From Azolla caroliniana (taxonomy: Eukaryota > Plantae > Polypodiophyta): 64,000 nucleotides of DNA. The notes beneath the pieces were generated by a model that was not told the DNA's origin, did not search any database, and saw nothing but the letters and a program-made list of their open reading frames with translations. The stretch's first letter is position 1; every line of letters starts with the position of its first letter. Positions 1-64,000 of the stretch are shown piece after piece. Both the position numbers and the translations under genes were made by a program. The DNA lies in the NCBI GenBank assembly GCA_043228905.1, contig JBHGNT010000012.1:4030001-4094000 (forward strand), given 5' to 3'.

Positions 1-748
1 TCCTTCAGTCTTCGAACCGACTCTGCCTGCTCGTCGCCCCACTCAAATTTACGTCCCTTCTTCAGCAACCCGTAAAGTAGCTCCGCGACGTGTACATAAT
101 GCGGAATCCAGATATGGTAGAACGCGCACGTGCCTAGGAACCTTTGCACCTCCGTAACCGACTTGCATTCTTCTTTCATTGCGGAGATGGCTTCTACTTT
201 TATCGTAGACAGCTCCCAACCATAAGGCCCGCACAAGTGCCCGACCACTAGGATCTCCGATTGCTCGACAGCTGATTTCTCTCCGGAGAAGGTGAGTCAC
301 GCGTCCTCAAGTCTTTGAAGCACCTTCTCGTAGTCGCCGGTGTGGTCCACTTCGAATCTTTGGCATTCATCCAGCCCAACCATTTCGTCCTTCTCTTCCA
401 TCGGACACCCCTTTATCGGGATGTCGTCTAAGAACGGCATGGTGATGTCCGGGATGCAGTACCTCAGCACCTTGTTCATCGCATTCACCATGTGTGCCAC
501 TGAGTTGGTCCCTCCTTGTGGTAGGGTACACATCCGCACTAGTCCGAGAGGAGTCCACATCATCATGATATCCCTGCTCTCCATGGCTAGTTGGAACTGA
601 TCGTATCCTGAGTATAGATCATCGACCGAATTGATCAACCTTCCAGCGAAGGCCTCCGCAAACTCGTCAATGGTCGGTCCGACACCTGCGTTCTGAATGG
701 TCACCTTGTTGACCAGCTGTAGGTCCTGAATAAAGCGCAACGTGTCAT
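1..748 (-). pseudogene. Ty3/Gypsy reverse-transcriptase fragment (same Trp-primed family as 749-7034), cut by an LTR insertion at 749
   Basis: ORF 297-740 has RFIQDL...DLYSGYDQF...LPQG...PFLDDI RT motifs, nearly identical to ORFs 4445-4816 and 40784-41224. Confidence 0.9.
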
Positions 749-1373
749 TGTCGTGGAGAAAACTGTCCCTAGGAAGAATCGGTGCATAGTGTGCATAAAC
801 CGACCCTTACACACGAGCACATGTTTTGATGTATGCACATAGTTAAGAACAGGAAGGCGATGTAATTATCCTCAGTTGCACGAATGCATTTAGGTAGGGA
901 ATCAAAGAGGATCTTTGTCTGCTAGGACAGAGAATAAAAGTGATGTAACAGTCTGTAACGTCTCTCTCTCCTTGTGTTATAAAAGGAGAGAAAAAGGGCT
1001 GAGTGGGGGATTGTGCGTTTATGTCAGGATGAAGTGTTGTCGGACTAGGAACCGAGCTCTCTCCTCCACCATCGTTGTTGTTTCTGTAGGGATTTTGGGT
1101 TAGGTTGGCTGCCTCTACTGGGTGAAAGCCCGCATGCTTCCGGTAGAGGCTCCACCACATACTTCAGCGCGCGTGTTCGTCTGTGTTGAGTCTGTCACCA
1201 GCTTGCCGGTTGTAACATTGCAAGCTCTAGAATCTATACTATTATTGGAAATGATTCTTTCGTTTTTGTCTCTTTGTGTTTATGCGAACCTCTCTTCCTC
1301 TTCTCTCTCGCGCTCGGTTTAGGGCTCATGCGGTCCCGCCTTATTCCATACGTGTGAGCGTAACGACACGACA
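749..1373 (+). repeat. 5' LTR (type A)
   Basis: TG...CA termini, TATAAAA box near 978, closely matches 7588-8215 and the reverse complement of 43440-44115. Confidence 0.92.
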
Positions 1374-1379
1374 TCAATT

Positions 1380-1397
1380 TGGTGAACCTGACGTGAA
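1380..1397 (+). promoter_or_regulatory. Primer binding site complementary to the tRNA-Trp 3' end
   Basis: TGGTGAACCTGACGTGAA versus the reverse complement of plant tRNA-Trp 3' end TGGTGAACCCGACGTGAA; same motif at 26778, 32280, 43418-43435(-), 55413-55430(-). Confidence 0.85.
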
Positions 1398-1420
1398 GCA
1401 AGGCGGTAGAGGAATCGAAA

Positions 1421-3547
1421 ATGAGGGGATCAGAGCTCGCCGAAGCCATGGTGGCAGCAGTCGATCGGATAGTAAGTGCTCGCGAGGGCACGGGCGCCCT
1501 CGACAGGGCCATTGAAGTAATTCTCGACACAATAGGCTGGTTCGATGGGAAGGACACCATGAGTTATTTGATGGCCTACTGGGCCGAAATGGTGATGAGG
1601 GACATTCTGGAGGAGAGGCGTCTGGTTGGGTTTCCCCAGGTAGCGACACCAGGCATCCACACAGAGGTGTTCGAGGTGCAGGTTGGATGCCTGACTTGGG
1701 GAAAATTCGAAGCGCGGCTCCTCAAGCGGTACGGGCTTGATGATACGCTTCGGTTATTGAAGCGGGACTTTATGGATTGGGTAGAGAGCCCAAGAAAGGG
1801 GAGGAATGCGTCAGCGCTCCTCTGGGAGTTCGAGGAACGCTTTGCACGTCTTTCGGCACTATACAAGACCGTGTTGCACACGAGCCGTGTCCTTTTATTC
1901 GTCAAAGTTGTGGACGTGTGGGATCGGGAGCAAGTGGGTCTCTTGCTGGAGACGGACGATGGACTGACGGCCGACTGGGCCGTGATAAAAGGGATCTGCA
2001 GCCATTTCGACAAACGGCATCAGTGGGTCAACAAGGGCTTGTCGGGTGCAGGAGCGGTTGCAGCAAGAAACCTCGAGGGACCCCCGCCGGCGCGAAAAGA
2101 GGAACCCCGGGGATTGGCTCGAGATGGGCTCAACATCGACCGGCGAGGTCAAGGGACCATCGGGAGGAGCGGCTCTTGAGGAGCTGACACAAATGGTGCG
2201 CGACCTGCAAATCGCACAGGCCGGAAGAGACGATGGGGGGTAGCCACGTGACCGGAGGCCACCAGTTGGACAACGGTGTATGTGGTGCGACGCGGTCAGA
2301 CACAACCGGCGAGACTGTGTGGAGTTTGCCGAAGCCCTCAAGGGTAATGTGGTATTCCTGTGGAACGGACGGGTGCACGGTGGTGATACCCGGAGAGCCG
2401 TGGAAATGAATTTCGGGCACGGTGGAATGAAGCGGCTAATGGAAGAAGCGGAGGCACGCTATGCAGAGGCCGTCCATTATTCGGCATTGGCCAGAATTCG
2501 GGTGGGAGATAACCAAGACCGGAAAGCGAAAGACTCGGGCTTCAGGCCCTTGGTGCAGGAAGGCCTCTCCGGCACACGACTGAAGAAGGAAAAAGCGGAC
2601 CGCGCGGAGCAGCGGGTCCGGGAGGTCACTAGATGGGACGATCCGGTTGAGGAGAAGATTGGTTTCGTGGAAGCCGCGTGCCAGAACTACGAGATTCTGA
2701 TAGAAGACAAGCACGCGGGAAAGGCCGGAGGTGCCGGTCCCTCATAGCCGTATGAGACCCGGTTCGGGCAGAAGCAAAACGATGCCTGCAACCTGGGCGT
2801 ACCGGACAAAGCGAAGTGGGCCGGTTACCGGTTGAGCATCGAGATAGAAAGAACGATGGACCTGCGGAAGGTCCTTAAGGAACGAATCCTCGACAACAAG
2901 GTGGAGTTGTCGCTACGGGAAGTGCTTGGGATCGCCAAGAAAGAATTCCATCACTCCATCGTGGACTTGGCGAAGCGGAAAAGGCTTTCGACGGAGACGG
3001 AGTCGAGAGGCCGGTGGAGGTGCGAATGACGTACCTAGAAGACATGGCCCTGGAAGACGAGTTGGCGGAAAGCCACTATTCAAAGTTGCATTGGGCAAGA
3101 GCCACTACGGAGACCCCGGTTAGGATCGGGGACGTCCAGGAGCCGGTGGTGGCATTAGTAGACCACGGTTTAGAGATCAACCTGATGTCTATGGACTTCT
3201 ACAAGAAAGGCAAGTGGTAGATCAACACCAAGCACGGGTGGAAAATATGAGCGGCGACGCGCGCCATGGAGGAGCTGCATGGGGCCTGCCCGAATGTGCA
3301 GGTGAAAATCGGTGATGTCGAGATCGATCAGCACTTCTTCGTGCAGGAGACATCCTCGCATCCGGTGATACTCGGAGAACCGTACATTACGACAACGCGT
3401 ATGGAGACGAAAGTGTTGGATAACGGTTTGGCGTATGCACGCGTGAAGAGCCAAGATGGACGACACTCCATCCAATTTCTAACCGTGCGATTGAGCCATG
3501 AGGTAAACCGCGAGAACCTCGGCGATGAAAGCCGAGGGTATTTTTAG
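1421..3547 (+). pseudogene. Gag-protease ORF1 (stops and frameshifts)
   Basis: Gag (WFDGKDTMSYL...), zinc knuckle CMWCDAVRHNRRDC, aspartic protease ALVDHGLEINLM...ILGEPYI; ends GYF* at 3547. Confidence 0.85.
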
Positions 3548-6500
3548 AGAGGGCTATCGAGGCGTGGGGCCACGGTAGTCCAGGCATCTCGAAGGATCCC
3601 CACACATGTATCATAGGTAGGAAGTTTAGGTTCTCCGATAGTGGAGGTTGTACGATAACCGGCATCATTGACTGGGAGAAGAAACGGGCAGAGGAACAAC
3701 TCAAGAAGCGTGGAGTCCTCGTCCTCTATGAGGAAATTAGTGGCGCTGTGGAGGCGGTCTCCTTCGACGACACCCTCGGGGAAATCGGGAAGGTGATTGA
3801 AGAAGGCCTCAGCGAAGACCGGATGATTCTGGTTAACTCGGTGGGAATGTACCAAGTCATTACTGACTTCGAGGAAAGGGTCAGGTCGGAGCGGACAGCC
3901 TGCGTGGATACAACGTACAAGACTGTGGACCGGAAGGTGAGGCCAGTCGCCGCACCCTTGCCAGAGGGCAGTGGGGAACGAATCAAGGGGGTTGCGAGGG
4001 ACCCAAGTTTGTGGAATCCGGTCGGCATAGGACACCGGTTCACCGACATAACGCTACGAGAGCTCAATGTTGGTGGGGGTGGCTTCCTACTTCCGGCGGA
4101 CGAGGAGAGGTTTTGGGGAATGCTCGGAAGGCACGGTAAGGCCTTCGCGTTCACGCCGGGGGAGATCGGGTGCATGGACCCAATGATCGTGGAACCAATG
4201 GTGATCTTCACGGTACCGCATGTACCGTGGAATCTCAAGCCGATTCCAATACCCAAAGCTCACATCCCGAAGTTGATGGAGATGCTGAAGCAAAAGGTGG
4301 AGATGGGCATCCTCGAGCCGTCGAGTGCCCCATATTCAAACCGGTGGTTTACTATGCCAAAGAAGAATGGCACGTTGCGCTTCATTCAAGACTTGCAACC
4401 GGTCAATAAAGTGACCATTCGAAATGTAGGTATCGGGCCGACCATTGACGAGTTTGGAGGCCTTCGCCGGAAGGTCGATCTATTCGGTCAGGGATCTATA
4501 CTCGGGGTACGACCAGTTCCAACTAGCTGTGGAGAGCAAGGATTTTACGACGATGTGGACTCCTCTCGTCCTAGTGCGGATGTGCACCTTGCCGCAAGGA
4601 GGGACCAACTTGGTGGCGCGCATGGTGAACGCTATGAACAAAGTGCTGAGAGATTGCATCCCAGACATCACCATGCTGTTTTTGGACGACATACCGATAA
4701 AAGGGTGTCCGGTGGAGGATAAGGATGAGTCGGTTGCACCGGACAGTTGCCGGAGGTTTGTTGCGGAGCACATCAAAGACTGCGAAAAGGTGTTACAAAG
4801 GCTAGAGAGAGCGTGACTCACCTTCTCTGGAGAAAAATCGGCGTTCAGTCAATCAGAAATCTTAGTGGTCGGTCACTTGTGCGGGCCTTATGGCCGGAAA
4901 CCGTTATCGGCAAAGGTCGAAGCCATTTCCACGATGAAGAAGGAATGCAAGTCGGTAACGGAGGTGCGGAGGTTCCCGAGGGCGTGTGCGTTCTACCATA
5001 TCTGGGTTCCGCATTACGCACATATTGCGGAACCTCTCTACGGGCTACTAAAGAAAGGACGCAAATTTGACTGGGGCGAGGAACATACGGAATTTGTCTG
5101 GAGATTGAAAGAAGCACTGACCGCGGCACCGGCACTCCGTAAAGCGGTTTACGACAGAGACGTTCCAATCTATGTAACCGTAGATACAAGCCCGGTCGGG
5201 ATAGGATGGGTGATCAGTCAAGAAACGAGGGCGGTACATGGTTCCCTATCCGGTTTGGAGCGAAGGTACTTAGTGAGCGACAGCGAGGATATGCCCAAGT
5301 TAAGCGCGAGCTTTGGGGTATTGTTTCGGCAGTCAACGCCGACAAAGATTATCTTATCGGGACGGAGGTAATAATCGAGACGGACTGCCTACCGATCCTC
5401 GGAATGGTTTCTGGATGCGGGACGCCGGACCTGGCAATGGTCAGATGGATAGTGTACATCAAGTCCTTGAGTCCGGAGATACAACACATCTTCGAAAAGG
5501 ACAACGCCATGGCCGACATGCTTTCAAGAGCGCGGTTCGACGACGAGGACGGCATGGTTTCGGAGAGCGAAGAAGTCGGCGAGGATTTCTTCGAGTCAGC
5601 TCACCTAGCAAGGGTAGGTAGCACCCTGGTGCTTAACGAGTTTCACGAGGGTGAATATAAAGGGGAGTGGCTTAGGATCGGTAGATTCCTGAAGACAATG
5701 ACACCAGACATTGTGTGGACGAAAGACAAAGTTAACCGGGTCCGGAAGAAAGCGTACCGGTTCTTCTTGCGGGACGGGAACCTATGGAAGCATCCGAAGA
5801 AGAGAGGCGGCATCCCACTACGAATAGTGGTAGGAAAGGAGGAGAGGGAGATGTTGCTCGCGGCGTACCACGAGAGTCCTTGGGCCGGTCACCGTGGGAC
5901 TTGGGCCACGTTCGCGAAGCTAAAGGAGAAGTATTGGTGGTCGAGGCTATACTGGGATGTGCACCAGTTCGTGATGATGTGCGAGAGCTGCCAAATGCAC
6001 TCCATGATCCGGCATCGAGACGAGCTGCACTCGACCCACCCCCCGACCGTCCATTTCAAATGGATGGTAGATTTGGTGACGATGCCGATGGGGGTAGGAT
6101 AGATGTCGTACCTGGTGTTGGTGCGAGAAGATTTTACTGGAGGTCCGCACACTACAGAATAAGACGATTGCGGCGGTGTGCCAATTCCTGATTGAGGAGG
6201 TGGTGTGCCGGTACGGGTGCGTAAGGAAGATCGTGGTCGATCGGGGGGAGCTGGACGTGCAGGAAGCCAAAGAGTTGTTCGACCGGCTAGGGGTCAAGCT
6301 CTCCCTCACTACGGCGTACAACGCAGAGGCGAACGGGAAGATATAACGAGGGCACGGCCCAATCGTGAAGGCACTGGTGCGAGCGTGTGAAGGACAAGTC
6401 GGGAATTGGCCGCGGCTTCTACCTTTCGCGTTGTGGGCGAACCAGACTATGCACAGTTCAGTGACCGGGTTCATGCCGGCGGAGTTAATGTACGGGCAAA

Positions 6501-6950
6501 AACCGATTATGCTGGTGGAGCGGGCAATCTCCTCATGGGCTGCCATGGACTAGAGAGATGAGATGAGCTGGGAGGAGCTGTTAGTGGCGCGAATCCGATA
6601 GCTCGAACAGAGACCGGAGGACGTGGAACGAGCAACGACGAAGTTGCATGTAGCGAGGACAAAGAACAAGGGGCAACTGGGTTTTGGTCTACGACAACAG
6701 CCTCGACAACCAGCACAAGACAATGCGGAAGTTTGCGAGGAGGTGATTCAGGCCTTACACAGTGACAAGCGCCAATGACAACGGCACCTACCACCTCATG
6801 GAGCTCGACGGAATAAGAATAGTTGTGTCGGTGGCCGGGAAGAGGATCAAAGCGTTCAAGAAGCGGCACGAGGACGAACCGGACCCAGAGAGCATGAATG
6901 GCGACGATGACCGGTTCGGAGCAAGTGGCGAACCAGAGAGTGGAAGATAA
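3538..6950 (+). pseudogene. Pol ORF2 RT-RNase H-integrase (disrupted)
   Basis: Frame open from 3538 into YKTVDRKVRPV; RT motifs; RH VTVDTS...RELWGI...ETDC; HHCC zinc finger; integrase YNAEANG and GPY C-terminus. Confidence 0.88.
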
Positions 6951-7587
6951 TCGCGAACCGGTCTTCTCCGGCAAAAGTCTATTCTGGCGCATATCGGAGG
7001 ATGCGCGGTTAGGTGGGGGCGGATGTCGTGAAGAGGTTCCCCATCTGATTCAGAGTGAAGGTGCAAAGTGAGCAGCAGCGAGGATACACCCAAGTTAAAT
7101 GCGAACTCTGGGGTATCATTTTGGTAGTCAAGGCCGATAAAGACTACTTGATCGGGACGGAGGTGATAATCGAGACGGTCTCCCTATTGATCCTTGGTAT
7201 GGTTTCAGGATGCGCGATGTCGGACCTAGCAATGCTTAGGTGGATCGCGTACATTAAGTCTCTGAACCCGGAGATACATCACAACAAGGGCAAGGAGCAC
7301 TCCGGCACTTAATGAGTTCAACGAGGGGGAGTACGACGGGGAGTGGCTCCAGATCGGCAGGTTCCTGAAAACAATGGTGCCGGACGCGGCATGGACAAGG
7401 GAAGAGGCTAACCGGATGCGGAAGAAGGCGTACCGTTTCTTCCTACGGGACAAGAGCATATGGAGGCACCCAAAGAAGCGAGGCGGCATCCCACTCCACA
7501 TAGTGGCAGGAAAGGCAAAGCGAGAGGGGTTGCTAGGGGCATACCACTAGAGTCCCTGGGCCGGACATTGCGGGACATGGGGGACGT

Positions 7588-8215
7588 TGTCGTGGAGAAA
7601 ACCGTCCCTACGAGGAATCGGTGGATAGTGTGCGTAAACTGGCCCTTACACACGAGCACATGTTTTGATGTATGCACATAGTTAAGAATAGGCAAGCGAT
7701 GTAATCATCATCGGTAGCACGAATGCATTTAGGTAGGGAATCGAAGAGGATCTCTGTCTGCTAGGACAGAGAATAAAAGTGATGTAACAGTTTGTAACGT
7801 CTCTCTCTCCTTGTGCTATAAAAGGAGAGAAAAAGGGTTGAGTGGGGGATCGCGCGTTTATGTCAGGACAAAGTGTTGTCGGACTAGGAACGGAGCTCTC
7901 TCCTCCACCATCGTTATTGTTTCTGTAGGGATTTTGGGTCAGGTTGGTTGCCTCTGCTGCGTGAAAGCCCGTGTGCTTCCGATAGAGGCTCCACCATGTA
8001 CTTCAGCACGCGTGTTCGTTTGTGTTGAGTTTGTCACCGGCTTGCCGGTTGTAACATTGAAAGCTTTGTAATCTATACTGTTATTGGAACTGATTCTTTC
8101 GTTTTTGTCTCTCCGTGTTTCTGCGAACCTCTCTTCCTCTTCTCTCTCACGCTCCTCGGTTTAGGGCCCCCGCGGTCCCGCCTTATTCCATATGTGTGAG
8201 CGTAACAACACGACA
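7588..8215 (+). mobile_element. Solo LTR (type A) with 4-bp TSD ACGT, inside the integrase zinc finger
   Basis: ACGT at 7584-7587 and 8216-8219; removing it restores GTWGTFEKLKEKYWW. Confidence 0.93.
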
Positions 8216-9283
8216 ACGTTCGAGAAGCTAAAGGAGAAGTATTGGTGGATGAGGTTGTACCGAGACGTGCACCAATTCGTAACAACATGCGAAAACTGCC
8301 AGATGCACTCCGCGATCCGACATTGAGCCGAGCTACACCCAACCTACCCACCGACCGTTCATTTCAAGTGGATGGTAGACTTAGTGACGATCCCGATGGG
8401 GGTAGGGCAGATGCGGTACCTAGTGCTTGCGCGAGGGGTTCTCGACAAACCAAGTAGAGGGCCACGCATTCCCGAAAGATGACTACAGCCATATGCATGT
8501 TCTTAATCAAAGAGTTGGTATGCCAGTACAGGTGCGTAGGAAAGATAGTAGCTGACCGGGGAGAGCTGGATGCGCAGGAAGCCAAAGATTTGTTCGACCG
8601 ATTAGGGGTTAAACTCTCCCTCACTACGGCGTACAACCCAGAGGCTAACGGGAAGGTAGAACGCAGGCATAGGCCGATCGTGAAGGCATTAGTACGCACG
8701 TGTGAAGGTCAAGTTAGGAGTTGGCTGCGGCTCCTACCTTACGCACTATGGGCGGACCGAACTATGCACAGTTTAGTGACCAGCTTCATGCCGGCGGAGC
8801 TGATGTACAGGCAGAAGCCGATGATGCCGGTGGAGCGAACAATTTCTTCCTGGGCCGCGGTGAACTGGAAGGACGAGATGAGCCAGGAGGAGCTGTTGGC
8901 AGCGCGGTTTCGACAACTCGAGCGAAGACCGGAGGACGTGCAACGGGCTAAGGTGAAGCTGCACACAGTGAGGGCGAGGAACAAGGGCCGGTTCGACCGA
9001 ATGCACCGGCTATGATTGAAGAAGATCGAGGATGGCGACTAGGTGTTGGTTTATGACAACAGCCTCGACAATCAACTAAAGGCAAAGCAGAAGTTTGTGA
9101 GGAGGTGGTTCGGGCCCTACATCGTGACGAGTGCGAACGATAATGGTACCTACCATCTTGCGGAGCTCGACGGGACGCGGATAGCGGTGCTAGTAGCCGG
9201 GAAGAGGATCAAGGCTTTCAAGAAGCGGCATGAAGACGAGCCGGACCTGGGACAACAATGACAACCGGTTTGGAGCGGGTGAT

Positions 9284-9617
9284 GTTTCGAAGAACAATGG
9301 GTGAGTACGAGCTAGGTTTCTCCAGCATTTGTCCCTCTCTGGCACATGCCGGAGGATGCACGGTTTGGTGGGGGTGGATGTCGCGGAGAAAACCGGCCTT
9401 AGGTGGAATCATGGAATTCGGCGCGTGTAACGGCACTTACGCGTGTGCAAGTTTCAGAGAACAACGGGTGAGTACGAGCCGGGTTTCTCCAACATTTGTC
9501 CCTCTCTAGTGCATGCCGGAGGATGCGCGGTTTGGTGGGGCTGGATGTTGTGGAGAAAACCGGCCTTAGGTGAAATCATGGAATTCAACGCGTGTAACTG
9601 CACTTACGCGTGTGCAC
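9284..9617 (+). repeat. 167-bp tandem duplication spanning 3' UTR, PPT and LTR start
   Basis: Two copies, with LTR starts TGTCGCGGAGAAAACC at 9379 and TGTTGTGGAGAAAACC at 9546. Confidence 0.88.
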
Positions 9618-10293
9618 TCAAACCAACACATTGTACATAACTATGAATACGCCGGCGGGATGTGTATATCCTAGGGAGAATATATTAATAGGCTAGTAAA
9701 TTGAAGCGGATCTTTGTCCGAAGGGACAGAGAATAAAGATGATGTGACTCGGATGTAACGGTCCTTCCTCGGCGGCCTATAAAAAGGGAAGGGGAGACGG
9801 CTGAAAAGGGGTATCGCGTTTTGGTGAGGACGAGGTGTTGTCGGACTGGGAACCGAGCTCTCTCCTCCTTTATCAGTGTTCACTACAGGGTTGGGTCAGT
9901 TGCCTCTACTTCAAGGGAAGCCTGAGTGCTTCCGGTAGAGGCTCCATTGTGTGCGTGCGTGGGTGTGTGGTCGCCTGTGTTGGGTCTGTTGCCGGCTTGC
10001 GGGTTGTAATCTTGCAAACGTTGTAATCTTTCTTATTATTAGTGTCGATTCTCCTGTTTCCTATCTCCCTGTGTTCTGCGAGTCTCTTGGTACGCCGACC
10101 GGTGAGCGTGCATCTTGACCAATCAGTGTACACGTTCGTGATTTAGTCAACCAGTAAGCGTTGTCGGTTGTAATCAGGCCTATCTGACTCCACGCTCGCG
10201 TGCTTCTCGCTTCCTCTTCTTTCTCTTGCTCCTCGATTCAGGGCCCCCGCGGTCCCGCCTTATTTTCCTACGCGTGAACGGAACAACACAACA

Positions 10294-11007
10294 ACGTAGA
10301 GGGAGAGCACGCACATACACGCACCCGTTGATCCTTCACAACCATATTTATGGAAGGCCCGATAGACCTAAGTATATATATTTATACGCATATTAATAAG
10401 TACGAAGACTACGGTTCGGTTCACTGTGCTTTCATGCACGCTCACACACGCACATATGTACAGAAACAGAAAGAAGAAACTCTGAAGACACAGACGCACG
10501 GAACTTCACTTATGTATATTTACAAGAGCGAGATACAACTTCAGCTTCGAGTCGGACTAAGGTAGGTTAGGTTACAACAACAGAAGCTGCCGAGCGGGGA
10601 GCTCTCGGGCTCCTCGCGCCGAGCGGGGTCTTGCATAGGAGACAGAGCAGAAGCGAAAACCCCTTAGGACATACAAGCTCTTAACCGGACTAAACCCTAA
10701 ACAGACACGAAAACTCAACCCACACGACGATGAAGAAGAAGAAGAAGACCTAGATGAATCCCTAAAGAAAGTAAGTAAGAAAGTAAGTAAGAAGAGAAAC
10801 CTACCATACCTTGGACCTAAGTGGTATACCCTCCTAACTAAAAATGCGCAACCCCCACACAAGAGACCCTCCCTTCCTTTTATAGCACAAGAAGGGAGTG
10901 GTGTAATAATGTGGGATAAATATCCCTTATTACAAGGGATAGTCTGTCCTGTTATTACTCCTATTCGGCGCCTTAAAGGCACGAGCTACCTTTGTACATC
11001 CTTTACA
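10294..11007 (-). mobile_element. Partial LTR related to the type C LTRs (26247, 31709)
   Basis: Reverse complement has TTATCCCACATT...CTATAAAAGGAAGGGAG...GGTATACCACTTAGG as in type C LTRs; TG start at 11007. Confidence 0.65.
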
Positions 11008-11475
11008 AGAGTGAGTGCACACAATTTTCGCACTGTGGCCGCGAATCCTCACGACACCGTACACATTGACACATGTTAGAACCCATATCGTTATCTGCCA
11101 TTCGAACCATTGCTTCCATGCGACTTAGCTCACATGCATTGAGATGTGAGACAAGGCGTTGGGGCACACGTGATGAGAGTGGTCGGCTATGCACACTTTG
11201 CCCTAAACAAGTTCGCGAATCTAAGTATCGCACTCTGATTCTGATACAATGCTCTGCCTTTGATCATATTCGACCATGCTTTCCACATCTCTTCGACCAA
11301 GCCCAATCCTTGCATGAATTCCTCTCATAACCACAATGTGCACTCTCGATTGCAACATTCATTGGTAAAGTTCTTGAACATCAAGAGTCACTACTCACTT
11401 TTACATGTATCACGTGAAATGTAATATTTTTGGTCTCATAGGTCATATTTGACCTCCGAAGACGATAATATAATC
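11008..11475 (+). mobile_element. Non-LTR retrotransposon (LINE) 3' end remnant
   Basis: ORF 11073-11330 RLSSHALRCETRRW...RLCTLC...CSAFDHIR resembles the LINE C-terminal Cys/His domain; ends at a (CT)n tract. Confidence 0.65.
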
Positions 11476-12354
11476 TCTCTCTCTCGCTCGCTCTCTCTCC
11501 TAATTCATTTCCATTGCACGCAATCATATACTTGATTGTTTACAAATACTAATGCCGAGCCATTGATGAAGAATAAGTTGAGCTCTTGCATCGACATGCA
11601 ACCCTAAAACACTCCAAACCTAAATACCCTCCATCAAAACTTAAACCCTCAACCCCAAGTAAATACTAAACAATTTTACATACATATATGCACATGCATA
11701 CACATATTCACACATCCTTCTTTTCCCATGGACATTACATATACATACACTCTCCTAGTTCTTCTACGCAATTCCTTATTTCATAAGGTCCCTTTTTTAC
11801 TAAATGTAGCCCCCATTTAATTGTATACGTTATAATTATAATCTTCCATTATTTTGTTAATACAAATTAATGTCTTTGACATATATATTCTCTTTTTTAT
11901 CATAAAGTAAAAATGGTCTACCACACACACACACACACATTGTCAATTCCAAGGACAATTAAAAAGTAAAGCTCGAAACTTTCTATGAGAGGTACAAGCA
12001 AAGGAATCAACGAGGCATGTGTGTAAAGGAATACAAAGACAAACACTTCGCGACAAAGGAATACAAAGACAAACATTTGGCAACTTAATCAATCGAATGG
12101 AGGCAAGAACGAGTATAATAAAAGGCCAAAGAAGGGGCCGAATCTTGGAACAGTGAAAGCACGAACTTTGCTAGAGAGTCGGACACATATGAGGTGGGAT
12201 CAATCAGGGGCACAAGAATCAAAGAAGGATACGGAAGGAGGAGGTGGAGGAGACAAGGGCCTCGTGGGGGAGAGAAAGAAAAAAGGCTGGGAACTTTGTC
12301 GACGAGAGGTAGGCGAGAGGTGAAGGAATGTGTTTTTGGGGGAGGGGGCCGGTC

Positions 12355-13000
12355 ATTCCGAAGGAATCTATCGATGACATTCTTTGAGGACAGAATTTGC
12401 GGGTGACGGCATCTCAGGGAAGGAATTTGTGGGTGTTTGGAATCTCGAGGGAAGGAATGTGTGGGTGACGGGAATCTTTGAAGGAATCAGAATCTGTAGG
12501 TGACTGGAATCTTCGGGGAAGGAATGTGTGGGCGACAAGAATCTTTGAAGGAATCTGAATCTAGGGGGGCCAACGTCATCTCCGAAGGAATCAAAATCTA
12601 CGGGTGATTGGAATCTCGAGGGAAGGAATGTGTGGGCGACGGGAATCTCTAAAGGAATTGAAATCTACGGGTGACTGGAATCTCGGGGGAAGGAATGTGT
12701 GGGCGACGGGAATCTCTAAAGGAATTGAAATGTACGGGTGACTAGAATCTCGGGGAAAGGAATGTGTGGGTGACTGGAATCTTGGGGGAAGGAATGTGTG
12801 GGCGACGGGAATCTTCGAAGGAATCAAAATCTTGCGGGTGACGGAATCTTCTTCGAAGGAAGGAATGTGTGGGCGACTGGAATCTCCAAAGGAATCGGAA
12901 TCTGCAAAGGGGGATGACAAAGGGGGGTGGTGACGGAATCTTTCGGGGAAAGGAACGTGTGGGTGACGGGAATCTCCGAGGGAATCGGAATCTGCCGACG
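12355..13000. repeat. Minisatellite, ~67-bp unit built from GGAAT sub-repeats, just upstream of the ZIFL gene
   Basis: GGAAGGAATGTGTGGGCGACGGGAATCTCTAAAGGAATTGAAAT recurs at 12621 and 12688; roughly 9-10 variable copies. Confidence 0.9.
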
Positions 13001-13215
13001 GCATCTGGTGATGGTGATTGGTGATAAATAATCATTCGGAGTGGAGCAGAATCTAGGGAGTAAAAAACTGGTCAAGTTTGTTGGGATTTGGGTGTCTGTT
13101 TTTTTTTTCTCTCTGTCTCTGCTTCTTTTGTAAAGAAAATCAGAAGAAGAAGACAAAAAACTCTCCTTTCATTTCTGATCTCACTGCATACGTCTCCGCC
13201 ATAGCCCACCTCCAT

Positions 13216-13232
13216 CTTCTTCTTCTTCTTCT

Positions 13233-13270
<38 letters not shown>

Positions 13271-13366
13271 GTCTATGTTTTATCTATAGATTTTCGTATA
13301 TCTTTCTTTCTGCTTGTGTATGTCTGTCTGTCTTTGCTTTTCTCCTCATTACCCTCCTTGCAGTTT

Positions 13367-13408
<42 letters not shown>

Positions 13409-13437
13409 GTCTGTCTGACTGACTGACTGTCTGTCTG
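13216..13437. repeat. Microsatellites (CTT)n(CT)n, (CTAA)n and (CTGW)n in the 5' leader of the gene
   Basis: Direct reading. Confidence 0.9.
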
Positions 13438-13440
13438 AAC

Positions 13441-16400
13441 ATGAAAGAAGCAGAGAAACCATCCCTGCAATCTCCTCTTCTCCTCGGAGATGATGGGTTG
13501 AAGCAGATCCCTCAGGATGTAGTTATCAATGGCCAGCTTCAGAAAAGTTACCACGAAGGTTGCCCTGGTTGCGCCATGGCTCGACGGAAGTCTTCTTCTA
13601 AACATGCGCCCAAGAAAGAACTGTTCTTTGTGTCAATCATGGTGCTTTGCAACTGTAAGCTAGTTGATCAAATATTAAATCCGATCCAAACGTTTCTTTC
13701 TTTCTAGTTTTTTGATATTGCCATCATCTGTTTCGTTCTTTCACGAGATGCATCAGCTGTATTTCATGACTCATTGCTGGACAGAGATTGACATGATCTT
13801 TTCTGTTTTTCTTCCTTCTTGATGGCTTAAATATATATATATATATATATATATAACGGAAACTGAATGTGGTCGAGTTTGTTGATGCATTTTGGGTAAC
13901 AAAAAATGGCGGTATGGATTCGAATCTGGGAATCCATAGTTCTCATTCATTTTTATTTGCGAACCCAAACCTAAAGACAGTGAAAATCGATAGTTCTGCG
14001 TACCCAAATCCTAAAGCCAGTGAATTTGATAGTTGGCTTTTGTTTTTACTTGTTTTTAAGCTGAACCCGAAGACAATGAAATCGGAAGGTGGTGATGGCG
14101 TCTAGTTGTCATGATCTGAACCTCAAGACAATTAAATCGATAGTTGGATTAGTTTTCACTTGTGGCTCAAATCTCATGACAATGCACTTCATTTTCATTG
14201 ATCTGCTATTCTTGCTATACTCTTTTCCGTTATATCATCACTTATGCCTGATGATGTTGTCCTTTTGTCCTTTCCTGGTTCATGATTAACGTCCTATACT
14301 CAACTATATGTCTTTTAATGGCTCATGAATCGTTTGATCACTTCTGGAATATGGTGTTACACCATCAAAATTTAGAATTAAGAAATGTCATTTATCAATC
14401 CTATCAGCTTGGTGTAATTGTGGCAGTTCACCATAGAGTTACATGAGAAAAATATATATTATTGACGATGCTCATCCTATTGCATGATATAAAATTGGTT
14501 TGCTTGCCCAGTAGCACGAATGAAGTTTTATCGATTCTCCAGAAAAGCAAATAAGGTGAACCATCATTATAAACAGTGATACATCAATAGGGTATGCAAC
14601 ATGGTAAATCAATGCTGTTTAGTGATAATACACTCGATTAAACATTTGGCAACCTAGATGCAATTTCGAATTTTGAACTTTGAAATTTTGACTCCCCCAA
14701 TTCAATTCGAATATCATAACAATGCGCAACATCAAATGTCTTATTTATTGATTGAGCAATTTTAGTATCCTTTCCCATTCCATTTGAACATGTAAATCTT
14801 GTTTCCATGTCAATAAAAGTAACTTTTCAACGATGGCTGTCAAATTCTCATTTTGCTCAATTGTCATACAATAGTTCATGGTGCACAAAGGGTCTTCAGT
14901 TTATTTTTCTCATAGAAACTTGACCATGCATGATTTTACTGATAGAAAATTGAGGTAATATGTACATACTGAGAACCTTATAGATTTTTTTGGGCTTCCT
15001 ATTGTATTGTAAGTTTAATTTGCTTTTCTGGCTAAGTTCTGATTCATTGTCGTTTACTGTTGACAGCATTGCCAATTTCATCACTCTTCCCGTTTCTATA
15101 CTTCATGGTATTTTGAAACACTTTAGCTATTCAGCTGCAATGACTTTGCCAATTATAATGTGTGCAATGTACTACAGGTTAGAGATTTTGGTATAGCTAA
15201 ATCAGATACCAACATTGGTTCTTATGCAGGTTATATAGGTACTTTCTTTTCCTTTTCATTCCTTCTTTTAAGGCTATTCATGTGAAGCTGATGTTTTAAT
15301 TAAGGTAGGAATTTTCATGTAAGATTTTTGTATTTTTTTTATAAATAGAACTAGTAGAAGCTAATCGACGAACTCAAGTTTTGTGTAGGTCATTGAAAAC
15401 ATATATAACTGTAGCATTTTTATGGTGCAAATAATGCGACTTTGCTAATTAAGATGGATATTGCATACAAGTTTTTTGGAAAGGCTTCTTTTAATAAAAC
15501 TTATATAAACTAATTCTACAAAACTCTAACTTTGTGTCGTTCTTGGAAGACTTAAATAAGCATTATGATTTGATGATTATGTGGTGTGAATACCATGATT
15601 CTGATGTTTGAATTAAGGGCATCAAGTACAATATGACTTTTTTCCAATTTTTTTCACTGTTGCTCTTGTTTCATAATTAAAATCCTTTTTTTCTTTGTGT
15701 AATATATTATGACATAATTATTATTAGCTTATCCTCATGGTAGCTATCATTTGTGCATGAATGCGCATTAATGCAGCACATTCTCAAATTCTTGGGTTTT
15801 GTATGAGAGATTTCTCATACCACATTTCGTGCAGGATCAGCACTTATGCTGGGGCGTTTCTTCACTTCAACACCATGGGGCATGTTTTCTGATAGATATG
15901 GTCGTAAACCTGTCATGCTGATTGGTACTTCATCAATGTAAGTGGTTGAAAACTTTTAACCTATGTATATTTTGGATTTTGATTTGAATGAAATTGTGTG
16001 TGTTTCTAATGCGATGGATGCAATCAGATTTTATTTACTTTGTTTTGATCTTTCCAGAGTTCTCTTTAATACAGTGTTTGGCTTCAGCCCAAATTTTTGG
16101 GTCGCACTGCTATCAAGGTTCTTGCTTGGATTTACAAATGCAACATTAGGAGCAGTTCGTGTACGCCATAATTTCACCTTGTTTTGATGAAATTCTGTTT
16201 AAAGTTGTTATGAGTAAAAGTAAAGCTCACATTTAAAAACTTCAGGCTTATGCATCAGAGATATGTAGTGAAGAGCATCAAGCGCAGGGCTTATCATTGG
16301 TTACTATCCTTTTTACTCTTGATCCTTAACAAAAAAGTAATGTCTTTTGTACTCCACTTTACAAACATCACTGTTCTATAGGTAGGGACAATGTGGGGTC

Positions 16401-19400
16401 TTGGTTTGATTATTGGTCCAGCTATTGGAGGATATCTTGCTCAGGTATATTGATTCTTGTGAGTAATTTATATTTTGACTGGTTGGGCTTATCACGTTGT
16501 TCTCATATCTACTGTTACAGCCTAGCACCAAGTATCCATGGCTCTTTCCAAGTGGATCCCTGTTTGATCAGTGAGTTTTTCGGGGAATGTGTGTGCAAAT
16601 AAAACAAGAACTAAATAAAGCACTGGTCTTGAAATGCTTAGTTCAGCTTATACATAATAATCGTGGTCTGGAAATTTGCAGGTTCCCCTATGCGTTACCA
16701 TGCTTATGTATATCCTTCTTCTCTGTAGTAGGGATAGTGATATGTTTTTGGCTTCCAGTATGTATCTAATCTTCTCTATTCCACTCTTGAAGCATCAGGT
16801 TTATTGCGATTTGTATCACTGATTGTATTACTGTCTTCATTCAACAGGAAAGTGTGCACAATCATGTGATTATTGAGACATTTCAAGGAGATGTTACCCG
16901 TGACCAAACAAACGATAGTGATAATGCCATTAAGGAGGAGGGCCATGTGATTGGTATCACCAGAGATAATGCTCAAGTGAAAAAAGTACCGTTATGGAAA
17001 AACCAGGCAATGGTGGCTGCAATTTTTGTTTACTGCCTCTGGGGATTACATGATATGGCATACTCTGAGGTTACAATCATCCACATGCTGTTCTTGGTTC
17101 CATATTTTAATGAATAACTGTCATAACTTCCATATATCCAATATACATGAATCACTGTTTTAAACACTCCTATTTTTTATTACATTGTGTTAACAAATTC
17201 TAGGATTTTTCTGTATAGATATTTTCTTTATGGACGGTAAGTCCTACTACATATGGAGGACTAGGAATGACAACATCCCAAGTTGGCAATGTTCTTGCTG
17301 TTGGAGGTTTGATGTTGTGATTGTATCTTATATGTAGGCAAGATAGATTATATCAAGAAATAAAGCCATTCATTAACAAACTTTTGAGGGCTTTTCGTTC
17401 AACACCCTGACTTATATATTATTGTCACGTAGGAGCTGCGCTGCTTTTGTTTCAGCTTTTTGTGTTTGCATCATTGGCTAAGAGATTTGGACCTATTTTG
17501 TTGGCTCGCATTCCATCGGTAAGAGTGCAAAAAGCGCATTTTGTGGGTATATAATATATATATATATATCATAATAAATCTGAAACTATGCTAACTTCTC
17601 TAATGTCTTGGACAGGTTTTGTCAGTTCCTTTGACTCTGAGTTATCCTTTGATAGTGGGACTCAGTGGTGTAGGATTATGGTTAGTGCTCATGTCTGCGG
17701 CTGTTATCAAGAATTTGCTATCTGTATGTGCTCTTTAATCTCGTCTCGTATAATCTGTTTTGATGGCGTCTTCTTTGTGAATCCATACTTATATTATTCA
17801 ATAACATAGCCTAACATCTGCAAGAGAAAATTACTCTACATAGCCTAGAGCTGTCTTGTAGTAGGTTCTTCAATAAGAAAAACAATAAATTTGATATTTG
17901 AGATCTTCTGAACCTCTCAGTGAAGCCCTTAGAAAACCCATTTAGATTCTTCTTCTTTCTAGACAAGATCTCGGTCATTGACACTTCATTGCTTATGCTG
18001 AGGGGAGGACTGATTTAAAGGATTTTGGATTGGACATAAATCCCTAGAAATTCACCATGTGAATCATCAACTGAATCTTTGCCAATTATGAGTCCTAGGT
18101 ATAGAAACAGTTTTAAACTTTAGCACTCCAAATACTTTCACGGCTAGAAGATGACCTTCGTCCCATAATGTGTTTTCATTGTTTAATTTCTATTTGAATG
18201 ACGTTGTTTTTTATTGAGGAATTCATCTTTTACTCTATTTTTTTAATTTGTATTGGGATATTCTTCTTTTACAATCACACTTCCAACTAACAAAAATCAA
18301 CAAGAAGTTGTGTAAAGATGTGATATGAGAGCAAGGATGTCGTTATAAGAGCTCACTTTTCATTGAACAATATATAAGCTTTGTTATGATCCTCTCTATT
18401 GGATAAATAACAAAAGCAATTTGGTATCTGATGGCTGCCCATGTTAAACTCTACCATGACATCTATAAGCATATAAATTTTGGTAATCAAGGTTTACCTA
18501 TTAGGCATCACACTTAATATTCAAAACTTAATAAGTAAATAAACTAGGGTAAATATTCAAAACTTACAGAATGTATATAAAATAGGGCAAATCAAGGTTG
18601 CATATAATGTTTTGTTTAATGTTTGTACTATCCTCAGCATAAGGCTACACTGGCAGTTTTGGAATGTCTTTTGTAGAATTCATTTAAATCCGTACTTTGA
18701 AAAGAAGAGGAAAAAGAAGAGAGGTTTTTAGGACTGGTGCATTTATCCTATAACTTGTATTTTGGACCTTTTTTTTCCGGACAGGCTTGCATTGTGACCG
18801 GCTCATTTCTCATGATTAACAACTCCGTGGTAAGCGAATTATGCTGTCTATCTAAGTTTCTAGAGAAATGTTTCAAAAAGAGACCCATGGGACAAGAGAT
18901 TGGTCTTTCTCTTATTTGTTCTTGTTTTTTTTTACCCTTCTGAATGAAGTTGACAAGCCAAAGAGGTGTTGCTAATGGTCTCTCAATGACATTTATGTCA
19001 CTCTTCAAAGCTGTTGGCCCTGCTTCTGCTGGAGCTCTGTGAGTTATTTCGTCATGCCCCGGTTTTTCTTTCTTTCTAGCAAAACACCATTTTGTTTTTG
19101 TTCTCTTTGTGCTAAGAAAATCGGACGAGAATGACTTACAAAGTGTAAGCAACAAATTGCAGATTCTCGTGGGCGGAAAGTCGGATGGATACCTCATTTC
19201 TCCCAGGTGAGACTCGCATTATTTTTGTTCTTCCTAGGCTTTATAAAGAAGACAAGATTTTGAACGGCAACGTGTTCTGTTGTTTTTACCTCGTGCTAGT
19301 TTTGATCTTTTGCGGGTTTTCATATTACTTAGTCTTGGATAGTTTGAAAAAAACTATTCATGAACATGCCCATCAAATTTAATTAGTCCATTAATTTAAG

Positions 19401-19974
19401 TTGTGGCAATTTGAATCAGAGTAAATTTAATTAACCCGCCTTATATAGGTCGCCAACTAATCAACTAAATTGGGCGTGATCGAAGTGAGTAGATAGCTAG
19501 TTTTCCATCAGGAAACATTGATTAAGCCCAACCAAATTTGATGGGTATTTTGATAAATTATTGAGGGGTATCCAGGTAAAATATGCCTAATGTTAGGGGT
19601 ATATTGTTGTTTTTGAATTGCTAAAACAAAGCAAGTTTTTGTTTATTGTAATTGAATGTGCCGCTAATAACAATGTGTGTCACGTGTGTATGTTCTTTTG
19701 TGAGTTTTTACCTCACTTTGAGGTTTCCCACCATTTATATATTGTGTATAACTAAAAAGGAATGAGTGTGTTTTCTTCCTCTCTAGGAATGTGGATGGTG
19801 TTTACCGTTTTAGCGGCACCTGCATTGATTACATTTTTGGTTACTTTCGAGCCCATCTTGTCATCATCCGTCAACAAACCCACACCTGAAGGGACTTCGC
19901 AACAAGCAATCGAGGAGACTCAAGATCATGAGCAAGAGAAGTTGAGACGTGTCTCCTCTTTCACCATGGATTAG
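13441..19974 (+). CDS. ZIFL1: Zinc-induced facilitator-like (ZIF/ZIFL/TOM) major facilitator superfamily transporter, 17 exons, about 544 aa
   Basis: Exons 13441-13654, 15067-15107, 15178-15238, 15835-15937, 16058-16160, 16246-16299, 16382-16444, 16521-16570, 16682-16757, 16848-17069, 17219-17306, 17433-17518, 17616-17723, 18785-18829, 18950-19038, 19163-19206, 19787-19974; all GT-AG, total 1635 nt in frame. ZIFL signatures YHEGCPGC, LPISSLFPFLYFM, WGMFSDRYGRKPV, AYASEIC, GPAIGGYLAQP, QRGVANG. The symbol denotes the family, not proven orthology. Confidence 0.93.
19335..19575. mobile_element. Possible old MITE in ZIFL intron 16
   Basis: Imperfect inverted ends CCCATCAAATTT / AAATTTGATGGG; no clear TSD. 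Confidence 0.35.
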
Positions 19975-21893
19975 GAAAAAAAGGAAAATATAAAGCTGAA
20001 ACATAGGGTTTAGGGCTCGATGTAAATCGATAACATGTTGTAGGTATAAATTCATAGTCAATGTAATTGAGTCATAGAAGCCATTAAATAAAGTGTTTGC
20101 TGTTCTCGACAAATCCTGATAAATAAGCAAACGCATCATTTTTTGAAGCATTAGATTAACTTCAATTATACGAACTTAACATAAGTGCTAGACATAAATC
20201 ATAGAAAAATAATTCATTTCTCATTCTTTTCATATGTTTTTTTTGTCGTTGTTCATTGTAATGAAGTGCAAGGGTACATTGGTATTCCCTCCAAGGTCCC
20301 ATATGCTTATGGTGTTTCTTTTCAAATAAATAGGACATGAGGCCCTTTCAAATGTGTCATTCTTTACACCCTAAATTTTCTAGAAATATTTTATTCCTAC
20401 CCTTGGTTTGTGTCTTTAAAGGTTCGTGTACTATAAAATGTTTCCATCCAACTTCCAAGTCCATTTCCATTTTCTAAAGCTCTTAATTCATGGATTGTTG
20501 TAACTTGTTAGGTAGGGTCTTAGTTCAAAATTATTGACAAATTGGGCCTAGTTCAAAATTATCGACAAATTGTGCCTAGTGGAAAAGGGGAACTCAAATT
20601 CCATTATTTATTTTGATAATCAGTTGTTACTAAACAAATTTGCGTTTATTTTCTTTTTTTCGCTTCTTTTATAGGGAGGAGATAGAAATTCAAGTGTTTA
20701 GAATCATGCACTTTCATATTTATAGCTTAGCTTTCTAAAATGCATCTTAGAGAAAGGGGAATTCATGTAAGATGTTCATGTACATATTGCAAGCGCAACA
20801 TGGAGCAATATGAATATGTTTAGGTCTTATGTGATGAGATATCAAATATTCAGGACCACTTTGAGATTGGGGATATGATAGCTTGCACGAAACAAGCATC
20901 GACATTACAATTGTAATGCTAATGGGACGATTATGCCCTTATTGCTAAGCAAATCCACCATGTTGTTAGACTAACAAGCTTAGGACCTAATTGCTTGGTT
21001 TAGAAGGCAAGCCACTTGTTTAGGGCATGAATGACATTTTTATCTTAGTGTCGGCTTAATTTGTAGGACATATGCAAGGAATCATACATTACAAGTTTTG
21101 CACAAGGGAACCCTTTTTATTTGAGTGTGTCAATATATACTATATTGTATTTTACTATTTTGAGTTTTTTTACACGATGAGATGTATTAAAAGTTATATT
21201 CCTCTTTTTTATTATTTTTTACATGATGCATTATCTTGATCCATTAATAAAAAACAATAATAAAGAGGAATATATCTCTTAATACATCTCATCATGTACA
21301 AAAACTCATTATCATGAGAGGGATTAAGAAAAAAAAAGAAAAGCATGTTATATTGTATGGATGTGTGCATTTTCTTTTTCTGAAAAAGATATCCATTCAG
21401 TAGTGTAAACAATTTACAAAGTTTTCATTCCCATATGATTTGTGGAGGAAACAACCATTTTGGTGGCTAGAAGTGCTAAACAAGTTGTGCCATTCTTCAA
21501 GGTCTTAAGTGGAGTAGTTGTCTACAAAGTAGGAAACTGATGGTGTTGAGCAACTTTATCGTCAAAATCTCCAACAATACAATCCCGTTGACCCTTCAAA
21601 GTATGAACCATGTCCAACCAAATACTTTTACCAATTCAATTGGTGAGGCTCTAACTTTATGAAAAACGAGAGAGCACCGAGCCTTCCAGATGTAATATGC
21701 AGTCGTACTCCTCAATGTCTCCCACAGTGGTTGCACCTCGTTCCTTATCCCTAAAACTTGTATAAACACTAATGGAAGTACATGGACACTTCCAGATTTG
21801 GTGTGAAAACCATGGTCCATAGATTTTACGTCATAATATAAACTAGAAGGAACAAGTGACATCCAAACCACCATGCTCCATGTGAATACCAAT

Positions 21894-22336
21894 CATTGTT
21901 GTTAAAAAATGCGTACTTTATAGATAGAGTACGTTTTAGAATACCCACACGTATTCTAAACGTATTCAACCTTTTGGAACCATCATTTTTTCTAAGCCTA
22001 AATTTGTAAATAATTTAAAAAGAAAATAATTATTTAAATATTGAAACACCATTTATCCATGGGCAATAAAGATAATTGGTATTTACTATATAGTATTCAA
22101 ATTCCAAGTATCTTTGCATTCAACATCAATGGTGTTCAAGTATTTGATGTATTCAACGTATTCAACAACGTATTCAAAACGTATTCAACAACGTACTCAA
22201 CGTATTCAAAATGTACTCAACATATTTTACCTTTAAATACGTATTCTAAGAACTTATAATTTTTTTTTAGAATACTTATAAAATACGTAGCATACGTATT
22301 GTATGCGTACGGTATGTTACATATGTTACAACCATG
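21894..22336. mobile_element. hAT-type MITE with 8-bp TSD ATACCAAT
   Basis: TSD at 21886-21893 and 22337-22344; imperfect TIRs CATTGTTGTTAA / CATGGTTGTAA; internal ACGTATTCAA repeats. Confidence 0.8.
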
Positions 22337-23720
22337 ATACCAATGTGGGAAAGTAGTTAGCAAATATTCTAAGGAAGCGTTGCTATACCAGTTGAGACTC
22401 AATGTATAGTCCCATAGACAATGTTTCTGAGTTTCCACTTGTAAATGACAATGAACACAACTAGAGGATACACCCATCTTACGCAGCCATGTGCTAACAT
22501 GCAAGGCTTGATGCACAAGCAACCAATGTACATGACGTATTTGTTGTAGCTATTTTCTTGCCTGCCCATAGGTTAACCTAGAACTTAGCAAGAAAGTTCA
22601 AAGTAATACCCTGTTGACACCAGTATTGAAGTGCAGTTGGTAACACATCTTGTGTATACAACAACACATGTCTTCCCAAATATACAAAATATTGGGAAAT
22701 ATTAAAGTTGTTACTAATAAAAGGATTTGTCCACTAATAATCAACGGGGTCCCAATCTAATCTGAACAAAGTTGTTTAGCCAACATGCACAACTTCCATT
22801 GTGACCTTATGTCCTCGATCAGTGGATCAATATACCATTTGCGATCAATGTATCCTATTACCCTTATCTTGTGTTTGATAACGTAAGGATAATTAATTAC
22901 CGTTTCCTATGATTGAGACAATTGATTTGTATTATCCACATTAAAGAAGACGAAGGTCGTATCCTCTAAATACCCCTTTACAATCAAGAGTACTTCCAAT
23001 CTTGAAAAAACACCAACCCATTGATGGTAACAGCTATTGGGTGGTATGGTGACTCTACTCATAGCTTCTTGAATTTGATGATACATTAATTTTCCTCCAT
23101 GCATTCTAGCTAGTACTTATTTTTGCTCTTCTCAAGAACGCGATAAAAACACCTGCCAAGTTCTGACTGGGTTAGCAAGACTTCCCATTTTTCCCCATGC
23201 CAACCACTATCTAGAACCCAACACTAAACCATCTAATGTTGTAAACCTCGGGTTCCATACAACCCTTTGTCTGAGATACCCATCATAATGCATAAGGTTG
23301 GGTTTATTGTAGAGTAAACCAGGTAAGACTTGTTTCCTATAGAAAAACTGTTTGAATAAAATTGTCCTCCCATCCATGGGATGAAGTTACTCTGAAATTT
23401 TCCCTAAATATCCAATTTACATCCTTCGACCAGGGTGCACCTAAGAGAGGAAAGCATTCCAAATAATGGTCAAACAACAATACTTTTCATATCTCCTACC
23501 CTGGAGTAAATCCTTTAATAATCAACATAGTTAACAATGCTCTTGACTGGTCTACTTAATCAATAATACCTAGTCCTACTTTAGAACAAGGCAAGGTAAT
23601 AACATCCCATTTAACTTTGGATTGAGAATGACCCTCTGTTTTATTGAACCACAAGAAATTTCGAATCAATATTTGTATTTGAAAGATGCATGACTTGGAA
23701 AAGATCCAACAAGAGAAAAC

Positions 23721-24479
23721 TGTTAGGAAACAGGTCCCTCCGAATGGGAAGTGAGAAGAACAGTACTGATGAGCAAACTCGGCCGAGGCCGAAACCGGAT
23801 GTGGAGTACCCGGCATGAGCCGGATGGTGCAGACCCGGTGAGAGCCGAATGAAGAGTACCTGACTACTGAAGACCCGATGAGAACCGGATGAGGAGTACC
23901 CGGCTATGGAAGACCCGGTGAGAACCGGATGAGGAGTACCCGGCAACGGAAGACCCGGTGAGAACCGGATGACGAGTACCCGGCAAGCGCCGGATGATGC
24001 AGGCCCGGTGAGGAGTGCTCACCGGATGAAGGGACATATTCGTAAATATGTTTCTAAGAGTCCATCGGGGCTATATGTGTAAATAGCCGAAAAGTCATAT
24101 TAGTATAAATATGACTTAGGGCAAACTCTTTTATGGGGGGTTGTTGTCATTCTTGTTGGTGCAAGATTAGAGAGCGTAACTGTGTACAGAGAGAGAGAAA
24201 GAGAGAGAAAGAGGTCATTGCCTCTGTTGTAACCGCTGCCTGTGGCGAAGATAGAAAGCTCGAGGTTGTTGCCTCAGTGCTTTATTGTTGTACATTGTAA
24301 CATAGTGATAGTTTGCAGCCTATGGGCTGCCCTGGTTTTTCCCTAGTTTGGGTTTTCCACGTAAACATCCTGTGTACTCTTCTCTTCACTGTGTCGCGCA
24401 TTCATTCCCATTTTCTGTGTATGATCCTAGACTCGGTTGTGGCCGAGCGTTGTGTTTACGGAGCGCGTAGTTCCTGTAA
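23721..24479. mobile_element. Solo LTR with 5-bp TSD AAAAC and an internal 40-bp tandem array (about 23790-24030)
   Basis: TGTTAGGAA...TTCCTGTAA termini; removal restores the LINE reading WYVFSCWIFS. Confidence 0.8.
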
Positions 24480-26246
24480 AAAACATACCATGTTGTTGGC
24501 AACAATACTAGTTTGGCAACTACAATCCGTCCAACGAATGACAACTTTGTCTAAACTCCATAATAACAACTTTTTCTGTAATGTCAATAGGAGGGGTGCC
24601 ACTTGATTTTCTACTGATAGATCAATACCTATTGTACATCCTAGGTACTAAATTGACGTACCTTGCGGGATCCACCATAAGTGCGGGCGTGGATTCCATA
24701 ATGGAGGGTCTTCATCCCCAACCCAAAATGCCATGGATTTGTTGCACAATTGACAAGTGCACCTGAAGCTTTATAGAATGTGGTTAGGGACATTTTAGTT
24801 TTTTGGAAGTTATCCAAATCACCTTGTAAATATATGGTAGTGTCATCCGCAAATTCAACTTCCCTTAATTCTACATTTGAGAATGGAATGTGTAGTGCAC
24901 GTAACTAATGTCATCGGTATTTAGAAAGGAAATCATTGCCTCAACAATAAACAGAAATAAGAAAGGAGCCAAAGGGTAGGTCTTGTCAAATTGACCGAGT
25001 AATAGGAAAAAGATGGCCATAATTTCTAGCCAATAAGACTCGGCTTTGAGCTGAACTATATGATGAGGAAATACCTATTATCCATTCGTGAGAGAAACCA
25101 AATCGAGCCAATGTACCTTGCAAAATATTCCAATCAACACAGTCATAAGTTTTCTTAAAATCAAGCATAACAATGGCCAACTTTTGTTTGGATTCGGTTG
25201 CCAGTGCAGCAGATTCCCAAAATGTATAAACATTATCCAAGATACTTCTTTCTCGAATGAACCATGTTTGGGCTTGGTGAATAACTATAGGCAATATAGT
25301 ATGAAGGCGTATACTAATTGTGTTAGCCAAGATTTTATACACCGTATTGATTAATGTAATATGACGTCATTTCTTGATGTCCAATGAATGGCCCTTTGAC
25401 TTAGGGATAACGTAAATTAGTCCTTCGGTAAAATGGGGAGGCATAAAACCGTCACGAAGAATTTGTTGGAAGGTTGTGCATAAATCTGTCTTGAACAAGT
25501 CCCAATATTTAATGAGGAACATTGGGGTTAAACCATCCATGCTCGTGCAACTATGTTTAGGCAATGCTTGAATTGCTTCACTCATTTCATCATAAGTAAA
25601 GACTTCATGAAGTGGAACATTCATGTCCGGTGTTATTCTGGGTTCCAACTTATCCCAAACACAGGACCGACATATTAAATCCTCAATGGTAAAGGTCTTG
25701 ACAAGTGATAGTAGGTTGGAATAGTAGTGTGTGGTTATCTCTCTCATCACATGTGGGTCGATGAGATGGTCCCATTCTCATGTTGTAATTGTTTGATTAA
25801 AACAACATTATGATGGGGTCTCATTGCATGAAAAAAATTCGGTTGTGCATTTATCTCCCAATTGGGTCCACTTAGATGCCATGGGATGATAATGAAATTA
25901 TACACACTTTTTTAGTAGCATAGTAAGTTCTTGTTTTGTTGTGCCAAGTTGCTCAACGATCCAACTCCATTGTGGATAATGTTCTTGTAATCACTGTAAG
26001 GAAACTAGAGAAGTACGAGATCGCTTCTCCTGTTGTTGAAGCATACAAAACCTTTCCTTAGATTTACGCCGAAAAAATTCTGAGATTTCTCATAAGCCAT
26101 TACCTACCCTTATGGCCATTGAATCCTGTAAAACATCTTTTTGAGACCATAATTCAGCCACTTGCAATGAAAAACTATTGTCGAACAACAAATATATATG
26201 TATATGTGTGAAAATAACTAAATATGTATGTAGTATACTAACACGT

Positions 26247-29200
26247 TGTCGTGAAGATTTTCGTCCATAGGAGGAAACCGGGGTGGAAAGGGCAAGTCGG
26301 TGGTGTGCAACATGTGCACGCGTGTACTAGGAAATGGTGTATAGAAATAAGAGGGGAAATTTTGTCCCACATTGTAAGGTCCCTCCCTCCTTGGGCTATA
26401 AAAGGAAGGGAGGGGTCACTTATGAAGGGTTGCCTATTTTGCGTATGAAAGGTATACCACTTAGTGTAGAGTCCTTACCGTTTTAGGGTTAGGGTTTCGT
26501 TTAGGGTTTCGTTATTCATCCTCGGTTAGGGTTTCCTCATAGTCGTTTGGTGCGGCCCATGCGGCCACCATTGTTGTAATCATTCGTTGTTTTAATATAT
26601 CTTGTTGTGGATCTTGCTCCCATCTATTTTGGTTTATGCTTATGTGCTACTCTTCATCTTCTCATCCGGTGTTAAGCTTCCATTTCTCATATCTTATTCT
26701 TTCTCCTCTACTCCCTAGTCCAAGACCCCCGTGGTCCCGCCCCTTCTACACGCACGCGCGTAACAACGTGACATCTTTAGTGAACCCGACGTGAAGGGCG
26801 GCAAGGGAGCATGGAAATGGAAGAAGACTTCGACTTCGAGGAGATGATGGCAAAAATCGTGATGGAAGCCGGACAGAAGATGGCGAAGCGAGATGCGGCT
26901 CAACAAGCCGTCGAAAGGGTGGTCGATCGAGTCGGCCGGTTCAATGGGAATGAGGCCCTAAAATTTTTGGGAGCCTACAAGGTTGAGATGGCAAAAGGGG
27001 ACGTGGACGAGGCGATGCAGCTAGAGTATTTTCCTTGAGTGGCGGCTATATCGGTGCACAAGGAGGTGAAGGAGCTCCGAGAAGCTCACGAGTCATGGGA
27101 GTCCTTTGAGGGAGCTCTATTGGACGCACACGGATACGCGAAACCGGAGTGGGTATGCCGGCAACCCGATGGGAAGCAGTCGGCAACAACGTGGCCCACG
27201 AGTGGCGGAGAAGAGAGAGCGGCGAGTGAGTACGCATTACCGCCAGAAGAGAGCTCAACGCAAAACGGTTCGGAGGAGCTTGACTTAGAAGCGCTAATAC
27301 GGGAGGCATGCGAGCTTGTGCAGGGGAGTCGGGCCAGAGGCGATCGGAGGATGTGGAGGAAGTAGCCTCCCTAAGCGTAGAAGACGGGGCCTATACGGAG
27401 GCTGGAAGAGCGTACGACGGCGACATGGGAGAGGGTGCGGAGCAAGCGACCCTCTTGGCTTGCGGTGAAGGGACGACCATGGAGGCCGGTAACTATGAAT
27501 TCGGGACATGGCGGCCCGAAACATCGAGTGGGGAGGAGACAAGCCGCGGTGCCGCGAGCTTACACACACCGGCTCTAGAGGCTCCGGCGGTCGGCCCAAG
27601 TGCCGGCGTGAGACCTAGAGCGACGGGCGGTGGCGGCGGCAAGGCGCGAAACCGAGACGGTGACATGGAAGAGACGGCGGCAAGCGTAATCGAGGCTTGC
27701 GTGATCGGAGGCGGGATAGCCGTGGACAACGACGTCCGGACGGAGGCGACTACGGACACAACAAGCGGTGGTGCCGGCTCCTTACCCACACCAGTCCTAG
27801 AGACTTCGGCGGTCGGCCCGACTGCCGACGTGAGTCCTAGAGCGACGGTCGGTGGCGGCGACAAGGCGGGCAACCAAGACGACGACGAGGAGAATGAGGA
27901 AGAGATAGCCATGGACCATGGCGTCCGAACGAAGGTGGCTACATACATGACATCGGCGAGTGATGGTACCAAAAGTTTTCCACACCTATTCTAGAGACTT
28001 CGGCGGTCGGCCCCGAGAGCCCACGTGAGACCGGAGAGACGGAAGGTGGCGGCGGCAAAGCGGACGATCGAAACGACGACGAGGAAGGTCGTAGCGGACG
28101 GAGGAGAGACTCCTCGACACCGGGGCCGGAGACTACGGCGGTTGCGTTCGAATGCCAACATAAGACTGGAGAGAAGGGCGATGGCCGTGAGGAGGCATGG
28201 CCCGGAGCGAACATGTACGAAGATGAGGATGCGAGGCCCGGAACGGGCATGTACAAGAGGACCGACGGAGAGGTCGGGAACGGCAAAGAGGCGAGAGTCG
28301 GGAACCGACCCGACCGGAAGATGAACCGGTCGATAATCCGACACGACCGGAAGACGACGCGGAAGAAGATTGGAGTGGGGTCCGGTCAACCGGGCCCGAA
28401 CCGAAGAAGAGCCGGCAAGGCCGGATTTGTTCGGCCAAACATGAACCGGCCGGTCACGATTACGGAAGGGAGCCGACCAAACCGGACCTCGATCGGCCGA
28501 GACCAATCTGGGCGAAGGCTAAGTTGGCATGATTGGAGGTCGAGGCGAACGAGCCACAACACCTGGTGGGAGCCGATGAGCGCGAGAAGGAGGCCAAGCA
28601 TGCGCGAGGAGTACGACTCGGTGGGAGGCCAAGAGCAAGAGGAACCCTCCACGTCTATCCTTGAGACTTCGGCGGTTGCGGATCAACATAAGACCGGAGA
28701 GACGACGGGTGGCGGCGAGGAGTCGGAGACCGGAATGGACGAGGCTACCAGAATGGGTACCTGGTGCGTGAAGACGGACGAGCACGGCCAAGACGGCAAG
28801 CCGGAGTCGGAAGGGGCTACGGCAACGAAGGACGAAGAGACCGACGCGGAGGTTGGGTCTATGACGGACGAGGCGCATAATACGAAGTACGCACTACGGC
28901 GTAAAATGGAGCATGCACTACGGCCGGCGAAGGGCCAAGAAGCAAGCATGTAGTCGGAAGAGCGGCAACGAGTGACCGGCAACGGCAGACCGGTTGAACC
29001 TTTGAGAGGCAAGCACGCTGCAAGAGACGGAGTGGTGAGTTGCCGGGATCAGCGCATGAACGACGAAAGCGGAGGATGGTGCGCGGAGAGCAAAGAGTTA
29101 TGCACCGGGGAGAGACAAAGCGGTGGCTTCCTGGAGGGCATGCAAGGCCAAGCGGGCCAAGAAGGCGCAAGTCGAGGCGAGGCGGTAACGAGAGCCTCGA

Positions 29201-30645
29201 GGGACGCTGACACGGAGGTCGGGATGACAGTACGCTCTACAGCAAAAGAGCACGGCGGGCAAAGGAGAAGCAAGGAATGTGGAATGGGGTCGCCTAAGGG
29301 CCAAAGAAGGAGCGCATATTCAGGAGACAACATTGGCACACGGGAAGAGCCTACGGAAGGCAAGCGCGGAGTGGGAAGAGTCGACACATCGAGGTGTTCG
29401 GCATGCGGAGACGATAAAACCAAAGGAGTGGCACGCAAAGGGCGGAAACCGTAGTGCGATCGGAGAGATCCAGAGCGCATCCGGAGGACATCCGAGGCGG
29501 ACCAAGAGGGTGTACCTCAGGGCGAAGCGGCAACATCGGAGGTTGCGGAGGACACCGAAGACGAGAGCACCGACTCGAATGTCGGGGAAGCAACGTACCT
29601 TTTCGAAAGGGTACGCAGAGCGGAACGGAGTGCAAGATGTGCAATGTGGTCACGTACGGGCCAAGCGACGAGCACGAGGATGATCGACGACGAAGTTCGG
29701 CGCGTGACAGTGCCGAGTCGAGGAAGAGGCTGAGGTGAGACAAGCGTGGACGTAGAGCACACGGTGCAATATCCTGAAAACAGTCGGGAAGAATGAGGAT
29801 TAGGCCCAAGGTCGCAGGCGGAAAACGAAGGAAGCCGAAGAGAGGCGTGCGAAGATCGGGTCTGGCAGATCGGGCGGAGACAGTGGTTCAATGAACTCCG
29901 TCGAGTATGGTGGATCGGATGGAGCCGACGGTTCGAGAGCATACGACGGATATGGCGGACCGGGGGGCTACAGTGGTCGAAGTGGGACGGATGGACTTGC
30001 TCAAAGTGGAAGACAAAGTCGGGCAAAGCTGACAAAGACGCTAAGGACTCAGTTGACCGCCATGGCCGAAGATCTCACCTATTTCCCCTTCTTGGCACAT
30101 ACCGGTGGATGTGCGCTTTGCTGGGGGCAGATGTTGTGAAGATTTTCGTCCATAGGCGGAAACCGGGGTGGAAAGGGCAAGCCGGTGGTGTGCAACATGT
30201 GCACGCGTGTACTAGGAAATGGTGTATAGAAATAAGAGGGGAAATTTTGTCCCACATTGTAAGGTTCCTCCCTCCTTGGGCTATAAAAGGAAGGGAGGGG
30301 TCACTTATGAAGGGTTGCCTATTTTGCGTATGAAAGTATACCACTTAGTGTAGAGTTCTTACCGTTTTAGGGTTAGGGTTTCGTTATTCATCCTCAGTTA
30401 GGGTTTCCTCATAGTCGTTTGGTGCGGCCCATGCGACCACTATTGTTGTAACCATTCGTTGTTTTAATATATCTTGTTGTGGATCTTGCTCCCATCTATT
30501 TTGGTCTATGCTTATGTGCTACTCTTTATCTTCTCATCCAGTGTTAAGCTTCCATTTCTTATATCTTATTCTTTCTCCTCTACTCCCTACTCCAAGACCC
30601 CCGTGGTCCCGCCCCTTCTACATGCACGCGCGTAACAACGCGACA
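26247..30645 (+). mobile_element. Complete non-autonomous (pol-less) Gypsy-derived LTR element: Gag N-terminus plus long acidic/Gly-Thr repeat coding region
   Basis: LTRs 26247-26773 and 30132-30645; TSD ACGT; Trp PBS at 26778; gag-like VGRFNGNEALKFL; same 3' UTR/PPT motif as the autonomous family; no RT or INT. Confidence 0.9.
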
Positions 30646-30649
30646 ACGT

Positions 30650-30682
30650 GTCTGTGTATGTGTATATGTATGTATGTATGTA

Positions 30683-30733
<51 letters not shown>

Positions 30734-30736
30734 ATG
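30650..30736. repeat. (TATG)n(TG)n microsatellite
   Basis: Direct reading. Confidence 0.9.
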
Positions 30737-32334
30737 ATTATTTATATTATGGATGTTACATTGTATGTATTTCATCTAATTTATATGAGCTACTGCTTAT
30801 AAAGAATGTAAAGTCACATTGGAAGTTTAGGCTAGCATGGAGCCCAAGTGACTATAAATTCAAAATTTTCCAATATTCGATGTTGTTAGATAGATACATC
30901 ATACATATTGTCTAGTTCACATGACATTTCACCCACCTCATTTCAAGACTAGAGTCAACAAGGTATTACTCCAAAGTTTCTTTCTATGTTTTTGGGTGAG
31001 TTATGGGAAAGGAAACAAACATGTCAAAACATGTTCGCGTTTAGAAGTGGAAGGATCACGCATTCCACGTTTAGATTCCCTGTACAATGATGTAAATATA
31101 GACGGTGTACAAAAACTAGATACACTAGTATCACGTCTTATTCAATCTAGTTAATGTTTTTGATATTTACTTGCATTAACTGCTAAGAGAGATGACATTT
31201 GCTAGTTGTAGAATGAATATTTATAAACTTGGACTTACTCAAAACAAAATGATCTTAAATCGAACATTAACTCAAATGAGAATGAATTTGGAGAAGTTGG
31301 ATGAGATTTACACAAAAGATGTTTCGAGAACATTTTCTAAGTGGAAGATATGGATAATCAAATGCGATTAATAGTTCCACCTAGTAAAGGATTCTACATT
31401 TGAGAAATCTTTTTTTTTTTCCCAAAAAAAAACTCCTTTCATCAGTTATAAAATTTTACAAATGAGACGATTATGTACAAATCCCTGTAGGGACACAATA
31501 GTTCCATCTTATGTGGATGCCCATTGACTCAAGAAAGGGAGAGGATGACCATTGTTGGATGAAGGCTATTCATTGTCTTTCAACTCCATCGGAGCCGCCC
31601 TTGAGGCCATCATATTGGCTCTTTAGAGTGGCTACAATTTCACTCCATATCTCTTGTAGTAACCTTGTTGGATGCACGGTTTGGTTGGAGAAGACTCATC
31701 TACACCGTTGTCATGAAGATTTCCGGCTTTGGTGTAAAACCAGGATAAAATGGGCAAGTCGGCAATGTGCAACATGTGCACACATATAGTAAGAAAATGG
31801 TGTATAGAATAAGGGGGAGAATTTATCCCACATTGTAACGTCCCTCCCTCCTTGGGCTATAAAAGGAAGGGAGGAGTCTCTTGTGAAGGGGTTGCCTATT
31901 TTGAGTGAGAGAGGTATACCACTTAGGTTGAGGGTTTCTATTTCGGTTTTAGGGTTTTACTATTCTTCTTCTTCTTCATACCATTTCGGGTTTAGGGTTT
32001 CTTATTCATCATCTTCTTTACTTAGGGTTTCTTCTTCATCATCTTCTTAGGGTTCCATATAGTGTTTTCGTTCGGCCTATGCGGCCATGGCTATAAAGCG
32101 TTTGACATTTCTTAATATAACTCGTTTGTGTATCTTGCCTCCATCCATTCTATGTTTATGTCCTATTCTTTCTCCTCCCCTCTCGAGCTAAGCTTCCATT
32201 CCCCCTCTACTCCCTAGTCCAAGACCCCTGCGGTCCCGCCTAAGATCTTACACGTACTCGCGGAATACCACGACATCTTTGGTGAACCTGACGTGAAAAG
32301 GCGGTAAGGGAGGACGGAGATGGAAGACGAAGAC

Positions 32335-35300
32335 TGTAAAGAATCAGATATGGATTCTTGTGAAGCAGAAGAGATATGAGTTATGTGTGTGTATATGAGA
32401 GAGAGAGAGAGTGAGAGAGACAAGGAATAATACACAGAGAATACGCAAGGTAAAAGTATAATAACAAAGGAGAAAGACACAACCCTATACAAGGTGGGAG
32501 GAGGGTGCTTTATATAGTCACCCTCTCTCTTCATTAACTACAAGACTCATGGAGCATGGGGAATGAGAAAGCTCATAAGTTATGTGTCATAGAATATGAT
32601 TCTATGACTCATACTAAATGCTAGAATACAAAGTGGTGACATAGTGGTGACTCTTGACCGTTGGAGTGTCTATTCACTCTCAAGGTGAGTTCACACACTA
32701 GACCAAGTTGAGCTTGATTCTCAACACGCCCCCTCAAGCTCAAGTCGGGTCGGTTTCAGACGGTATCCGAAATCCGCTTCAACTTGCGTTTCGGAGTCCG
32801 CGTCGACTCGCTTTATGCGCTTGCGTTGTGCGTAGTTACGAAGTCTGTGCTTCGTCTTGCGTCTTTCTTCGCGGCTTTGCGCGGTAGATTGGCTCTTCAC
32901 TACTTCGTTGCATGGTTTAGGGTTTAGGGTTTAGCGTCCGTGTACCCCTCGAGTCGTATTGACATCGCGGACTTGTAGAGGATGCCACAATCCATTGTGC
33001 CGCTCACGTATCGTAGAACTTGCTTAGCGCAATCCAAGTGAGTATCACGCGGTGTTTGCATGAATTGACTAAGGAGACTGACCGGATAACTGAGATCGGG
33101 TCGAGTGATCATGAGGTAGATGAGACTCCCGATAAGTTGCCGATACTAAGCCGGCTCACACGCTTTGGTGCCGGATTTCGCATCTAGTTTGAGATTACGA
33201 TCGAGTGGGGTTGCCGCGGATTTGCACTCAGCCATACCGAACTTGTATAACAAGTTGAGGATGTAGTGCCATTGAGAGATCATGATTCCAGCCGGAGTCC
33301 GAATTACCTCTATGACGAGGAAGTAGTGGAGCTCCTTCATGTCCGTCATCTCGAACTTGTCGGAAAGGAGGGATTTGACCTTATTGATTTCGTCGAGATG
33401 CTCACCTCCAATGACTAGGTCATCCACATATAAAATGATGATGATCAGACTTGTGGAATTGCTTCGTATGTAGAGGGAGTTGTCCGATTTTGACATTCGG
33501 AATCCGATTTGATGAAGATATTGCATTATCTTCGAATGCCAAGCACGCAGTGCTTGCTTGAGGCCATAGAGAGGCTTCTTGAGTCGGCATACAACTTTCG
33601 GATGGGTGCTTGAGTTGAAGCCAGGTGGTTGGATCATGTACACCTCTTCTAATTCACCTTGTAGAAAGGCGTTCTTAACGTCCATTTGATGGAGGTGCCA
33701 CCCTTTTGCCGCGGCAAGCGCAATTACAGTCCGCACCGTCCTCATCTTTGCCACTGGGGCAAAGGTCTCTTCGTAGTCAACGCCATGCGTTTGAGCGTAT
33801 CCTTTCGCTACGAGTCGAGCTTTGTAGCAGTTTACGAAGCCATCGGCGTTATACTTCACCTTGTAGATCCATCTGCATCCGATCGCCTTTTTGTGTGGTG
33901 AGGTGGAAACGAGATCCCACGTCTCGTTCTTCCGTAGTGCCTACATCTCCTTGTTCATTGCTTCGATCCATCGCGGGTCCTTCGCGGCTTCCGAAAAGGT
34001 TTCCGGCTCCCGTACTGTCGCTACCTTCATCATAAAGGCGTAATGGTACGCCATATAATCGTTATAGCCGAATCGGGTTACGGGGTTCTTTTCACGGGTG
34101 GAGCGACGAAGCTTTTCATTTGCTGAGATGAGGGCTTTCTTAGCTCCGATTGGTACATCGAGGCCGCCGAACTCACTGTCGAGTGAGTGAGTCGACTCAT
34201 CGTCGTTGAAACGATCATCTGCGTATTCCACCATTTTTGCCTTGCCCTTGTCCATCTTCGGGCTAGGCCGTGATGTGCTTTGATCGCTCAAAGGCTCTTG
34301 TGGTCCGCTCAGTCGGGTCGTGATCAGACTCTCTTCGAACATGTACGTAAGGCGATCCTCATCCTCTATCCCTTGTTCGGCGGATTCCTGGTCGAGCAGA
34401 GTCGGAGTCGGAGTTGTCTCTGGTGCGTACCAGGATGCGAACTCGTCAAAAACGACGTCTCAACTTACTCGAGATTTTCGAGTTGAGGGGTTGTAGCACT
34501 TGTACCCCTTTTGCTCCTGTGAGTATCCTATGAGGATACATTTCTCCGACTTCGGATCAAGCTTTTGACGCTTCTCGTCGGGAATGTGCACGTACGCTAT
34601 CGCGCCGAATATCCGGGTGTGCGATAAATCTGGCTTCCTTCCGAAGTATTTTTTGTGCGGAGTGACCTCGTGCACGCCGGATGTTGTGCATTGGTTCATT
34701 AGGTAGACGACCGTATTTGCAGCTTCGGCCCAATATGACTTGGGCATATGCTTCTCGTTCATCATGGCCCGCGCTACTTCGAGGATGTGCTGATTTTTGC
34801 GCTCGACTACCCGGTTTTGTTGTGGAGTGTGTCGGCAAGTGAATTCTCGCCGAATTCCTTCCTTTTGGAGATACGCCGTGAAGGTGTCCGAGAAGTACTC
34901 CTTGTTGCCATCCGATCGAAGACAATGTACATGTCGGCCCGTGCCTTTCTCGACTTCATTCTTGAAAGTTTGGAAGTGTTCGAACACTTCGCTCTTTTGC
35001 CACATCGGGTAGATCCAAGTGTGCCTGGAGAAGTCGTCGACGAAGAGCACGTAATATCGGCATCCGCCGAATGTAGCCGTCTGCGCCGGTCCCCATACGT
35101 CGGAATGGACTACGTCGAGTAGACCTTTGCTCACGTTCCACTCTTTCGGGAATGGGTGTCGGTGTTGCTTGCCGAATTGGCACGCTTCGCATACACCTTC
35201 AATCTCCTTCTCTTTGAATGTTGGGAGTCTGATGACAACTCCTTTCGATTTCATTGCTTTGAGCTTTTGGAAATTTATATGGCCAATCTGCTTGTGCCAT

Positions 35301-37341
35301 AACTCTATGTCGGAGTCGGCTTTCATGCCCTTTGCGAACATGGCGGATTTCGTCTCGTGTGAGTTGAGAATGAACATTCGGCCCTCTCTTAGTCTGCGTG
35401 CGATAAGTCGGCCCTCTTTTTCAATGAAGCAACCGCCTTGATTAAATCGAACTTGCATCCCTTGCTCTACAATTTCGCCGACGGAGACCAAATTCTTCGT
35501 AATGGTCGGTACATGCAAGACATTTTTAATGTAATTTTGCTTACCTTCTTTTCCAAATGGAACATTGCCGATGTGCCGAATCGGGTGCATAGTGTCGTCT
35601 CTGGTTTCAACATAGCCGGGTCGGTCCGGCTCTCGAAGTTCTCGGAACCATTCTTGATGCGATGTCATATGGTTTGAGGCACCGGAATCGACGAACCATA
35701 TGTCTTCCGAACCGGAGGCACTAGTTGAGGTAGAGGCCGACATAGAGTTTGCTCTATGTTTCATCATGAACATTCCGCCACGGTCAAAGTTGCGTGCATA
35801 CATTCCGCCACGGTCGGAGTTGCATGCATACATTCCGCCACGATCTTCGTAGTCGGAGTTGTTCCCGTACATTCCGCTATACTCTTTGTAGTCAGAATTG
35901 TGTGCGTAATTCGTGAGTTGTCGGCTTGTGGAAGCCGATTCACGCATCTTCTTTCGACACTCTTCTTCGTGGTGGCCGAGCTTTCCGCAATATCCACATT
36001 CGATTGTGTTTTGACGGCTCGGGCCAGAGTGGAAGCTCCCCCTTCTTGTGAAGGTTCCTCGTTGGCCTCCGTTTTGCGGCCGAAATTGGGAGTTGTTGTC
36101 GTAGGTCGGACCTCGTCCGCCTTGTCCTTGGCCGAATCGGTCTCTCGCTTGTCCGCGTCCTCTTCCTCCATTAGAGTGCGTGTAGAGCATGTGGCCTTCC
36201 GACTCATTGCTCCTTGTACGCACGTGGTTTTCTTCGACCAATAGCATTGATTGGAGCTCGAAGAAGGAGGGAGATTTCTCCCGTGCTAGAATGGCGGTTC
36301 GCATCGTGCCGAACCGTGGTGCGAGGCCGCCGAGGCATATTTGCACCATCTCATCATCATCTATACTTACGCTTATTGAGCCAAGCAAGTCGCAAAGCTC
36401 CTTGATCTTCAAGGTGTATGTCGTGATGGACATGTCCCCTTGTTTAATGTTGTTCAACTCTTGGCGGAGTTGAAGCTTCCTTGCGGTCGTGTTGGCGGCG
36501 AAAATCTTTCGTAGATTTTCCCACACTTTCTTCGGCGTCTTCACTTCTCGAATGTAACCGAGCATGTGGTCGTGAACACATGTCGCCAAACAATACATCA
36601 CGCGGCTTGCGGCTTGCTCCCATGTCGCGTATCCGGGAGCCGCTTCGGCGGGTCGGTCTTCATGTGCTCCTTTGATGTAGCTCCAATAGCCTTGTCCGAC
36701 AAGGTATTCATGCATCTTGTACTCCCAAGATGCGAAGTTGTTTTGATCCAACTTCTCGGTAGGGAGAGCACTCCCCATTTGAGTATTCATTATGTCGATT
36801 CTTCTTCTTCTTCTTCTCTCTTCGAATGCGAGCTATGTAGCGAAGCTACGATAACGGTGAGCCGGTTCTTGGTCGTCGGCGTGGAGCACAACACACGATC
36901 ACGATGAGGCGAATGGGCTAGATCGAACTACCAAATCGCTCTGATATCATGTAAAGAATCGGATATGGATTCTTGTGAAGCGGAAGAGATATGAGTTATG
37001 TGTGTGTATGTGTGAGAGAGAGAGAGTGAGAGAGACAAGGAATAATACACAGAGAATACGCAAGGTAAAAGTATAATAACAAAGGAGAAAGACACAACCC
37101 TATACAAGGTGGGAGGAGGGTGCTTTATATAGTCACCCTCTCTCTTCATTAACTACAAGACTCATGGAGCATGGGGAATGAGAAAGCTCATAAGTTATGT
37201 GTCATAGAATATGATTCTATGACTCATACTAAATGCTAGAATACAAAGTGGTGACATAGTGGTGACTCTTGACCGTTGGAGTGTCTATTCAATCTCAAGG
37301 TGAGTTCACACACTAGACCAAGTTGAGCTTGATTCTCAACA
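32335..37341 (-). mobile_element. Ty1/Copia LTR retrotransposon, relatively young, RNase H missing
   Basis: 392-bp LTRs 32335-32726 and 36950-37341 (about 5 differences seen by eye); TSD AAGAC; iMet PBS TGATATCAGAGC; PPT AGCTTGAGGGGGCG. Confidence 0.95.
32924..36790 (-). pseudogene. Copia gag-PR-INT-RT polyprotein (776-aa ORF 34460-36790 plus broken downstream RT)
   Basis: CGYCGKLGHHEEEC, WFVDSGASNHM, VHSDVWGP, LRSDGNKEY, VERKN, KARLVAKGY, QMDVKNAFL, LYVDDL; ends at GYTDA. Confidence 0.93.
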
Positions 37342-37917
37342 AAGACGAAGACTTCACAGAGATAATGGCAAAGATTGTGATGGATTCTAGACGGAAGAAG
37401 GCGAGGTGAGGTGCAACTCAACAAGTCGTCGAGAGGGTGGTCGATCAAGTCGACCAGTTCAACGGGGACGATGTCCTGAGATTCTTAGAAGAACGGGTCG
37501 TGAGTGACTATGCACTACCATCGGAGGAGAGCTCGACGCGTGATGGATTGGAGGAGTATAACCTAGAGGCATTGGTATGGGAGGCATACGAGAGCGTGAA
37601 GGCGAAGTTCGAAGCCGAAGGAGGGTCTATTGTGGAGTTGGGCCCGAGCGGATTGGAGGATGCGGAGGAAGAAGCCTCCCTACGCATGGACGACGGGGCC
37701 TATGCGGAGGCCGAAAGAGCATACGACGGTGACGAGGGAGAGGGTGCGGAGCAAGCGACCCTCTCGTCTTACGGTGAAAGGACGACCATGGATGAGGCTA
37801 GTGACTATGGAGCGGGGAGCGCCACTTCGAGAGTGGGTGGAGGATTCAGGACACGGTGGCTCGAAACATCAAGCGGGGAGGAGACGAGCGGCGGTGCCGG
37901 GACCTTACCCACACCGG

Positions 37918-38024
37918 TGTCATGTTGTTACCCGCGTGCGTATAGAACAACGCAGGATCACGAGGGCCTTGGACCGAGGAATAACCGATTAGGAGTAGGA
38001 GCAAGAAAGACAACGGATGTGCTT

Positions 38025-38061
<37 letters not shown>

Positions 38062-41000
38062 TACACAGAAACCGCAACCGAATGAAACAACGGAAACGAG
38101 ACGAATGTGTATATGTATATATATATTATGATGAAAAAGGGGTTACAACCGGCAGGCCGGCAAGCGACAAATCTCCTACGCCTACGCACATGCACACAGA
38201 AGAGCGAGATGGAGACTTTGCCGAAAGCACCCGAGCATTCCACGGAGTAGAGTCAGCCTCCCGAAAACCTGCACAAAGCAAATACAGAGAAAGACAAAGG
38301 AGAAGAGCTCGGTCCCAGTCCGACAGCACTTCGTCTTTGACAAAAGCGATCCCTTTTACGATACCTCTCCCTCTCTTTTACAACCCAAGGAGGGAGGCCG
38401 TTACAACTTATTACATCATCTTTATTCTCGGTCCTTTCGGACAGAGATATGTCTCGATTTCCTACCTATCAAATCCGTGCGACCTAGGATATTCACATCC
38501 GCCGACTTGTACCTAAATATGTACATTACAACAAAACTTGTGCCTGTGTGTAAGGGCCGGTTCACGCACATCATTCTCCGATCCCGCCTAGGGATGGTTT
38601 TCTCCACGACATCCGCCCCCACCTCAACGCGCATCCACTAGTATGCGCCAAAATAGACTCTTGCCAGAGAAGACCGGCCCGCGCTTACCCTTCATCCTCC
38701 GGATCGTCATTTTCTCCGAACCGATCGTCCTCGCTATCCAAGTCGTCCGGGTCCGGTTCATCCTCGTGCCGCTTTTTGAATGCTTTGATCCTTTTCCCGG
38801 CCACCGGTACTGCCATCCTCGTCCCGTCATGCTCCGCGAGATGGTAGGTCCCGTTGTCGTTGGCGCTTGTCACCACGTAAGGCCCGAACCACCTCCTTGC
38901 AAACTTCCGCATCGCCTTGTGCTGGTTGTCGAGGCTACTGTCATATACCAGAACCCAGTCGCCTTCCTCAATTTTCTTCGGCCTTAGTCAGTGAGTCCGA
39001 TCGAATCGTCCCTTGTCGTTTACCCTCGCGGTCCGCAGCTTTTCCGCGGCTCGTCCCACATCCTCCGGTCTTCGCTCAAGCTGTCGGATTCGCGCCGCTA
39101 ACAGCTCCTCCCAGCTCATCTCGTCTCTCCAGTCCACCATGGCCCATGAGGAGATCTTTCGCTCCATTGGCATGACCGGCTTCTGCCCGTACATCAACTC
39201 CGCCGACATGAACCCGGTTACCGAACTGTGTGTAGTTCGGTCTTCCCACAACGCATAGGGTAAGAGCCGCGGCCAGTTTCTGACTTGGCCTCCATATGCC
39301 CGCATTAACGCTTTGACGATCGGCTTGTGTCCGTGTTTCCACCTTCCCATTCGCCTCCGGATTGTACATCATGGTGAGCGAGAGTTTAACCCCTAGTTGG
39401 TCAAACAACTCTTTAGCCTCTTGTGCGTCCAATTCTCTGCGGTCGACTACGATCTTTCCTACGCACCCATACCGGTATACCACTGCATCAATCAGAAATC
39501 GGCACACCGCCGTGGTCTTTTTGTTCGGCAACGCTTGGCCTTCCACTTGGTTCATTAGGTCCTCTCGAGCGAGCATCAGATATCGCATCTGCCCTACCCC
39601 TATCAACCATTGTCACTAGATCCACCATCCACTTGAAGTGGACGGTCGGACGGTAGGTCGGGTGGAGCTCGTCCCGATGTCGGACTATGGAGTGCATCTG
39701 ACAGCTTACGCAAGCCGTCACGAACCGATGCACGTCCCGGTATAGTTCCGGCCACCAGTACTTCCCCTTCAGCTTCTCGTGGTACGCCGTCAGCACTTCC
39801 ACCTGTTCCTCTTTCTTCACCACAACCCGGAGCAGGATGCCGTTTGTCTTCTTCGGGTGCTTCCATATGCACCCATCCCGTAGGAAGAATCGGTACGCTT
39901 TCTTCTGAATCCGGTTGGTCTCTTCCTTCATCCACGCCACGTCCGGTGTCATTGTCTTCAGGAACCCGTCGATCTGGAGCCACTCCCCATCGTACTTGCT
40001 CTCGTTGAACTCGTTAAGCGCCCGAGTGCTCCCCTTCCTTGTTGTTACGTAAGCCGTCTCGAAGAAGTCCACGCCGACTTCTTCGTCCTCCGAAACCATG
40101 TTGTCCTCATCATCGAATCTCGCCCCTGAAAGCATGTTGGCCATGGCGTTGTCCTTTCTGGAAATGTGTCGTATTTCCGGATTCAGGGACTTGATGTACG
40201 CTATCCATTTGAGCATTGCTAGGTCCGGCATCGCGCATTTGGAAACCATACCGAGAATCGGTAGGCAGTCCGTCTCAATGAACACCTCCGTCCCGATCAG
40301 GTAGTCATTGTCAGCCTTGACCGCCGAAACGATACCTCAGAGTTCGCGTTTAACATGGGCATACCCTCGTTGTTGTTCACTGAGGACTTTGGCGCCGAAC
40401 CGGATGGGGAACCTCATGCCATTCTCATCCTCCTAGTTTTCTACGGTCACGTAAATCGGAATGTCTTTACCGTAGACCGCTTTCCGGAGTGCCGACGCCG
40501 TAGCAAGTGCTTCTTTCATTTTCCGGACCGACTCCGTATGCTCCTCTCTCCACTCGAATTTACGCCCTTTCTTCAGCAATCCATAGAGCGGCTCTGCGAC
40601 GTTGGCATAATGCGGGATCCAGATATGGTAGAACACGCATGCTCCCAAGAATCTCCGGACTTCCGTGACCGAATTGTAGTCGCGCTTTATCGCGGAGATG
40701 GCCTCTACCTTGGCTAGCGACGGTTTCCGACCAAATGGCCCGCATAGGTGTTCGACGACCATGATCTCCGATTGCCCGAAGGCCTATTTTTCCCTGGAGA
40801 AGGTGAGCCTCGCGCCCTCTAGTCTTTGCAGCACCTTCTCGCAGTCATCGACGTGGTCCGCCACGAATTTCCGGCATCCGTCCGGTCCAATTGTCTCGTC
40901 CTTATCCTCCACCGGGCATCCTTTGATCGGGATGTTGTCTAAGAATGACATGGTGATGTCCGGGATACAATCCCTTAGCACTTTGTTCATTGCGTTCACC

Positions 41001-44000
41001 ATGTGGACTACCGAGTTCGTCCCTCCTTGCGGAAGGCTATACATCCGTACTAGGCTGAGAGGAGTCTGCATCGTCGTAATGTCCCCGCTCTCCCCGGCTA
41101 GCTGGAACTGATCGTATCTCGAGTATAGATCACCGACCGAGTAAATTGACTTTCCGGCGAAGGCCTCCGCGAACTCGTCTATGGTCGGTCCGATTCCTGC
41201 GTTAAGAATGGTCACCTTGTTCACCGGTTGCAGGTCCTAAATGAAGCGCAACGTGCCGTTCTTCTTGGGCAAGGTAAACCACCGCGTTAAGAATGGTCAC
41301 CTTGTTCACCGGTTGCAGGTCCTAAATGAAGCGCAACGTGCCGTTCTTCTTGGGCAAGGTAAACCACCGATTAGAATACGGAGCACTCGACGGTTCGAGG
41401 ATGCCCATATCAACCTTCTGTTTCAGCAGCTCCATTAGCTTCGGGATGTGAGCTCTGGGTACTGGAATCGGTTTGAGATTCCACGGTACATACGGTACCG
41501 TGAAGATCACCATCGGTTCCACAATTGTCAGCTCTACGCACCCAATCTCCTCCGGCGAGAATGCGAAGGCCTTTCCATGCCCCCAAGCATTCTCCAAAAC
41601 CGGTCCTCCTCCGCCGACAGTAGAAAGCCACCCCCACCGACCTTGAACTCTCATAGCATTATGTTGGTGAATCGGTGTCCTATGCCAGCCAGATCTCGTA
41701 AACTTGGGTCTGACGCGACCCCCTTCATCTGTAACTCGCTGCCCTCCGGCAAGGGTGCCGCGACTAGCCTCACCTTCCGGTCCACAGTCTTGTACTTCGT
41801 ATCCACTCGGGCCATCCGATCCGACTTGAGTCCTCTACCGAAGTCGGCGATGACTTCGTACATCTTTTTTGAACATACTGGAATCGTCCGGTCTTCACTA
41901 AGGCCCTCTCCGAACATCTTCCGTAACTTCCCCAAGGCGTCGTCAAGAGAGACTGCCTCCACGGCTCCGTTGATTTCCTCTTCGGGGGCGAGGAATCCGC
42001 ATGCCTTGAGTCGCTCTTCTGCCCGCTTCTTCTCCTGGCCAACGACGCTAGCTATTGTACAACCTCCGTTGTCGGAGAACCAAAATTTCCTACCTATGTT
42101 ACAGGATCTTCTGCCTACCGTGCATGTGTGGGGTTTTTCCAGAGTGTCCGGACTATCGCGTCCCCACGCCTTGATAGCCCTCTCTAAAAATCCCCTCAGC
42201 TTTCACCGCCGAGGGTCTCGCGGTTACGCTCGTGGTTCGGTCTACCGTCAGAAACTGAACGGAGTGACGCCCATCTTGGCTTTTGACTCGGGCATACGCC
42301 GAACCGTTGTCCATCACCTTCGTCTCCATGCGCGCCGCCGTGATGTACAGTTCTCCAAGTATCACCGAATGCGAGGACGTCTCCTGCACAAAGAAGTGTT
42401 GATCGATCTCGACATCGTCGATTTTCACTTGTACATTCGGGCAGGCTCCGTGTAGCTCCTCCATGATGCGCGTTGCTACCCGTATCTTCCACCTATGCTT
42501 GGTGTTGATCGACCACTTTCCCTTCTTGTAGAAGTCCATGGACATCAAGTTGATCTCGGAACCATGGTCTAGCAATGCCACCACCGGCTCTTGGACGTCC
42601 CCGATCCGAATAGGGGTTTCTGTAGTGGCCCTAGCCCAATGTAGACTCGAGTAGTGGCTTTCCACCAACTCGTCCTCCAGGGTCATGTCTTCTAGGTGCG
42701 TCATTCGCACCTCCACCGGCTTCTTAGGCTTCGGCTTCGTCGAAAGCCTTTTCTGCTTCACCAAGTCTACGATGGAGTCGTGGAACTCCTTCTTGGCGAT
42801 ACCAAGCACTTCCCTCAGCGACAACTCCACTTTGCTGTCGAGGATCCGTTCCTCCAGGACCTTTCATAGGTCCGTGGTCCTTTCAATCTCTATGCTCAAC
42901 TGGTAACTGGACTTCTTGGCCTTTGTCCGGTGCGCCGGATGCACTGACATCATTCTGCTTCGGCCTGAACCGAGTCTCATACTGTTGTGAAGGTCCAACC
43001 CCCCCGGTCTTTCCCGCGCGCTTGTCTTCCACTAAAACCTCGTAGTTCTGGCACACGGCTTCCACGAAGCCCGTCTTCTCTTCGACCGGGTCACTCCACC
43101 CGGTTACCTCCCGGACACGTCTTTCCACGTGGTCCATACCTCAAGCACCTCCGCGTGGATGCCCGGCATCGCCACCCGAGGGAATCGGGCCAGTCACCTA
43201 TCTTCTGGAATGTCCCTCATCACCATTTCGGCTCAGTAGGCCTCCAAGTAGCTCGTGGCGTCCTTTCCATCGAACCGGCCTATTGTGTTGACGATTGCTT
43301 CAATAGCCCTATCGAGGGCGCATGTGCCTTCACGCGCACTCAGTAATCGATCTATAGCTAAAGCCATGGCTTCTGCAAGCTCTGTTCCCCTCATCTTTTC
43401 TATTCCTCTATTGCTTGTTCACATTGGGTTCCCCAAATATGTCGCATTGTTACGCGCGTGTGTATAGAACAAGGTGGGACCACGGGGGACTTGGACCGAG
43501 GAATAACCGATCAAGAGTAGGAGCCAGAAAGACAATGGTCGTGCTTCCACACATAGACACACAGATACACAGAAACCGCAACCGAATGAAACAACGGAAA
43601 CGAGACAAATGCGTATATGTATATATATTTTTTGATGAAAAAGGGGTTACAACCGGTAGGCCGGTGAGCGACAAATCTCCTACGCCTACGCACATGCACA
43701 TAAAAGAGCGAGATGGAGACTCTACTGGAAGCATTCGGGCGTTCCGTGGAGCAGGGTCAACCTCCCGAAAACCTGCACAAAGCAAATACAAAGAAAGACG
43801 GAGGAGAAGAGCTCGGTCCTAGTCCGACAGCACTTCGTCCTCGACAAAAGCGATCCCTTTTACGATTCCTCTCCCTCTCTTTTATAGCCCAAGGAGGGAG
43901 ACTGTTACAACTTGTTACATCATCTTTATTCTCTGTCCTTTCGGACAGAGATTTGCCTCGATTTCCTACCTATCAAATACGTGCGACCTAGGATATTCAC

Positions 44001-44115
44001 ATCCGCCGACTTGTACCTAAAGATGTACATTACAACAAAACTTGTGCCCGCATGTAAGGGCCGGTTCACGCACATCATTCTCCGATTCCGCGTAGGGATG
44101 GTTTTCTCCACGACA
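37918..44115 (-). mobile_element. Two-LTR degenerate copy of the Trp-primed Gypsy family, with a gag deletion
   Basis: LTRs 37918-38611 and 43440-44115; TSD CCGG; PPT 38612-38623; degenerate PBS 43418-43435; PR (LLDHGSEIN), RT, RH and INT ORFs; 85-bp tandem duplication 41199-41368. Confidence 0.93.
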
Positions 44116-47100
44116 CCGGTTCTAGAGACTCCATCGGCCGGCCCGAGAACCAGCATGAGACCTAGAGTGATGGACGGTGGCGGCGGCAAGGCGGGCAACC
44201 AAGTTGACGACAAGGAGAACAAGGAAGAGGAGGAGGCAAGCGTAATCGAGGCTTGTGTAATTGGGGACGGGGTAGCCGCGGACAACGGACATGACAAGCG
44301 GCAGTGCCAGAACCTTACCCACACTGGTTCTAGAGACTCCAACGGCCGGCCCGAGTGCTGGTGTGAGACCTAGAGTGACGGACGGTGGCGGCGGCAAGGC
44401 GGGTGACCAAGATAACGACAAGGGGAAGGAGGTGGCTATGGACATGACGAGCGGCGGTGTCGGGACCTTACCCACACCGGTGCTAGAGACTCCGGCGGCT
44501 AGCCCGAGAGCCAGCGTGAGACCTAGAGTGACAAACGGTGGCGGCGGAAATGAGAATGAGGAAGATTGTAGCCGATGGAGGAGAGATCCCTTGACACCGG
44601 GGTCGGAAACTTCAACGGTTGCGTACCAACATAAGACCGAAGAGATGGGCGGTAGCTGTGAGGATGCGAGGCTCGGAGCGGACACGTGCGGAAGGACCAA
44701 AAGGGAGGCCGGGAGTGGCAAAGAGGAGAGAGTCAGGAATCGACCCGACTGGAAGATGAACCGGTCGGTAATCTGACACGACTAGAGGACAACGCGGAAG
44801 AAGATTGTAGCGGGGGCTAATCAACTGGGCCCGAACCAAAGAAGAGCCGGCAAGGCCAGGATTGTTCGGTCGAACCCGTACCGGCAAGATACGATCATGG
44901 AAGAGATTCGACCGAACCGGAACCCGATCGGTCGAGATAGATCCGAGCAAGGGCTATGCCGACATGATTGGAGGTCGAGGCTCACGAGTGACGACTACGG
45001 TCCGGTGGAAGACCGGAAACAAGAGGAACCCTCCACATCTATTCTAGAGACTTCGGCGGTTGTGGATTGACGTAAGACCGGAGGGACGACGGGTGGCGGC
45101 GAGGAGTCGAAGGCCGAAGCGGACGAGGTTAGGGTTTAGGGTATCCAGTGCAGAAAGATGGACGAGTGGGACGAAGAGGGCCAAATGGAGCCGGAAAACA
45201 CTACGACGACGAAGGAAGAAGAGGCCGACGTGGAGGTCGGGACTACGACAAGTGAAGGGCGTGAAACGGAGCATGCACTACGGCCGGCAAAGGGCCAAGA
45301 AACAAGCATGCACCCGGAAGAGCGGCAACGAGTGACCGGTGATAGTTGTCCGATCAAGCCTTTGAGAGGAGAGCATGGGACGGAAGGTGAAGGAGCGGTG
45401 AGTTGTCGGGATTGGCGGATGAACGACTAGAGCGGAGGATGGTGCGCGGAGAGCAAAGGGCTATGCACCAGGAAGAGAAAACGCGGCGTCCCGGAGGACA
45501 TGCGAGGCCAAGCGGGCCAAGAGGATGCAAGTCAGGATGAAGCGGTAATGAGAGCCGCGAAGGACCCCGATACAAAGGTCGGGATGATGGTACGCTCTAC
45601 CACGAGAGAGCATGGCGAGCAAGGGAGAAACAAGGAGCGCGTAATGGGGTCACCTGAGAACGTGTGTCTATTCGGAGGACGACATTGATGCACAGGAAGA
45701 GCCTACGGAAGGCAAGCGTGGAACAGAGAGAGACGGCACGTCGAGGTGCTCGGGACGAGGAGACGGTCGAACCAAAGAAGGGACACACGCGGCACCCGAG
45801 GCACGGAATCCAGCGTACAACCGGAGTGACCGGAGGCCTAATCGGAGGGCATACGTGGCAGACAAAGGAGGAGCGACCGGATCGACAACAATGTTCGGGA
45901 GGACCGATCGGGGAAGAAGGTGTGAGCGTCGGATATGGCGGATCAGATGGAGCCAACGGATCAGGGTAGGTAGGAGCCAACAAGGCGATCAGGTGCCTGG
46001 ACGACAGAGAACCTGGTTGATCACCGTCGCTGAAATCTCTCACCTTTTCCGTTCATGGCACATACCGGTGGATGTGCGGTTTGGTGGGGGTGGATGTCCT
46101 GAAGATTTTTGGCTTTGCTTTGGTGTAAAACCTAGATAGAATGGGCAAGTCCGCAATGTGCAACATGTGCACACGTATAGTAAGAAAATGGTGTATAGAA
46201 TAAGGGGGAGAATTTATCTCATATTGTAACGTCCCGCCCTCCTTGGGCTATAAAAGGAAGGGAGGGGTCTCTAATGAAGGGGTTACCTATTTTGAGTGAG
46301 AGAGGTATACCACTTAGGTTGAGGGTTTCTATTTCGGTTTTAGGGTTTTACTATTCTTCTTCTTCTTCATACCATTTCAGGTTTAGGGTTTCGCTTAGGG
46401 TTTCTTCTTCATCATCTTCTTTACTTTACTTATCCAGTTAGGGTTCCATATAGTGTTTTCGTTCGGCCTATGCGGCCATGGTTGTAAAGCATTTGGCGTT
46501 TCTTAATATAACTCGTTTGTGTATCTTGCCTCCATCCATTCTATGTTTATGCCCTATTCTTTCTCCTCCCCTCTTGAGCTAAGCTTCCATTCCCCCTCTA
46601 CTCCCTAGTCCAAGACCCCCGCGGTCCCGCCTAAGATCTTACACGTACTCGCGGAATACCGCGACACCGTTGTTTCCATAGAATCCAAAGAGTTATTGGG
46701 TTGATCAATTCCAACATATCTTGAGATTTGTCATTAAGAGAAGTGGAGTGGACATTGCCGCTGGAGGAGAAAAAAACCTCTTGTGCTTTTATCACCAAAT
46801 TCATCCCCTCCTCCTGATGCTCGTATCTGCCAATTGCGGTCTACCATGATAGCCAACATATATTTCCCCACTTGATTGAGCCTTGCACTTGGCATAATTG
46901 CAACAAGCGGCCAACCCCTTGCCATATTCGATGGGATGTTGGACAGTCCCACAGAACGTGTTGTATTGATTCTACTGCATATGGGCACGCTACACAATTG
47001 GGAGAACTAAGGTTCCCACGTTGCCATGCTCCCACCGGTAGGGACTTATGTATTAATAGCCATTGGAACATCGTAATTCGCCTCGCGTGTTGTTGTTTCT

Positions 47101-48827
47101 AGATTTTTTGCCAAAACTTGGTGATTATTGTGGGAAGAACTTGAAATGTGTGCCAGACCTTCGCAACAGCCGGCTCTCGGGTGGTTTGAGCAGCTAGAAT
47201 GTGGCGACCCAATCTAGTTGTGAATTGGAAGAAAGGGATGGGTTTGCTTCCTTGCCCTACGTAAGGATCACGCCATGTCCATTGCAAAGGGTCCCAACTG
47301 ACCTTACGTAGCCATGTGTTTTCATGAGTACATATATGCCAATCGGGTTGTACTTTGATCGGATCAAGATCTACAATCCATTTATGACCAATATACGTGA
47401 GTACTCGAATTGCGTTATTCTGTGTTGGTGTCTCAATGTCTCGTAGTTCAGAACCTTCGAGCATGTCTGTTGGTCTCGTACCTCTCAGGATCAGAGATCC
47501 CTCCTCCTCGTGGCCTATCCATTTCTCCATTGTCGTCCTTTGAGTAGCAGATTCCCTAATCAGTAGAGCGTTAATGATTTCCGATCTCATAGCCCATCCA
47601 CCCCTGATTTCATGGAGTATGTTTGCCTGATCTTGTAGTGGTAGTGACATAAACCGTCTCCAACATTCTATACTTTTTCCTGGATCTTCTGCAATGTATC
47701 CCCATGACAACCCCTTACGTGATCCCAGTAGTTGATTAGATTCATCCTTGATACATGGGTTCCGTAGGATACATTGACTGAGCCAGGCAGGTTCGGATCT
47801 CGGTTGATCACACTTGAGCCCTCGTCTAATGTCACACCATGCCTTCCACATGGATGCACTGAATCTATCCTCCAATTGGCGGGAGAAACTAGGTTTGAGA
47901 TCCATGTTTAGATTCCATCCCGTTTGGGGGGCCCAATTAACCCCTTTTCGTGGCCTAAAGTAAGCGAAACGTAACTACAATAGCATTTTCCAACAGTCAT
48001 TTCCTGGTTGGAGTCCTCACACCACAAATTTGGCAAGTAAGGCTTTTGATTGTGAAAGGGGATCAATAAGACCCAATCCCCCTCTCGACTTAGGCATTGT
48101 GAGCTACATGGTCTTCCTTACCAGACCAAATATAGTTGCAGACTAGTCGTTGAATTTGATGTATACTTTCCTAGGAGATTGTCTAGCATGATAGACTATA
48201 CCATGTTGTTGCGAGTAGTACTTGGTTTGCCACTATGATGCGACCCATTAGCGATAGTTTTTTCAAGTTCCAATGTATCAACTTTTGTCAAATGGAATGG
48301 ATAACGAGTGCAATCATAGTCTCAAATGGTATGTTAAAACCAATTTGGAAACCCAAATATTTGGTGCTCGCTCCTTGATTGATCCATTTGAAAGCGGGAT
48401 GTGGGTCCCACGCCGGATGTGTTTCATGAGAAAGCCATATTGCGCAAGATTTGTGCCAATTAATTTCTTCCATTGTCAGTTAATTTGATATACATTTATA
48501 TAAAAGGATAGTTCTCAATGAAACCTAAATATAAAATGTAGTTATATCTTAACATATGGTACCAGATGATATTAGCATTTGATATCCGAACTACAAAATC
48601 ATGATGAGTTTTGGGTGCATGCATGTAACTTGATATCTATAGTAACTTATATTGAATTGGTGGATGTAATCCATGATGGTTATATGATAAAGTTTAAGTT
48701 CCTTGAATAATACGTGTGGTTCTTAAACATCACAAGCTCATCTTTACCTTCTGCTTTGTGTGTGTGACTAACCATAAATGTGTATCAATATTCAAACACC
48801 AAACCATTGGTAATGCATAGCCTAGAA

Positions 48828-49017
48828 GAAAACTTACTATAACAAGCGACAACATTATATACCATTTTACCATTGAAACGTATAAAAAGAGTCCACTGAG
48901 AAAGAATTTCTCAAACAATTGAAAAACTTACTATAAAGAGCGACAACATTATATACTATTTTTCCATTGAAACATATAAAAAGAGTTCACCAAGAATGAA
49001 CTTCTCAAACAATTGAA
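48828..49017. repeat. Two ~94-bp tandem copies, AT-rich, just 3' of the methyltransferase remnant
   Basis: AACTTACTATAA...CTCAAACAATTGAA starting at 48831 and 48925. Confidence 0.8.
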
Positions 49018-49078
49018 TAAAACCATTAGATTAATATGTCCAAATGATTTTACAAAAAGAAGGGTGGCATTACATAAT

Positions 49079-50576
49079 CTACATGGCAATCATGGTATCT
49101 TCATCATTCTCCTCATCGTTGTTTTCAAGACTCTCATCCAAATCTTGTGCATTGGTATTCGCTCCAGATAGGCTGGCAATGGTGAGATCTTCTAAAAGTT
49201 CATCATTGAGCTCAATAAGCTCCAAAGGCTCACCAGCCAATGGAGGGATCAGCTCACAAGAAGCTGTTTGAAAACATTCAATATCCGCAATGAGCTTTGC
49301 CCCAACCTCCTCATCTTGATCTGGGCATTCCCACAACGCTTTGATCCTCATGTTTATAAAACTTACTTGCTCCTCGTCCTTCTCCAATGCAACAAAATTG
49401 CGAAAGAGTTTCAATGCACATGCTGATGTTGTACCTATTACATAGTAAAGATATGACTTAGCTTGATAAGAAGTTTCAAGTATCCTATACAACAACGATC
49501 AATTAAAATAAGCCTAACATACCTGTGCCAAAGAATAAGTCCAATATCCAATCCCCCTTCGCTTGAGAACATCTCAATAAGGTGCATTATCAGAGGTTAG
49601 GGCTTCTGGTAAGGATTGACAAGACCACATTGTAGTGAGGATTTTTGGCTACGGTGAGAAACCCGCATGGGACGAATAAAACGGGGATGTGCAACATTGC
49701 ACATGCACTTAGGGAACTTGTAAAATAAGAATAAGAAAACAACTGTAAAAGGAAAGGTGAAATGTAATGTGCTAAAGTACACCACAAAGTTCATGAAGTG
49801 TAAATGTGATGTGCACTTAGGTGCACATGCACATGTGGACTAAGGGGAATGCATGGAAGTAAGGGTGTAATAAGTAGGGGGCATGGTGGTGTGTGAGTGA
49901 AAATGAGAGGAGAGGGAGTTAATGCCCCATTAATGTCTCCTCCTAAAATCAAGGCAAATATCCCTCTTTACAAAGAGTGGAATATTTGGCCTCTCCTTTT
50001 GTAATAAGCTCACCCTTTTTCACTATAAAAGGGGGTGAGGAGGCACCATTGCGGGGGTCACCATTTTGTCGTTTTGAGGCAGACCGTTAGGATTTTTTCT
50101 TCTTCATCTTATCCCTATTTCATTTTAGGTATTTGGTTTTAGGTTCCCCTTTCTATCATTTTTCTTGCTCTTGAGTAGGATTTCGTTTATCTTCTTTCTC
50201 CCTATCCAGTTAGGTTTTCGTCTAGTTGTGCTTCAGCCCAGCCTATTTGGTTGCGGTTGTAGATCATATCGTGGCTTTTCATAATGAAATTTGTTTGATG
50301 AACCTTGTCTTAGTTAGATAGCTAAAGATCTTGTTAATCTTCGCACAATGTTCTTCCCATTTTGTGCATGGAAGCGCATAAGTGTTACGCTCCCATTTCC
50401 CCCTCTTTTACTCCCTAGTCCAAGACCCCCGTAGTCCCGCCCACGCCGACATGCATGCACAGATTTCTGCGACAACGTTCTGTTGTGGTAACATGTCTCA
50501 ATTTACGAGTCACTATTGGATATGCAATAAGATTAGAACCCCCAACCTCATTCGAATGCTCCTTTATCCGTTGTTT
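49079..50576 (-). pseudogene. C-terminal half of a beta-class N4-cytosine/N6-adenine DNA methyltransferase (N6_N4_Mtase-like), intron-containing, disrupted
   Basis: Joining 50576-50479, 49630-49523 and (after GT-AG intron 49522-49435) 49434-49079 gives SNLIAYPIVTRKLRHVTTTERGLVNPYQKP*PLIMHLIEMFSSEG/DWILDLFFGTGTTSACALKLFRNFVALEKDEEQ...RIKAL; one stop (49599-49597) and one extra G (49553-49557). Confidence 0.8.
49631..50474 (+). mobile_element. Solo LTR of the Trp-primed Gypsy clade, inserted in the methyltransferase
   Basis: TGTAGTGAGGATTTTTGG...GCGACA; U5 motif CTAGTCCAAGACCCCCGTAGTCCCGCC; TSD ACAT/ACGT; reading frame restored on removal. Confidence 0.85.
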
Positions 50577-50589
50577 TCATATTTCATCA

Positions 50590-53500
50590 ATTATGTTATC
50601 ACTTCACCACGACATCCAATCATCCTTGGTTTGTCTTGGCTGAAGGCACAAAATCCACTTGTTGATTGGCGCAATCACTCGATTACTTTCTCCCAAACTA
50701 GCTCGGAGGTGCAAGCAATATCTCATGTTGTTGCAAGCGCTCACCCTCCCATTAATGCAGGAATCAGCTCCAAGGCGGATGCTCACATCCCAGTCACAAC
50801 AAGGAAAATAGTGTATAGTGCCTCGTCGAGCAATCCAATGAGGACAACTACTGACTCACTACCATCCAAGTATGAAGACTTCAAGGACGTATTTGAGAAA
50901 AAGAATGTTGATCACTTACCCGAGCATCGATGCTACAACTGTCTAATCGATCTGCAAGAAGGTGCCAGTCCTCCCTTTGGCTCAATTTATGGGTTGTCGG
51001 AACCAGAACTCCAGGCACTCCGAATGTATCTCAATGAGAACCTTGAAAAGGGTTTTATTCAACCCTCAAAATCACCAGCAGGAGCTCCTATTTTGTTCGT
51101 GAAAAAGAAAGATGGATCCTTATGCCTCTGCATCGACTATCGGGTCTTAACAAGATTATTGTTCACAACCGCTACCCACTGCCTCTCATCCTAGAGTTGT
51201 TGGATCGACTCTGGACTAGGAAGATCTTCTCCAAGATTGACCTACGGGGAGCATACAATTTGGTACGGATCAAACTTGGAGATGAATGGAAAACCTCCTT
51301 TAGAACGCACTACGGACATTTCGAGTATAAGGTAATGCCTTTTGGCCTCACTAATGCTCCTGTAGTATTTCAGCATATGATGAATGACATATTCCGAGAA
51401 TATCTAGATCATTTTGTTGTGATCTATCTAGATGATATCTTGGTCTTCTCTTCGAACATCAAGGAGCATACTCGACATGCCAGGTTAGTCCTCACCAAAC
51501 TTCGCGAGCACAGACTCTATGCTAAAAGTGAAAAATGTGAATTTGATCATACTTCTGTAGAGTTTCTTGGGTATGTCATTTCGACACAGGGAATCACAAT
51601 GGACACACAAAAAGTCAAGACTATCCAAGAGTGGGTTGTCCCAACTCGGGTACAAGTTGTGCAATCATTCCTTGGTTTTGCCAATTTTTATCGTCGCTTC
51701 ATCAAAGGATTCTCATTGATCGCACAACCTCTCATTGCTCTTGCCCGCAAGGATGCTACTTTCGAATGAACAACAGCTACCCAAAAGACGTAGTACGACT
51801 TGCTGAAACAAGCCTTTACTATGGCACCAGTTCTTTTACATCCTGACCCAACTAAGCCTTTCCAAGTTGAAACGGATACTTCCGATTTTGCCATTGGGGC
51901 GATCCTCTCCTAGCCAAATGAGGTCGGTGTGATTCACCTGGTGGCTTACGACTCCTGCAAATTCACGGCCCCAAAAATCAACTACCCCATATACAACAAG
52001 GAGCTTCTCGCTATTATTGCTGCGTTTGAAGAATGGAGACCCTATTTAACCAGGGACAACACCGTATCCAAGTGATTACCGATCACAAAAATCTAATATA
52101 CTTTTCTACCACACGAAACTTAAATCGTAGACAGGCACGATGGTCGACCTTCTTGGCAAACTATGATTTTGAGATAATCTTTCGACCCGACGCTCAACAC
52201 GCGATGACCGATGTCTTATCCCATCGATCTGAGTTCGAGCTCACTCCGGAGGATGAAGCCTATGTTTAGCAGTCCTAGAGTTTGTTAAAGCCTAACCAAT
52301 TCTACAACTTCACGACTTTCTTGCTCCAGGATGACTCTTTGCTCAAGCAAAAAGCTAACGCCACTACGACTGACAAGTTCGCCACGGAGGTAAAGTCAAG
52401 TATCACAAACCCCTCTCATGAACCCAAAAGACCTGATTTAGCTCATTTTACAAATCAGGATAATCTTTTGTTTCGAGATAATCTTTTGTGTGTCCCAGAA
52501 GGTCCTTGTCGGACAAGGGTGCTTCACTAGTGTCATGATGATCTACTTGTTGGTCATTTTGGCATTGCGAAAACCTTGGAGTTGATATATCGGGGATACT
52601 GGTGGCCACAACCATGGAAATTGGTCAAAGAGTTCATTAAGTCATGCGACGTTTGTGCTCGCTCTAAAGCATCTCATCATAGACCATATGGTCTCCTTCG
52701 CCCTCTCCCAATCCCCAAACGGCCTTGGGCCTCTCTTTCCATGGACTTCATCACTGACCTTCCCTTTGTTGGTGGTTATGACTCGGTATTCGTCATGGTC
52801 GATCGCTTCACCAAGATGGCTCATTTTGCTCCATGTGCTAAAACCATTACCGGAGAGGAGACAGCCGATTTATTTTTCAAAAATGTGGTTCAACTACATT
52901 GACTCCCAAACGATATCACTTCTGATCGAGGACCATAATTTGTTTCCAATTTCTGGCAGCGCCTTCTGCGAACCTTCAGTTGTACTATGAATCTATCTTC
53001 CGCTTATCATCCGCAAACCGATGGACAAATGGAGCGGGTTAACCAAATCTTGGAACAATACTTGCGGTGCTCTCCTAGTTACCAACAAGACAACTAGGTT
53101 GACCTTCTCCCACTTGCTGAGTTCGCCTACAACAACTCTCTCCATGCATCTACAGAAGTTACTCCATTTTTTGCCAACTACGGTCTCCACCCCCGCTTCA
53201 ACATTTCACTTCCCTCTGACTCTGTCAATCCTTCTGCGGAGGACCGGGCACGTCTCTCGCAGGATGTACATCGTGATCTTTGCTTGGAGCTTAGCCTCAT
53301 TGGCGAACGCTACAAGGAGCAAGCTGATCGTCATCGCTTAGATGCTCCCCAGTTCGAGGTAGGAGACTTTGTTTGGCTTCCCCGTCGCAATATTGCGACC
53401 ACTCGTCCTTGTCCAAAGCTTGATTACAAGAAGTTAGGCCCTTTCTGAATCATTGAGAAAATTGGTGCCATGGCTATCCGCTTAGAGCTACCATCCCACT

Positions 53501-54270
53501 TTCGTATTCATAATGTATTCCATGTCTCCCTTTTAGAACCTCACCATATATCTGAAATCCTCGGTCGACACCCATCTCCTCCACCACCAATCCAACTCTC
53601 AACCGGAGAAGAATATGAAGTTGACCAAATTCTCGTCTCTCGTCTCTTCTGTCGCCAGCTTCAATACCTTGTCCTCTAGAAAGGGTACCCGATCTCCGAA
53701 GCAACATGGGAGCCGGCACATCATCTCAAGCATACCCCAGACATAGTTCGAGCATTTCATGAACGTTATCCACAAAAACCGGCCACGGGTCCAAGGAGGT
53801 GGCCTTAGAGGGAGGATAATTTCATAGACATGATGCCACATGGAATGGTGGGGGTTGAACCCATAACCTTTTGGTCTTATTGGGCAACCTTGACAATTGA
53901 GCTACATCCATCTATGCATTATTGTATTGTGTAAAACTCAACTTATTTCATTATAGATTGATCACTAGAACTTTCAAGAACCTTCTAGAGAATGCATCTT
54001 CATGCACTCTCTAGAAGTTTCCATGCACTCTCTAGAAGTCTTCTAGCTTTCATGCATACCTCCACATTCTTGTATAAATACTAGGGTGCACCTTGATTAC
54101 AATCAAGGTGAACAACACCAGTTACGAAAGCATATACAGTTCTTGTTTATTTGTCTATCCTCTCTCTTGCTTGTTCTCTTGTCTATGCTCTCTCTCCCGC
54201 TATCTCTTAATATTGAGCCTCATCTACTTTTCCTTGACAATCTTGTGATCTTGCTTATGCTCTCACTTTC
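50590..54270 (+). mobile_element. Tcn1-like chromovirus (Ty3/Gypsy), 5'-truncated: PR end, RT, RH, INT, chromodomain, PPT, part of the 3' LTR
   Basis: IILGLSWL, SKSPAGAPILFVKKKDG, IDLRGAYN, MPFGLTNAP, IYLDDILVF, SMDFITDLP, HNVFHVSLL, chromodomain EYEVDQIL...LQYLV; PPT near 53807-53819. Confidence 0.9.
53967..53986. promoter_or_regulatory. Perfect four-unit heat-shock element in the Tcn1 LTR
   Basis: aGAAc-tTTCa-aGAAc-cTTCt; further TCTAGAAG-TTC units downstream; TATAAATA near 54074. Confidence 0.6.
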
Positions 54271-54272
54271 TC

Positions 54273-56300
54273 TTAGTACTTAGCCTTATTCCACCCATTC
54301 GTGACACATGGTGTGTCATCGAGACGCATTCCTACCGTTGCTAAGTAATACATTGCAGAAGCCTTCTTTGCTTTAGCTTCTTCAAACTTAACCTTGACAC
54401 CACCATCACCAAAGTTCTTTGTAAGTGGACTTCTAGTTTCAGTTAAGTAAATATTACCATTTTCCCAATACACCAAGTCTCGATTTTCCATGTCTCTATA
54501 TTCTTCACAATCATGTAATCGATGTTCGAGACTATCGCACCACATGCATCGAGGTCAAAATGGTTCCCTTGACCTCGAAGTCTAACCATTCTCAAGCTTT
54601 CCCACTTTAATTGTTAAATCTTTCATACTTTGAACTAAATCATCAAGCAAAGACTCGCTCTTAGTTCTGATCATTTCTCATGGTTGATGCACCAATTCGT
54701 GTGATGGTTCTCGACCAAGTCTTTGAACTTCAATGTTTTGATCAAGCCGATTCATGATTCCCACATGTGGTATTTGTAGCATTGCACCATTCCTTTGCAT
54801 TCTTTTCATAAATTTATTACAAGCATTTGTTACCCCAATCCAATCTATAGTTATACCATCCTCAGTATTTGGTACTTCAAGCATAAATTCCAATTCTCTT
54901 CTATATCTCTTGTCAACTGCCTGCACAAATAAACCCAACCTTTTGCCAAGACAAAGAATTTCTTTCTTTTGGCTTTAAGTGTCCATACAATCTATCAAAC
55001 TCATTTTTTGTTTCAGCCACAAATAACCCTTTATCTTCTTTTAAGATCCATTCATGGAATGAACGCATAGTAACTCGAGAGAAATCTTCACGAGAATATT
55101 CAAACACAAGGGCTTCTTTGAATGCATTCCAATCCAAACTATGCAATGCTTGTATTTCACGAATTCTATCTCTTAATTCCATGTCCACTAATTTATTCAC
55201 ACCAAACATTTCCATTTCATCATAATATATATTGACATACTTTGAGATATTTGTGTCATCAAACACACCAATCTTCTCTCGGACTTCTCATAAGGCATGA
55301 AATAATTGATCTTGATTCAAGTTTTCAATAAACAACCTTACCGAATCCATTGTACTTGTACGTGCCATGTTGATGTTGATCTTTACTTTAGATGTCTCTT
55401 CTACTTCCCCATTTCACGTTGGGTTCACCAAATTGTGTCGTGGCGTGGCTCGTCTAGAAGCGTAGCGTTGCGCAGACAAAAGATAACATGAAAGTGAGGA
55501 AGGAATCACTGGGATTATGGACGGAAGAGACAAAAGACTAGAGATCGAGTAAATAGAGATCAACAAGATAAGAAATAGAATGATATTTGAAAGGATAAAA
55601 GAGATTTATAATTATTTGACGAAAGAGTTACAAAATGGTTGTGAACGGCGTTGATCCTTCAAACTTTGTCTCACAAAGTAACCGCTCTTCTCATTCTAGA
55701 GAGTAGATCACAATCTTCCCTTCTAGCGTTTGATGAGGGTAAGACTAGAACCTCCGCCCTTTTGTTGTGAGTTGAACACCATGGCTGCCAAACTATTTCT
55801 TTTCTTTTATTGTCTTCCTCTTTCTATCTTATGATATCTCTTATCTAATGTAATTCTATTTGATTTGATTGATATATCATACAATATAGTTCTCCAAATT
55901 TAGAGCTTTAAAAAGCTATGGATAGCTCTCTTCATAGGCTTTCTAATCCATATTTGAACATGATATTTGGCATCCAAACAAATGAGTTATGATCGTTCGT
56001 TGTAGACTGTGTTTTGGTGGCCCGCTTTTTTCTTCTTTTACTTTTCTCCATCTTTCTTGCTTTTAGTTTGACTTATCCTCCAAACCTTAGCTCATGTTCT
56101 TGGCCTCCAGATATGAATGCTCCATACCTTAGATTTTTGTAGTGTCCAATACCTTGAATTCTAAAATCACTTTCACATTTAGCCCTTCCTCGTGCTTCTT
56201 GGTGAACCATTTATGGTGAAACCTAAGTTACCAATAAAACAAAAGACTCTCCTTCGCCTTATTCATGGCTATAGACAAAGAAGGAGAGAAAAAAAGAAAC
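54273..56300 (-). mobile_element. AT-rich distant relative of the Trp-primed Gypsy clade: LTR, PBS, gag
   Basis: PBS TGGTGAACCCAACGTGAA 55413-55430; LTR boundary at 55436; gag FDDTNISKY... and CMWCDSLEHRLHDC; far end uncertain. Confidence 0.7.
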
Positions 56301-56399
56301 AAATTATGTGAGTAAAACCCCCACTAGTCGGTAGGAAAAACCTCACACTCCTAGACACACATCCACACACACATTGACAATTATCATCGCCATCTTTCT

Positions 56400-57880
56400 C
56401 CTTGTCAACACAAAGAAAGTGATTACCACAATTACTATGTCTTTATCAACTCTCCAAACACGAGGGTCATGCGATACATAACTCTTGATAGAAGTAAGCA
56501 TTCAACATATGAATAAATCTTTCGAGCAAGCGAACCTTTTGTACAAATACCTTCAAAGCTTCGAGACTTGTCGGAGTTGTCACCTTTTGAATTACTTTGA
56601 TCTTTGATTCCACGTGAATTCCTTCTTGGCACATGACATTCTCCACACTACCTTGTTTTGTATGTTTGACCATTTCATCTATAATCTCATCTCAAAAAGG
56701 AAGCAAAAATAGATCTTGTTTGGTTGAATCATTCAAGGTTGCAAGTTGATGTCTTTCTCCTTTGGAACCACAACAATAGGTGAGACAAACTTCAAATCCT
56801 CCAACTTGATGTGGTGCTTGATGCCTTCTACTCTTATCTGTGAATAATCATTTATGAATAACTTTGGAAACTTAAAAGAAGAGAAATAAACCTTAGATCC
56901 TCTTCTCCTTGGACATCGTTTGAAATCATCTTCTTTTTCCCTTCTTCAATGACTTCTTCTTCCTCCTTAGACACCATGTGGAATGATTTGATTTCCCTAT
57001 CCCACGAAAATTCATCAATTGTTATGCTTTCCTCTTCTTGCTTGCCATTGTCGATAGATGATTTCTTCTCCTTTGTACATTTGATTAGTTGTGGTGGATC
57101 CTTTGATGGTGATAAGTTCATGATACTCCAATCATGCATTACAAGTAATTCTCTTGGCTCTTGATCAAATTGTTGTTGAAGAGTTGATGCCCACATAACT
57201 TTGTTGCTACTCAATGCAAATCCAAAACACAAATCTTGCACGAACACTTTCATACACTGCAACTTGCCACTTACCAATGCTTTCTTACACGCATTGATCT
57301 CCAAAAGCCAATCTCCAGCTATCACTTCCAGGTTACCTTCTTCATCTTGCAACTCCCTTGTGGGTACTTCACCATCAACAACTTTTTCTATCATATCTTC
57401 CATTTCATCTTGCACATATTCATCATCAACCACTATATCGCTTGTTGTATCAATAATGTCCTCAACATGATGTACATTGGCATCACCATCCATAGCATAG
57501 CTTCTCATAACAATCTCCTTGGATTCGTCTTTCACATCATCATTCTTTATATCATGGTTGTCCTCATGAACTATATGGGGGAACTCCACATTCATCACCT
57601 CTTCTTCTTTGTCTCTAGAATCACCTTCATAAACATCATTATAACTCCAAAAATTAGATTAATGATATGAGGGAACTTGTTGCATCGGACATTGCAAGTA
57701 TGATGGTTGTTGGCTCATGACCGATCCACAATTATTATAGCTTGGATTTATGGTATATGATGTCGATACTCCATATACTTCACCGAATAACAGCTTCTTC
57801 AAGTGTTGATCATAACTTTGACATACTTGAAGCAAATCATGGAAAGACCTTGGGTACTTCATATGCACTTCATATGCACT
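56400..57880 (-). mobile_element. Highly degenerate Gypsy-derived segment (gag-like, acidic linker, RT remnants)
   Basis: VSPIVVVPKE and KIKVIQKVTTPTSLEALKVF...RFI resemble RT/connection motifs; 248-aa acidic ORF 56852-57598. Confidence 0.45.
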
Positions 57881-58801
57881 ACATAATATCGGCAACCTCC
57901 GAATGTTGTCGTCTGGGCTGGTTCCCACACATTTGAATGTACGACATCCAAGATCCCTTTGCTCACATTCCACTCTTTCAGGAATGGATGTCAGTGTTGC
58001 TTTTCGAACTGGCACGCTTCACATACGCCCCTAATCTCCTTTGCAGTAAAGTTCGGGAGTCCGATTACAACTCCTTTCGATTGCATGTTTTGAAGCTTCT
58101 GGAGATTGATGTGGCCAATTCTCTTGTGCCACAAGTTTAGGTCGGTTTCAACTTTGAGAACCTTTTCAAACATGGCCAATTTGACCTTGTTTGATTCGAG
58201 GATAAACATACAGCCTTCACGACGGTCGTGAGCCATGACTCGATCGCCTCTTTCGATAAAGCACCCATCATTGTTGAATCGTATTTGCATTCCTTGTTCG
58301 ACAATCTGGCCGAACGAGACCAGGTTTTTCGTGATAGTAGGAACATGCATTACATTCTTGAGGTAGGTTTGTTTGCCGTTGTTTCCGAATGGGACATTCC
58401 CGACATGCTGTATTGGATGAGTCGTGTCATCGCCTGTTTCGACATATCCGGGATGTTTGGTTTTTCATAATTCCCGAAACCAATCTTCATGAGACGTCAT
58501 GTGGTTGGATGCTCCTGAGTCAACAAACCATAAATTCTCCATGGGCGTGGTTCTTGTTTCACCTTTTGTCGACATTGAATGTGCTTTATGCCTCATCATG
58601 AACATTTCGCTACGATCGTCGTAGTCGGAATTCGATGCGTAGTTCATGAGTTGTCGATTGGTTGAAGCTGACTCTCGCTTCTTCTTTCGGCACTCCTCTT
58701 CGTAATGACCGAGTTTTCCGTAGTATCCGCATTCGATTGGGTTATTATGATTGCTTGGTCCGGCGCGATGACTCCCCCTTCTATTGAACTCTCTAGGACG
58801 G

Positions 58802-59836
58802 TGTCGTGAAAAATCTGTCACTATGTGCGGATCGTGAGGCGGAACCGTCGGGGTTCTGGACCGGAAGGATTCGAAGTTTGCTCTAGCTTTAGCGAGAAAG
58901 TATTTAAGATAGATTGGAAGAGAGAGAGATTGAGATAAAATAGAACCCTTGACTTTAGATTTGAGGAACAAGATATATCATCAATTGGATTACAAATTTT
59001 CTTCTTATTAAATTCTTGATTCATACATAGCTCATTTTTCTTCTTCATCCACTCTTTTATAGATGCCCCCATGCATATGATGCATGTGAGGGTGCAAGAC
59101 ATGAATGTAATGTATAAAATGCATGAGATGCATGTTTGCCATTTGGCACTCATGCGTTACATGTGTTGCATGATAACCATGTCACTCATTCAAGCTCTCA
59201 TGTATGAGAATTTACATGTGAAAGTATAATGATAAAAATATAACTTAAAGAAATGACTTGGCTTTTTCGTTTCACACTGAAAAATCTTCAAGACACCGTG
59301 CTTCGCAATCAACCTATCCGACCAACCCGATCGATCCGTCTATCCGATCCCGTCCATCCCGACTGGTTCGATCTGCATCTGATCTGGTCCGGTTTTGGTT
59401 CTAGTTCCGTTGTCGTCCGTTCTGGTTCCAGTTCTCCAAAACCGTTTTGAACAACTTGGCCACATCCATTCATCCAAGTTATACAACCCAACCTTTTTGT
59501 GTTGCTAACACATAAATGAAATATAAAGAGATATGGCTCTAGTTATATACTCTTGAATCCTGATGTGTCCTATCTATGTGGGATATCTCATAGTTTTGTT
59601 TTCCTCTTCTTCTTCTCAAACTTCACACTCACATAACTTGACACTAAGTTGTCCATTTCACATGTAGTAAAATGCATTCGAAAGCTCTTGAAGACATCCA
59701 TCTTTTCATACCAAGATATTAAACAAATATAAATTAGTATATTCAATATTATTGTTTCATATTGTGTGTGAAGAACCACACTCGATTTTGTATGTTCCTC
59801 GCAATTTTCACACCATTGTCGAAAATCTTCACGACA
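58802..59836 (-). mobile_element. Solo LTR of the Trp-primed Gypsy clade, inserted in Copia gag
   Basis: Termini TGTCGTGAA...TTCACGACA; minus-strand start TGTCGTGAAGATTTTC identical to 26247; flanks ACGG/ATAG (degenerate TSD). Confidence 0.7.
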
Positions 59837-60770
59837 ATAGTTCCTGTCCGCTTGCCATTGGTGGGAGTTATGCTCTTGGGTCTGCCGACTATGACTGCCT
59901 TGTCCGAATCAACCTCTATTTCAGCAGCAAAAATTTCTTCTATCATCCGAATGGGAGTAAAGATATGAACCTCTAGTGTGTTGCTCCTTTGTTAGGCGTG
60001 ATTTTCCTCGACCAACAATATTGATTGGAGATCAAAAAATGAAGGATGGTTCTCCCTTGCAAGGATGGCCGATCTAATCAAGCAAAATCGGGGTGTTATG
60101 CCGCCGAGGTATATTTGCACCATCTCATCATCATCGATGATGACATTGATCGATCCGAGGGCATCCCATAGCTCCTTGATCTTCAAGGTATAGATGTTGA
60201 TTGACATCTCCCTTTGATGAATATTGTTCAGCTCCTGACGAAATTGAAGCTTATGGGCAACCGTATTGGCCACAAAGATCTTCTTGAGATTGGCCCAAGC
60301 TTCTTTCGGTGTTTTCGCCTCTCGAATATAGTCGAGCATGTGATCATGTACGCATGATGCAAGGCAATACAACACATGGCTTGCGGCCTGCTCACAAACA
60401 GGATAATCGGCGTGTGTAGGGTTGGGCTGCATTTCGTGAGCTCCTTCAATATAGCTCTAGTATCCTTGTCCGACAAGGTACTAATGCATCTTGTACTCCC
60501 AAGATGCGAAGTTTGTCCTGTCGAGCTTCTCCGTAGGAAAAGCGCTTCCCATCTGAGTATTCATGATGATTTCTTCTCTGTTTCTTGAATCATGTCTGTT
60601 GATCATCAGTATGTAGTACACCACAGTCGATTAGTCTTGATTAGAAAACCACTCGCTCTGATATTATATAAAGAAAAGCAAGAGTGGTTGTCTACAGCAG
60701 AAGGATTGTGTGTGTGTCTATGTGTGTGAGTATGAGCACGTAAGAGCAAGAGAGAGAGAGAGAGAGAGAT

Positions 60771-61528
60771 TGATTGGAGTTTAAGGGGTCAAACACCATT
60801 GTTACAAGTGACTACTAATCTTTTGTATCATTGTTCTATTGAGTCTCTTGGATGGTTATCATCTAAGGCTGAAGAAGAATGGAAAATACACAAATCTGAT
60901 CATGGGTGGTGGCATATCTTACAACGTAGTTGGCATTCTAAATTGCCACTTGTTGCAAAGGTATTCATTTTGAGAGTTTTGATCGGAGGATTGCCTTTGG
61001 GATTAGCTTTAAAGCGTCGTGGACTAGCAAGGGTACCTGCTTCTTTTGCACAGTTCAGATAGAAGATAGTACTCATCGATTTATACAATGTCCAATTGCT
61101 TGTCAAATTTGGAGTTACATTTCTCAAATTTGGCAAGTTTTATCACAGAGTTATTTGACACCTAGACAATGGGTGTTTGCACAATTTACACAGGCTGACC
61201 CAAAATCAGAGATGAAGATTGTTTTCCTATTTCTGAGATATTGGGGATTGCATCATAATTGGAACATGCGCAACGCTTTTATATTCAATGGTAGACATGG
61301 AGTGAAAGCATATCTACGAAAGTTGAAGGGAGTACTAATGTGGAAATTTTCTTTATTGGAACAAATGGAAATTCTTTCCTCGGTGGAGTGTTCGTCTTGC
61401 CTATTGGCAATTCAACATGTTCCACTACCCATGTAGTGTAGTGTGGTTAGTGTGTGACCATACTCCATTGTCACACGTATTGTAAGTAGTGTTTTTCACA
61501 CACATTTATTAATATAATTGTGTGTTTT

Positions 61529-61529
<1 letters not shown>
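60771..61529 (+). mobile_element. L1-type LINE 3' fragment inserted in the (GA)n tract of the Copia LTR
   Basis: WHSKLP...KVFILRVLIGGLPLG zf-RVT-like and WNMRNAFIFN motifs; (GA)n on both sides. Confidence 0.7.
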
Positions 61530-61531
<2 letters not shown>

Positions 61532-61603
<72 letters not shown>

Positions 61604-61678
61604 TGAGTGAGTGAGTGTGTGTGTGTGTGTGTGAGTGAGTGAGTGAGTGAGTGAGTGAGTGAGTGAGTGAGTGAGAGA
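61532..61678. repeat. Compound (GA)n(GT)n(GAGT)n microsatellite
   Basis: Direct reading. Confidence 0.9.
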
Positions 61679-63449
61679 GCTCTTAGAACAAGAAGGAAAC
61701 TATATATTACATCCAACAGTAACAAAGTTACAAAAGGTTGGTTTAAATACCAACTAAACTAGGGCAAGGGCCCTTTCTACTATTTACAAAACTAGCATGG
61801 CATGTCCATGACCTAGTGTGAAACCTATTCCTATGGGAAATTGAGTTCGATTCTCAACAGACTATAAAATACTACTTCAAATAAAACAACGCAGATGACT
61901 TCTTGTAAATTATCAGTATAGGCTAAATGGTAAGGTTTGAGTGTCATAAGGTGGGGGTTATTGGCTGAAGTCCTCTCTCATCCATGTAATATAACTTTTT
62001 TATTTTTTTTGCCTCTACATATAATGTATAATCTTATCAGAGTGTGTTGTTAATATTATCTTTATGTATAAAATATTATCAAGATTTATTTTATTTTAGT
62101 TACGTATTTATCTTATTATAGACTTTTAATGTGAAGCTTTCGTACTTCAACGTGTGGAGCGCAAGCAAGGCAGGAAGACGCTAAGAGGAGTCAAAGGAAA
62201 GGATCGGCAGACACTAACACAGTGATCTTAGCCTAGTACATAGGCATATTTCGTGGAGTTAGTGTCAATCAATGTTGGGCAAAGTCCCAGGAACAATGTC
62301 AATGTTCCAGTTACATTGGGACTTTTACCGGTCAATGTGGGGGACAGCTGGAATTGATTCCGGCAAGTTTTCTAGTCAACCGGAATCTAACTGGTTCATA
62401 TTTTTGGAACCACCTAGTTATATAATTTGTATTAAAATAAACGTTAAAAAAAGTATTTCCCCTCTTTCCCCCTTTTTCCCTCGTTTTTCTATTTCAATTT
62501 CCCCCCTTTCTAATGAATGAATGCACAAGGTTACAATGTTTATGAAAATCTAAAATCCTTGCATTGTATTGGTTCTCTCACAAAATACTACACTTTCAGA
62601 AGACGGTCGACCAATGGCCATGTGACATTGTTTGCATACTAGTTGTACGATAACACACTTGTGATCCTATTCGTCCCCTTCCATGCTTCATTTGATGTAT
62701 CTATATAACATATGTTATAATGCTTGTAAGTTGTGACATTTGCTATGCAAACTCTAGAACCTTTGTTATTGATTGCTAATTTTTGCATCAATTTAGCCTC
62801 AAGTGAGGTGATCTAGAAGGACTTCACAAGTTATGATGCTTAATTTGATTCATGTTGTATTTGTTGTGAATGAGCTATATTTGGCTTATGTTGTTGGTCA
62901 TGTTTGGTGGTTGATTGTAACAATGTATTCTGATGATTGTCTCTATGGTAGCATCAAATGAGTCTTGCGCATCGCTTCACATTTCTATGCCCAACATGTA
63001 TGGCTTTAGATGTATGAACATCACCATGGCTTCTCGTATTTTCAAAATGTAGACTACAACAAGATCAAAATCATGATTATCTTTTTAGGCTATGATCGAA
63101 GCCAAAACCGTTGGAGATGCGTAATTGGAATTGTAACTAGGCATGAACATCTTACGCCCAAGAGCATTGCTTGGCTTTGATGAATAGGCCGTTGAGTTTC
63201 CTTGTCATGGATATGAAATCGAGGTCAAGAGCAACCTCCTCGATCAATACTCTTGGTGGCTTTGGAGGATTCAAGGCAACTGCCTGGCCCGACCACCAGA
63301 AAGACATGAGGGAAGGTGACTTCTATACATAATGTTCAATTGCATCATTTAGTTTCGTAGTTCACCATGTTCTGGGTTTTCCCTGTTTTTTTGTTTCAAT
63401 TTCCCCCTTTTTTGTTTTATCTCCCTTTGTGTGTGTATGTATGTGCTTT

Positions 63450-64000
63450 CAACATGTAGTGGGATCATATGTATACTTGGGAGTCACTTTTAGTGCTCGC
63501 TCAGGTAAATTCGCGATGACCCAGGCAACCAAAGATAGGCTAACAAGAGGGTATGCATCCCTCTCACTCTTGGAGAGACAATGCGACCAGGCATACTTTC
63601 AAGAGCCACGGACTAAGGGATGGCTCGCCGACTCATTAGTGACCCCTTCCCATGTATGCATCAGTAGTATGGGCTCTAGGTCTATCATCCTTCATGTGGA
63701 CACAATTAGAGAGACCTTTGGTGACAATGTTATCACGTCAACTCCAAAGCAAATCAACAGTACCGCATGACATTATTAGAGCAGAGTTTAGTCTACCCCT
63801 GATGTTAGTAGAAGCACTCTTTCAAATGGTAGTTTTTATTCATCGAATATATAGCCAACCACAAGATAGGATATCCCATCAAGCCTTTGAGGCATCCCGA
63901 TCCCTACATGCATCTAGAGACACTAGCTCTTGGTATAGCATTGTGGTGAGTTGGTTACTTGCAAACGGCATAGACATTAATAACCTACCTCCCCTTAACT
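63450..64000 (+). mobile_element. LINE ORF2 remnant (RT thumb region)
   Basis: VVGSYVYLGVTF motif followed by a typical post-RT helical region, frameshifted. Confidence 0.6.

Follow-up and report, generated by a model that had tools for sequence, protein, structure and literature searches.

How a bacterial-type DNA methyltransferase gene came to lie, spliced and broken, among the transposons of the fern Azolla caroliniana, and what such a gene might do there, is the question raised by a 64-kb stretch of contig JBHGNT010000012.1 (positions 4,030,001 to 4,094,000; the whole stretch is referred to as the window). The first-pass annotation of this DNA had described the C-terminal half of a horizontally acquired amino-methyltransferase and had offered transposon cargo as a possibility. 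In the window lies a dead remnant, the right half of a TIR DNA transposon with many copies, intact ones of which bear a spliced ParB-like/amino-methyltransferase gene, and the cargo proposal is now well supported by the TIRs and the DUF7869 transposase of an intact paralogous locus, L002. By sequence inspection, the gene pieces on the minus strand were confirmed at the positions first proposed, in the following layout (strand is given where it applies):

31028..31500, minus strand: remaining 3' non-coding part of the transposon, with its right TIR (31028-31062; TIR match with 2 mismatches)
31500..48450: nested insertions dividing the element's 3' part (self-comparison, Pfam of ORFs; borders approximate)
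31709-32281 and 46095-46672: LTR pair in the nest (self-comparison)
32335-37341: copia element in the nest (Pfam of ORFs, self-comparison)
37925-38611 and 43447-44115: LTR pair in the nest (self-comparison)
47099-47974: ORF of a LINE-like fragment in the nest, with an A-rich tail near 31410 (LINE identity by sequence resemblance only)
48450..49078, minus strand: 3' non-coding part of the element (collinear alignment above all 30 shuffles at 4 of 11 loci tested, namely L009, L015, L023 and L024)
49079..49434, minus strand: last exon, encoding the end of the methyltransferase domain and an acidic tail, with stop codon (61 relatives among 67 candidates, 66-90% identity)
49435..49522, minus strand: 88-bp GT-AG intron within motif I (sequence inspection, paralogue comparison)
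49523..49630, minus strand: 3' part of the second-to-last exon, with the PxQKP motif and the first half of SAM-binding motif I (PF01555, E=1.2e-6)
49631..50474: solo LTR inside this exon (TG...CA ends; target duplication 49627-49630/50475-50478)
50475..50590, minus strand: 5' remnant of the same exon (tblastn with residues 88-121 of fern protein P0108), 73-78% alike to intact loci by blastn and cut upstream at an inspected junction with a Ty3/gypsy-like element
50591..53450, plus strand: 5'-truncated Ty3/gypsy-like pol remains in place of the element's upstream part (ORF translations)

The extent originally given, 49079..50576, stands in its positions and ends slightly early, as element-derived sequence reaches about 50590. 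On its two sides the solo LTR has 4-bp target copies that differ at one position (ACAT/ACGT), and the effective insertion is therefore 848 nt, a length that is skipped at this site by paralogous Logan contigs in 4/4 DNA runs. The exon part next to it is broken twice, by an in-frame stop (49597-49599) and by one extra base near 49553 that is missing from paralogue contigs, again in 4/4 DNA runs. Both the insertion and the death of this copy through one stop, one frameshift and the LTR were thus described correctly from the start. The transposase, the ParB exon and the catalytic exon are absent throughout the 64-kb window in tblastn of the L002 peptides. This agrees with the earlier view that the catalytic half was lost at a retroelement junction, and the element at that junction is Ty3/gypsy-like by its ORFs. 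Downstream of the gene, the 3' non-coding part consists of two collinear pieces (49078-48450 and 31500-31028) with the nested LTR elements and the LINE-like fragment between them. The second piece aligns above shuffles with 10/11 loci tested, and the right TIR has been displaced 17 kb from the gene pieces by the nested retroelements.

Several minor features of this region were also observed. The copia element is young (LTRs 98.7% alike, 5-bp duplication) and sits in an older LTR element within the transposon's 3' end. A 94-bp tandem duplication (89%) is present at 48829-49016 within the 3' non-coding part, and a perfect 85-bp tandem duplication at 41199-41368, in a gypsy pol region, may be either an assembly artefact or very recent.

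The identity of the gene was examined with the check that had been suggested, a Pfam search of the rebuilt peptide. A 35-residue query from 49521-49626, with X at the stop and at the frameshift, scored 29.1 bits with PF01555 (N6_N4_Mtase), above the cut-off of 26.7, while the other three window pieces gave no match in the Pfam scan; the fern protein P0108 reaches 57.3 bits with the same profile. Together with the modelled fold of a homologue and the motifs of intact relatives, this supports the assignment to the beta-class amino-methyltransferases of prokaryotic type. Paralogues were drawn from 43 metagenome loci, a lower bound on their number (about 1100 stretches estimated), with the caveat that repeats may be collapsed or joined into chimeras in such contigs.

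The intron in motif I, a central claim of the first-pass annotation, is real. It is conserved as GT-AG in 19 of 22 copies, with a length of 68-93 nt, and is 44-64% alike among them, compared with 65-83% for the flanking exons. The four mapped introns of the gene are GT-AG in 11/11, 14/14, 15/16 and 19/22 copies and mostly 68-116 nt long. Two Ceratopteris richardii proteins are annotated as spliced at the window's junction, and in gene calls that do not remove the intron, variable sequence that cannot be aligned lies between the alignable exons. Splicing of the paralogues at this junction is further indicated by a 345-nt contig (depth 3.6) of run X9, a run guessed to be RNA, which skips exactly L002 7259-7351, i.e., the 93-nt intron shifted by a 2-nt ambiguity; it is the one contig that provides splice evidence from reads. 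Run X9 carries the species label of the runs that match the window best. Another X9 contig stops at the exon-3 donor of L002. Run X11 yielded nothing against L002, and no RNA run is among the listed matches to the window copy. In a probable-RNA contig of X9 from a related transposase, 257 nt of the transposase 3' part (L002:642-898) are skipped as well; the ends of this gap are not GT-AG in L002, and it may be a subfamily-specific intron or a deletion.

The carrier of the gene is best seen in L002 (9353 nt), which contains a complete unit of about 8.6 kb bounded by inverted repeats, the first at its start and the second at 8595-8620. Its transposase is an 829-aa ORF matching PF25273 (DUF7869, E=1.8e-53) and is putatively Sola-like on an equation of DUF7869 with Sola1; links to DUF7869 clusters in Atlas and candidate acidic triad motifs were also observed. 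The second gene, with six exons and 975 aa, is arranged head-to-head with the transposase. A TIR of about 35 bp is present in 20/43 loci with the positions AACAC conserved, all 22 of 22 outer flanks are distinct, and two loci (L005 and L006) are 99% alike inside and differ in their flanks. Both ends are present in L002 and L038, where TIRs surround transposase sequence; with the many insertion sites, this identifies a TIR DNA transposon. Moreover, DNA runs X3 and X5 cover L002 throughout, transposase included, at 80% likeness or more (30 of 30 bins). Transposase and methyltransferase occur together in 2/43 loci only, L002 and the deleted L038, and most contigs are too short to show both. On a contig that is long enough, L005, the 5.9 kb upstream of a truncated element copy contain a host-type SDR gene (an intronless plant-type short-chain dehydrogenase ORF at 1250-2074) and no transposase. 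L038:219-2641 is a 2.4-kb internally deleted derivative with both TIRs, in which the 3' half of the transposase (62% to L002) is fused to the last exon of the methyltransferase. Based on these data, the methyltransferase gene is almost certainly an accessory gene of the transposon.

The terminus of the element and its target preference were also considered. The likeness of one outer flank to an uninterrupted repeat in the window begins just outside AA, and the transposon terminus is therefore placed there. A 4-bp target duplication, AWWT, has been reported for insect Sola1 (PMC3845634), and an A-ending duplication for Ectocarpus Sola (PMC12477816). AWWT was found in 0-1 of the 22 flanks, whichever terminus is used, and the insect preference is therefore not followed here; 9/22 flanks end in A with the AACAC terminus. 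A matching pair of target-duplication flanks was found at none of the loci, and the two flanks of L038 differ. Open copies (n=14) and broken ones (n=8) showed no significant difference in CpG depletion (p=0.25). GATC in the TIR was considered as a Dam-like target and rejected, as it is neither conserved among subfamilies nor enriched.

Paralogue search and inspection of flanks and motif IV had been proposed as a way to find intact copies, and such copies are present. In every one of the 13 loci that span the last three exons, the spliced frame is open, with DIPY as motif IV and DLFSGTGTT as motif I, and 6/8 are open from the long exon on. Over the methyltransferase core, dS was measurable in 24 of 78 pairs, the others being saturated or near-identical; these 24 have a median dN/dS of 0.024 and a maximum of 0.10. 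A profile search of 1.84 billion representatives recovered a family of 218 at E<=1e-10, with Ginkgo biloba, Chara braunii (2), Adiantum nelumboides and Riccia sorocarpa named among 10 members looked up. Relatives are carried by Chara, Riccia, Ginkgo and two ferns (Ceratopteris and Adiantum), and many of them share the N-terminal domain. The full-length relatives came from this profile search; a search with alignment A2 gave no protein of 470-2000 aa. One Chara braunii protein (P0119, GBG86584.1) contains two tandem ParB-like plus methyltransferase units, which may stem from a gene call that joined two neighbouring elements.

In the phylogeny, which had been suggested as a further check, 19 family rows are separated from 10 prokaryote rows by a branch with an SH-aLRT of 100; such a tree shows separation, not the donor. 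The element's clade is sister to a Ceratopteris protein, and several deep paralogous lineages exist within ferns. Scans of prokaryote genomes and IMG/VR, which detect close relatives only, found no close relative. The proposed horizontal acquisition is old, at least common to Chara and land plants, and not peculiar to the Azolla caroliniana genome.

Motif IV lies N-terminal to motif I, as in the beta class, and DIPY is aligned with the DPPY of CcrM and MboIIA. Among 58 relatives covering this motif, D is the first residue in 51, N in 5 and S in none; neither SPPY nor DPPY occurs in any of the 58, SPPY is found in 0/13 intact loci, and distant relatives show variants such as DLPR and DVWY. A phage protein annotated as a beta-class methyltransferase carries DVPY. 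In a PDB profile search, 6mA beta enzymes ranked first (HpyAVI at 9e-15, MboIIA, CcrM, RsrI), followed by N4CMT (5.7e-6) and PvuII (0.016). An AlphaFold2 model of homologue P0149 (41-row alignment, pLDDT 79) matched CcrM with Z 23.6 (rmsd 2.8, 218 aligned), M.BceJIV with 23.2, MboIIA with 21.8, N4CMT with 20.6 and PvuII with 19.7, fold Z-scores that separate 6mA from 4mC enzymes poorly. Judged from sequence, the encoded protein is probably an active enzyme. The choice between 4mC and 6mA, first considered impossible to call, now leans moderately to 6mA on sequence and model comparison and still allows no firm call.

The front part of the protein was predicted to adopt a ParB/Srx fold, intact copies of about 975 aa thus combining this domain with the beta-class methyltransferase. 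Residues ~98-240 of the P0149 model matched PadC (Z 9.2, rmsd 3.1, 99 aligned), KorB (8.2) and ParB-N (7.7), then SerK and sulfiredoxins, and among the viral library matches are phage proteins with a ParB name that align with the two domains together. By sequence, ParB likeness was found in none of Pfam, PHROGs, NCBIfam, HHalign against two phage domains and a PDB sequence search, and a poor model of the element's own N-domain (pLDDT 42) had no Foldseek match. The usual ParB nucleotide motif is G-x-x-R. The corresponding box reads G-x-H-(S/T/C/Y) in 6/7 proteins checked and G-C-N-S in the Ginkgo protein, so that S, T, C or Y stands at the arginine position in all seven and in the loci. With this arginine replaced, CTP clamping is doubtful. 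Atlas language-model features of the N-region of the long exon (L002:5143-6114) resemble clusters of fungal DUF3723 (score 0.96), a Starship-associated family that may be ParB-like.

A candidate target for such a protein lies upstream of the long exon, where the palindrome TCGATAC-N3-GTATCGA is repeated in arrays; in L002 these lie in the first intron. They show subfamily-specific symmetric flanks and were located as follows:

L002:3657-4068
L007:120-421
L018:34-556
L019:550-818

In total, 29 palindromes have a 3-nt spacer, compared with 2 at all other spacers from 0 to 10, and none occurs in five simulated sets; these counts are non-independent because the arrays are tandemly amplified. Palindromes are present in 9/43 loci, including the most diverged subfamily, in which the flanking letters differ yet stay symmetric, and they are kept between subfamilies with saturated synonymous sites. 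They are absent in L013, for which 729 nt upstream of the long exon are available, and in the window. In L002, the arrays lie at 3.6-4.1 kb, far from the ends, and TCGA occurs 18 times in the first intron against 3.6 expected; many palindrome starts are 32-40 nt, or multiples thereof, apart. That the palindromes are self-targeting sites of the methyltransferase appears slightly more probable than the reverse.

Intact relatives carry a conserved methyltransferase gene, a predicted ParB-like front end and a palindrome array, and the element therefore likely marks its own DNA. In the proposed mechanism, a protein dimer would use the helical region that follows the ParB domain to recognise TCGATAC-N3-GTATCGA, would stay near the divergent promoters and would write a non-5mC mark, most likely 6mA, on the element. 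Such a mark could keep the transposase and the methyltransferase expressed against host 5mC silencing, in a manner resembling VANC (excerpts of PMC5735166) and the DAM-carrying LTR elements, for which raised 6mA and transcription are described in the available part of bioRxiv 10.64898/2026.05.21.726589. The explanation as a whole, in which the accessory protein binds internal palindromes and methylates the element's DNA, most likely at adenine N6, has about an even chance of being correct. Against it stand the departure of DIPY from DPPY, the loss of the ParB arginine, the occurrence of palindromes in 9/43 loci and the joint presence of both genes in only 2/43. A broader reading, more tentative and rather doubtful, is that an old lineage of streptophyte transposons, extending from Chara to Ginkgo, uses a ParB-derived module on a parS-like array and a phage-type enzyme writing 6mA or 4mC to keep itself active. 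If true, non-5mC DNA methylation in land plants would have a hidden source that is directed by sequence, and such elements would represent a ready-made programmable methylation tool.

Several other explanations must be weighed against self-marking with 6mA. The same accessory protein might write N4-methylcytosine, e.g., on the CG of TCGA, and so occupy the cytosine that the host would 5-methylate. The TCGA in the palindrome half-site and its excess in the L002 first intron, the good fold matches to N4CMT and PvuII, several viral matches annotated as cytosine-N4, and the repeated specificity switches reported for the domain family (passages of PMC8885841) are in line with a 4mC writer, which is nevertheless unlikely given the lack of SPPY in all 58 relatives and the top rank of 6mA enzymes by both sequence and fold. 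A comparably unlikely alternative is that catalysis is weak or irrelevant and the protein, whose fold binds DNA and SAM, is a DNA-binding helper (regulating its own gene or assisting transposition, as TnpA or VANC do). Such a role would accommodate the non-canonical DIPY, the DLPR and DVWY of distant relatives and the missing ParB arginine, and DIRS1-borne methyltransferase domains were judged inactive by Iyer et al. (PMC4738411, as excerpted). However, the catalytic D, the aromatic residue and the SAM-binding motif are kept at a dN/dS of about 0.02 and from Chara to Ginkgo, and DVPY is found in an annotated phage enzyme.

It is also conceivable, with a low probability, that the enzyme is active and does not target its own element. 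In that case the palindromes would be bound by the transposase or would be repeats born from hairpins, and the mark would fall on a short motif throughout the genome or on the excised intermediate. The absence of upstream palindromes from L013 and the tandem amplification of the arrays point this way, and transposases that bind motif clusters and activate their own elements have been described (available portion of bioRxiv 10.64898/2026.08.24.746577); on the other hand, the arrays are situated 3.6-4.1 kb inside L002, away from the ends, where transposase sites usually lie, and a constant 3-nt spacer with variable letters fits a protein dimer, for which a ParB-like domain is at hand. Least probable, to the point of being nearly negligible, is a domesticated host methyltransferase of the DN4MT1 type carried passively, as in Pack-MULEs. 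Although the relatives in Ceratopteris, Adiantum, Ginkgo, Riccia and Chara are annotated as ordinary genes, purifying selection is strong between TIR-flanked copies, several deep paralogous lineages exist in ferns, the motif is unlike the TSPPY of DN4MT1, and the head-to-head layout is fixed and, according to the passages seen of PMC12477816, present in a brown alga too. Self-marking by the accessory protein is thus retained as the preferred explanation.

With regard to known systems, Marchantia DN4MT1 (bioRxiv 10.1101/2021.02.12.428880) and bdelloid N4CMT (PMC8885841) had been named as the nearest comparison. They are likewise eukaryotic beta-class proteins of prokaryotic origin with PF01555; compared by description, not by sequence, and from partial sources, they are host genes with SPPY that make 4mC and have no ParB domain or transposon. 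A closer counterpart is the ParB-methyltransferase accessory gene of Ectocarpus Sola1 transposons. In the available passages of PMC12477816, Sola1-1_Ec32 and similar green and red algal transposon proteins include a gene for a ParB-like plus N4C/N6A methyltransferase, encoded in the opposite direction to the transposase and 1104 aa long against ~975 aa in the plant element, the termini start with AAC in both (AACCG there, AACAC here), and the same self-marking hypothesis is proposed. The brown algal element differs in having 21.5 kb and a 282-bp TIR, compared with ~8.6 kb and ~35 bp in the land plant, and those passages mention neither a palindrome array nor a test of selection, the state of motif IV or an occurrence in land plants. 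The likeness is one of published layout, not of sequence, and common descent of the accessory genes is not implied.

Among prokaryotic enzymes, CcrM, M.BceJIV, M.MboIIA, M1.HpyAVI and M.RsrI share the motif order IV before I, PxQKP and the fold (Z 20-24), whereas the plant proteins have DIPY for DPPY, an N-terminal ParB-like and helical region, introns, a transposon setting and 16-22% identity. Fusions in Streptococcus phage Javan93 and Gardnerella phage AB1 also have ParB_N followed by N6_N4_Mtase in one chain, but they are ~415 aa long, lack a long helical spacer, have N-domains with no significant sequence similarity and fall outside the plant family in the tree; ParB-Tls loci (PMC4738411, in part) are a comparable case. 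VANC of VANDAL elements likewise acts, as an element-encoded protein, on the element's epigenetic state and targets repeated non-coding motifs, and is not a methyltransferase (PMC5735166, passages available). The DAM- and DNMT-carrying elements (bioRxiv 10.64898/2026.05.21.726589; PMC5890265; both as excerpts) have a similar accessory epigenetic role, but are retrotransposons with other enzyme classes.

Since the layout of Sola1-1_Ec32 is already in print (PMC12477816, as excerpted), the design is known, which, together with the death of the window copy, limits the weight of the finding. What is new is that this known class of transposon accessory methyltransferases, with a predicted function, has a member in land plants. 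The literature search, whose coverage did not extend to key subscription papers, found no description of a land-plant ParB-methyltransferase transposon, its palindromes or its selection; Sola or methylase is not mentioned in PMC7466625, nor ParB in the main text of PMC12973397. Few N6A-MTases have been noted in land plants (Iyer et al., the part available of PMC4738411), and the element bears on whether land-plant DNA has genuine 6mA or 4mC beyond Marchantia sperm and on how DNA transposons withstand 5mC silencing. It is compact, high-copy and recently mobile, its enzyme is intact, a motif for binding and a site of the mark can be proposed, and the algal hypothesis of 2025 therefore becomes directly testable in plants.
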